In this document: piece after piece, positions 1-64,000 of the stretch
Layout of the letters: every line of letters begins with the position of its first letter
Position numbering within the stretch: the first letter of the stretch is position 1
DNA from: Magallana gigas
Taxonomy: Eukaryota
Direction: 5' to 3'
DNA: 64,000 nucleotides
Assembly: GCF_963853765.1 (NCBI RefSeq)
Contig: NC_088861.1
Location: 19,778,001-19,842,000, forward strand
Notes under the pieces: generated by a model
The model's input: the letters and a program-made list of their open reading frames with translations, nothing else
Told to the model about the DNA's origin: nothing
Database searches by the model: none
Made by a program: the position numbers and the translations under genes

Positions 1-169
1 ACATAAACAGAGCGGATCAGAAACCCTTGACTTGGGAAGATGAGTATATACATGTTGTACAATTGTACATGTAAATGCGAGCTCTTTTTAATATATTATG
101 CTTCGTTTCTACAAAAAATAGCTAAATAACTAAAAATTAACCCATATCTACATTTGTACATTGATTTGT

Positions 170-170
<1 letters not shown>

Positions 171-209
<39 letters not shown>
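171..209. repeat. (CT)n microsatellite, representative of many GA/CT tracts
   Basis: Others at ~1200-1255, 6417-6450, 7478-7530, 9714-9784, 10559-10626, 12434-12490, 35692-35770, 36724-36788, 46395-46453, 46777-46838, 61818-61880; (ATCT)n at ~21265-21308. Confidence 0.95.
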
Positions 210-213
<4 letters not shown>

Positions 214-214
<1 letters not shown>

Positions 215-1197
215 TAGCTGCCTCTTTGTCGTCTGCTCCGTACATCCCGCCTTTTTTCGCCACGTAGCGGACGATGGCTCCAGTCTGGACTAATTCCATG
301 TCATCAATCTTCAGTAATGGAACTTGTTTAAACGGCAAGAGGTCATCTACATAAGAACAAATACAACAAAAGCTTAAACGAAGACAAACATGTTTACATA
401 ATTCAAAGCTTCGGAAATTCTCTTAATGATCGATTACATGTAGCTTCGTTCTCATTGAAAGTTTATAAAAATTTGAAATTACATTTTTTCGCTGTATGAG
501 CATGATTTAATCCCCTATACGACGAAAGTATATAACAAGGGTTGAACATATTAGCATTGGATGATAATATTGTGTGTTTGAAAACATCAATGAAAATTTA
601 GATTTTTTCCCCAGTCAAATATCCATCTTCTTTCATCTAGTTTACAGACCACTTAAAATCTTTATTTGCAATCATAAATTATTCATTTTATGGATAAGTG
701 ATAAAAAGGTCTCTAAGGAAATGAACATCGGGTACGGGGTGTGTGTTTTCAGTTGCTCTAGTGGTTATGGCGTATATATGTATATACTTTACCTTGTATC
801 AGTTTCTCAAACGGCTGCCGCTCTGTTAAGAATGTTTCCGTGAACTATCGGTGATAAAAAAAACGTGTTATCTTAATTTATCTGTGTCCTTATGGGAAAA
901 GAAATATGGAAAAAATTAAGCAATATAAAAGTAATGTACCTTAGCCAATGACAAACGTTTTAAATCATAAATGTGTTAACATGCAGTATTAAAGTACATG
1001 AAAGTTAAAAAAAAAAACTTGAGTCATTGGATTTTGTGATGCGGAAAGTGTTTCAGAAATTCGACACCGAACACTTGATTCAAGGGGACAACTGTCGATG
1101 GGTAAACAATTTTTTTTTTTTACAAATGTGATATCTTTGTCAGTTAAGCTGACACCCCTTGGCTCTATCAAAATACCTCCTCCCCCAATTAAACAAT

Positions 1198-1254
<57 letters not shown>

Positions 1255-1380
1255 ACTCTCCTGAATTACTATAATCCATACCGGTATTTTAGCAGCTGCC
1301 AGCATCATTCGGATTACCTCGCCCTTGCCTCTTCCATTAAAGTAGGTCAGATTGGCCATATTTGCTAGAACTTTGGCCAT
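214..1380 (-). CDS. GSTA: Glutathione S-transferase, alpha-class-like, copy A (first three coding exons only; 3' exons lie left of the window)
   Basis: Exons 1282-1380 (MAKVLANMANLTYFNGRGKGEVIRMMLAAAKIP), 793-844 (FTETFLTERQPFEKLIQ) and 214-346 (DDLLPFKQVPLLKIDDMELVQTGAIVRYVAKK...). All are GT-AG with phases 0,1,2. The 52- and 133-bp exons match vertebrate GSTA structure. Near-identical to copy B. Confidence 0.9.
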
Positions 1381-3179
1381 CCACCGCTACGACTTCTCCA
1401 CTCTCTGGTTCTGAAAGGACGACACTGGAATGTTTTAACGTGGAAATAACTCTAGCTACAGCTTGTAGATCAGGGCCATGCATGAGTTATGACTGAGGGG
1501 ATTATAGCCCATGTGAAGTGTGAATAAAAAGTAAAAAAACACTTCATCTGCAGTGGGTGTATATATAATGTAGGCGATCAATGTACTCTGTACAAGCGAT
1601 GTCTGTATGCATTATTAATAAACTTCCTACAACCTTTTGAATAAAATGAAACATACTTTAGTTATTGACTAACGTTAAATAAAGAAAATGTTAGACACTA
1701 GTTTTATAATTGATAGATCTATACGGTATCCTTGTACCAGATGTCTACTTTATCGATCGATACATGCATATATATAAAATACCTTATAACCTGCGTAAGG
1801 TAACTGTAAATTACATATTAGATTTTGTCCATGCATGTGTTAACGTGCTGAGTAAAATAATTGCTTAATATTTTAATTTGTATAAACAAATCGTTAATCA
1901 TATGCGCTTATCTGTACAATTAAGTAAAATGATATTAAAAATCTAAATTCATAATCATTCCAATGTATACATGTTCACTGTCTGCATTCAAATCATTGCA
2001 CGTTTTAAAATGAGAAATATTTTTAAAAAAATCATTGGTTTGCCAATAAAGATTTCCGTGTACATTACCGTAAAGTACAATTATACGTAAATTACCTGTA
2101 TGTAATGGCAAATAATCATCCTACATTAGCGCTCGTTTCCTGTTGTGTAGATTTCCCAAAGACCTAACACATTTCATTCATAAATTGGATCCAATATGAT
2201 GAGTGTAAATAAAGCACGGCTGATCACTTCCGGATTTTTTGTGTTTTGTGGAGATCAGCAGAACAAATCCAAATTATCACATTCGCTTAAGGTTTCAGTA
2301 GAATAAATACCTTTGTGATTAGCTAAAAATTTTCAAGAATTTCGAATAAGTGAATGTAAAAAAAAAACCCCAGAACAAATATCAGAAGTGAGTAACCTAT
2401 TTATTCTTTTTTGCAAAGAATTTATAACATACAAAAAGCTACAATCAAGCATTTTTTTTAAATTTGGTATCCCTTACGACCTCCGATATATATTTATAAA
2501 CAGTACTGTTGCCTTTAAAGTTTGCGTTTTAAACGCGCGAACGCAAAAAAGGTCCGATCAAAAGCTTCATTTTGAAAAAATAGGAATGGATTGAATTTTA
2601 ATGTGGATTTATCACAATACATGTGGTCATTAACTTTAAAGTTTTAGCTGTTCATGTCTGTACTGCAGTATACATGTAATTTGGATGTAGATTGGTCAAT
2701 ACAAATTTATCTTGTGTCTTTTGTATTATTTTATGTTATATTAATAGCTAATAGGTATACGCATTTGAAATTAAACCATGATTATTCTACATCAAACAAA
2801 AACAAAATTAAGAGAAATTTACTCGTACATTTACTCAATCTTGTACACATAACACTTTTAAATTCGATGAATTTTAAAGCGAAAATGACAAAAAATAAAT
2901 CAATCTTACAAACAAGAGACGATATAATTCGTAGATTTTCGACCAAAATATTAAACATTGATCATTCATATTTTAAATATAAAAATAATGCATAATCATT
3001 CCAGTACATGTAGAATTCTCATACACAAGAAACCACATATAAAGCTGCTTACAGATTCAACTGACAACGATTTCTTCGATAAACATTGTATACAATGGAC
3101 TTGTAATATAACGGTATGCTACTATTGACTCTCTGTTGACAGTGATTTATCAATGACAGTAATGGTTGATGACTTATCA

Positions 3180-6100
3180 CTACTCCCTGTTTAACACCCG
3201 TTTAACTTCCTTTATGTACTGTTCATCGTTTTTTCTCTTTCTGAACGGGCTTTTTAGGAATTCTGCCATCAGTGGTGTGGCGACTAGTCTTTGGTAATAT
3301 TGCTGAATCGAACAAAAATATTAAATATTAAATATCATTATGAATACGCAAATGTATACAAGTCTATGTAATATTAAAAGGACAAGAAATAGATTCTGAG
3401 TGGCAATTATTTTCATCTTCTTCTACAGTAATATATATGCCAATCCCATAACAGTGGTCACAAAATGAAATTAAAGTCTTTGGAAACAAAAAATTAAAAC
3501 ATTAAAATTTTTCAGACATCTGCATATGTATCATGTTTAGTATATTCGTTATTTCTTGAGCTCCTTTATTTAAAATAAAAAGTTTTTAAAAAACCATTGC
3601 TTCTGGGATTACATTAGTGAAAAAAATTGATAGTTTTCTTCTTTCCGGACACTTTCTTCTTTCATCTGTATACGCGGGCCTTTCCTTCACAGTGGTTTGA
3701 TGTAACAGTTTTGTTTTATACATGTAAGACTTCAATCCCGTATACTTTTACGCATATTATTTCTTTTATCTGTAAGATACACGTACCTTTCTTGTTTTAT
3801 TCTGATTTTTTACTTGCTATATTCAAAACTTCAATACGATGTTCTATTCCTTTAATCTGTTTAGGACACGTAACTCTTTTTCAGTGCAATTTGATGTTTG
3901 GCTTTCATAACAAACCTTTAAGTTAATCATTGTGCCATGTTTTCCTCTAGGCGGATTTACATAGTTATGATTATGCATTGCGCAATGCAACGAAACATTT
4001 GGAACCTGATTTAAAATATACCCCGCTTACGTTCGTATTAACAATTGATGAATTAAATACAAACCCTTGCTCTGTATTGACATAATGAAAACATGTACGT
4101 ACTTTACTTCCTGGAGTACATTGTGCAGATAGAACCATTTTAATAAGAGCTTGGACTTTGGGTAGTTGTGTCAAACAGCAATGTGACGTAGGCCTGTCTA
4201 TTTCATTGCTGACCACTCAGCCATGGCTCAACAAGATTTGTTTGGCCTTTTAGCTAAGACTTCGCAATCGGTGCATATAGATAGCTACGCCCTACTGAAA
4301 GTCCAAGGTCTGTTAAAATGGTTCTATATGTAACACTGGTATTGTAACCTCAGGCTACGTTTGTTGCTTTTATTCACGTCCTTGTGCATTTTCTCTCTTT
4401 GCTTCAGCAGTATAAACATTATGTACATGTACCTTTACATCACTGTGGTCATCAAGGAAATCGTCGCCCCCAAACTCCACACACAGCAGGAGCACCTCCA
4501 GGAAGCCGACGTCCGCCATTGTTAAAGAGGTCCCCACTAGGTAGCCACTTCCGGTTTCCTTCAATCTCTATAATTTTAACATTCTCTTTTTCAATGTTTT
4601 TTTTTCTTACAAATCGATACCAAATGTACAAAACCATTTCCTAAATCAAAAGATATATTATTCAGCATTTGATACTGAAATATAACATTATCCCACTGAG
4701 TTGGTAATTATATCATTTTGTCTTGGGTTATCTAGATCTATGGCTTCACTGGTGTTTGAGTTAGACTTGCGCATTTTAAAAATGAAGGGTTTTTCAAATA
4801 CATACAGTAAGTTTTTTTCTTTAATGGTACAAGTCTAGAATAACATGTATTCCTACAGTACGGGTTATTTCCTCAAATAGTCTTTTCTTTAGTGTTAATT
4901 ATTTTGTATTGAACAATCCACTTTCGTAAATCTTTTGTTAAAAAATCATTTTACAATGATCTTAGTTGTTAGATGTAGATAACAAAATTTATATATAAAA
5001 AAAAAAAGTATATAAAATTTCTTTTTTCGCGTACATGTAACTTCTAAACGATATATGATTTAACTTTTTATTTATAAAGAAATAAGTTGTTTTTGAAAAA
5101 AAAAAGAAATGTCTTTGAATTATCAGTCTGTTTCAAGGATGAATGAAGTAGCACGGATCAACACACCGCTGGTAGTTAGTCGAAGTTTATATGATAGTTT
5201 GTAATTGTATTTTAATGGCGTTATCGACAATAAAGTGTGCTATAGAATCATTCTGTCGTGCGACAGGTGCAAAATAATGAACCCAGTTTCACAAGGTAGA
5301 GTTTCGTAATATATTTGTAATTTTTTGTGAGATCGTGATATTTTATCAATACTTGCAGCGTTCGCATTCGCCTGATGTCATATCATTTATTATATCATTT
5401 CGGTCATATATAAATAGTGAATGTATGTAGGGCCTACATGCACGTTATACGTGACAGAGGCCTACATTCATCTTTGGTGTCAATAGCCGGATTCAAATTT
5501 CTTGATCTTTGATCGCAAACCTATTAAATCTAATTGCGTGGAGATTACGATAAATCGTCACATTAAGATTATAGAAATCATAAACGTATATAATATAATT
5601 TCTTTAGTACAAACCTACCTCCACAAAGGCAAAGTAATGTAATCCTCGACCGAGTTCAAAGAAGTTGACATTTTTTTGACAATTTAAAGTGTAGAAACGA
5701 ATTATTTAAGGTTCACCTTTTCCAGGGCTGGGAAATATTTGTCCTCCCCCGCCGCTTTTGCGTCCTTTACGGCTTGTTCTTCCGTTTTCATAAAGAGCAC
5801 CGGTAGAAAATTGTAGTAGAAATCACGTGACGCCTCGTAGTACATGTCGATCCTAGAATATGTAAACAATAATGCATAATTGTATTGCAAGTAAGAACAT
5901 AGGAAATATAGCAATGACAATATGTGTGTAAAAATAATACAGCTACATTTTCTTGTCCAATATAATATTGAGCTGTTTTCTAAGGCCCAATGCATAGTTA
6001 ATGACCATCTCTCTTTCTCTCTCTTTCTCTTTATCTCTCTCTCTGTTATGTAATATAGATTAATTTAATGCACACATGTTTATGTATTACAATAAACAGT

Positions 6101-6416
6101 TTTAGCATTGTGATTTTTTATGACAAACAACGATGTAGGATGTCAGATGGGTTTTTTTTATATCAACGCCTCGGTATTTTACAGTATATCGCTATGTCTA
6201 GTATATACCATCTTCCCAAGTCAAGGGTTTCTGATCCGCTCCGCTCTACATAAACAGAGCGGATCAGAAACCCTTGACTTGGGAAGATGAGTATATACAT
6301 GTTGTACAATTGTACATGTAGATGCGAGCTCTTTTTAATATATCATGTTTCGTTTCTACAAAAAATAGCTAAATAACTAAAAATTAACCCATATCTACAT
6401 TTGTACATTGATTTGT

Positions 6417-6455
<39 letters not shown>

Positions 6456-7475
6456 TAGTTGCCTCTTTGTCGTCTGCTCCGTACATCCCGCCTTTTTTCG
6501 CCACGTAGCGGACGATGGCTCCAGTCTGGACTAATTCCATGTCATCAATCTTCAGTAATGGAACTTGTTTAAACGGCAAGAGGCCATCTACATCAGAACA
6601 AATACAACAAAAGCTTAAACGAAGACAAAAATGTTTACATAATTTAAAGCTTCGGAAATTCTCTTAATGATCGATTACATGTAGCTTCGTTCTCATTGAA
6701 AGTTTATAAAAATTTGAAATTACATTTTTTCGCTGTATGAGCATGATTTAATCCCCTATACGACGAAAGTATATAACAAGGGTTGAACATATATTAGCAT
6801 TGGATTATAATATTGTGTGTTTGAAAACATCAATGAATATTTAGATTTTTTCCCCAGTCAAATATCCATCTTCTTTCATCTAGTTTACAGACCACTTAAA
6901 ATCTTTATTTGCAATCATAAATTATTCATTTTATGGACAAGTGATAAAAAGGTCTCTAAGGAAATGAACATATTTAACAACACATTGGGTACGGAGTGTG
7001 TGTTTTCAGTTGCTCTAGTGGTTATGGCTTATATGTGTATACTTTACCTTGTATCAGTTTCTCAAAAGGCTGCCGCTCTGTTAAGAATGTTTCCGTAAAC
7101 TATCAGTGATAAAAAAAAAATGTGTTATCTTAATCTATCTGTGTCCTTATGGGAAAAGAAATATGAAAAAATTAAGCAATATAAAAGTAATGTTCTTTAG
7201 CCAATGACAAACGTATAGAATCATAAAAGTGAGATTACTCCTCAACCCGGTAGATAAAAAGGTTACGATTTAAATGTGTTAACATGCAGTATCAAAGTAC
7301 ATATAAGTAAAAAAAACTTGAGTCATTGGATTTTGTGATGCGGAAAGTGATTCAGAAATTCGACACCGAAAACTTGATTCAAGAGGACAACCAACTTTTT
7401 TTAACAAATGTGATATTTTTGTCAAAGTTAAGCTGACACCCCTAGACTCTATACCTCCTCCCCCAATTAAACAAT

Positions 7476-7534
<59 letters not shown>

Positions 7535-7664
7535 ATAACTCTCCTGAATTAAATATAATCCATACCGGTATTTTGGCAGCTGCCAGCATCATTCGGATTA
7601 CCTCGCCCCGTCCTCTTCCATTAAAGTAGGTCAGATGGGCCATCTTTGCCAGAACTTTGGCCAT
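3180..7664 (-). CDS. GSTA: Glutathione S-transferase, alpha-class-like, copy B (complete, 225 aa)
   Basis: join(7566-7664,7048-7099,6455-6587,5717-5852,4433-4567,3180-3302) = 678 nt, open, GT-AG, phases 0,1,2,0,0. Motifs: catalytic-Tyr YFNGRGR, QVPLL, LVQTGAI, IDMY, and N-cap/hydrophobic staple YLVGTSLTMAD. Ends ...EVKRVLNRE*. Confidence 0.93.
4130..4326 (+). mobile_element. MITE (TA-flanked, TIR tagaaccattttaa...ttaaaatggttcta) in GST-B intron 5
   Basis: Terminal inverted repeats 'agaaccattttaataagagcttggacttt' / 'aaagtccaaggtctgttaaaatggttct'. Two further family members at 17237-17445 and 42988-43229. Confidence 0.8.
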
Positions 7665-8333
7665 CCACCACTACGACTTCTCCTCTCTCTGGGTCTGAAA
7701 GGACGACACTGGAATGTTTCAACGTGGAAATAACTCTAGCTACAGCTTGTAGATCAGGGCCATGCATGAGTTATGACCGAGGGGATTATAGCCCATGTGA
7801 AGTCGGCATAAAAAGTAAACAAACACTTCAACTGCAGTGGTATTCTCTTTTGAGAAGTGGACAGGCATAGCCTACATCCACTTCTCTTCGCAAGCCCTCA
7901 TGTTTTGATTCTGGAAAACGTGTAAATGTCGGAACCAAAGTCGATCGATACATGCATATATATAAAATACCTTATAACCTGCGTAAGGTAACTGTAAATT
8001 ACATATTAGATTCTGACCATGCACGTGTTAACGTTTTGTGTAAAATAATTGCATGATATTTTAATTTGTACAAACAAATAGTTAATCATATGCGGTATCT
8101 GTACAATTAAGTAAAATGATATTAAAAATCTAAATTCACAATTAATCATGTTCACTGTTCGCTATCAAATCATTGCACGTTTTAAAATGAGAAATATTTA
8201 AAAAAAATCATTGGGTGCCAATAAAGATTTCCGTGTACAATACTGTAAAGTACAATTATACGTAAGTTACCTGTATGTAATGGCAAATAATTATCCTACA
8301 TTAGCGCTCGTTTCCTGTTGTGTAGATTTCCCA
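6248..8333. repeat. Tandem segmental duplication copy (matches 1-2158)
   Basis: Colinear with 1-2158, covering GST exons 1-3, introns and upstream flank. Confidence 0.93.
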
Positions 8334-9077
8334 CAGAACATCTGGTCGAGTCGACTTTCACACTTCCCTTGCTATTTACAAACCCATGGCCATGACAAGC
8401 ACATATAAAATGTAACCTAATTCGACACAATCTGACATTTAAGCTTAACTGTTGTAGGGGGCAGTCACATAGCGCGTTTGACAGAGATTATGTGGACTTA
8501 AATCCACGCATGCCTTATCGTAAAATACTCTTAATATTGTTATTCAGATTTTGGCACTTGATTTATATTTATATACCGAGTATTTGACTTCTGCTTACAA
8601 GTGTGTCATTTAAAGCGATTCATGAATGACATTTAAACAAACTGCATGTTATACCAATCATGATAAAAGTTTCCCCAAACAACAAACCCTTGTGCCCACC
8701 AGATTAGAGTTTGATTTTGAAATTACTGATTTATATTCTGCAGTCAGAAGTCCCTCGTAAATTTTAACTTTTCACTGTATCTTTGTATAAATAGGGAGAG
8801 TTGCCCCCTCCCCCGGTTATTATTTCATGTACTGGCGCTCTTTTTAAAATAGAATTTCAGTTATCTTTGCCATGCATATCTATATTGATAGTTTATTAAT
8901 GCAAACAATTTTACCTCCCTCTTATATATGAAATATGTAAACATGTAAGTAATTTGTAAACCTTAAGAGTAGGTCACATCTGTTCGAGATTAGTTGACGA
9001 CCGCTGGGTCTAGATTTCCTTTTTTCATGAGGTTCACAATCGAATAGTAAAAATAAAGAAGTCATTTAATTAATTAA

Positions 9078-9417
9078 GGTGGCTCACTACACCATGAAAT
9101 ATTTTCTCAGATCAGCAGAAAATTACACGGTTGTGATGGATATCATAATGGATAAGACGTAGTTAATTTGAATAGGCAAAAATTGTGCAAATTGGATGAA
9201 AAATTACATTTTTGAAAATTTAAAAAAGTAAACACGAACAAAAGCTCCAGGCGGATTCGAACTCATGATCTGCGGTTCAGAAGCCCAATACTTTAACCAC
9301 TGACCTACGACAGTATATTACCCAATCAAACGATATAAACAGTTTAACAAAACATATAAATCGCCATCTTGTGACGTAGTGTCTTGAAAAGTATAAGTCT
9401 AGGTGTAGTGAGGTACC
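9078..9417. mobile_element. TTAA-flanked MITE (Kolobok/piggyBac-type), family K1, with internal tRNA-like module
   Basis: ttaa|ggtggctcactacacc ... ggtgtagtgaggtacc|ttaa (16-bp TIR, 2 mismatches, TTAA on both sides). Confidence 0.85.
9244..9310 (-). other. tRNA-derived segment with pol III A/B-box-like motifs inside MITE K1 (not a functional tRNA)
   Basis: Minus strand GTAGGTCAGTGGTTAAAGTATTGGGCTTCTGAACCGCAGATCATGAGTTCGAATCC: A-box-like TAGGTCAGTGG and B-box GAGTTCGAATCC. No convincing acceptor stem. Confidence 0.65.
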
Positions 9418-9711
9418 TTAATTAATTAAATTCCCGTTCAGGCACTTAGCATCGTTTTTTAAATAATCTTGACCAAAACAGTTTCCAAAAATCGTCAAAA
9501 TCCTAATCTCTGTGTATGGGGGAGGGGGGGGGGGGGGGTCGCCCCCTTCTGATGCTACATGTACGTGCCTGACGTTCATGACGTTTTATTTTATGCCAAC
9601 CTGACGATCTGATATTGTATAATGTTATTCAACTAACACCGACAAACATTTTTGTACAGCGTCTCAATGAAGTCGTTTTGTTTGTTGATATTTGGCATGT
9701 CAATCAACCAC

Positions 9712-9787
<76 letters not shown>

Positions 9788-10554
9788 ACTTTTTAATTAA
9801 AATACACATACCTATAGAGGAAAAACAATTGAAACTGACGAAAGGGAAAATATCCAACATATCTTCGAATATAAATTATCATTTTTTACTTGAATATTTT
9901 ACAGGAACGAAAACAGATTTCTTACAGAGATTTATAATGAGAAATATTGACATCTTTAATGCAATTTAAAAAACCCTTCAAAAAGCTAAAATGCAATCAG
10001 AAGTCACTCGGAATGCCTTGCACAACATTTTTAACGTTATCATCCGGGTAGTTTTCACTGCAAAATTATCGTAGACTAATTTATTATTTTTTCCGTGGAT
10101 TGAAACTTGAAAACCTAGAGAAGGCGTTTCAAAGGAGAACTTTTGGAAATTGTTCATACTTTTGAATGAACATCATTTGAACCCTGAGGTATACTCATGA
10201 TTATCGAGTTATTAAACAAAATGTGAAACGAGGATAGATTGGGAAATAGTATAGTATCAATATTTTGAATAGAAGTAAAATTACAAATAGGAAAAACAGG
10301 TGCAAAGTAAACAACACTATATATAATACATACATGTATGTGAATAAAACAAGTGTAAATGCTCTGTGCAAAATCAAAAATGTGCCCTTCTGCTAGAAAA
10401 TTGTTGCTATTATACAAATTGAGTATGCTATGATTTAAAAAAAAACCTATTGAACTTTATTCCCTATGCATATGTCCGTTACATTAAAAGAGTAACATCA
10501 GATTTGTAAACTTGATTATTTAACAATCGAAGTCTTTCATTTTCAACTTATAGT

Positions 10555-10632
<78 letters not shown>

Positions 10633-10740
10633 TAAAACATCATTATATAACACCATTATTATATCTTGTATCATTTTTAGATCAGTTTTATTTCTTACTT
10701 TATAAAATCAGACAATAATTTTTTCCCTTCGATTTCAGAA

Positions 10741-12430
10741 TCAGTTGATTCTCAATACTGTAGCGTGAGCACAGAAATGGCCGAGTCCGTGACTCAACAG
10801 GCTGAGTTCCTGAGCGGAGAAATGCACAAAGCTTCCATGGGAGTCCACCAGATCTATCATTGTTTTCTTTTATAAAAAATTAAAACAGATTAAAACAACT
10901 TAATTATATACACAACTTATTGATAAAGGAGTAAATATAGAGTAAGAATATATAGGTGTTATTATATAAATAGTGCCTGTTTGGGAGGGTAACAGTTGAA
11001 ATTGACACCCCGAGAAAACCATTGTCAACCGACGCGAAGCGGAGGTTGACAATGGTTTTCGAGGGATGTCAATTTCAACTGTTATCCTCCCAAACAGGCA
11101 CTATTTAATTTGTTATACTGAATGTCTTAATTTTGAAGAAAATTTTATTGCTTTTATATAGGAATAACGTGAATTCTACAGCGAACCGTACGCGCATAAT
11201 TTTCGCGCATGTAACAATTTTTAATGTTACCCGTTGCTAAGTGCGTTGCTAACGCTGAGGGTAATAGAACGGATTATGAACTGCGTCTTAACCAATCAGA
11301 TTTCAGTATTTAACATGAAAGTATAACAAAACGTAATATTTGATGCTGCAGAATGTAGAGTGCAAGATATCAGAATATTTTATCATGATTACAAACATTC
11401 CTCTATATATTTATACATGCTTGACACAGAATTTAAGTTATGTTATTAAGAGAAAAATAAAATAAACCGTGTAAAATACTTAATATGTCTAAAGTTATTG
11501 GAATCATTTTTCTGAAGATGATTTTTTAAAAAGATTTTTACCTCAATTGCGTGCAGACCCATGGACGTGTGCACGCTGTGTTGTTGATGAGCCGTCAGCA
11601 CGTACAGATAACAATGGCCGTGAGTCTTCAACGCCATAATGTGCTGTGAATTGTGGGAAATTAAAAATGTATTTACAGGTACAAGCTTATCTTTTAAAAA
11701 GGTTGGTATTGTTTATTCCAAGAACCATACGATTCATAGGTTTAACATATATACATCAGTGAACAAACATATGAAAACATTTTTAAAAAAGAAAAAAAAA
11801 GAAGAAAAAAAGAAAGACCATCATTATGATTGGTGTGCTAGCGCTGTAGCCATCATCAAACACAAAATAGATTTTTAAACCATTGGTTTAATTTTCTTAC
11901 TTATTTAATTTATTTATTGATAGGAGGGCACAGTGGTGTATTGAAACTGTGTTGGGGGTGGGGTAGGGGTTTCAATTTAAAATTGCAAATATAAACGAGC
12001 TTCACATCCACAATGGCATAGCTCATTCACTGTGCTTAATCATTCTGTATCCACTGAAACAATTTTGATGTGTAAATTTTCAAGATCAGGTACTGTTTTG
12101 TAGCAATCAAATCTTCTCGGGCCTTTCCGGCGAGCTCGAAAAATATTTTTTTCTGAGCTTGAAGGTAGTAAAGAGAGAGCTAGCTATTGTTGTAATTTTA
12201 GAAATTATAACTTGGCATTATAAGACCTAAGCCAATGAACATTACTTTTTGATATTCACAATTAATCCAAAAACGTAATGATCAAATCATGTGTAGATGA
12301 TAAAACAAACTTCACATGGTACAGTTTATCTACAGTAGAATAGTATACCCAGAATCCCCTACCATGAAGTCGAGCATGCGTATTCCAGTAAAAAAGACTA
12401 GCGTAGTTGCTAGCGCTCTCGAGCGCTAGC

Positions 12431-12496
<66 letters not shown>

Positions 12497-12709
12497 AATT
12501 TACTGTTTCAGCATCGTAGTGGAAAGACAATCCCTCATTAATGCCATGGTGTGGGTGGTGAGTTGTTGTAGAAACTGTCTAAATTTTTATGAAAAAAATC
12601 CATTTAAATAATTGATAACGTGAACCCAGAACGAGAATCATCATGATTAAAGAAATGTTAGACTTACCGTTTGAACAATACTAACTAGGACAAGCAATAT
12701 TGACAACAT
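10741..12709 (-). CDS. Small secreted histidine-rich protein, 114 aa, 4 coding exons (uncharacterised)
   Basis: join(12668-12709,12504-12578,11542-11643,10741-10866) = 345 nt, all phase 0. Donors GTAAGT, GTAAAT, GTAAAA. Protein MLSILLVLVSIVQTTVSTTTHHPHHGINEGLSFHYDAETHIMALKTHGHCYLYVLTAHQQHSVHTSMGLHAIEKTMIDLVDSHGSFVHFSAQELSLLSHGLGHFCAHATVLRIN. Hydrophobic N-terminus; AATAAA at 10687-10692 about 50 nt after the stop. Confidence 0.8.
10968..11328. mobile_element. Hairpin-terminal interspersed repeat (139-bp palindrome 10968-11106 plus tail); Crypton-like assignment tentative; in intron 3 of the His-rich gene
   Basis: Near-perfect inverted repeat aaatagtgcctgtttgggagg...cctcccaaacaggcactattt with GCGAAGC at the apex, followed by a CpG-rich tail. 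The tail boundary is approximate. Confidence 0.7.
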
Positions 12710-14091
12710 TTTCTGGTTACGTGTTTCAGGACAGGTTTTCTGTCTTATCAGTCAAGCATATGCCAAGATAAACCTTTGACCATTGTTCCTACATATTCCT
12801 TTCAGACACTAGCTTGATTTAGGTATTAAAAATGTTTGATTGTTGTAATTGAGAATGGTACATTAATTAATATATTATTACTTTTGTTTTATAACTTTGC
12901 GTCAAAAAAAACCCCAACATTTGATGATTGGCAGCAATATGAGCGGTCGTCGGCATGAGGCGGTGACATACTGGGCAAAAGGGCGAGCCTTGTGGCCACA
13001 CAAGCATCTAATTAGAAGTGCAAGTGATTGTTATTAGCCTCTGTTGCATTTTAAATCTAATTTTCGTTCAATAATAAAGTGGACACTTGACATTTTCCCA
13101 TTTTTGTGTTTGCACCCATTACTTATCTTAATATAATGAACCGAGTCTGTGTCTGTACATTGGCTGATTGTCCCATTGATCAACATGAACAATTCATTCA
13201 TGCAACCCGTGCATACATTGATTCGCCGCGTATAAAAAAATCGAATTAAATGAGATAATTCATAATTTTAAAAAAAGAGAGAAGAAAATCGTAAGATATG
13301 GCAGACATTCTGTGCTTAATAACAAGTATTTTGTCGAAAATATTTAGACAGAGTTTATTTACACCTTTGCTTACATTTATATTCCTAACTAATTTACACC
13401 ATTGCTTAGATACTCACCACTCTAACTACTTGTTTGTTTGTTGTTGTTGTTTTTTTTTTGTTTACAGCGAACTAACACCAATGCCAAGAAATATAAACTG
13501 ACAAGCTTGCTTGCTCCCATGCAACATAGATACACCCACTTACATACAACCATATACATGTACATACAACCATAATCTTATACCTTAATTTGGTTTACAA
13601 GTTTAGCTTACTAATACAATTCTAACATAATATACTTGTTAAGCTCAATCTAATCAAAACTAGACATGTAAAAGTTCGCTATCGCAGACGAGCAGTTTTA
13701 ACAGTCTAATTTTAATTATATTGGTAACAGCTTAAATTTACTTGCATCCATTTCTACAACCATGTACCACTTGCATAATTGTGAACATGTTGCATCTACG
13801 TAATCAAAAACTTAAAATAGGACTGATATCTTGTTTTGGATCGCGTCTTTGGCGCAAGTAACGTTTGTTAATCAATGGTATCAAATGTCATCTATATTTC
13901 TCGCTATTTTTAATCACATTTTTGTCTTCAAATTTTTTTTATATACGTGTACCAAGTAAAATTCCCATGTCACGGAGTCTGTGAATATTCACGCCTGTTT
14001 TATGTAACCGAACTTCACTTTTAATCTGTTTTGATATTAAACGCCGTATGTTGCAACTACCTGCAACTGAACAGATCAGAAATAAACATCA

Positions 14092-14778
14092 TTTTTGGGA
14101 GTTGATTTTTAATCAACTCTCCTATGCAGTCACTCTGGCAAACCGAAACTGAAACAGTGTTTGGACCTAAGCATAAATCATCACCGCTGACAAGATTTAG
14201 TTCTTGAAAATAATCCATAAATTCGATGTAATGTATCTTGAAGCATTGTGTTTTAAGAAATTTATTTATGAACACCTTGAAAATAGTCAGATGTTAAATA
14301 GTACGAACAATTTAGATATTTTTTGCAGTCGTATGTAATCATACGCCAGAGTTCAATATAGTCTCGTTCAACAATCGGCTGTCTCCGTAAACCTCCGACA
14401 AGCAGAGAGTCATTCTATTTTTAGAGGTTGCGTCATCAAGCTATCACGTGACCTGGTGTACACATTCTCTTGCTTGTGGGAGAGCCGAGCATCTGGTTGA
14501 ACGAGACTAGAGTTCATTATTACTTGGATCCATACAATTTTTGGAATATTTCGATTACTAATACATAGTTTGATGGAATCAATTCTATCTTTAATTATTA
14601 CACAACGCAATTCATACGGGGTTTTCTCGAAATTCTTGTCGGAAAAGTCCAAGAATTCATATTATAAAAATTTGCGTAACTCAAACACAGGTTATAAATT
14701 ACTTGCCAAGCAAAGTAACATATTGTTATAATCGACATACTAGTAATCAACTCCCGTCAGTACTTCAGTACTTTGATT
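14092..14778 (+). mobile_element. Helentron-type non-autonomous element (HINE-like), family H1 copy 1
   Basis: 5' T-run + gggagttgatt + adjacent inverted copy aatcaactctcc. 3' aatcaactccc + hairpin agtact-tc-agtact + tt. Homologous to 15010-15670 and 18541-19186 with unrelated flanks. Confidence 0.65.
14359..14509. mobile_element. MITE with TAG...CTA termini and 10-bp target-site duplication, nested in H1 copy 1
   Basis: TIR tagtctcgttcaac / gttgaacgagacta. Flanks gagttcaata (14349-14358) and gagttcatta (14510-14519). Confidence 0.8.
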
Positions 14779-15009
14779 AATGTTAACGCTGATTTGAAAA
14801 ACCAAATGGGGATCAAATGTTAATTTCCGACAATGCTTCACTCTGATAAAATAGCATCTCAGCAAGCTACATGTGAGAAGTATTCTTATTAATATTAGTA
14901 TTAATAATTAGTAATTTTTTTATTAAATATTTTTATTAAATATTATTAATAATTAGTATTAATCAACCACAGCCATGAGATAATGGCCGTGAAGGTATGC
15001 GACAATGCA

Positions 15010-15670
15010 TTTTTGGGAATTGATTTCAATCAACTTTCTTTCCTATGCAGTTACCCTGGCAAACCGGAAGTATAGCTGTGTTTGGACCTTAGCACAAATA
15101 ATCACCGCCGACAAGACTTACAAGTAACACTTGAAAACAATCGATACATGTAAATTCGATGGAATGTATTCAGAAGCATTAATATTGTTTTTCAAAGAAA
15201 CTTATTTATTAATATCTTGAAAAAGGTCTAATTTAGATAGTTACTTTAGTCGTATGTATTCCTACGCCAGAGTATTTCTACAGCGAAAGCGTTTGGAATC
15301 AAGTGCAAACTATACAATCAAAAGATTGAATCAGTACTGGCGTAAAATGGACTTTATTATTATTGTTCTGTTTAAGATTTGCTTGGATACACTTTTTCAG
15401 AAATATTTCGATTGCTGATACATAATGCATCGTAGGGTTTGATAGCGTTAATTCTGTCCTCAAATATTACACAACATGATTCATGTTTTTTTTTTGTCTG
15501 GTGCTCCGAATTCTTGTTGGAAAAGATCAAGAATTCATATTAGTAAATAATGTGTGTAAATATTCAAATAAGAAACTACTTGCCATGTGAAATTACACAT
15601 AGTTGATTTTGAAATAAAAAAAATAATATTCAATAAAATCAACTCTCGCCAATACCTCGGTACCTTGATT
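15010..15670 (+). mobile_element. HINE-like family H1 copy 2 (no TAG-MITE; different ~120-bp insert at the same site)
   Basis: Colinear with copies 1 and 3 but more diverged. 3' end aatcaactctc...tacc-tc-ggta. Confidence 0.6.
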
Positions 15671-16041
15671 TTTTCGGTGTTCGAATTTCACAAAATTACT
15701 TGTGTAATTATATATGTATGAATATGTTTCATTGGAAAGATCAATAAATCCATTGATATACAGTACATAAAAATTAATGTAACACATTTTCTCTAATGTT
15801 TATTGATGATTTCAACACATGGTATCTGAGAAACAGAATTGTCATCAAAATCCTGAAATTCTTGTCATCGATATTCCACAAATTTGTCAAGTAGCAGTCC
15901 TAAAATCTACAAAATACATTAAATAAAAATATTAGAGTCCCTCGAGCACTTATCAAATTATACTAGGCAACCTTATCTGAGTGCATATGTCGAAAAATAA
16001 TAAACTTTTTGGACGATACTTAAAACTTTTAGTTGAATTAA

Positions 16042-16348
16042 GGTGGTATGGTACATCATATGGTGACAAACTTCCTATCAAAATAAACAATAAAATCCAG
16101 TTTAATAGTACAATATTTTTCTTTTCCAATATTGTTACCTTTCGGCGTAGGGCATTGAGTTAGAGCGAATCTGTAGGTCATAAGTTCGAATACCGCAGGG
16201 GCTTTCATAATTTTTACCTTTCCAAATATTTTTAAAATATTTTTTTTTTGGTCAAATTTTGTTACATTTGCAAATTTTAGACCGACGAAAGCCTTCGGTT
16301 ATAATGTACTTTTATCCACATTAATATCGACAGGTCTCCCATACAGCC
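16042..16348. mobile_element. TTAA-flanked MITE family K2 with internal tRNA-like module (16143-16203)
   Basis: ttaa|ggtggtatgg ... cccatacagcc|tttaa. Internal B-box-like aagttcgaatacc. Homologous to 41116-41442. Confidence 0.75.
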
Positions 16349-16608
16349 TTTAAAAACACATCAGTGGCGGTGTCTCTACGGCTTTATATTACAATGTACC
16401 TTCAGATAGGTACCAATAATGACATTATGACATTGTTGAAAGTCTACACATTAGTCAATAAGAAACAATAAAATTTTGACAAATGAATCACAATTTTCTT
16501 TTCAAGATACATGTATCTAACGTACACCAAACTTATTTTCTGAAATTAAGTATTCACTTTAAAGAAAACATTTATTTTAACTGACAAGAATTACGCATTC
16601 TGTCTTAC

Positions 16609-19600
16609 CGCCGAAGCTTGTGAATGGGACCATCTTTTGGGAGGTAGAATCGCACTTTTTTTCCTCTGAAATAAAAATCTATTGATACGAAGAAAACGTA
16701 AACAGTAAAGACGAGCGAATCAACTTGAATAGTTTGAATTAAGACCTTTAAACTACTTGTAAAACTGTAATTATCAGTTTGTTATTATCTTTTTGATACA
16801 TTATTTTTTCCGCTAAAATTCATATTCAAATTCAAGTTCAATCTATTTATTTCATAAGATCCGAAAATATCCATGATCGTGATTTTTCATGAGAACGAAT
16901 GCGAAACCTTACACCGCCATTGTCTAGAATCGTGTCGCCACATATCGTAAAAAAAATCATGAAAATGAAAATGAAACTGATCTCACATGTCTGGACACTT
17001 ACTGATTTTTCTTGGAACCCGTCTCGTTTGCAAGGTCTGGAGCACAATATATCTTCCATTGGATCCTGCAGCTTTTCCTCTATATACTTTAGGTGCGTGT
17101 AAATTTCATGTATCTGGAAAACCAAACACTTTTTGATTGCACAATAAAACCTGAATTGTACGTTACATCAAAAAAAGAGAATTTTCTCCCTCGTTTTCAA
17201 TTTAAGTCTATTTTTCCCTCTTATAAAAAAAAACAAAAAACATTTTAACTAGACCTTGGACTTTCGGTAGGATGCAACTGTCCTTTTCTTGCGTTAAAAC
17301 AGACTGCGTAGTCTTAGCTCAAAGGCCAGCCAATTTTGTTGATTTCAAAGACCCATGGCTGAGTAGCCAGCAATGAAATACTAGTAGACTACGTCACATT
17401 GCTGTTTGACACAACTACCCAAAGTCTAAGCTCTTTTTGACAAATTTATTCAGAATGTTATCATTGTATTCACTGTTTGAGTATAAATGCAAACGGCAAA
17501 TATCCTAACATGTGTTATTGAACCAAAACCAAAAAAAAAAAACAACAACAACAAAACGAAAAACAAAAAACAATTTCCCCCAAAAAAGGAAAAAATAGGA
17601 AGTAACTAGTAAGAAGCCTAGTCTTTAGCTAGAGTAAAATATATATTTTTTCATCTATATTGTTTAAAAAACCCTTGAATATCAAATATTTACTGTGCGA
17701 AGCTTTGGAAACCAAAAAATATCCCATATAGCATATACCAGTGCCCTTGCCCCTTGGTATATGTTACATGTAGAAATACCGTACATTTCTTCATATTCTA
17801 TACCTTGGTCTAGAAACCAATACAACACTAAAAATTTGTTGTAGTGTTGGTAATCGAGGTTCAGTACTTGGTATTAGCCGAAGTAAAAAAAAAAATTAGA
17901 AATTGCAAAAATTAATATCAGTTTTCTGCTTTAGAAGCCAAATAAAAAGGTTATGCCTACTTTTATAAACTATTAAATAGGCAAACCAGCCTGAAAGTTT
18001 GTTTTGTTGTCAATTTTCCGATTTTAAAAAAAACTTGAAGGAGAAACTATAAAATGTTACAATGAGAACCGTTGAAGTTATTGAGATACGATTTTTTCTT
18101 CGATTCTACACGAAAATACCCCAAATATCACCCCAGATAGGTGACGATCAAAACTTCACAACTCCATCAAATGAACATCTTCGCTCCCCATATGGGGAGA
18201 GAAGTGAAAGGAAAAGTTAACCCATGGCTAGCGAAGATGTCAAATGAATGGCTTTACAATGAATATTTTAATACAAGTGTTGATATGAAATGTGACGCCA
18301 GTTCCGATGGTTACAAAGCCAAGTAATAGGAAAAAAAATTTGATTCTTGTTTTCTTGTTTTCAGCTTGTTACCATTGAAGCAGTTCACAATTTTTCATTC
18401 TTAAAATGATCTATTTGCATTGCCCTATTACTTGGTACGAATGTTTTCCATTTATTTAGCTTTTTCATTTTAAACCAGATAACTCTGTGTCAGACTGCCA
18501 GTGCACGGTGGTATTTTTGCACCGGTCTAAGCAGCATTGATTTTTGGGAGTTGATTTTAATCAACTCTCCTATGCAGTTACTCTGGCAAACCGAAAGTGA
18601 AACAGTGGTTGGACCTAAGCACAAATCATCACCACTGACAACACGTAGATCTTGAAAATAATAGATAAATTCGGTGTACTGTATGCTGTACCATTGTTTT
18701 TAAAAGAAACGTATTTATAAATACCTTGCAAATAGTCAGATTTTATATAGTACGAACAATTTAATTGTTTTTTGTAGTTGCATGTATTCCTACGCCAGAG
18801 TTAAATAGAGTCTCGTTCAACCAGACGCTCGGCTGTCTCCGTAAATCTCCGACAAGCAGAGAGTCTCTCTTGGTTGTCTGATATTAACGGAGACAGCCGA
18901 GCGTCTGGTTGAACGAGACTAGAGTTCAATATTGCTTGGATCCAGACGTGTACAATTTTTAGAAACATTTCGATTACTGATAAACAGTTTGATGGAATTA
19001 ATTTTATCTTTAAATATTACACAACATGTTTCATACGTTGTTTTTTTTCGAAATTCATATTATAAAAATGTGCGAAATTCAAATACAGATTAGAAACTAC
19101 TTGCCAGGCAAAATAACATATCGTTAATTTTAAAATTGATAATAATCAATAAAATCAACTCCCAACAGTAATTCAGTACTTTGATTACATATTAAAATGG
19201 ATCATAAATGCCATCAAATTAAAGATCTTCAAAGAGCTGGACACAACTCCCCAATAGATTGATTATCTTGCTTAAAGGGAATCATCCATCTTTTAAAAGT
19301 AAACAATCAATCCTTTAATTTTGAATTTTGAAGCATTTTATTCTCGTTGAACAGAATATTATCCGGAAGATTATTTTCTCATTTTATTAATAGTTAGGGC
19401 CCACTTACTACGTATATGTTTTAATCTTTGACATTCATTATATAGCTTCGTTTCACTAAAATCCATTAGCAAAGATTTCTTACGGAAGCCTCGATAATTG
19501 ATAACTGATTATTCTGTACACTTGTTTGCTCGAACATAGAAGATAGAATTATTCATTCAAGTTTTGTTTTATTATATATCGAAATATAGTGCAAAGATTT

Positions 19601-21266
19601 TCTCTTATCATTTTTTAATTGTGCATTGATACCACTCAAAAATATTGATTTTCTAAAGATGTTCAAAATGTTAACACCTATAGGAAGTTTTAACTATTCG
19701 CTATATATATGACTATCTTTTGTAAATTCTAGTGGGTTCGGAGAGATTAAATTATTTAGATCATATCTCAGAGAAAACCATGCAAAATGATCCAGTGGCT
19801 AGGTTCTCCTATTGACTTCGAAAATTGTGAACAATATCTAGTAGCCTATATTTTCATTTGTAATTCATACAAATTATATTTGCTCTCATGATAAAGGTAC
19901 ATGTATAAGTTGCATGGGCCTGTTACTAAAAATAACCCTGATTACACTGTTTTAGTGATTTTGGAGAGGTAAAATAAGAATGCATGACTGAAATATATTC
20001 CCATACTGTATAGGTTTTAAAAAGGCACAGGTTAGTAGTTCTTAAACATAATATAGTCAATACAACTGATATTCCTTTAGGGTCATGAAATTGGCATTGT
20101 GCCCAATTAAAAATTCAATTTGGATTTCAATTTCTCCTGCATGGCCCAGCAATGTTATCTCAATGATCACAAATTCTGATTATTTCGTCGTAAAATGATA
20201 CTTTAAATTGGAAAATTTGCATTCGATGCAAAATAATTTCAACGAGGTAAAACCAATTTAGTTTCGTTTTGCAGTAGTGAAGGGCTTCTATAAAGATTAT
20301 ATCATAACGGTCAATTTTGTAAACTCTAAGTACTTTTCTTTGGCGGGATTTTAACCATATAATTGAGTTTTTGGTTTATCTGAAATATGTTAAGAGAATT
20401 ACTGTTTAGGATATTGTTTGTAGTAATGTAACAGTTCGAAATAAGTGCATTTGAAATCTTGCTTTGTATGCTTTCATTATGTCATAAAGCATTATTATTT
20501 GAAATTGAGATATTGTTTTTAACGCCACCTTAATCGATCAATTTCCAGAAAAAAGAAAATGTTTAGAATCTGAGGTGTTTAATTTGTTTTTGTTAAAGGT
20601 ACATGGTGACGCACAAACCCATGATTTAGCAAATTTTCAATTTTTTCAAGGTTTCCACATATTTTATAAATCATATGAAAAGATAAACTTTTAAAAAATT
20701 ACGGTGTTCGAAAGTAAATAAATCAAATTAAAAAGAGAAAAATAGAATTATGCGTTGGGCCAACACAAAAATTTTGAGTTTCCATTCCGCTTCATAGCCA
20801 CGCAAGCGCAGGGGAATGTAAATACTGCAGCGTGGCATTCATCATGAGCCAAAAACTCTCATAAAAACACGATGTCTTCAAGAACTATATATCCATTATG
20901 ATACATTCTCTATTAATGCATATTTCTTACCACAGACATCGAATAGCTTCGGATTCAAATTCTTTTTTCAGTGTGTCAATCCCATTGTAACTATATGTAG
21001 ATAGAAATCGCAATCACGTGACACTAAACCAATGTCCAAGACAACTCGGTTTGTTTACATGTGAAATTTGCGGATGAGATTTAATGACCTGTAAATTGAT
21101 AGGTGGAGACTTATGATGTGTGAAACCTTCCGTATGATGAAATTTTAGAGTAGCTCTTTTTATTTCCGTTGTCATAATCAAAAAGTGAAACATCTATTTT
21201 GAGTCACCGTGCCACTTTAAAATTAGATCCCTGTTATCTCTCTGTCTGTCCGTCCGTCCGTCCATC

Positions 21267-21309
<43 letters not shown>

Positions 21310-24300
21310 AAGTCGTAATCCCTTAAACACGGTACCAAAAAAATACTTTTAAAGTAATCCGTACTGTTGACTGGGGCATACTGTAATTGCTACTGAGATT
21401 TGAAATAGATTGAAAACAGATCCAGCAGTGGTGGGTTGTTAACCGCCATTCCGATCCCTGAAATATATACAATTTCATGAATTGTTACCGTTTTGGAGCA
21501 TTAGAAGTTTTAGTGTCACTTTTTTAAAAGCATTGTTGGTATCCTTTTACTAATAAAGGGTAAAAGCATGCTTGTCTGCGATTGTGCATGGACGCTAAAT
21601 TACATTAGTGAGCAATGAGTTTGGTTTTTTTTAGATTCTCTTTCAAAGAAACCACAAAAAATATAGTAATGATTCAGAGATCAAAAACCTACGCTGAAAC
21701 AAAGCGCCCTTTTACATTTTCAAAAAAAAAATAAAAAAAAATAAATAAATAAAAAAACAATTTTTTCAATGGCTTTCGGAAAGTGATGGACACATTTTTT
21801 CACAGCAAAAGTTATAAGCATGAATATAGCCGATAATTTAAAAGCCTAAAAACGAGAGAAACATCTGATCATTTAAACGAGATCTTTACTTCTGAGCTAT
21901 TGTAATTTCTTTTCTCTATCTATCGTAAATAGTAAAAATACAACACATTTGTAAAACATTTTATTTAACACTATTCCACGATATGACTGCTTACACACCA
22001 TTTGCAATAATATTGTAATAATTCAATAATTCTAATGTAAAGTACCACAAGAGAAAAGAAGTTAAAAGACTGCTGTGATGTCATTCCTTTGTTCCAGCAG
22101 TGTAAAATTTTACATGTGACAGTCCGATATTAGTGAGCTTCTTAATATCAGACCGTTACCAGTGGTTACAGTACTGATATCATTTAAGGTACCTCACTAC
22201 ACCTACACTTATACTTTTTGAGACACTGCGTCTCAAGATGGCGATTTAAATGTTTTGTTAAACTGTTTATATCGTTCGATTGAAAATGTAATTTTTCATC
22301 CAAAATTGCACATCTTTTTTGCCTATTAGACCTTTATACTTCTTATTCATTATGATATCTTTTATAATCAAGTAATTTTCTGCTGATTTGAGAAAATATT
22401 TCTCGGTGCAGTGAGCCACCTTTAATTTTTAAGTACGATATATCCCGAAAAGAGTTCTGTATGAACGGGCCTCGAAACTGTCAGATATTTTTTCATACAG
22501 AACTGTTTTCGGCATGTATCCTGAACTAATCTCGATTAAAATTAAACATTAATAAAAAATGGGGAATAAATTGTATTTTGAAAAACAAAATAATGACCAA
22601 ATATTGTCGAATTCATATGTCAGATAGGTACAACTATTGGGGAACGGGGATATGTATTCCAATTCAACACATCAGAGAAATCTTTATATTTTGAATCTAT
22701 TTTTTTCCACTTAAAATATAAAAGCATACCTTCAGATTATTTATGTCGTATCTTCTGATGACTATAAAAAATTACATACGGGGTGGATGCATTTTTTAAA
22801 ACCATATTCGATATATGATCATGAATGAAGTATTGTGTAAAATAGAAATATATATTCTGATGAATATAAAGAGACATGATTTAAGAAATTATTTTCAAAG
22901 CAAGATATAATTTATATTAGATATTAATAGCATCTGCTGGATTTGGAAATAGACACAATGAAGGTTAAAAAAAAAAGGTTAAGAGAATGTTTTTCTTGAT
23001 AATGCATATCAAAACTTTTATTATGATACAATCTGTAGGGAAAAGTTTGAAAATACAGTATTTACATTAACCAAGTATGATTCCCTCTACTTCTTACGGA
23101 AGTTTATAGTCAATTCATAGCTCCATAAAAACAGCTAAACTGAAATCTACACGCCCCGTTTATCGATTTGTTGTAACCTACAGCGACCCAAGAAAAATCA
23201 CGGACTGCACGAAATAATCATGATGATGTCAGACTCAAAGTCTCACAGGAGACGATTTGGTTGTTTCTATTTTTAGCTAACGTACTCATGTTCATAAACA
23301 GTGATTTAGTAAATTTTAATTACTTATTACAATCAATTTATTAATTAGTTAAAAGAAAGATGTAAATATAAACGTCAATAAAATGCTTTTTTTGATGATC
23401 CATTCGGGTTATGAAAGTAGTGATCATTGCAGAAAAAATTACATAACCCGCGTTAGCGGGTTATGAATTTTTTCTGCAATGTCGCTACTTTCATATCCCG
23501 AAAGAATCACCAAACAAAAGCATTTTATTGTTGAAGAAAACCGAAATGAGCCAAAATTGGATTCATAAGTAAGCAAGTTTATTTTTGCTAAATTGGTATG
23601 TGTAATTGTAACTTGTTATATGTGAATACCATTTTCTCATTTGAAGGGGCCTAGTCACGATTTTGGTCAAAAAATTTTCTCTGAATTTAATGTTTAAAAT
23701 GCTTTAGTGATGCATGTTTAATAGTCAACAAAAATTTGAATGTTTGTCATCGTGTTATAAGCGAGATACAAAACTAACAATTCTTTGTCATGTAAACAAA
23801 GCTACGTCATGTTTTTGTTAACGTTTTGAATGTTGAGGTTAAAATTTCAGTTTTAAACCCCAAATGAATATGATTAAACGCTAGGAACTATTTATTCATG
23901 TTTGAAACAAATTAAAAATAGAGAGAAATTAGCTTGAAAAAGAACTTTTATCGATATATTGAATAAAGTAAACAAAAACATGGCACCGGCTTTGTTTACA
24001 TGACAGAAAATTGTGAGCCCTGTCCTTACAACTGATGCTTAGATTTTGGTTGATCATTAGAAATGCACTTCCAAAGCATAATAGACAATAAAAGTAGTAA
24101 AATTTGACCAAAATCGTGACAATGCCCCTGGCCTGTATATGTGGTGTCTTCCCACTTAGCCAACATTTTGAAAAAAATAAAGGTAAAATACAGGGAGATC
24201 TGTGTTGGCTAAATGGAAAAGGGGTGTAGGTTGAGAACAAAAGAATTTAGTTACAGGTAAGCTATAGTCTGTTTTCACATTAACAGGGAGGAAAAAATAT

Positions 24301-24806
24301 GTTCGCCTTCAGGAGAATGAATATCAGAGAATTTCAGAATGTTGCCTAAGTGGGAATAAACCGTATTTGTAATTGGGTCATGTGTTTGGTTATTAAAACT
24401 TATTGTAAATGATTGCAGCGTTTTTCTCAAATCGTAAAAGGTAATTTGTAGATAAAATGAAGAGATACAATTAAAGTTTACCAAGAAGTATCGACATTGT
24501 TGCTACAGAGGACAGTAACAAAACAAAAAGAAGTCGCGTTGAAACAAAAAGACGGTCAGAAAAATCGAAAGGTTTTTTATTCCTTTTCAAAGAAAACAAA
24601 ATTTACGTTACCTTCACAGGCACTTGTTTCTATAGTAAAAGTTCACCCTTATTGTAGTGTGTCACAGAAACAAGTACTTGTGGTTACCATGCAAAAGACG
24701 ACAGTTCCCAGGCTCTCCCCCACCAGGTGGGCCTTCTGTAGGTGGATGCTGCGGTAGAAGTCAGGCCGGTCCGGCAGCGAGTGGTTCACGTAGGACTTAG
24801 AGGTAT
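16609..24806 (-). CDS. Candidate internal exons of an unidentified gene (partial model)
   Basis: 24688-24806 (TSKSYVNHSLPDRPDFYRSIHLQKAHLVGESLGTVVFCM, GC-rich), 21365-21457 (GSEWRLTTHHCWICFQSISNLSSNYSMPQST), 17003-17113 (IHEIYTHLKYIEEKLQDPMEDILCSRPCKRDGFQEKS) and 16609-16665 (RKKSAILPPKRWSHSQASA). Each has a pyrimidine-rich acceptor and GT donor (GTAACC, GTACGG, GTAAGT, GTAAGA) and they join in frame. No start or stop exon identified. Confidence 0.4.
17237..17445 (-). mobile_element. MITE, same family as 4130-4326, reverse orientation
   Basis: Reverse complement matches 'cttggactttgggtagttgtgtcaaacagcaatgtgacgtag'. Confidence 0.75.
18541..19186 (+). mobile_element. HINE-like family H1 copy 3
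   Basis: tttttgggagttgattttaatcaactctcc ... taaaatcaactcccaacagtaattcagtactttgatt. Carries the same nested MITE as copy 1. Confidence 0.65.
18808..18921. mobile_element. TAG...CTA MITE with 10-bp TSD nested in H1 copy 3
   Basis: Long TIR gtctcgttcaaccagacgctcggctgtctccgt / acggagacagccgagcgtctggttgaacgagac. Flanks gagttaaata / gagttcaata. Confidence 0.85.
20597..21216. mobile_element. TTAA-flanked non-autonomous DNA transposon (Kolobok-type)
   Basis: ttaa|aggtacatggtgac ... gtcaccgtgccact|ttaa (10/14 TIR match, TTAA on both sides). Confidence 0.65.
22188..22420. mobile_element. MITE family K1, inverted, internally deleted copy lacking the tRNA-like module
   Basis: ttaa|ggtacctcactacacc ... 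ggtgcagtgagccacc|tttaa. The deletion joins 'atatcgttcgattg' to 'aaaatgtaatttttcatcc'. Confidence 0.8.
22437..22518. repeat. Short hairpin repeat
   Basis: ccgaaaagagttctgtatgaa ... ttcatacagaactgttttcgg inverted arms. Confidence 0.55.
23069..23533. mobile_element. Hairpin-terminal interspersed repeat (palindrome 23376-23530)
   Basis: Arms caataaaatgc...cataacccgc-GTTA-gcgggttatg...gcattttattg. Body homologous to 54892-55396. Confidence 0.75.
23645..24129. mobile_element. Kolobok-type MITE
   Basis: TIR aggggcctagtcacgattttggtcaaa / tttgaccaaaatcgtgacaatgcccct. TTAA target site not preserved. Confidence 0.75.
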
Positions 24807-36790: not shown

Positions 36791-39691
36791 GCTTATAATG
36801 TCGGCAAAGCATCAGAGAGCGATCAATTTTTGTAAGCAGCAACAAAAGCAAAAATATGTCTGTCTAGTAGGAAAAAGTTCAACAGCTTCTGCCTTGAATT
36901 TTGCAACAAGCGTTGTATTTTCAATCCCCATTTCTTCAATGCGCAGCAAAGTAGTTCATGGAAATTCATGCGCATTGTATGTGTCCAAAATGCATAGTCT
37001 TGTTTTTAAAACACTTTATCATTAAGAAAACTAAAAAAGATGCAAACACTTTTGACAAAACGTGGCTCTTTGTGTAAATATTTGGTAAAGCGGAAGCTTT
37101 GACTTTGACGCTGTTTAGTTTTTTGTTTACTTTGTGCTATTTATAGTAACATTGGCGATTTGCCTGCCTACAGCCAGGACTCTGCTTTCAGCAGAGCCCG
37201 CCTAAAAAGGGATAAATGACAAATTCATTAATTCTTACACTTATGAATTGGCAGTAAAAATTCACTCATTTCCAGAATAAAGTTTTGGTGAATAGTAAAG
37301 TAGTAGAACGCTCATACAAAAATAATTTTCAATTTCCAATTCAATGCACTTTTCTTTAAAAAGAGGACAGGTTTCAGACAAATATATTTTTAAAAATAAT
37401 TCCAAGCACTGCCACAATTTGCAAAATGCTAACAAAATCTTTAGATGTTGTTAAACACTAAACATGATTGGAACTGTGTTAACACTAAAATGTTTAACTT
37501 TGCAAACACTTAAATACTTGTGCACCTTGCAAACATTATAGAATGCTTGAGACTTTGTCAACACTAAAAAAACTTGATATATTGTAAACACTTAAAAATG
37601 TTCAAATTTGTAAACACTGAAAATACTTTGAACTTTGTATAAACTTCTTCATCAGTCTGTATAAACATACCGTGGAGCATCCAGCCTGGAGGGAGTTGTT
37701 GCCTCATACAGGAGACATTGTTGTAGCACAAGATGGCGGCATCAAGGGCGTTAACTCCTTCCCAGGGAAACTCAGCAGCATGAGCCTCTACTCCAGTGAA
37801 ATGCATAGTTACTCTATCAAATAAATTATATGATATCAAATCAATACTGTGTAATAGTTTATTCTCACTTCATTCTAATATATTGTATTTTTACTAGTTG
37901 AATCACACTTGATAACGTATTTACTCCGTTTCAAATTTGTTTGACAGTTGTGTTTGAAGATGTAAGACTGTAATACCGTATAAAACTTACCATTTTGTAT
38001 TGTTCAAAAATTAAATTTACCAAATTGCAATGAACATGATGAAATGGGTGAAAATTAAAGTGAGAGAAAAGTTTCTCAAATAGAGTACTTATAATTACAG
38101 ATATTACATACCCCCTCCCCCCTTTTGTTTTTAACTTCACGCAATTTTTTCATCTACATTAATCTGAATTTGACAGTTCATGCACTCACTCTGATATGGC
38201 AACATAATTTGGTCTGGATATGTAGTACTGAGAGGGATGGGCGGTCATTGCAAAATCGACATCTTTGAATACTTGTGCTTTGATGAAGGAAAGCTTCCCT
38301 CCCCTCTGTTCCTCGGCCGGGGTGCCCAGCAAACTGACCTACAGCAATGGAAAAGCAGATTAGAACAACAGGTTTTAAAAATGGCATAAAAGTCCATTGT
38401 CAGTTAACAAGAAATTGTGTAAGCTTAACAATGTCTTTTTGTTTGAATATTCTACTGTATACATGGTTATATTCTCCCCATGTTATTTTCACCCTTCTTC
38501 AATCTTCACTTGCAAACAGTGTTGCCCTGTCTTGAATTCGCCCAGACAGAGTTGTGTTTAAAAAGAGATAGTTTAAGCCAATGCAATTTGTCCAGTCTTT
38601 AATTTGCTCATAGACAAGGAGGGCGAAAGGGGCAAATATTTCCCTGTACACAGAATGTATACCAGTAGCATTGCTTTCAATATCAGGGAAAGTGTCAAAA
38701 AGATATGTATATATAGCAATCAATGATACTAATGCATTGTGCTAATGATAACAAATACTGAACTACTACAATAATGATATAATATAGCAGCAAAACATTG
38801 TCAGTGATCAAGCCCCTCCCCCCCCCCCCCCCAACCCCCCAATAATATATGATGAATTGTAAAGGAAACTACGCATGACTACAACTTGATACTCTGCTTG
38901 CACTTGATGCTTTACGTCAAGTATATGTAGTACACTTATAAATGTACTCACTCATGATAAAAAATGCTTCCTGTTCTATATTTATATTTTACAGAGTGTT
39001 TCATATCAAATAATCATATTTTGTTACATTTAATCCACACTTCAGCATGACATCATAGTTCTCCTTATCTTACTGCACTGCTCTCAATGACTACCTACCT
39101 TTCTGAAAAAAAAAATTGCTTTTCCAATGTCTTTCAAATAAAACATATACGGTACATATATTTATACATGTACATGATGCATGTATATATTGGCTCATAA
39201 TAAAAAAAAACCAGGAAAAATTTAGGCAAGACTGGCCTAGCAGTTTATATGGAAAATTTGGCAAGTAATCTGGGGATTGATATTGTTATAGCATGCACTA
39301 AATCAATTTTCCTCACCTTCCCGAAAGGTTGACCAGCTGCTTCAAAACATGCTTTAAGTGCAATCGCAATAGCCACACCGGACTCTACAATGAGATTGTG
39401 GCCACTAGCATGTCCTATTTCAGGCAGGGCATCATATTCCGTTAAAAGCGCCACATGTGGTCCCTTGGTTTTGTCACCACACACTGCTCTGAAGCCTGTG
39501 GGAAGAATAAACTTCCTGTCCACCTGTGGAAACTTGTACTTATCCAAGATCTCAGTGACAGCGTCGTGAGCTTTGAATTCCTCGTGAGCGAGCTCAGGAT
39601 TGGACCAAATGAAGAGACTCAATTTCGCTAGATCTTCTGCTGCTTGGTCTATTGCTTCACATGCTACTTCCTTCAGTTTCTCAATATCCAT
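35470..39691 (-). CDS. PM20D2: M20D amidohydrolase, PM20D2/ACY1L2-like, paralogue 1 (397 aa; HASGH instead of HACGH)
   Basis: join(39317-39691,38190-38338,37671-37813,36417-36571,35951-36194,35470-35597) = 1194 nt, open, GT-AG. Motifs [47 protein letters not shown]. Acceptor at 39720-39721 implies an upstream non-coding exon. Confidence 0.92.
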
Positions 39692-41115
39692 ATTAGTTTT
39701 CTATCAAAATGGAATTTCTCTGAAATTATAGAAATAAAAATACCATCCAAATTGGCTAGCTAATAAAAATCATTGGTCATAAATCTATTATATTATATAC
39801 TGGTTGAAATATTTAAGGTACATGTACTAGAAAGTTTTCAATGTTTTTAATAAAAATCAATTCTATAATTGTCATGGGTTATTGAAATATTGACTCTTTA
39901 AAGATTTAACAGGTATAAAAAAAGGCCCCATTTCCATGAATATATTACAGGAACTAGTCAATAGGCTTAAATTGACCTCAAAGTCGAATACGCATAGAGC
40001 TATAAGTCGAAGGCAGGTTTTCACAATTTATTGATTAAGTGATTTAAATTAACTATGAAATATAAACAATAATCAAATAAAATAAAGTCAAATAGAACAG
40101 GATAAAAATAATTATTTCTTAAAATGCCAAATGAGTCAGAATGAATTTAGCTCAAAGTTGCTTAGTCTTACTGACCGACTGGTGGACAATCAACTAGATA
40201 GTCAGTATGAGGACTTAAGCAACGTACATGAGGTACATGTAGTGGCCAAAAGTTTCTGACTGAATTGAATAAATTTCTATTAACTGTATTTATAATCTAA
40301 AAGATAATTAATGATAATAACTCAGATAGCTTAAAGAAAACTCAGAACAATTATATAGACTAATTGGGGATAATTAGTAAAGCAGACTGACCCTAGCTAA
40401 TTACTTGTCATTTGGCATGAGTAAACTCTTAAACACGAAATGACACACTATGACACATCATGTACATGTAACCTTTAAAAAGCACAAGGATCATGATCAA
40501 AATTTTTAATATATAAAGAATTAAACACTTACAATATCAGTGCAAAATAACAATCCCCATTTGAAAACTTTCGATGCTTTTAATATTGATTACATAGTGT
40601 AAATGGATATTGTATAACAATTTTAAAGACTTACAAATCCATTTTGAAAAACTCCCCCAATGTTCATTAAGTTCTTACAAAAATTCCTTGACATGATCAA
40701 AATACAAGGTCTATGAACTTTTTATGGCTCTATCATGCTTCTGTAATTGTATGCAGCAATGAATTGATTCATATTTTAGACTGATCAATAATATTTTTTT
40801 TGGTCAGTCAGACTTTGTGTGGTATATTGTTGTCCACAAATTTAAATAATTAAAACACTGCACCACAGGCCAGCAACCTCTGCTAATGACATGTATGTAT
40901 CAAGTTAGCTTCAATAGTCCAATCCACACTATGAAGAGTCAGCCAAATGTCAAAACGCCTTGTTGTTACCCTCATAATAATTATCACCTCCCCCACTCTG
41001 TGTAGTGGGAATACATGGTTACCCCCCCCCCCCCTTTTTGTTTTAACAATTTAATTAATTCAAAACAATATGTAATTGATTGTGCCAAGTTAACTTCATT
41101 CAGGTGTCTATTTAA

Positions 41116-41442
41116 GGTGGTATGGGACACATCCATGTTATGACGTACAGTATTTATCGAAATAGACAATAAAATCAAGTGTTATTTTATGATTATTTTT
41201 TTTCCCCAAAATTTTCACCTAACATTGTAGTGCATTGTGTAAGAAGCATATTGACAAATCTGTAAGTTATGAGTTTGAATGATCAATCCCATTTGAAAAT
41301 TTTTACCTTTCCAGGAATTTTTAAAACATATTTTTTTTTGTTATTGTAAAATTTGGAAATTTTAAAACTGGTGAGAGTATTTTGATTATAATGTACATTG
41401 TACTTATATCCACATTATTATTGACAAATATTTCATACCACC
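41116..41442. mobile_element. TTAA-flanked MITE family K2 (older copy)
   Basis: ttaa|ggtggtatg ... cataccacc|ttaa. Homologous to 16042-16348. Confidence 0.8.
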
Positions 41443-42126
41443 TTAACTAGCTGCCGAAATCACCCACAGTGCCGAACTTACTTTTCCTACAGGTGCCGAA
41501 ATTCACCTGGTGCCGAATTAACATGTACTCATCCATTTAACATTTTGAACACCAGTACAGGATAAAGGGAGATTTTTCTAACCTGCTTTTATCGCTATTT
41601 AGAATATTTATGTAATCAAAATATTAAAAATAATTTGATCATAACAATAACCATTTAAAAAACAGAACATAATGACTATTAAAATACCACATTACCTGTC
41701 ACTAGTCACTCCTCCGGCAGAACTAAAAGGTATGACTAAATGAAGAAGATTTCGGTGCTGGGAAAAGGGACACGACATGTGTGTATTTTTAGAGATACAA
41801 CATTGATGTGTTTTTATTGTAAAACTTTAAATGACAAAATTCACTATTTAAAATTAATCACATGTTCACGTAGACACTAGACAACTGATCTTAGAGAAAT
41901 TATGTATTTTTTTTTTTTTTTTAAATTTAAATTGGTTTCTGTATTACTATAACGTTAAGCTATACTGTATTATAATAATATACATGTATATGTTTGCATG
42001 AAAAAGGAGTAAAATACTTGTATTAATACATGATTACGTTTCTCGGTAAATGTTTATTTTGTGTTTGTTACATGTATATATTATAATCATAAATCACATA
42101 TATGTTTTCACGTTAAATAGACTGAC

Positions 42127-42476
42127 CCTATTTTCGTTTTTGTTTCCTCCTTTTCGATCGACTGCTTTGTAAAGATTGTTGTATGGAAAAAAACCCAGCC
42201 TTTTATTCCAAGTTACGTAATTGCTCGTGAGCTGTATGACCTTTAAACTCAATGATTTACAGTTTTTCTATAAATCGATAATCTTTCAATGCGAGTGTTC
42301 AATAGGTCATTCGCCGGGTTCTACTGAGGATGATCCGGAAAATTGCAGTTCAACCAAGCTGATTCGTCAAAGCGCCATAGCCCGGCGTGAACCCGTCTTC
42401 TAATATTATGTTATCGTCTGCTTGCTGTTCCAACTCTTGAAAGAAAGGATTTTCGGCAGGGCTTTTCGGGAAAAAT
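42127..42476. promoter_or_regulatory. Candidate bidirectional promoter / non-coding first exons of both PM20D2 paralogues
   Basis: CpG-rich patch between divergent genes, bounded by a minus-strand donor (G|GTCAGT after 42127) and a plus-strand donor (T|GTAGGT after 42476). Both first coding exons have acceptors just upstream of the ATG (39720-21, 43954-55). Confidence 0.5.
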
Positions 42477-42810
42477 GTAGGTTGTGTTTACAATTAATTT
42501 CTTCAAAGTTTTTTCATCATTAATTATTATCATAGGCCTAAATTGTTGAATGGGAAAATTTCCAAGATATCCCTTTTGACACATTGTCATTTTTCATCGT
42601 TTCAGAGGAAAAATCTAGGAAATTTTTCATACTTTTGAATAAACATCGTTTGAATCCTGAACATGCTGATGTATTATAGTATAATGAATATCGAGATATG
42701 AAGCAAAATGTGAATTGAGTAAATTGAGGATATCTTAGGACAGAGTATAGTACACACAGTACAGATGTACATGTATTTGATCAACCTCAAAATTTATTGT
42801 GGGAATTATA

Positions 42811-42965
42811 CTGGTGTGCATTGCGTGCAACCAGTTTTTGCCATGTACCATTTCTCGCCAGTGCATTGTTACATCATTTTATCAACACATTAAATCATAT
42901 GCGAAAAATGACGTAACAATGCACTGTAGAGAAATGGTACTTGGCGAGAACTGGTCGCACGCCAG
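42811..42965. mobile_element. Palindromic MITE (ctggcgtgcgaccagttctcgcc family)
   Basis: Inverted arms caaccagtttttgccatgtaccatttctc...gagaaatggtacttggcgagaactggtcgca. Second copy at 43484-43712. Confidence 0.75.
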
Positions 42966-42987
42966 AAGCGCAAGATAACAGTGATGT

Positions 42988-43229
42988 TAAAACCATTTTA
43001 ACAAGAGCTTGGACTTTGGGTAGTTGTGTCGAACGGCAATGTGATGCAGAACCGCTGGCTACTCAGCCATGTCTCTTTGAAATCAACAAGATTTGTCTCG
43101 CTTTTGAGCTCAGACTACACAATCGGTGCATATTTTGCTTGAAATCGCGTCATTTTTAACTTGTTTTGACGCCAAAAATAGATAGCTATGCCCTATTAAA
43201 AGTCCAAGGTCTTGTTAAAACTGGTTCTA
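42988..43229 (+). mobile_element. MITE, same family as 4130-4326
   Basis: aaccattttaacaagagcttggactttggg ... aaagtccaaggtcttgttaaaactggttcta. Confidence 0.8.
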
Positions 43230-43483
43230 TGTTAAAATATATATGGAAATCATTTGTTTATGTATTTCAACTCGATACGAAGGAATGGAAGCATGTAAAA
43301 AGTCACTTGAGTCTCACCAAAGCTTGTGCAATACTCAAAACGTGTCTTTAAACCTCTAGGAACTGTGAATTAAATGTGAGCGAGTTATTGTGGGATGCTG
43401 TCAAAAAAAAATTATTGATAAATCTGTAGGTTTAGCTCGTTTTTTTTTAGTGCGCTGGTTCTTTGAGCTGGCTTTGATCGCTA

Positions 43484-43712
43484 CTGGCATGCGACCAGTT
43501 CTCGCGGAGGACCATTTCTTGCCTGTGTATTGTAACATCATTTTTGGTATATAATTTTATGTGTTGATAAAATAATGTAACAATGCACTGGCGAGAAATG
43601 GTACTCGGCGAGAACTGGTCGCACGCCAGTTTAATTTTAATATGTGTTGATAAAATGACATAACAATGCGCTGGCAAAAAATGGTACTTGGCGAGAACTG
43701 ACCGCACGCCAG
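43484..43712. mobile_element. Palindromic MITE, TA-flanked, with duplicated right arm
   Basis: ta|ctggcatgcgaccagttctcgc ... gcgagaactgaccgcacgccag|ta. The right arm occurs twice. Confidence 0.8.
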
Positions 43713-43976
43713 TAGCATAAGACAGTAGACTAAATTTGAAATGCAGAGAACATTAACTAAGATGATAACATTAATGCTTAACCGAGGTCCTAGTCAAATA
43801 ATTAATACTGCAGCTAGTAGCTACCCACAAATTTACCTCCCAAAGTCTTTTAAGAACCTTTAGAAATCTACAAAAAACTGCCCCCCCCCCCCCCAAAAAA
43901 AAAAAACCAGTTTTCCCTATCATCATTTATCATATTTTCTATGTTTTGTTTTCAGTGAAGGGATCAATTTCCAAAA

Positions 43977-46392
43977 ATGGATGTACAGAAGTTACGTGAT
44001 GTAGCATGTGCAGAAATCGACAGAAACGCAGAAGATTTGGCGGCACTCAGCAATGTACTCTGGACCAACCCAGAGCTAGCCCTAGAGGAATTTATAGCAC
44101 ACGATGCACTAACAACATTCTTAGACAAGCAAGATTTTGATCAAGTAGAGAAAAACTTTGTGTTGCCAACAGGATTCCGCGCTGTATTTGGGGACAAAAG
44201 TAAGGGTCCCCATGTGGCTATTATGAGTGAATTTGATGCCCTACCTGACATAGGGCATGCTTGTGGACATAATCTCATTTCTGAGGTGGGCGTGGCAGCC
44301 GCTCTTGGGGTCAAGGCTGCACTCAAATCTGTGGATGTGCCATTTGGACAGGTAGGACTTGGAAAAGCTAGTAATACTAAACCAACTTTTATTTGTGAGC
44401 CAGAAATTTTCGTGAGGTTTGCAAGAGCCAAGTTCTTCTTTTGTAAGATTTTAATGATTTTAATTGTGAGAATTAGTCATCGCAAACCAATTTATCACCA
44501 CTTAAGTGCTAAATAATATCATCACAAATAAAAGTTGGTTTTAATTCAAGTTATGGTAAATCCTCAGTTTGATTACCTTTGATTTGAACTGATTTAAAAC
44601 CAGGTCATTTGTTTCATACATTTACTAAAACTTTAAACAAATGTAATGCTTTTACTTCCCAAAAGAACCATAGTAAGTATCCAAAACGTTCCTTCTTGCA
44701 TTATATTCTCATGTAATGGTATAGCTATACAGGTTTCGATGTTACATGTACCAAGATGTTACACTGAAAAAGTTCAAGAAATACAGTACAGCTCACGAGT
44801 ATCCCGACACCCACCGTGTAAAAAACACGGTGGAAAACGGTCTGTGTCGCACCGTGCACACGGTGTGACACCGTGTATGTGTATTGGAAAATTCAAGAAA
44901 AAGCACCGTGTCGCACCGTGGCCGCCTGTGTAACTCCGTGGCCACTGTGTTACTCCGTGGATATCGTTACCTGAGACGTTGATAGAAAAAGCGGATGTTT
45001 AGAAATAAAGAAATTATGGCTAAACAAGGGTTGAAACATATATATCCTTTTCACATTTAAAAAAAAAGAATGTCGATTAAGTTGCACGGACCCAGAAAAT
45101 TGTCGAGGCTGTCAACGTGAAGTTACTTTTTTGTGATCTGAAAACTCGACGTAAATGGGTACCTTTTAATTCATTTGTACTTAAATAAATTGAAATAAAT
45201 TCATTAAAAATATTTAATAATCAATAATATATAATCAAAATTCAAATCAATTTAATTCATCTTGTTTTTTTTTTCTAAACACACGTGATGTTGTAACTGA
45301 CGATCCCATTAAAATGTCGAGAGCTTAAACGTCTTATTTCTGTTATCTTTAAACACTTTCTGATTGATCAATTAATTTACAGCCTTACTTTAAACCAATT
45401 AAAAATGAGAAATGAAAACATTTCAGATCATGTTTTTCTAAAAACATGTGCTGTTGATGTGCTGTGGTAAATAACAACCCCATATTACCGGTGACTCGAA
45501 TAATTTGGACTTGGCAACTATTTATGTTGCAATGAATAAACAAAAAATCACTTTTATATTATAGATTAAGGATAAATACGTATTACATGAACAAACTCTT
45601 GTTAAATTATATTCAAGCATTGTACATGTATTAAAAATATACCCGCATTTCATAAAATAATTTTCAACTTTATTTCCGTATAGCTGGTAATGGCCTCGTG
45701 ATTTCACATGAAAAAAATCACTCGTGCGATGTACGGAAGCTGATCAGATACACAGCATTGTCTTTCATCTTGAGTTCTATACACAACAGGTGTTATTGTC
45801 TGTCTTGTTAGGTGTCATTGGAATTTACAACTAACTTTGTGTATATTTGGACGTCTGAACAGGTGTACTCGAGATGCCGTTATTCACACCTTTCCGCGAA
45901 CACCTGTTTGGTAACTCATCACAACCCGTCGTGTGTATGGTCTGAATATATCTTACTTCTATTTTGTTAGTTCAATGATTTTTCCTAATCTCTAACAAAC
46001 AAACAAAATTGTCTGTAGATATGTACACAAACAACTCCACGTAAGACTATCGGCGCGTGGATCCGGGGAACAATTCAGCAACTCTATAAATGCGGGAATT
46101 TCAAAGTATTAACTTGCGATAAGAAATTATTTAATGGGTAAACATACATGTATGTACACAAAAAACCTGATTGATTAAAAAGATGAATGAGATAATACCG
46201 GTTACTTTTTGCAAGCATTTAGAACACACAACTTTATGGATGTGAAATAGCGTCGAAAAATCTTATTACATCGTGAACTTTACAAACTTTTAGTCATTGT
46301 GTTGAAATCGTTATTAAAACCATGGATCTAAAATAAATGAATTAAATTCATACAAATAGAACTCTGATAATTCTAAAATGATTGCACAAAAG

Positions 46393-46458
<66 letters not shown>

Positions 46459-46773
46459 ACAACGCAATATTCCAACCCTCATACATGCAGTATAAGAATA
46501 AAGAAACTAAACATTTCAAACACTGAATACTTCATTGTTAAACATTTTTCTATTTTGCGGACTTAAAAAAACGATAGAACGGCATTTTTCCATATCATGG
46601 AAGGAGCACGTGGTCTATCTCGCGGGCTGATTTGATTGACAGGGATAGCACGTGGACCCTGACTGCATATATTCTATCGCAATTTTAGGTAAAAGGGTTC
46701 AATATAATTGAAACTATAAATCTAACTTATTACACTGAATTACAAGTAAAATGTACTTAAACTCATACTGGTA

Positions 46774-46842
<69 letters not shown>

Positions 46843-49800
46843 ATGACGATCATTAAACAATCAAACAGTAATCATTGCAATACTGAGTAAACTGTAGTTT
46901 CTTGGAACACAAATAATTTCTAAACTCAAGTTGCTATAAAGATGAAATAAAAAAATATCAAGTACCGATCCACCGATTCTTAGCGCTATGAATATGTACC
47001 GTGCGGTACTACATGGACAAGTACATCACACATATGTATAAAAGAAAGAAAATCTGAAAATATATTCCATATAAAGCTGTATAATTAATATTACTTAGAG
47101 AAAGTACATTTGTTTTCGATTTGTTATCGTTGAATAGTGAGAAAAGATCACAGTTATGGTTCTATGCACTATTGAAACTGCCAAACTACAGTAACTACAA
47201 TTACTATACTACGTTTAAAAACGGACTGAAACAAAAACTTATGAAACCGTTTATTTGAATGTTAAAAAGGAAAAGTAAGTGTTAGTGTTTTAATTGATCA
47301 AACATTTATGTGGGCGATATCGATTTTTAATATCAACTAAAATCAACCGTAACAATCACATACGTCTGAAAATTGCGTGCCTAAAAATTTTATTTATTTC
47401 TATTTCTTTGTTTTTTTCTTTAATGCTCTTACGTACATCAATAAATATTTCATTCTTTATAAGTTTTATTCCTAAATCCTCCTTTTTTCACAGGTAAATA
47501 CCGCGTGTTACACCGTGTTACTGTCAGTGTTGCATCGCGTTGCACCGTGTCGCACCGTGTTTTTTCTCGTTCCGTGGCCGTAACAGAGAACAATAGATCA
47601 AAGGTACCGACACTTCCACGCTCAGCGTGGACTTTCAAACACGGTGGTCGGTGTTTTTGTCGGGATACTCGTGAGCTGTACTGTATTGTCATAACGCCTT
47701 GTGTTAGGATTTAGGCATGTCTGTCTTAGTACCGGTACTTCATTGCTCCCTTATATATGTGTGTGAGCTTGTCAATGTGAAGAATTTTTTTTAGGTTGGA
47801 GAATGTTACCATGCTTACCGTCTTGCCACGCACTTTCACACCATACTGAGACTTCAGATCTAGCCCCATGCAACGTTTTCCTTTTTCCAAAACTCAAAAA
47901 ATTCCTATTTCAGAAGGTCTTTGTTATTTTGTGTCTCAGAGGTTTACCTAATCAGTGTACTGTGACAAATTTCAGAAATGGATTCAGAGATTAAAATTAT
48001 GTTTATTAATAAGCTGCAGAGAATTCTTTGAGTGGATGTAAGATAAATTCATTCCACTATTTGAGTCAAATGCTGGAATTGAAATATCATGGAATACCCA
48101 TTATATATCGAACAACCTCTTATACGATAGTATACAGGGTATATAACGTGACGTTGTTATAAACAAACAGCTTAATTATTGAGATCACTGGTCTTCCTCT
48201 CTCATTTCCTCTCTCTCTCTCTTTCTTTTTTTGTCTCCTTTTTGGTGATAGAAATTTTTTTGTTTGTGTAGGTGAGTTTACTGGGGACCCCAGCAGAGGA
48301 GGAGCACGGGGGAAAGATTGACTTCATCAAAGCGGGCGTGTTCAAGGATGTGGATGCTGCCATGATGGCCCACCCTGCCCAGTATGAGGTGCTCCGACCA
48401 AACTATGTGGCCATCTCCGAGTAAGACATCTTACAACTTCTAGCTTTGGTCAAATTGATTTGTTTTTAGGTCACCCGAGTCACTCAGGTGATCTATTGCT
48501 ATCCATTTTTGCCAGCGTTATATGTCGTTCATCAGTTTTAAATTTTTAAACATTTTTAGCTTCATCTTTTCTTTTGGCATATATATAGCATCTATGGGTG
48601 AAGGGAAGCAAAAATTTGGAAATTCATGACCCCTGACCCCTGGGGTGGGGCTAAAACCATCAAAATTAATGTGATCTTTAAAAGTCCTTCTCTTTACTCC
48701 TGGACATCAAGCAGTCAAACTGCTGGCTTTATTGTTTTAAGCATTGAGCTCTAATTGCCCCAGGGTCAGGGGTTCTTGTGCTAGCTAGGGTGGGGCTCTA
48801 ATGATTATGTAGTAAAAATGCATTAACTCTTTGAAAATAATCTCCTTTGCTCCTGAATATTAAGCAGATGAACTACAAGTACATAGTTATGATGAAGAAG
48901 GGTGCCTCTTCCAAAATAGTGAATTTCATGGGCCCTGGGTCAGGGGTTCTAGTGTTATTGTTTTGTTAATGCACTAAATGCATGTAATAAAAAATAAAAA
49001 TATTGTCTTGAAAAATTGTGCAAACACCAGAATCCCTGATCCAGAGGCCATTAAAATCAAAACTTCAGAAGAGGCCTCTTCTAAAGTTGAGATTTTAATT
49101 GCCTCTAGATCAGGGATTTTGGTGTTTGCACAATTTTTCAAGACGAGATTTTTATTTTTCATTAATATCCACTGCACTATAAGGCTAAGAGAATTTCATT
49201 AACCTTGTAATAATGATAAGCAGCATCGAAATGTTTTCGCTGACTCTGAAAAGTGTTACACACCAGGAACCTCTATGTCAGGGTTGTCTCTAAGACCCGG
49301 GAGGCGGGGAATTCCCCCCCTATAATGCCTTAATTACCCGGCTTTTATTATAATTCCGGAATTCCCCCCCTATAATGCCTTAATTACCCGGCTTTTATTG
49401 CATTTCAAACACAATGTACATTGGAGCTATAAGCAAGACCCCCAGACCTCCCTGCTACTTTTTTATTTCCTCCTTCTACTTCAATTTTTAGACACAACCC
49501 TGCTATGTACTGGTCTTGGGCATAATGCAGAAATTAAAATCAAGTTTTTTTTTTAGAAAAAAAACTTGTTTTTGGGTGCTGTTCTTGCAGATAAAAGTAA
49601 ACAAATGCATATGCAACCATGTTCATTATATATATATACATGTACCAGTAGGTAAGTTATTGTAGAAGGAATGTAGTAAGCACTTTCCCATTACAGTTCA
49701 TTGAAAAGCAAAAAAGGATTGCAATTGATTCACAGAGGAGGTACTCCAATGAATTCGGAGTTAGATACATGCATCTTGTATCATATTATACTGCATCATT

Positions 49801-52800
49801 AGTTTTTTTAAACAGAAACAAGCACCCTGTGGTTTAAACCTACTGTAGTATGAAAAAATTCAAGTCGGAATATATCTTATTATGTTGATTAATACTGTAG
49901 GAGTGCAGGAAAATATGGTATTATAATAATTGTTATTGATGCTAATGTTGAGGATGTTTAATATTCCATGGTGACATTGTTAAAAAAAGTTATCCCCCTT
50001 TACAGAATCATCATTGACTTCATAGGTGTAGAGGCTCATGCGGCTGAGTTTCCCTGGGAAGGAGTTAATGCCCTTGATGCGGCCATCTTGTGCTACAACA
50101 ATGTCTCCTGTATGAGGCAGCAGCTTGATCCGGGCTGGATGATTCATGGTACAGTGTATGATGCCTTTATTCTTCATCCCTAATGCATACTTTGAATTAG
50201 TTACTGTTCAACCATGTGGCATACATATATTCAGATGTTTTCATCTCAGAATGTAAAAACAGGTAATGGTGATAGCATGATATTCTATATGAGGTTGTTT
50301 TTTTATGTTTGGTATTTCTGATTAGTCATTTAACTGTGTTTATGTTGAGCAGGCATTGTGACTGACGGAGGAGCCAGGCCTAACATCATCCCCCGGCGGG
50401 CCTCGCTGGAGTACTACATCCGCACACCCAAAAACCGCGACCTCAAGAAGCTAGAGAGGAAACTCAGAAACTGTATTCAGGGGGCTGCACTAGCCACTAA
50501 CTGTGAGGTACGTAATATATGGACAGGTAAATTATGCAGTAACGAATTGTGAGGTACATAATATTTTTACAGGTAAAGTATACAAATATGCTGGTAACTG
50601 TGAGATATGTAATATTTGGAAAGGTGGAGTATACAAATAATGAACTGTGAGGTTTGTAATATATGGACCGGTAAAGTAAGTATACAAAAAACAAACTATG
50701 GGGTATATACATGGACAGGTAAAGTTTACAAATCAAGGAGGTAGAAACATGTATAGTGACAGGATATAAGATGATGCTTGTAAATTTCTTACTTAGAATG
50801 GCAAAGTCAACTGTGTACAAGTACTATTACTGGCAAACTCAATCTTACCGCATGCATATACATGTACCATTATGATGAAATGAAGGTATTTGATTTTAAT
50901 GAAAAGGCAGAATTTTTTTTAGCTTGAGGGAATTGCAAGCTGATAATTATTCATGAGATGTTTTAAATTTGTCTTGCATGTAGATGTAAATTTCAATACT
51001 GGTACCATTTAAAATGATTTATTAAATTGCCTTAAACATTTGATAGTTTATAGGAATTCAAAAATGGCTTTTCCCAATATAGGCTGGTAAATCCCTGCAC
51101 ACAGTTTATTATTGAGGATTATAAAGAATAAAATGCTGTACATTGCTAAACATTGTAACTGAAATCAATGGTAGCATAGCTAGCGCAATCACACAGTTAT
51201 TTACTTTCGCGTTTTACAGGTGCAGGTCAAAGTGAGGTCATCGTTCCTGAACCTGCTGTCCAACGAGACGATGATCAAGAAGTACGAGGAGTACACCACA
51301 CAGCTGGGGACGGAGGTGGACACGGACGAGACGCACCAGGCCCTGGGGGGTGGATCCACAGATATGGGGAACGTGTCGTACGAGGTCCCCAGCATTCACC
51401 CAGACTTTGCCATCGGATCTGATTGTAACACACACACCAAAGAGTTTACACCAGCTGCAGGTAATACGGGATGTTAAGAATATACTTTGTTTTGGGTTTA
51501 CCTGCTTTCGTATCTCTTAACTTTTATTTCAGTTTCTCTGTCTTCTATGCTCCCCATCCCTTTGAATTAAAGGGTCATATTGTTTAGAACTTGTCAGTTG
51601 GTCAGAATATCTTTTGGTTTGTTGCCTTAGTGTTGCTAAAGCTATATCTGGAGAACCTTTGCTTAATAGACATGATACAAGGTAATCTTGAACTTCATAG
51701 GAGATGATCCCTATTGATTTTTTATATAGGACACTAAAGAAATATACCAAAAAAAAGTGCTCTGGAAATTGGCAGGTCTGTCTTTATACTGTGGTTTCAT
51801 CAATATTCGTTGAATACTGATTTTCGTGGGTTTTGCTGTTAACTTTATCCACAATAATAAATGTTCAATGAAGTGTAATTTCCACTAGCATTTTGTATTG
51901 ATAGGATTATTGGCCATGAATTAACGTATCCTTAAAACTGTGATTTTCATTAAATCCACAAAAATTGATACCCATGAATATTAATGAAACTACAGTATGT
52001 TGAGAATATGGCATACATGACACTTGGTACTCTTAGACCCCTTAAATAAGGATCTGATGACTCCTCTAAATTGTTACTCAAAATAAAAGCAAAGTTTTAG
52101 TCAATCCAGAATTTTACAGTTCAGTTAATCAGTTTTACATGTACCTACATGGGTTGCTACTGATGTAAAAAGTTTACAGAATGTAGTCATTGGTGCATTG
52201 TTTTTAGTATTGGTTGTAATTATTGGTGTTGTATTTGGTCAAGGTAGAATTTATTGGTGCGTTGTATTAAGTTTGATCTAGCTAGGTTGTAATCATTGAT
52301 GTGTTGCATTTTTTGTAAGGTATAAATATTAGAATGCTGTATTTTGTCATGGCTGTAATTTTTGGCATTGTATTTGGTTTAAGATGTAGTTATTGGTGTG
52401 TTTGGCCTAATTCATAATTAATGGTGTTGTATTTAGTCTTACTTATATTACTTGTCATTGATGAATCGATCGACCAATCTACAATTCACGAAGTTACGTT
52501 TACGTTCCTGTGGCTGCCATCTTTGGGAGGGAAAAGCCGTAGGTTTCTCACAGATACTGTAGCATTTGTGGGTTAGAGGTTTTCATCTTTCAAATGTCAT
52601 TTAACATTAAAAATCTGTGTCTGTTGTGTGTTTTGATTGTTTGGTAAGTTGTAACCATTGCTGGGTTTTATTTTGCAGAGGTTTTATTTTTTGGTGTGTA
52701 ATATTTGTATTATCATATAAAAATAAGATGTAATTGTTGTGGTCTATGTTGTAATTGTTGGTGCTTTTATTCTTTTCGGTAAAGGTTCAAAGGAGGCGCA

Positions 52801-52912
52801 GATCTACACACTACGAGCGGCCAAGTCACTGGCCATGCTGTGCATTGACATCATGACGGACAAAGACCTCCTTGATAAAATCAAGCAGGAGTTTGAAGAG
52901 GAGTCGCAGTGA
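43977..52912 (+). CDS. PM20D2: M20D amidohydrolase, PM20D2/ACY1L2-like, paralogue 2 (396 aa; canonical HACGH)
   Basis: join(43977-44351,48272-48420,50006-50148,50353-50507,51220-51460,52785-52912) = 1191 nt, open, GT-AG. Same intron positions as paralogue 1. Motifs [46 protein letters not shown]. Confidence 0.94.
44784..47683. mobile_element. 2.9-kb TA-flanked non-autonomous DNA transposon in PM20D2-2 intron 1
   Basis: Perfect 26-bp TIR: ta|cagtacagctcacgagtatcccgaca ... tgtcgggatactcgtgagctgtactg|ta. Subterminal caccgtg repeats at both ends; no transposase ORF. Confidence 0.88.
48463..48957 (+). mobile_element. Helentron/HINE-type element with Cg170-like satellite monomers (3' end lost)
   Basis: tttttaggtcacccgagtcactcaggtgatctattgcta start, then ~165-bp units with gaaattcatgacccc...gggtcaggggttct. 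The Cg170 resemblance is from memory of oyster repeats. Confidence 0.7.
48992..49157. repeat. 166-bp spacer-less palindrome
   Basis: Centre agaagagg|cctcttct at 49074/49075. Explains the mirror ORFs 48974-49177 and 48978-49202. Confidence 0.9.
49279..49502. mobile_element. CAGGG...CCCTG MITE (hAT-like ends) with 6-bp flanking repeat
   Basis: ctatgt|cagggttgtctctaa ... ttagacacaaccctg|ctatgt. Internal ~48-bp tandem duplication. Confidence 0.8.
50498..50740 (+). repeat. ~45-bp minisatellite derived from the exon 4/intron 4 junction of PM20D2-2
   Basis: About 5 units of aactgtgag|gtacgtaatatatggacag|gtaaagtatacaaat. The first unit is the true donor (exon ends 50507). Confidence 0.85.
51787..51997. 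mobile_element. TA-flanked Tc1/mariner-type MITE in PM20D2-2 intron 5
   Basis: tactgtggtttcatcaatattc ... gaatattaatgaaactacagta (22 bp, 2 mismatches). Confidence 0.85.
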
Positions 52913-53105
52913 CGAAAACAGTGCCATAGAAATATTACGGTTGTAAAATTTTCCCTCTGCCTCAACCAAGCAAGACTTGTGTTAACTATTTACCTGAAGA
53001 AAACAGCACCATAGAAATGTTACATTTGTAAAACTTGAAGAAAACAGTGCCATAGAAATAAAACAGTTGTAAAATTTTCCCTCCAAATCAACCAAGCAAG
53101 CTTTA
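52910..53105 (+). repeat. Short tandem duplications at the start of the PM20D2-2 3' UTR
   Basis: gaaaacagtgccatagaaat...ttgtaaaa occurs three times; ttttccctc...tcaaccaagcaag occurs twice. Confidence 0.75.
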
Positions 53106-54891
53106 AGTAATCTCTCCAAAAATATTTTGAGAGCATACATTTTTTGCTTGGTCCATGGGTCAAGTAATGCAGCTTTAACTTGCATGTTGAAGAATATTTT
53201 CTGTCATTTAAGAGGGACTACATTGATAAATAGCCAGTCCTGTAGCCATTAAATGGCGGTAGTATCCACAACAATTCATTCTGCCAAGTATTTAATGTAA
53301 TATCATCAACATTGGATGTGTTTCAAGATCCTTTATTACAGGAATGAAGACACAGTCAAACTCCTAAACTTGAGCTACAAGTGTTTTTTTTGGCTTGGTA
53401 GGTTTTTTTATTCTTTGTAATGGGGATGTTTGATTAAAAAAAACCAAAATTTTGAAATGGGTATAAAATGACTGAACAAAAATAAAAATACCAGTCTGAG
53501 AGTTTCTGCTTTATTGAAAGTCATGATAATGAAAATGTCTCTGTATTTGAAATAATTGACACAAATACATATTTCTTCACCTTTTCAGAGGGAAAAAGTT
53601 GTAATCACTCCTTTCACTGTATATTTGATTTCTTATGAAGAATTTATCAATTAATGTGTATTTTTTTCGTTGGTTTGTTTGTTTATTCTTAGCTGGATGC
53701 CTTGGCTGTGTAACATTTAGTTTTGACTAAAGGTGAAAAGTGTGATGATGATGTGTAATTGAAAAGTATTTATAAATCTTGTTGTAAGAGTGTCAAGTCA
53801 TTTTTTTTTATCAACAATTACGTGTTGATCCAATATGCCCCGCTGAATTTAAAGATTTATTTTGAAATTACATAGTTGGTTATTTGTAAACATAAAGAAT
53901 CATTATAATTACATGTATAAGATACTGATATAGTGCTAATTTTATTCCAACCAGTGTAAAAATCTTATAAAACGGCAGATAAGTTCGTAATGCTTCCAAT
54001 TCAGAGTGAGAAAAAAATATCATGTAACCTTTGCTGGACACTGAAAGGTTTAATTTTTGCTTCATATTTTTGAAAATAACGTGGTGTAATGGTAAAAAAA
54101 AAATTACTTCTGCACTTGAAGTATTGATAAAGATGAATTTTAAAGATTCGTTTTCTGTCTTTATTTTTGAAAACCAGAAAATTAAAAACAAAAACAACAC
54201 AGAAATGTGTTTAAAGTTTGTTTGCAAACTAGTATGGTTTTCTCGTTGAGTTGGCAAGAATTTGTAATCGCACAAAACCATCACACAGTATGGCATTCAA
54301 GCACATCGTTGTTCGAAGCAGACGGTTCCACAAACGCCACAGCGGTATTGGAACTCATGACTTGCAGATTCGTGGTTAACGCTCTAATCCATTGCGCTCC
54401 GCTGTTGGGTAATAATTTGGGAAAGGAAAAAAATGACAGATTTTATTGTTTCTTTCGATATGTAGGATGTTTCAATATGGAGGAATCCCGTGCCACCTTT
54501 AAAGCAGGCTGGATTGTCAACATATTAACCTTCAGGTCTTATAAAATTTAAGATATGATTTGTCTAGGCTAGCTAGAAACTATTTTCTAGTGAAGAGAAA
54601 ATCTATACATTTTATATAACTTTTAAATTTTGAGTTTTTCCTATATTTTTATAATTATAGAACTCTTATTCTAAAGGAGATCAATATAATCTAAAAATGG
54701 ACACGGTCGTCGATCCCTCTTAAAAGCAGATCGTATAAGACGCGTTTACATATGCCACGTGACTTGATCCAAAATTCTTACAAATTGAGCGATTGTTTAG
54801 TGATCACAAATGGAATCTGTTGATGATACATGTGCAACTTACAAATAATGTATTTGAATTAATGAAGATTATTGGTATGTATTTACATCCC

Positions 54892-55396
54892 CCAAGTATT
54901 TCCCCCTCTATTTCTTACGGAAACTTATAGTTAATTCATAGCTCTATAGAAACAGCCAGACTGGAATCTACACGCCCCATTTATCGATTGGTCGAAATCT
55001 ACAGCGGCTGAAACTGACAAGAAAATGACAGGGCAGATATCGACACGCCCTGTTTATCGATTGGTCCAAACCTATAGCAACCTTGGAAAAATCACGGACT
55101 TCACGAAATAATCATGACGATGTCAGACTCAAAGTATCACAGGAGACGATTTGGCTGTTTCTTTTAGCTAACTTACTTATACATACATCAACAGTAATTT
55201 AGTGAATTTTACTCACTTTTCCTAATCAATTTATCGATTAGCTTAAATCAATTTATCGATTAGCTTAAAGAAAGATGTTAATATAAACAATAAAATACTT
55301 TCTTTGATGATTCATTCGGGTTATGAAGGTAGTGATCATTGCAGAAAAAATCTACATAACCCGGGTTAGCGGGTTAAGCATTTTATTGTTTAAATA
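54892..55396. mobile_element. Hairpin-terminal repeat, same family as 23069-23533, right hairpin arm deleted
   Basis: Colinear body. After cataacccgggttagcgggtta the sequence jumps to agcattttattgtt. Internal duplications present. Confidence 0.8.
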
Positions 55397-56434
55397 AAGT
55401 CACGTCGAACACGCTTACGAAAATCAATATCACGTGACACGCTGGGTGTAGACGAGTAATTAATGAAAGGTGAACAACATTGGTAAGGTTATTATAAGTA
55501 GAAAGTCCACTGGACTTCAGCATTTTTTTTTAAAGAAGTTACATATGAACGCATTGAGGTACATTTTTCTCGAGCTTCTTGCACATATATGTATAGATTG
55601 TTAAAACAAACATGTACATCAATCATTTTGACCAGCAGATAGGGAAAAATGAACCTAGCAAATCATATTTTTGCTCGTATATTTCAAAGATTTTCTAATG
55701 TGGAGCTAAAAGCATACGGGGATTGAATGTAACCAGTGTATCCCTTATATATGAATAATAATGTGTTTCTCCCATGTGATTGTTTTATCATGGGTAAGAA
55801 AGGTACTAGTGATCTGTCAATCTAATTTAAATTAGATGTTCTGATTCCACAACGGCTTTATAGGTAGCAGATTCAGAATATTTAGATTTACTTAGTTATT
55901 CCATAAGAGTACATAAATTATATCAACGATTGGTACATACGAAAAATATAAACATAAACTCCAGAATTTATTTGTTTACCAATTTACCGGGGCCCGTTTT
56001 TCACATCATCCTTCGATCGATGTGTTAACCCTTCATATGATTTATGTAAATTCGAAATAAAATGACGATTTCAATCAAATTGTTGGGTAGTCATCCCCCC
56101 CTCCTTGCTACGTGCCCATGTACAAGCCAGGCTCAGTAACTATGCAAGCATTCGGTATAGTTACTTTTAGACAATGGGAGTTGTATCTTAATTAATAAAG
56201 ACAATTCCGATGAGTAATGCACACGGCAAGACAAAAAGAAGAAACCACTTGACAGTACATGTACGTTATGTGTGTGAGTGGCATGCAGACCTGTGGCTTT
56301 AAGTGTTTATGATTTTCGAAATGAACGTACATATATATGCAAAATTCGAGATTCTGTGAAAACTACCTCAAAATGCCCCTGGGCTGGTGTTTGTACTTTC
56401 ATACTCGGATGCACGTGCCCGATATGATAGGACC

Positions 56435-57421
56435 ATGACAAACCAAAGTGTTGTAGAGATTAACACTAGTGTGGAAATAAACACTACGAGTGTTCACGAT
56501 GGCAATCTCCTACACTGTGTCGAAGAGGAAAGTCTCATTTTGATCATGGCGCTGGTGATTTGGGTGTTAGGGGTAATAGGAAACACTGTGACCTTCTTCA
56601 AAATCGTCCTCAACAAACGGCTACGGCGCCCCGTGTCTGTCTCCATAGCCTGCCTGACCGTCGCAGACTTCTGCAGTCTGTGTATGCAGTTTATACGGAT
56701 ACCTATATCCCAATGCTTTTTTCTCACAGGTATCGGCGTCAAAATGATTGTCCTTGACATCACGGCGGTTGCCATCCATTCTTCAACCATGCACATTGTT
56801 ATTCTCGCTGCCATTCGATATTGTCTGATCGTGTACCCATTCCATACAAAATGGCGCCTCACTTCCGGGAAAGTCATAGCAAGTTCCGGTGTTTCCTGGG
56901 CCATTAGCGTCTGTCTGGGAATATCTTACGGAATATATAACCGGAAATACTACAACAAGACAATAGACAAACAAACCGACGCCATTGTCCAGCTTTTGAT
57001 TGGTTTATACGTTCTGTTGGTTCCGGTGACGTTTTTTGTCATTTTCTACATCAAAGAATTACGAACCATGAAAAAATCTCTTCTTCCAAAACGGACATCG
57101 AAATCAATCAAAAGCATCTCCAAGATGATATCGATAATCCTTATTCTCTACTGTGTGTTCATTTTGCCGTACGTGGTCGCCGATTTATGTCGCGTTCTGT
57201 ACTTCCATGATGTATTCGGCGACTCTGGAGATGCGACAGTGTATCAATCTGTAGTCATTCCGATTTACTCCGTGGCACAGATTACGATTTTATTAAACTA
57301 CACTGTGAATCCCTTCATCTACTTCCTGTTCTCAAGGATGATCTTCCGGGTCCGGTCTTGGCCTTTCCGGAGCAAACTATCATATCGACCGCGCAAGCGC
57401 CGGGAACAGAATGGCATTTAA
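56435..57421 (+). CDS. Intronless divergent class A (rhodopsin-like) GPCR, 328 aa
   Basis: First ATG gives MTNQS...NTS...NTT (N-glycosylation sequons). Seven hydrophobic segments with GVIGN (TM1), LTVAD (TM2), LAAIRY (TM3), SW (TM4), LVP (TM5), LPY (TM6), NPFIY (TM7). Confidence 0.92.
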   Translation: MTNQSVVEINTSVEINTTSVHDGNLLHCVEEESLILIMALVIWVLGVIGNTVTFFKIVLNKRLRRPVSVSIACLTVADFCSLCMQFIRIPISQCFFLTGIGVKMIVLDITAVAIHSSTMHIVILAAIRYCLIVYPFHTKWRLTSGKVIASSGVSWAISVCLGISYGIYNRKYYNKTIDKQTDAIVQLLIGLYVLLVPVTFFVIFYIKELRTMKKSLLPKRTSKSIKSISKMISIILILYCVFILPYVVADLCRVLYFHDVFGDSGDATVYQSVVIPIYSVAQITILLNYTVNPFIYFLFSRMIFRVRSWPFRSKLSYRPRKRREQNGI

Positions 57422-57754
57422 ACAAAGACTGATAAAAGAGTATATAGTTTGTCTTTAAAATTAAGAAACTGTGCATGATTTCGAACCTCCTACAAGAGAG
57501 ATAACTCTTTGTCCAACATTTTCAAATTTGCACCGCAATAAATACGGAAATATGTGCATTTTAATTATGATTAATATTTCCCACAGAAAATAAATTAGAA
57601 AGTTGTAAAGGGGGGGTGGGTAAAGTTTGATTTAACGCAGTACAGGAAAGTGTATAATTATGTACATGACTGTTTACGCTTTAAAAAGCGTAAATTTGTA
57701 AAAATATAGTATGACTATTTATATCGTGAAGATTTCTAATATTATATTTTGAAT

Positions 57755-58491
57755 ACCACGTAGATTTCATGCGACAATTACACAACCGCTCATATACCTC
57801 TGTTTTAATTAATATAATTATATTTATTGCGCTGGAACGCGGCGCGTGTCTTCAGAATAGCAGTGCCATCGCCCCTCTCCGCAATAGACCACCGTTTTAA
57901 GTCCGCTAAACATCTTTGACAGATGTCGTGGTGAATTTAATAGCGTTTATTTGTCACAAAAATACATAATCTCTTAAGAATTCTATTTTAGATAGAAGGT
58001 TAGATCGAAAGCAAACACGTTATACTGTTAGAAGTATTACCAATCCGAATGCACTACTTATGTTTGAACCGGCATTATACGAGGCGTCCAAGGTTAGGAT
58101 TACAAGTGCATACAGACTTTTCTTCTTCTGCACCAATGGGGAAAATAAACTGCTGCATAACTTTAACAAGTTTCACGTTGTTCAATACAGATTCCTTCAT
58201 CTTCGTTATTTTCTTAGTCTACACAGCGCGGCTCGATCACATTTTTAAAGCATCTGCTTTCGCAATAAACAGTGTACCGGGAAAGACAATATGTGCCTCG
58301 TGGATTCATTTTCCCCCGACAGCTGTCAAAGATGTTTTGCGGACTTAAAACGGTGGTCTATTGCGGAGAGGGGCGATGGCACTGCTATTCTGAAGGCACG
58401 CGCCCGCGTTCCAGCGCCATAAAAATAAACATATTAATTAAAACAGAGGTATACGAGCGGTTGTGTAATTGGCGCGTGAAATCTAAGTGGT
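57755..58491. mobile_element. ~740-bp element with ~170-bp terminal inverted repeats between the GPCR genes
   Basis: 57755-57922 is the reverse complement of 58321-58491 (accacgtagatttcatgcgacaattacacaaccgctc... / ...gagcggttgtgtaattggcgcgtgaaatctaagtggt). No clear TSD. Confidence 0.8.
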
Positions 58492-59080
58492 TTTACATTG
58501 TATAACTGCGCTCATCACATACCGCGAAAATTATTTTCATGACGGTTTTTTTGGAAGGTTAAAGACGGCAAAGTTTCGAGTCGTGCACAATATTCTGGCG
58601 AATTAATGGTGATTAGATATGACACCATGTTGTGATCTATATGCTGTGTCTGTCGTGTGTATATTCTTTCAAGTGCTGAGCTATACTTTTAATTTGCAGA
58701 TAAAATTCGGAAAACTACCAACATTGAAATAGCAAGGAGTTTTCTCGGAATTTGTTCTAAACCCATCAAAGTTTTTATGCTTCGAAATTATTGGAGCCGT
58801 TAAATTGCATGGAATTTGAAATTCGAAGTTGATGTAATTGGGTGTGAATTTAAATAAGCTCATGCTTCCGGTGCCCAATTAACGGTATGTAAACTTCAAT
58901 TTGATCTGCATGAAATATTTAACAAAATCATTCACATACCAAAGAGAAGAAACGAAGGATTTTAACCAAGGGCATATATTCTAAAAAAAAAGTGATATTA
59001 AATGTTAAAACATATACTGATTTCAAATATGCGGGCAGTCTAAAACACCAGAAAAGTGTATTTGAATATTAAGGAGAATC

Positions 59081-59947
59081 ATGCAAACAGTGGAGAATGT
59101 GACGTCACAGCATGGCGAAGCCACTCTTCTCTGTGAAAAATGGGATATTCTTATATTAGTGATTACAACTTTAATATTTTTGTTTGGATTTATTGGAAAT
59201 CTGATCACAGCTTCGAAAGTGATTATCGAGAAAAAATTACATAAACCGGTGCCCGTATGTATCTGTTGCCTGGCCATCGCCGACCTTTTGACCCTGTGCT
59301 TTCAATATGCCCGTGTGCCTCTATCCCATTGTCGTATAGAGGTGAGTATATCTACCCGGGAAACATTTCTGAACTTGACTGCGATCATGGTCCATTCCTC
59401 CGCTATGCATATTGTTCTTCTGGCTCTAGTCCGCTACGGCTTGATCGTACACCCGTTTACCATGAAGTACTGGCTCACTTCCGGGAAAGTCGTCATAGCT
59501 TCCTTATTGTTCTGGCTGCTGAGTCTAGCGATCGGACTCCTGTACGGCCTGTACAACCGACAGTACTACCTGGGCAATATCGACGAACACACGGACGCCA
59601 TTGTACAGTTAACCATCGCTTTGTACATTCTGATCGTGCCCATCTGCTTTTTCGCGGGTTTATACGTGGTGGAGATGAAAGTGATGAGGAAATCGCTTCT
59701 TCCCGAGAAATCCTTCTACATTAAAAAAATCTCCAAGATGATCAGTTTGATCATGGTCCTGTACATAGCTTTCCTGGCACCGTACGTCATAGCCGATTCT
59801 CTGCGGCTCTTATACATGAAAGAGATTTTATCCATGGACCAGAGGAGGTTCGAAACAATGAAAAATGTGATGTTTAATCTAGCGCGACTTTTTATTCTGT
59901 TGAATTACTCTATAAACCCGTTTGTGTATTTTCTTTTTATTCGTTGA
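59081..59947 (+). CDS. Intronless divergent class A GPCR, 288 aa, paralogue of 56435-57421, almost no C-tail
   Basis: GFIGN, LAIAD, LALVRY, FW, IVP, APY, NPFVY, then FLFIR*. Shares HSS-MHIV-LA--RY and LTSGKV with the upstream GPCR. Confidence 0.9.
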   Translation: MQTVENVTSQHGEATLLCEKWDILILVITTLIFLFGFIGNLITASKVIIEKKLHKPVPVCICCLAIADLLTLCFQYARVPLSHCRIEVSISTRETFLNLTAIMVHSSAMHIVLLALVRYGLIVHPFTMKYWLTSGKVVIASLLFWLLSLAIGLLYGLYNRQYYLGNIDEHTDAIVQLTIALYILIVPICFFAGLYVVEMKVMRKSLLPEKSFYIKKISKMISLIMVLYIAFLAPYVIADSLRLLYMKEILSMDQRRFETMKNVMFNLARLFILLNYSINPFVYFLFIR

Positions 59948-61815
59948 TAATCTTGCATTAGTATTTTGTTGAATCTCCAATTTCAAATTGTTAACCACCT
60001 GATTTCATTCTCAAACCCTTTGATAATGCATTTGAGTGAATAGATTTCAATCCAGAAAATGCATGATTGTTATATTGATTGTACCACTTTATTTAATATC
60101 GCATTTCGTTTTGCGAAATTAATGTGATAACAAATTCTCGTTGTTATATAAAATATGCATTTTATATCTTCAGTCATTTTTGTAAATATTATCAGATAAA
60201 AATTTGTTAAGAGTTTGAACTACTCAAACTTCTACATTTCACAATTATCTGTGTGATTGAGTGCACGATACGGCATCATAGCTCAATATCTCAACGATCT
60301 AGTAAGAGGGGTTAACAGATGCAACACTGCATAAAAATGGGAATATAATATTTAAGAAATGCTTATTTGATTCACGTCAATGTGAAATATACATTGTTTA
60401 ATTGGGAAAGTAAAGGTTCAGTTTTCAAATGTTGCCAAAGTATGATAGCATGCGCCTATCATGGGGTGAAACCAATTTTACTTGGGTTAAGGTCGCTTTT
60501 TCTAAATCAAGCATATTCTACATTTTGGGGATCTTAATTCAATTTTAATTGTATCTTAAATTTTAATTTACAAATAATTTAAAGTATGAACAAACCTTTG
60601 TATTCTACATTATCTTATATTTAGCAACTTTATCTATAATACATAATAATATGTAATATTATTTACAATACAATATGTAATATTGTTTTCATTGTAAAGA
60701 GTTTCATTTTTTAGTAGATTCTGATAAAACTTACGGTTTGAAATCAATTTCTTTCACATGTCTCATAAAAACGTCCTATTGCAAAACTGACAATATATTG
60801 AGAGATACAAAAAACATTTACATTAAGTTCAAAATTTGTATATATTTCACAATAAATAAATTCCAACGTAAAAAGCCTTTAAATGAAAGTATAAAATCGT
60901 GTTACCCTGAGAGGATTACTATACTAAGAACATGTATATGTATATTATAATTAACACTTTGACTGATCTGATTTAATTTACTATATACCTTTAGTTACTT
61001 ACAATACAAAGAAGAGAGCATTTGAAAAATAGTGCTCAAAAACGGTTATCATATATATAGGGTCAGATTAAATACAGGGAATGTAATTCTTCACGTACAT
61101 GTACAAGTACTTTACAACACATGGCAACATCGTCATTGTTGAAAAGTATTTGTTTTTATATTTAATGATAAAAGTTTAAAATATTTGTCCGGGATTTATT
61201 GTTTTCTTTGACGTCCGAAAGTTATCTGGATGCTAGATTTCATCATAAGGAGGCTGTTTCTATGACGTCACAATGTAGCGAAAAGTTTGACGTCACAATC
61301 TCAAAATGAATCCATCAAGGTAGGCATATTTTCGTGTTTTAAATATTAATGTTATGATTTTTTAAAGATTTGAATGGTTGGTTGTTTTCAGTGCATTTCC
61401 AAATTTTGCAGCCGCGATATTAATCTTTAATGCAAACATGTTTACATAAAAATATACGCCGTAAGATTTCGATTAATGTCAATATACTGGTACACATATA
61501 TAATGTATTATGACCTCAAATGCATACTTTAAGAGGATTATTGAGGTCAGACAATTTATTGTATATATAGAGAATTTTGTGGCTTAATTTGTAAAAATAT
61601 TAATGACGAATACTTTGAATCGTAAATTGTAGCCGTTGAATGAGAAAATTTAATGTCAAAATAATCTTCGAGGAAGAAGAGCAATATACCCCGTGGATTT
61701 TTTTTTATAAACAATTTAATTAACGTAAACGAATCCTTCGAAAAATCGGTCGGTCGAAATGCTTGATAAAATACCAAGTTAATTTATACAACCTTGATAT
61801 CATTAAGTTAGGTCG

Positions 61816-61886
<71 letters not shown>

Positions 61887-61921
61887 TTTTTTATTATGTT
61901 ATATATTTACTATATCTACAG

Positions 61922-62026
61922 GAGTCTGGAGAGTACGGAGTATGGCCACCCCTCCCCCCGGTGGGGAGAGTACGACACCACAGAGAGTGGGAGGGACCAC
62001 AGGAGGAGCGATGGGCTGACCAGATT
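61922..62026 (+). CDS. Orphan candidate exon (105 nt), product unknown
   Basis: GC-rich island with T-rich acceptor (tttactatatctacag) and donor GTAAGC. Two open frames: ESGEYGVWPPLPPVGRVRHHREW... and SLESTEYGHPSPRWGEYDTTESGRDHRRSDGLTR. Confidence 0.5.
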
Positions 62027-63669
62027 GTAAGCTACTATTATATTATCATACTTATCAAAATCAGACTCCCCTCTTTATCTTAGAGCTGTCGTTGGTTGGG
62101 TCCCTGCTGAGGGGCTGATTTTAATCAGAATGGATCTTACCTAAGCTCAGTAGGGACGGGAGGAAGTGAATTAAGGGGGATGTATAAGATTTTATAAAAA
62201 AAAAAACTACCATAGTATCTTAAATTTAAATATTGCTAATCGGGGGAAGAAAAGATCTCAGATTATTTATTGTAATTAAATTAAGGTTGAAATTTAGTAG
62301 AATACAATAAAACTGGCTTTATAAATAATTTTCAAATATACTTGCTACGATATATATGTACCGGTGTACTTTTTATACTGACCTCCTTCCTTTGATTACA
62401 TGTAGGACTTTGTCTATTTTCCTCTCTTTCTCTTTTTTGTTTATTTCTCTCTGTATTTCTGATATAAAACTCTGAGCTAACATTACATCATGCGTGTGTA
62501 ACATTTTTTGGTAAAATCCAGGTGCTTTGCCACAGAATCCATGCAATATCAAAGTCGACAAATTAATTACATTAATGTTAATAAAACAGAGCTCTAGCCC
62601 CGACAAAGATCGTCAATTAAACTATTTCTGTTCTACATCAATGCATCTTTCGTTGCAAATTTATTTAGAGCTATAGCATGATGGAGATCAGGCTTCGGAA
62701 ACTCTAGAGCAAGAGTTCAAAACTTGTGAGGTCTGAAAGAATTCTTTCAAAGCTCCACAAAGAGCAAATTTTATACAATTGAGATTAGAAGTCTCAAATT
62801 AGATTACGTGTTTAACAAGAAAGAAAAAGTGCAATTCTAAAAAACACCTTTTTCTATTCATCAACTTTTGTGCTATAGATTAATGAACACCCTTCTCTAT
62901 TTATCAACGTTTGTGGTACATTGTAGATTAAGGAAAATAGGAGAAAAAGAGTACATATGCACCTCAATTAATTAATTTTATTGGTTAGTGGCACTTTATG
63001 GAAAATCATACGTTCAAGGTGCGCTTATCTCGTCTTTTGTGGTATAAGGTTAATAGGAATAAATTGAATTAATCTTTCATTCAAGAAATTGATACAGTGT
63101 ACTACCGCAAGCAAAAGATTAAGAATTAATTAACAGCCAAATATTGCATAAGTATTAGATTGAAAGAAGATACCGAACATCTTTAATATAAAACTTCAAG
63201 TAGCTGTCTAGCTGCCTCGTTGAAAATAATTATTCCACGAAAAGAAATTATAATCGAAAGTTATAGACAAACCCAAAAATAATCGGATATGCAGTTTATA
63301 TCTATAAATTTTATAGGTTTTTCAATATTATTATTCAATAATTTTTAAAATAATTTTAACGATTAAGCAGGTTTCATTGTTAAGCAAAAACTTTGAATTG
63401 AAAATATCGTCGGAGAAAAAAACTTTTTGTTTAAATAGTGACAATTTCATACCTTTCCTACACCACAAGTGATCACCCACCTAACTATCAATCTTTTATC
63501 ACCATACTTATTTTCAGAAAAAAGGTCGCACATTACATGATCCTTTTAAAATTATTATCATGTATAAAAGCGAGTTTTTCACTTCAAAAAAGGCGTGATA
63601 TACTTATGAACTTAGGAGCGATAACTCTTTTACCCCTGTCTTATTCAATCGCAGTATGCGATATCCCTC

Positions 63670-64000
63670 ATTTTTTCAACAAGTAGGGGGTTATGAGAAT
63701 ATAGAATTTGTAGAACGTATTCATTTGAAATTTTTGAAACACGTGTATATACTGAATATAAAAAGTCGTACATGGTTTTTAATTATGGAGAAACCGGAAG
63801 GTTTACATTGTCTGTCTATATTTATTCTAGAATGGTTTCAATCTGGGCGAAATTTTTCTCGGCCCAGAAAAATAAAATTGTTCATATATTGTACAAAGAA
63901 TTGGTGACAAAATATAATAATGAATTTTTAAAGAACCCGTGGATTGATTGTATGCATTCTATCTTTTATAACTATGGATTTTCTAGTTTTTGGAATGAAA
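63670..64000 (+). mobile_element. Degenerate LINE ORF2 C-terminal fragment (frameshifted)
   Basis: Stitched frames read GYENIEFVERIHLKFLKH.LNIKSRT...YGETGRF.LSVYIYSRMVSIWAK...NPWIDC...YGFSSFW, resembling the post-RT region of invertebrate non-LTR elements. Confidence 0.7.

What the first reader, a model, noticed from the sequence alone, without database searches (positions are those of the whole stretch)
10741..12709. Hidden 4-exon gene for a small secreted His-rich protein (candidate Zn/Cu-binding protein)
Seen: four short exons (42, 75, 102, 126 nt), all phase 0, splice into an open 114-aa protein. It has a hydrophobic leader, 17 His (15%) including HHPHH and HGH, exactly two Cys (HCY, HFC) and a nearby AATAAA. 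The ORF track shows only one exon, as read-through. Known: His clusters bind transition metals, and oysters accumulate Zn and Cu heavily. Inference: the FHYD...IMALK...CYLY spacing plus a distal Cys recalls a minimal BRICHOS-like core. The protein may be a secreted metal-binding or chaperone-like protein of a mollusc family without a functional name.
Basis: partly seen in the sequence, partly recalled or inferred. Interest (0 to 1): 0.8.

Follow-up and report, generated by a model that had tools for sequence, protein, structure and literature searches.

The report
Small secreted His-rich BRICHOS-like oyster protein

Summary
Observation confirmed. On the minus strand, four exons with GT-AG introns splice into a 114-aa ORF with 17 His and 2 Cys. 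RNA contigs from three runs of three studies carry the junctions 10866/11542 and 12578/12668. One 437-nt contig equals 59+75+102+201 nt, so it spans all four exons. It ends 21 nt past an AATAAA.

The gene is not hidden from annotation. The protein is letter-for-letter XP_065928435.1 (Magallana gigas, "uncharacterized protein").

It sits in a clade with one gene each from C. virginica, O. edulis and two Saccostrea species. The same genome holds 12 tandem paralogues on another chromosome. The wider family includes Pinctada and Mytilus and probably scallops. All members share a signal peptide, a Thr/His-rich linker and an ~85-aa domain.

An AlphaFold2 model is confident (block-mean pLDDT 85-94) over residues 31-114. 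Its best solved match among 48,161 PDB representatives is the proSP-C BRICHOS domain (Z 6.4-7.1). Predicted-structure libraries and a language-model search also lead to BRICHOS families. The family keeps a near-invariant Asp and a Cys pair.

Pfam's BRICHOS model stays below its cut-off, so I file this as a divergent BRICHOS-like family, not a certified member. Metal binding and chaperone activity remain untested. Interest is moderate.

The parts
12710..12730 (-). 5' UTR, minimum extent
   Evidence: The RNA contigs reach 59 nt (X1) and 63 nt (X2) upstream of the exon 1 donor. The true transcription start is not determined.
12668..12709 (-). Exon 1 CDS (42 nt): Met plus hydrophobic leader, aa 1-14
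   Evidence: Donor GTAAGT. Joint 12578/12668 seen in X1, X2 and X7. The paralogues have an equivalent short leader exon.
12579..12667 (-). Intron 1 (89 nt, GT..AG)
   Evidence: Joint 'skips 89', ends CT..AC on the + strand.
12504..12578 (-). Exon 2 (75 nt): Thr/His-rich linker (TTTHHPHH) and the first strand with FHYD (Asp36)
   Evidence: The 75-nt length follows from the contig record coordinates. Conserved in the paralogues.
11644..12503 (-). Intron 2 (860 nt); holds a (GA)29 microsatellite at 12434-12491
   Evidence: The joint is inferred from the contig length sums.
11542..11643 (-). Exon 3 (102 nt): strands 2-3 with Cys50 (HCYLY) and the start of helix 1 (VHTSxGLHAIE)
   Evidence: This is the most conserved exon of the family.
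10867..11541 (-). Intron 3 (675 nt); holds a 141-bp palindromic repeat and a high-copy repeat
   Evidence: Joint 'skips 675', CT..AC, in X1, X2 and X7. Palindrome.
10741..10866 (-). Exon 4 CDS (123 nt plus TGA): rest of helix 1, strand 4, helix 2 with Cys105 (HFC), last strand
10666..10740 (-). 3' UTR, with AATAAA at 10692-10687
   Evidence: The X1 contig ends at 10666, 21 nt after the hexamer.

Best explanation
This is an expressed four-exon gene of the Pacific oyster, already in RefSeq as an uncharacterized protein. The 114-aa product has three parts. First, a short cleavable signal peptide; by alignment with orthologues the cut falls just before the invariant TTT, near residue 17/18 (inferred). 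Second, a short Thr/His-rich linker. Third, a compact ~85-aa domain with the BRICHOS fold: three strands, a helix, a strand, a helix and a last strand. The domain keeps what appear to be the three BRICHOS hallmark residues: a near-invariant Asp (D36) in the first strand, an invariant Cys (C50) in strand 3, and a near-invariant Cys (C105) at the end of the last helix. It belongs to a family specific to pteriomorph bivalves and is its single-copy, short-linker branch. The most likely mechanism is inferred, not shown. Like secreted BRICHOS proteins such as the gastrokines, it would act in the secretory pathway or outside the cell as a small chaperone that shields beta-prone or hydrophobic segments of a still unknown client. 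The many His residues (pKa about 6-6.5), together with the BRICHOS Asp (apparent pKa about 6.5 in proSP-C and Bri2, bioRxiv 10.1101/2021.12.01.470723), would make its conformation or binding depend on pH and/or transition metals. Shown: gene, splicing, expression, family, fold. Inferred: secretion, disulfide, chaperone action, metal or pH dependence.
For: Gene and splicing. Poly(A) signal. Last exon held at 70% or more of its sampled words by 5 runs on record as RNA, from 3 studies. Identity to XP_065928435.1 and near-identity to LOC117691754 / C. angulata LOC128185882. Orthologues at 58-68% identity with intact length in C. virginica, O. edulis and two Saccostrea species, forming a clade with 99/97 support. 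Twelve tandem paralogues with the same exon layout. AF2 model with block-mean pLDDT 85-94 for residues 31-114. 2YAD (proSP-C BRICHOS) is the top Foldseek PDB hit. VIA Z 7.1, rmsd 1.9 A over 64 residues. 2YAD is rank 1 of 48,161 chains in an unbiased scan (Z 6.4, 68 of 77 residues aligned), with rank 50 at only 2.8. About 25 of the top 30 Swiss-Prot model hits are BRICHOS proteins, mostly matched over their BRICHOS region. ESM Atlas shape search gives ITM2 and SP-C clusters at TM 0.60 and 0.65. The language-model search gives a GKN1 BRICHOS cluster at 0.89 with 187 shared features. Pfam BRICHOS is the most recurrent weak hit, in 6 of 21 members (best E 0.004), plus the Mytilus member at E 5e-4 and 20.6 bits. 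Conserved D36, C50 and C105. The VIA ranges (model 28-113 on chain 97-197) put D36 on proSP-C Asp105 by offset.
Against: The window's own protein gets no Pfam hit at E<=10, and no member reaches the 25-bit cut-off. A family profile finds no BRICHOS chain in PDB by sequence. hhalign against one genuine oyster BRICHOS exon gave probability 0.6%. Each single structural score is middling (Foldseek E 0.04-1, Z<8), and the tool warns that such Z values can reflect a common arrangement. No coordinates were available, so the C50-C105 disulfide and any His cluster were not checked. No signal-peptide predictor was run. There is no C-terminal client segment, so the client is unknown. No tissue, metal or infection expression data were obtained.
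Confidence: 0.72

Rival explanations
1. It is mainly a metal-binding or metal-buffering protein (Zn/Cu/Ni/Cd) of oyster secretions or haemolymph. The His residues are the functional part and the BRICHOS-like fold is only a scaffold.
For: 17 His in 114 aa. Every family member has 13-21 His. Where the linker is short, as here (4 His), the domain carries more (13, against 6-9 in most members), so total His is roughly kept. H64 is invariant and H40 and H70 are near-invariant. It is established knowledge that His clusters bind transition metals.
Against: There is no match to a known metal-binding family; Pfam Metal_resist appears in 1 of 21 members at E 0.23, which is noise. This orthologue group has the shortest His tract of the family. 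This reading is compatible with the best explanation rather than exclusive of it.
Confidence: 0.35
2. It is a precursor of a His-rich host-defence peptide. The N-terminal Thr/His-rich stretch would be released, and the BRICHOS-like domain would serve as its pro-domain chaperone. This mirrors the polychaete BRICHOS-AMP precursors (arenicin, alvinellacin) but with the order reversed.
For: Arenicin-1 and -2 precursors are among the structural hits. The sister clade is a 12-copy tandem array with long His-rich stretches, a pattern common for immune effectors. BRICHOS-AMP precursors are documented in annelids (PMC9756803).
Against: In this gene the His-rich stretch is only about 10 residues. No dibasic or other processing site lies between linker and domain. 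Known BRICHOS-AMPs are C-terminal Cys-rich hairpins, and this protein ends 9 residues after the second Cys. No infection-response data were obtained.
Confidence: 0.1
3. The fold resemblance to BRICHOS is convergent. The domain would be an unrelated small alpha/beta fold, for example like DUF1488 (2GPI), and the family a mollusc invention of unknown mechanism.
For: 2GPI scores Z 5.0, not far below 2YAD. All sequence-level BRICHOS signals are below the curated threshold.
Against: Several different lines converge on BRICHOS families and on nothing else: solved structures, three predicted-structure libraries, a language-model search and Pfam weak hits. The Asp and Cys-pair signature and the leader-linker-domain architecture also fit.
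Confidence: 0.12
4. The blocks are exons of a plus-strand gene or lncRNA, and the His-rich ORF is an antisense artefact. This was my own early rival, prompted by tttcag/GTGAGT-like signals on the + strand around 11557-11619 and 12512-12559.
For: Splice-like motifs on the + strand flank two of the blocks.
Against: All printed joints at the exon blocks have CT..AC ends, that is, minus-strand introns. The + frames are short or closed. The minus-strand protein is conserved across genera.
Confidence: 0.01

Closest known systems
BRICHOS domain of pro-surfactant protein C (PDB 2YAD; Pfam PF04089)
   Same: Best solved structural match: Z 6.4-7.1, 64-68 of 77 residues, rmsd 1.9-2.8 A. Both have a hydrophobic N-terminal segment, a linker and a BRICHOS domain at the very C-terminus. 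Both have a conserved Asp in the first strand and a Cys pair, one in a strand and one in the last helix.
   Different: 13-17% identity. The oyster family is below the Pfam cut-off. The domain is about 85 aa and lacks the long disordered loop of proSP-C. The leader is a short signal peptide, not a transmembrane client helix. It is His-rich. proSP-C is restricted to vertebrate lung, this family to bivalves.
Gastrokines (GKN1/2/3)
   Same: Small secreted proteins made of a signal peptide plus a BRICHOS domain. GKN1 is the nearest named cluster in the language-model search (0.89). GKN2 and GKN3 are among the structural hits.
   Different: Gastrokines are about 180 aa with a C-terminal extension, belong to vertebrate stomach mucosa and have no His-rich linker. 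No significant sequence similarity was found.
BRICHOS-AMP precursors of polychaetes (arenicins, alvinellacin, capitellacin, nicomicins)
   Same: BRICHOS precursors of marine lophotrochozoans. Arenicin-1 and -2 are among the fold hits.
   Different: Those carry a C-terminal Cys-rich beta-hairpin peptide after the BRICHOS domain (PMC9756803). Here nothing follows the domain, and the only extra segment is the N-terminal His/Thr linker.
His-rich metal-binding plasma proteins of bivalves (dominin and segon of oysters, PMC6530089; mussel histidine-rich glycoprotein, from my own knowledge)
   Same: Secreted bivalve proteins proposed to handle metals; high His content.
   Different: No sequence or fold relation was found here. 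Those are larger proteins of other families.

Membership tests
BRICHOS (Pfam PF04089) | Score at or above the curated Pfam gathering cut-off (25 bits) | tested here: not met
   P0002 has no family at E<=10. The best relatives score 20.6 bits at E 5e-4 (Mytilus P0008) and 13 bits over profile positions 6-85 of 91 (Pinctada P0009). Six of 21 members hit at E<=1, best 0.004.
BRICHOS (Pfam PF04089) | BRICHOS fold as in 2YAD (central beta-sheet flanked by two helices) | tested here: met
   Confident AF2 model. 2YAD is the top hit by Foldseek. VIA Z 7.1. Rank 1 of 48,161 chains. ITM2 and SP-C model clusters at TM 0.60 and 0.65. The Swiss-Prot hit list is dominated by BRICHOS proteins.
BRICHOS (Pfam PF04089) | The one conserved non-Cys residue: Asp (proSP-C D105, Bri2 D148; 97% of single BRICHOS domains, bioRxiv 10.1101/2021.12.01.470723) | tested here: met
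   D36 is invariant in A2 and near-invariant in A3 and lies at the end of strand 1. The VIA ranges 28..113 on 97..197 give D36 = D105 by offset. The residue-level alignment was not printed, so the equivalence is inferred.
BRICHOS (Pfam PF04089) | Two conserved Cys that form a disulfide | tested here: inconclusive
   C50 is invariant and C105 near-invariant; the only exception, P0035, has an aberrant C-terminus. One Cys is in a strand and the other at the end of the last helix. The disulfide geometry could not be checked because no coordinates are returned.
BRICHOS (Pfam PF04089) | Proprotein architecture: hydrophobic N-terminal segment, linker, BRICHOS, and usually a C-terminal beta-prone region | tested here: met
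   The first three parts are present in all members. The C-terminal region is absent, as in proSP-C.
Gastrokine family | Sequence membership (GKN-type BRICHOS plus C-terminal extension) | tested here: not met
   No sequence hit. Only a feature-space neighbour at 0.89. The protein ends 9 residues after the second Cys.
BRICHOS-AMP precursors | Cys-rich beta-hairpin peptide C-terminal to the BRICHOS domain | tested here: not met
   Only 2 Cys, both inside the domain, and no C-terminal extension.
His-rich metal-binding proteins (functional class) | Measured binding of Zn/Cu/Ni by His clusters | not testable with these tools
   Composition only: 17 His of 114 here and 13-21 His in all members.

The most novel reading that the evidence does not exclude
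The family would be a previously unrecognised, bivalve-specific class of minimal secreted BRICHOS proteins. In it a His-rich segment acts as a metal and/or pH switch for chaperone activity, or is itself a released Zn-dependent host-defence peptide with BRICHOS as its pro-domain. This would tie the well-known Zn/Cu handling of oysters to an anti-aggregation chaperone fold, and would add a family that Pfam-based BRICHOS censuses probably miss, since it scores below the Pfam cut-off.
Probability: 0.2. Interest if true: 0.7.

Novelty: new variant of a known kind. Interest (0 to 1): 0.45.

Why it matters
BRICHOS is studied intensively as an anti-amyloid chaperone (proSP-C, Bri2), yet only one domain has a high-resolution solved structure. 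Censuses of the family depend on domain annotation. This bivalve family scores below the Pfam cut-off, carries no precomputed Pfam domain in the database searched, and is named only "uncharacterized" (or once, automatically, "DUF732"). Such censuses have therefore probably missed it. At about 85 residues with no long loop, it is among the most compact BRICHOS-like domains, which could make it a convenient minimal model. Its constant His richness and its 12-copy tandem expansion in the oyster suggest a lineage-specific role in metal handling, pH-dependent chaperoning, or defence or matrix secretion.

Tried and rejected
- **Plus-strand gene or antisense artefact.** Rejected: the joints have CT..AC ends.
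- **Paralogues inside the window.** None found by tblastn.
- **Family profile against PDB sequences.** No BRICHOS chain; the best hit was an AAA ATPase at E 0.06, which is noise.
- **PF04089 against the whole genome in six frames.** This found only one genuine BRICHOS exon on C8 and not this locus, as expected for an exon-split, divergent domain.
- **hhalign of the family against that single C8 exon.** Probability 0.6%, uninformative. I had no referenced set of genuine BRICHOS sequences, so a proper profile-profile test was not done.
- **The look-up of encoding contigs for P0002.** Nothing on record.
- **Literature.** No paper holds the LOC or UniProt identifiers of the family. Searches on BRICHOS, gastrokine or histidine-rich together with oyster or bivalve terms gave nothing on this family. 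A histidine-rich hit in an oyster triploid paper turned out to be the unrelated HRC protein.
- **Raw poly(A) reads (X20, about 1% of the run read).** Almost no coverage of the exons, so no strand or end information came from raw reads.
- **Typing the spliced protein into a search.** Not done. The identifier P0002 was obtained by a profile of exon 3 pieces given by reference.

Full report
**1. The observation**

- Exon 1 is 12709-12668 (42 nt, starts at ATG, donor GTAAGT).
- Exon 2 is 12578-12504 (75 nt).
- Exon 3 is 11643-11542 (102 nt).
- Exon 4 is 10866-10741 (126 nt including TGA).

All exons are phase 0 and all introns are GT-AG. The product has 114 aa, 17 His (including HHPHH and HGH), two Cys (HCY and HFC) and a hydrophobic start. 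Exons 2 and 4 have 44% and 48% G+C, against 33.7% for the window. A minus-strand AATAAA lies at 10692-10687.

**2. Is it a real gene?**

I first saw good-looking splice motifs on the plus strand around two of the blocks and treated an antisense artefact as a serious rival. Laying public RNA data settled it.

Logan RNA contigs of three runs from three studies (X1, X2, X7) carry two joints. One is 10866/11542 (skips 675) and the other is 12578/12668 (skips 89). Both have CT..AC ends on the + strand, which means minus-strand GT..AG introns. Their k-mer depths are 127, 113 and 44.

The X1 contig is 437 nt, which equals 59+75+102+201. The X2 contig is 340 nt, which equals 63+75+102+100. Each therefore spans all four exons, and exon 2 must be exactly 75 nt. 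The middle joint was not among the printed rows and is inferred from these record coordinates.

The X1 contig ends at 10666, 21 nt past the AATAAA, which is the usual distance to a poly(A) site. The alternative acceptor at 10854-10855 does not appear among the printed joints. A second index search found the last exon in five runs on record as RNA, from three studies, plus several runs of guessed type. The raw poly(A) run, of which about 1% was read, gave almost no coverage, so I have no strand-specific or quantitative data.

**3. It is already annotated**

I could not refer to the spliced protein directly. I therefore built a profile of the exon 3 pieces of this gene and its paralogues and searched 1.84 billion representative proteins.

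Hit P0002 is the 114-aa model letter for letter. It is XP_065928435.1, "uncharacterized protein [Magallana gigas]". Near-identical entries are LOC117691754 (C. gigas) and LOC128185882 (C. angulata). The gene is thus hidden only from an ORF track, not from RefSeq. The window is Pacific oyster or a very close relative.

**4. The family**

- A six-frame search of the same genome with exon 4 found 12 further copies. All lie on contig C2 at 44.178-44.256 Mb, all on one strand, each with an open 41-50-aa exon.
- Fetching that region showed that every copy keeps the same layout: a short leader exon (M(M)FSAVFLISTVSV, then GTAAGA), a His-rich exon, the HCYLY exon and the HFC exon. Part of the array is a two-gene unit of about 10 kb repeated at least three times.
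- Full-length searches found orthologues of the window gene in C. virginica, Ostrea edulis, Saccostrea echinata and S. cucullata (58-68% identity). They also found further subfamilies in the same genera. All are named "uncharacterized" and none has a precomputed Pfam domain.
- Pinctada fucata (P0009) and Mytilus edulis (P0008) also have members.
- The best AlphaFold-cluster matches (E 2e-8 to 9e-6, TM 0.65-0.72) are uncharacterized proteins. From my memory of UniProt accession ranges, they belong to Mytilus galloprovincialis and the scallop Mizuhopecten; the tool prints no organism.
- Three ESM Atlas clusters of 96, 62 and 118 mollusc proteins share the shape.
- A maximum-likelihood tree puts the window gene in a clade (99/97 support) with one gene per ostreid species. 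This clade is sister (95/93) to the clade that holds the tandem-array type.

The family-wide conserved positions are F33, Y35, D36, H40, C50-Y-L-Y, Q60, V63-H64, S66, G68-L69-H70, I72-E73, I77, D81 and C105.

Every member has 13-21 His. The window's clade has the shortest linker: 4-8 His before the domain, with 4 in the window protein. It also has the most His inside the domain (10-13, against 6-9 elsewhere), so total His content is roughly kept.

**5. The fold**

AlphaFold2 with the 21-sequence alignment gives block-mean pLDDT of 85-94 for residues 31-114. The order of elements is strand 32-36, strand 41-45, strand 49-54, helices 57-62 and 66-81, strand 86-89, helices 91-97 and 99-105, and strand 109-113. 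Residues 12-28 are disordered.

| Search | Result |
|---|---|
| Foldseek against PDB | Chains of 2YAD (proSP-C BRICHOS domain) take ranks 1-5 and 8; E 0.11-1.4; TM by target 0.51-0.61 |
| VIA-align re-scoring | Z 7.1, rmsd 1.9 A over 64 residues; next entry Z 5.0 |
| VIA-align, unbiased, 48,161 PDB representatives | 2YAD rank 1 (Z 6.4, 68 of 77 residues); a second BRICHOS entry rank 3; only two chains reach Z 5; rank 50 is 2.8 |
| Swiss-Prot AlphaFold models | About 25 of the top 30 are BRICHOS proteins (BRICD5, chondromodulin, SP-C, arenicin-1/2, ITM2A/B/C, gastrokine-2), mostly matched over their BRICHOS region to query residues about 26-114 |
| ESM Atlas, by shape | After the mollusc clusters: ITM2 (TM 0.60, 98 aligned) and SP-C (TM 0.65, 96 aligned, rmsd 2.8) |
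| ESM Atlas, by language-model features | After two mollusc clusters: a GKN1 cluster (91% BRICHOS) at 0.89 with 187 shared features |

Each single score is modest. The tools warn that Z below 8 can be a common arrangement. The convergence of independent lines on one small family, and on nothing else, is what makes the case.

**6. Sequence-level membership**

- Pfam finds nothing for the window protein.
- Among relatives, BRICHOS is the most recurrent weak hit. It appears in 6 of 21 members at E<=1 (best 0.004).
- The Mytilus member scores E 5e-4 and 20.6 bits. The Pinctada member aligns over profile positions 6-85 of 91 at E 0.12.
- None reaches the 25-bit cut-off. A family profile finds no BRICHOS chain in PDB by sequence.

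[quoted passage not shown] The VIA ranges (model 28-113 on chain 97-197) place D36 on D105 by offset at the N-terminal end. By my recollection of proSP-C numbering, they place C105 on C189 by offset at the C-terminal end. I could not inspect coordinates, so the disulfide is inferred.

I therefore call this a divergent BRICHOS-like family, probably homologous, and not a Pfam-certified member.

**7. How it most likely works**

Aligned with its orthologues, the leader ends in small residues just before an invariant TTT: VYS/A, VFA/A, VLS/T, AVG/M, and TVS/T here. The hydrophobic core is only 11-13 residues. This fits a cleaved signal peptide, not the type II anchor of most BRICHOS proteins. The architecture is thus gastrokine-like at the N-terminus and proSP-C-like at the C-terminus, where nothing follows the domain.

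By analogy, the protein would be a secreted or secretory-pathway chaperone for a beta-prone client. The client is not encoded in the same chain and is unknown.

The constant His richness argues that His matters for function. A reversed BRICHOS-AMP precursor is possible for the long-linker tandem paralogues but is unlikely for this short-linker gene. None of these functions was tested.

**8. Novelty**

No paper holds the family's identifiers or describes it. The gene itself is known to annotation. The BRICHOS assignment, the family definition and the His-rich linker appear unreported in the library searched. I rate it a new variant of a known kind, of moderate interest.

Noticed in passing
G000:C2:44178309-44255783 (loci L009-L017): Tandem array of 12 same-strand paralogues of the window gene with long His-rich linkers (for example HHGHHHSHNTHVHGHH). 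Part of it is a two-gene unit of about 10 kb repeated at least three times, with identical exons 3 and 4. There are 200 N in the 100-kb stretch fetched (C2:44170001-44270000).
   Followed up: partly
window 10967-11107: A 141-bp near-perfect palindrome (90% arm complementarity), MITE-like, inside intron 3. RNA contigs cover it at depths in the thousands with 90-99% likeness, so it is a high-copy element.
   Followed up: partly
window 11130-11329: The highest RNA-contig depth of the stretch laid (12,000-40,000), with many loose ends at 11326-11331. This is a very abundant transcribed repeat (SINE-like?) in intron 3. It is not part of the mRNA.
   Followed up: no
window 10559-10626 and 12434-12491: Long dinucleotide microsatellites, (CT)34 and (GA)29 as read on the + strand, which are opposite motifs on that strand. 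The first lies just downstream of the poly(A) site. The second lies 12 nt from the exon 2 donor. Several paralogues also read through a dinucleotide repeat right after the exon 1 donor (SLSLSL).
   Followed up: no
window 11557-11619 and 12512-12559, + strand: Splice-like motifs on the opposite strand (tgcag/GTGAGT and tttcag/GTGAGT) flank the antisense of exons 3 and 2. No plus-strand joint was seen among the printed joints.
   Followed up: yes
window about 10760, minus strand (inside exon 4): UniProt A0A8W8JDC7 (P0019, 125 aa) is a predicted isoform that leaves exon 4 after ...HFCAHAT and ends in a different C-terminus. A GT follows at that point. It was not seen in the contigs printed.
   Followed up: no
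window 8930-10329 and 13930-14720: Blocks with very high RNA-contig depth and mostly 90-95% likeness on both sides of the gene. They are probably transposable-element copies and not neighbouring genes.
   Followed up: no
G000:C8:5620775-5620891 (L019:1775-1891, minus): The only hit to Pfam BRICHOS above its cut-off in the six-frame genome scan (27.3 bits, profile positions 12-50). It is an exon of a conventional oyster BRICHOS gene (…IVDYDKRSCYIMKLD…).
   Followed up: partly

Follow-up and report, generated by a model that had tools for sequence, protein, structure and literature searches.

A selectively maintained PM20D2 paralogue of the oyster Magallana gigas carries serine in place of the metal-bridging cysteine of M20D enzymes

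Introduction

A cysteine that bridges the metal ions is the hallmark setting M20D enzymes apart from other M20 peptidases. In CsAga of C. striatum (PDB 6SLF), this residue bridges two co-catalytic zinc ions (PMC11511702), the role that a sequence-only reading of the present locus had assigned to it in M20D amidohydrolases. The same reading regarded vertebrate PM20D2 as a repair enzyme, and a passage of PMC13311154, citing Veiga-da-Cunha 2014, likewise describes the vertebrate protein as the beta-alanyl-lysine proofreading dipeptidase. Here, a window of 64,000 nucleotides from Magallana gigas (contig NC_088861.1) was analyzed, in which two adjacent PM20D2 paralogues, P1 and P2, are encoded. RefSeq names both of them just xaa-Arg dipeptidase.

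Human PM20D2, the Xaa-Arg or beta-alanyl-lysine dipeptidase (PDB 7YH4, 8ZEI, 8XZC and 8ZEL), aligns with P1 over its full length, residues 3-395 matching 7YH4 and 8XZC at E=1e-100. The Pfam architecture PF01546 + PF07687 is common to both, as are GHAxGHN, GTPAEE, AHP, the lid motifs AHAA, PWEG and NALDA, GSTDxGNVS and the C-terminal His. P1 differs from the human enzyme in having Ser for Cys and Thr for Met at position -2 from the AHP His, and both oyster copies are without the N-terminal extension of about 36 residues. Furthermore, the oyster copies fall in a pteriomorph-bivalve subfamily in which lid Arg220 is replaced by Met and Ala184 by Glu, lid changes suggesting that their substrate may differ from that of human PM20D2. 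HmrA of S. aureus (PDB 3RAM), of the same subfamily (E=2e-49), has HACGH, the Glu-Glu pair and Met-x-His-Pro in common with these proteins; HmrA and CsAga carry Cys where P1 carries Ser. Sapep is PepV-like and was dropped from the comparison.

Two further systems resemble the locus in part. The p-aminobenzoyl-glutamate hydrolase of E. coli is reportedly encoded by two adjacent paralogous M20D genes, abgA and abgB, whose products act together. It provides a precedent for a partner hypothesis, but one from a bacterial operon; P1 gives a weak match to the Abg-type structure 3IO1 (E=8e-9), and adjacent paralogues are likewise kept as a pair in M. gigas (4.3 kb between the ATG codons) and C. virginica (5.5 kb). 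Among metallo-beta-lactamases, Cys221 is a ligand in B1 enzymes and Ser221 a non-ligand in B3 enzymes, where another His takes over the ligand role, and both forms are active at a binuclear zinc site. This natural alternation of Cys and Ser is like that of P2 and P1, but the fold is unrelated, and no compensating ligand like the His of B3 was identified in P1. In the literature searched, no natural Ser variant of M20D enzymes was described, and neither work on Cys-to-Ser mutants of these enzymes nor papers on oyster PM20D2 or on PM20D2 structures were found.

Results

Structure of the gene pair

The coordinates of both genes are collected in Table 1. P1 and P2 are arranged head to head, with 4,286 bp from ATG to ATG. 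The sequence-only reading had described GHASGHN in P1, GHACGHN in P2 and a P1 frame open for 397 aa with its other motif residues intact, all of which was confirmed. The plus-strand triplet ACT is the reverse complement of the Ser96 codon AGT, which lies in the minus-strand reading GGA CAT GCT AGT GGC CAC AAT, and Cys is encoded by TGT in P2. Six stop-free GT-AG exons give a P1 model equal to the RefSeq protein, and H98, E134/E135, H159 (of AHP) and H347 (of NTH) are in place. H186 and H335 are also retained, leaving Cys as the only one of eight tracked catalytic or ligand residues to have been lost. The remaining ligands and the general base (H98, E134/E135, H159, H347) are present in P1 of both M. 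gigas and C. virginica.

Table 1. Features of the P1 and P2 genes, in positions of the window
Feature	Position	Strand	Remarks
P1 gene (XP_011438594.3)		-	Magallana gigas window; 6 exons, 397 aa
P1 exon 1	39317-39691	-	Codons 1-125; ATG at 39691; carries GHASGHN; model equals XP_011438594.3
P1 Ser96 codon AGT	39404-39406	-	Site of the metal-bridging Cys in M20D enzymes
P1 His98 and Val102 codons	39386-39400	-	His98 ligand 39398-39400; P1-specific Val102 39386-39388
P1 exon 2	38190-38338	-	Glu134/Glu135 38309-38314; Thr157 38243-38245; His159 ligand 38237-38239
P1 exon 3	37671-37813	-	Lid/dimerisation domain; His186; holds 96-nt tract with suppressed synonymous divergence
P1 exon 4	36417-36571	-	M20_dimer domain; GGARPNIIP
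P1 exon 5	35951-36194	-	Motif of 10 protein letters (not shown); His335; His347 at 35976-35978
P1 exon 6	35470-35597	-	Stop TGA at 35472-35470
Intergenic region between P1 and P2	39896-43723	.	Largely high-copy repeats
Probable P2 5'-UTR exon	42127-42475	+	Donor approximate; RNA-library contig joins 42127-42475 to 43956-44290
P2 gene (XP_011438592.3)		+	RefSeq form 396 aa; six GT-AG exons, stop-free
P2 exon 1	43977-44351	+	GHACGHN; Cys codon TGT at 44262-44264
P2 exon 2	48272-48420	+	
P2 exon 3	50006-50148	+	
P2 exon 4	50353-50507	+	
P2 exon 5	51220-51460	+	RefSeq 396-aa form: acceptor before 51220; AG 6 nt downstream gives 394-aa form
P2 exon 6	52785-52912	+	Stop codon included

The probable 5' splice of P2 is marked by a canonical AG acceptor directly preceding 43956. 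Three segments between the genes, 39896-40417, 41114-41287 and 42506-43723, show contig word depths elevated 10- to 4000-fold, and an interval so largely made up of high-copy repeats argues against a compact promoter shared by P1 and P2.

In P1, the catalytic Peptidase_M20 domain is recognized by PF01546 with 29.9 bits (cut-off 24.6), and the M20_dimer lid domain inserted in it by PF07687 with 36.7 bits (cut-off 21), P2 being similar; for TIGR01891 the scores are 196.4 bits for P1 and 197.6 bits for P2 against a cut-off of 153.75. In the tree, both sit within metazoan PM20D2. Cys occupies the bridging position in all other full-length family members examined (166/166). As Ser96 replaces the Cys of H-x-C-G-H, P1 is regarded as an M20D homologue with an atypical ligand set, not as a canonical member. 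One further change is located at an otherwise invariant site, two residues N-terminal of the His159 ligand, where Met157 has become Thr; the family residue is Met in 100% at this position and Ala in 99% at that of Val102 in P1. Cys96 to Ser and Met157 to Thr strip both these sulfur side chains from P1. From strand geometry alone, Met157 would be placed in the metal pocket.

Orthologues, selection and evolutionary rate

The P1 orthologue of C. virginica has 397 aa, 86% identity and identical exon sizes, and it carries both Ser, encoded by AGT, and Thr157. There too the genes form a head-to-head pair, with a Cys-bearing P2 orthologue 5.5 kb off. It can be concluded that the pair goes back to a tandem inverted duplication specific to oysters and older than the split of Magallana and Crassostrea, and that a single T-to-A change on the P1 branch turned TGT (Cys) into AGT (Ser). 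Full-length P1 orthologues come from two genera. A length-filtered search with full-length P1 had given no orthologue outside gigas and angulata; clustering accounts for this, because the C. virginica protein of 397 aa is filed under a 154-aa exon-fragment representative. Homologues with GYVSGYN (the P0002 cluster), which might be taken for motif decay, stem from bisulfite-treated reads of P1 itself, as the systematic A to V, P to F or L, H to Y and T to I changes show, and were discarded. P0011, P0027, P0404, P0425 and similar sequences are not orthologues but intronless, frameshifted retro-copies of P1.

The sequence-only reading had proposed that P1 is under selection, and the dN/dS comparison bears this out. 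Between M. gigas and C. virginica, P1 has dN 0.086 and dS 1.62 over 396 codons, giving an omega of 0.05, and dN over exon 1 comes to 0.099 in P1 and 0.101 in P2. Selection on P1, as estimated from these substitutions, is strong and not weaker than on P2. The tree stems (0.23 vs 0.18+0.05) display no rate asymmetry between P1 and P2, relative-rate chi-square values of 0.07-0.86 indicate no acceleration, and P1 and P2 depart equally often from columns conserved in the family (4 v 4, 9 v 6, 24 v 22). The saturation of synonymous sites between the copies that had been read from exon 4 is also found, with pS 0.73 overall and 0.86-0.88 in exon 4 windows. The exception is the 96-nt tract of exon 3, in which P1 and P2 are nearly identical, synonymous sites included. 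Gene conversion in M. gigas was considered as the explanation of this low divergence and is insufficient by itself, because all four genes (P1 and P2 of gigas and virginica) are 93-96% identical there.

Cys-less paralogues in other phyla

Lineage-specific extra copies of PM20D2 without the bridging Cys were found in Diadema (XP_071482794.1; GHASGRN), Branchiostoma lanceolatum (CAH1242992.1; GHAAGRN) and Saccoglossus kowalevskii (GHGSGRN). In these sea urchin, amphioxus and acorn worm copies, three to five further catalytic residues are gone. The losses affect the Glu-Glu pair, of which one Glu is missing, and three His residues, namely the second one of the motif, that of AHP and the C-terminal one; Cys-less copies from two further lineages show such losses as well. 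The Diadema copy has lost 6/8 tracked residues, and those of Branchiostoma and Saccoglossus, together with P0060 and P0034, are similar. By their residues, the active sites of the Diadema, Branchiostoma and Saccoglossus copies are dead, and the joint loss of His and Glu shows that such residues decay once catalysis has been abandoned. Oyster P1, unlike these copies, has lost Cys alone; neither the concerted residue loss nor the accelerated or relaxed evolution expected of a pseudoenzyme is found in it.

Discussion

The probability that AGT arose as an error of sequencing or assembly, or that the reference animal merely had a rare allele, is negligible. Minority alleles do occur elsewhere in exon 1 of the reference (L26 and T75, against H and A in most sequences), but for the Ser codon itself no support for such a reading was found. 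Ser96 is present in all 15 distinct listed alleles of the P1 90% cluster (15/15), the C. angulata RefSeq protein among them, and no other letter occurs among the variants listed at 39404-39406 in four runs from four studies (DNA contigs from two runs, RNA contigs from a third and raw poly(A) RNA reads from a fourth). The same codon recurs in two other species, in the full-length P1 of C. virginica and in exon 1 of a third oyster, and in the retro-copies. Neither of the contrary observations that the sequence-only reading had named and that sequence can reveal, an error or rare allele and Cys in orthologues, was encountered. Equally, it is very improbable that P1 was recently disabled and is drifting to a pseudogene with a frame open by chance. 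Such a history would suit the loss of a key ligand and the presence of a processed P1 pseudogene on another chromosome, but it is refuted by the orthologue comparison, given the low omega at that synonymous distance, the C. virginica orthologue with its intact frame and identical exons, and a P1 rate equal to that of P2. P1 is, moreover, transcribed and spliced. Stranded poly(A) RNA reads cover its exon 1 about 3-4x, those over P2 exon 1 having the opposite orientation, and Logan contigs of 1.2-3.4 kb carry the unbroken 397-aa frame. The processed pseudogene reproduces all five splice junctions and has kept the Ser, but in contrast to P1 itself it is full of stops and frameshifts. P1 is therefore a real, expressed and selectively maintained gene.

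The choice then lies between an altered enzyme and a dead one. P1 might be catalytically dead and kept for a non-catalytic role, as a putative heterodimer partner or regulator of P2 through the M20 dimerisation domain, or as a substrate- or metal-binding protein; this is considered rather unlikely, albeit with several points in its favor. The lost ligand is the one that bridges both metals and is otherwise invariant, C. virginica has kept the two genes side by side and divergently oriented, a single poly(A) RNA run covers both genes at low depth, the lid/dimerisation exons of the two copies are almost identical even at synonymous sites, and Cys-less PM20D2 pseudoenzymes have arisen repeatedly in other phyla. 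The repeat-filled interval and separate 5' exons, from which no bidirectional shared promoter is evident, speak against this reading, as does the lack in P1 of rate acceleration or excess departures at conserved sites. The dead paralogues have lost their Glu-Glu and His ligands, whereas P1 has lost none of these across a dS of about 1.6. On that ground we favor, at somewhat better than even chances, the view that P1 is still a functional enzyme whose metal site has been remodelled and is free of sulfur, rather than a dead pseudoenzyme or a partner. The sequence-only reading had left three options side by side, namely a pseudoenzyme, a regulatory or heterodimer partner, and an altered metal or substrate preference; the evidence favors an altered metal site and weighs against a plain pseudoenzyme, while the choice among the three stays inferential.

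Since its other ligands, general-base Glu and lid motifs have been kept under strong purifying selection, binding of metal and substrate has most likely persisted in P1. It may act as a hydrolase whose metal centre is mononuclear, or bridged by water or Ser, and may prefer harder metals, Mn2+ or Co2+ for instance, so that its metal, redox or substrate behavior would differ from that of Cys-bearing P2. Counting against such a remodelled enzyme, the bridging Cys is otherwise invariant, and the hydroxyl of Ser bridges metals poorly, so that activity could be abolished; the kept residues could also be there to bind metal or substrate with no turnover taking place. The restriction of full-length P1 orthologues to two genera is a further point against it.

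Conclusions

A bolder possibility, which we hold to be speculative and on balance improbable, is that P1 would be the first natural M20D hydrolase to work without the bridging thiolate, its pocket sulfur-free for tens of millions of years. If this were true, P1 could use a different metal, or could keep working under conditions in which a Cys enzyme would be poisoned by oxidants or by thiophilic metals (Cu, Cd, Zn overload), an adaptation fitting metal-hyperaccumulating intertidal oysters, with P2 retained as the canonical copy. The practical stakes are modest, because neither gene has yet been tied to a phenotype or pathway. For annotation, the comparison provides a rule: loss of Cys alone does not denote a dead enzyme, while loss of Cys together with Glu-Glu and His ligands, as seen in the sea urchin, amphioxus and acorn worm copies, does. 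P1, conserved as tightly as its canonical neighbor, is a natural experiment that bears on how far an amidohydrolase can dispense with parts of its binuclear metal site, with a built-in control in the adjoining, 70% identical P2.

Gene models and locus

Paralogue 1 (P1), the minus-strand PM20D2-type M20D gene, is fixed, ancient, expressed and strongly constrained, and carries a one-ligand swap, serine for the metal-bridging cysteine at position 96, together with a Met-to-Thr change near His159 in sequence. Models of P1 and of its plus-strand, Cys-bearing neighbour (P2) were put together from open reading frames and splice signals. The codons, re-read, are as the sequence-only reading had stated, AGT in P1 (GGA CAT GCT AGT GGC CAC AAT, GHASGHN) versus TGT in P2 (GHACGHN). 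The P1 frame, described there as open for 397 aa, is a six-exon model of that length with GT-AG at every junction, identical letter for letter to XP_011438594.3 in a profile search and cluster look-ups. P2 encodes 394 or 396 aa, with tandem acceptors 6 nt apart at exon 5; the upstream acceptor, chosen by RefSeq and most transcript contigs, adds Val-Gln and gives XP_011438592.3 in the same searches. RefSeq names both Magallana gigas genes xaa-Arg dipeptidase, and C. angulata has near-identical P1 and P2 proteins. Both pass Pfam Peptidase_M20 and M20_dimer and reach ~196 bits against TIGR01891 (cut-off 153.75), while P1 aligns over its whole length with the solved human PM20D2 (E=1e-100) and also with S. 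aureus HmrA (E=2e-49). Five PM20D2-like loci are present in the genome: P1, P2, two further genes on that chromosome with several exons and the Cys, and one intronless P1 copy. A single-exon rhodopsin-family GPCR (Pfam 7tm_1, E=5e-17) lies downstream of P2.

Coordinates of the features discussed (window positions unless another sequence is named)
Feature	Position	Strand	Basis or remark
P1 exon 1	39691-39317	-	open frame + GT-AG
P1 exon 2	38338-38190	-	open frame + GT-AG
P1 exon 3	37813-37671	-	open frame + GT-AG
P1 exon 4	36571-36417	-	open frame + GT-AG
P1 exon 5	36194-35951	-	open frame + GT-AG
P1 exon 6	35597-35470	-	open frame + GT-AG
P1 Ser96 codon	39406-39404	-	AGT
P2 exon 1	43977-44351	+	open frame + splice signals
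P2 exon 2	48272-48420	+	open frame + splice signals
P2 exon 3	50006-50148	+	open frame + splice signals
P2 exon 4	50353-50507	+	open frame + splice signals
P2 exon 5	51226-51460 or 51220-51460	+	open frame + splice signals
P2 exon 6	52785-52912	+	open frame + splice signals
P2 Cys codon	44262-44264	+	TGT
P2 exon 5 tandem acceptors	51220-51226	+	6 nt apart
Apparent P2 5'-UTR exon	near 42127-42475	+	joined to AG acceptor 43955/43956
High-copy repeats	39896-40417, 41114-41287, 42506-43723		word depth
96-nt tract, P1 exon 3	37701-37796	-
96-nt tract, P2 exon 3	50023-50118	+
GPCR ORF	56435-57418	+	Pfam 7tm_1
130 N	32645-32774		assembly gap or masked stretch
Processed P1 pseudogene	G000:C3:28260366-28261500 (L005:1461-2610)		M. 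gigas genome, extracted locus
C. virginica P1/P2 locus	CM130312.1, L014:1-4467 and 10001-13646		extracted locus

The two ATGs point apart with 4,286 bp between them. This 4.3 kb spacer consists mainly of high-copy repeats (contig word depth up to ~4000x the flanks), and P2 appears to have its own 5'-UTR exon; there is therefore no clear sign of a compact bidirectional promoter.

Authenticity and age of the serine

A sequencing or assembly artefact, or a rare allele, is effectively excluded as the source of AGT. The 15 members listed for the P1 90% cluster all read IGHASGHN, while 14 other residues vary among them; they represent different alleles, drawn from independent assemblies and in many cases lying on transcript-length contigs. 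No alternative letter at the Ser96 codon is among the variants listed for four runs over 39200-44400 (two of DNA contigs from different studies, one of RNA contigs, one of raw poly(A) RNA); read variants are listed only in part, so this point leans mainly on the allele set. The same comparison detected nearby known polymorphisms (T75A, L26H and three synonymous sites). Stranded raw poly(A) RNA reads cover P1 exon 1 at ~3-4x and P2 exon 1 at ~1-2x, the first mates lying on the plus strand for P1 and on the minus strand for P2, indicating that both genes are transcribed, in opposite directions.

The intronless copy, located on a different chromosome, is a processed P1 pseudogene interrupted by numerous stops and frameshifts; all five splice junctions of P1 are reproduced in it, and the serine is retained (IRHPSCHNL). 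Fragments of P1 retro-copies (protein clusters P0011, P0027, P0404, P0425 and others) are present in public assemblies. Cluster P0002, with GYVSGYN for GHASGHN, was rejected as a divergent homologue: it derives from bisulfite-converted reads in public Logan contigs of window 39317-39691, and such translations in the public protein collection are a trap for motif-decay arguments.

Serine, not cysteine, is likewise found in other oysters. Genomic exon fragments obtained by exon 1 search read ELGHASGHN in a third oyster species (90% identity to P1) and EIGHASGHN in C. virginica (84%), where the matching P2 exon has Cys. The full-length Crassostrea virginica RefSeq orthologue, XP_078329106.1 (397 aa, 86% identity to gigas P1), has Ser96, Val102 and Thr157 along with the Glu-Glu pair, AHP, His335, His347 and the lid motifs. 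The six exons of its gene match those of gigas exactly in size, with GT-AG at every junction, and 5.5 kb upstream, in head-to-head orientation, is the P2 orthologue, which has Cys. The Asn of the GSTDxGNVS motif is Ser in this protein (GSVS). Its 90% cluster is represented by a 154-aa exon fragment, and length-filtered protein searches therefore miss it. Ser96 is encoded by AGT, one step from TGT, in all P1 orthologues, implying that the substitution arose before Pacific and Atlantic cupped oysters diverged.

Selective constraint

Over the whole gene, as first described for exon 4, synonymous sites are largely saturated between the gigas copies (pS 0.73, dN 0.22; protein identity 70%), and the selection then proposed for P1 is borne out by an omega of 0.05 between gigas and virginica (396 codons, dN 0.086, dS 1.62). 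Against the third species, P1 exon 1 gives dN 0.049, dS 0.31 and omega 0.16. For exon 1 between gigas and virginica, where dS is saturated, dN is 0.099 for P1 and 0.101 for P2. In a maximum-likelihood tree of 48 proteins, P1 and P2 form a strongly supported, oyster-only clade nested in a pteriomorph-bivalve subfamily, with symmetric branch lengths (P1 0.23 versus P2 0.18+0.05). Relative-rate tests with four outgroups counted 27-32 P1-unique versus 24-29 P2-unique changes (chi-square 0.07-0.86). P1 is thus constrained as much as its canonical neighbour, and decay towards a pseudogene is effectively excluded.

A 96-nt tract of exon 3, encoding 32 residues, shows just 4-7 nt of difference when P1 and P2 of both M. 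gigas and C. virginica are compared, and pS between the gigas copies is 0.21 in it versus 0.77 in the remaining gene, a pattern suggestive of either repeated gene conversion or selection acting directly at the nucleotide level. In the lid (M20_dimer domain), P1, P2 and the whole pteriomorph-bivalve subfamily have Met at 220, where the family has Arg, and Glu at 184 in place of Ala; Arg220 is retained in the other PM20D2 clade of oysters. Given these lid residues, the substrate of P1 and P2 may differ from that of vertebrate PM20D2, a shift that would be common to both copies.

The metal site and its probable function

The bridging role that the sequence-only reading assigned to this cysteine in M20D enzymes is stated for CsAga, where it bridges two co-catalytic zinc ions (review, PMC11511702); the repair activity ascribed to vertebrate PM20D2 corresponds to the proofreading role credited to Veiga-da-Cunha et al. 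2014 in PMC13311154. The column is Cys in all 166 of the other full-length members compared, a set reaching from cnidarians to mammals. Departures from family columns number 4 in P1 versus 4 in P2 where conservation is at least 95%, 9 versus 6 at 90% or above, and 24 versus 22 at 80% or above. In sequence, those peculiar to P1 (Cys96 to Ser, Ala102 to Val, Met157 to Thr) gather round the metal site, and the C. virginica orthologue has all three. Met157, 100% conserved in the rest of the family and Met in HmrA too, precedes the ligand His159 by two residues, and by strand geometry its side chain therefore probably faces the same way.

A few real lineages are non-Cys here among the best 150 cluster representatives for exon 1: two Diadema sea urchins (GHASGRN), Branchiostoma lanceolatum (GHAAGRN), Saccoglossus kowalevskii (GHGSGRN) and two more eukaryote lineages. 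Those of the Cys-less copies for which sequence past exon 1 exists lack the second His, one Glu of the Glu-Glu pair and the AHP His too, and in most cases the C-terminal His; evidently such residues can vary after catalysis is abandoned. Oyster P1, unlike these copies, has lost the Cys alone. Its other catalytic residues, intact as originally read, are kept in gigas and virginica across dS ~1.6, a divergence over which most residues free of constraint would have been replaced. We infer from this pattern that P1 still uses its metal and substrate site.

P1 might instead be a non-catalytic binder or a partner of P2, a possible but rather doubtful role, with which the utter invariance of the Cys in the rest of the family, the conserved gene pair and the near-identical lid exon would agree, but which sits less easily with the fact that P1 keeps all its other catalytic residues. 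The likeliest mechanism, by a modest margin, is that P1 is a hydrolase whose remodelled metal centre contains no sulfur. Such a centre would be either mononuclear or have water or Ser as its bridge, and might favour a harder metal; P1 would then behave differently from P2. The genes themselves are annotated, and no paper or remark on the oyster ligand swap was found in the literature searched. P1 is a new variant within a known enzyme family, and its ligand swap is moderately surprising for a metalloenzyme specialist.
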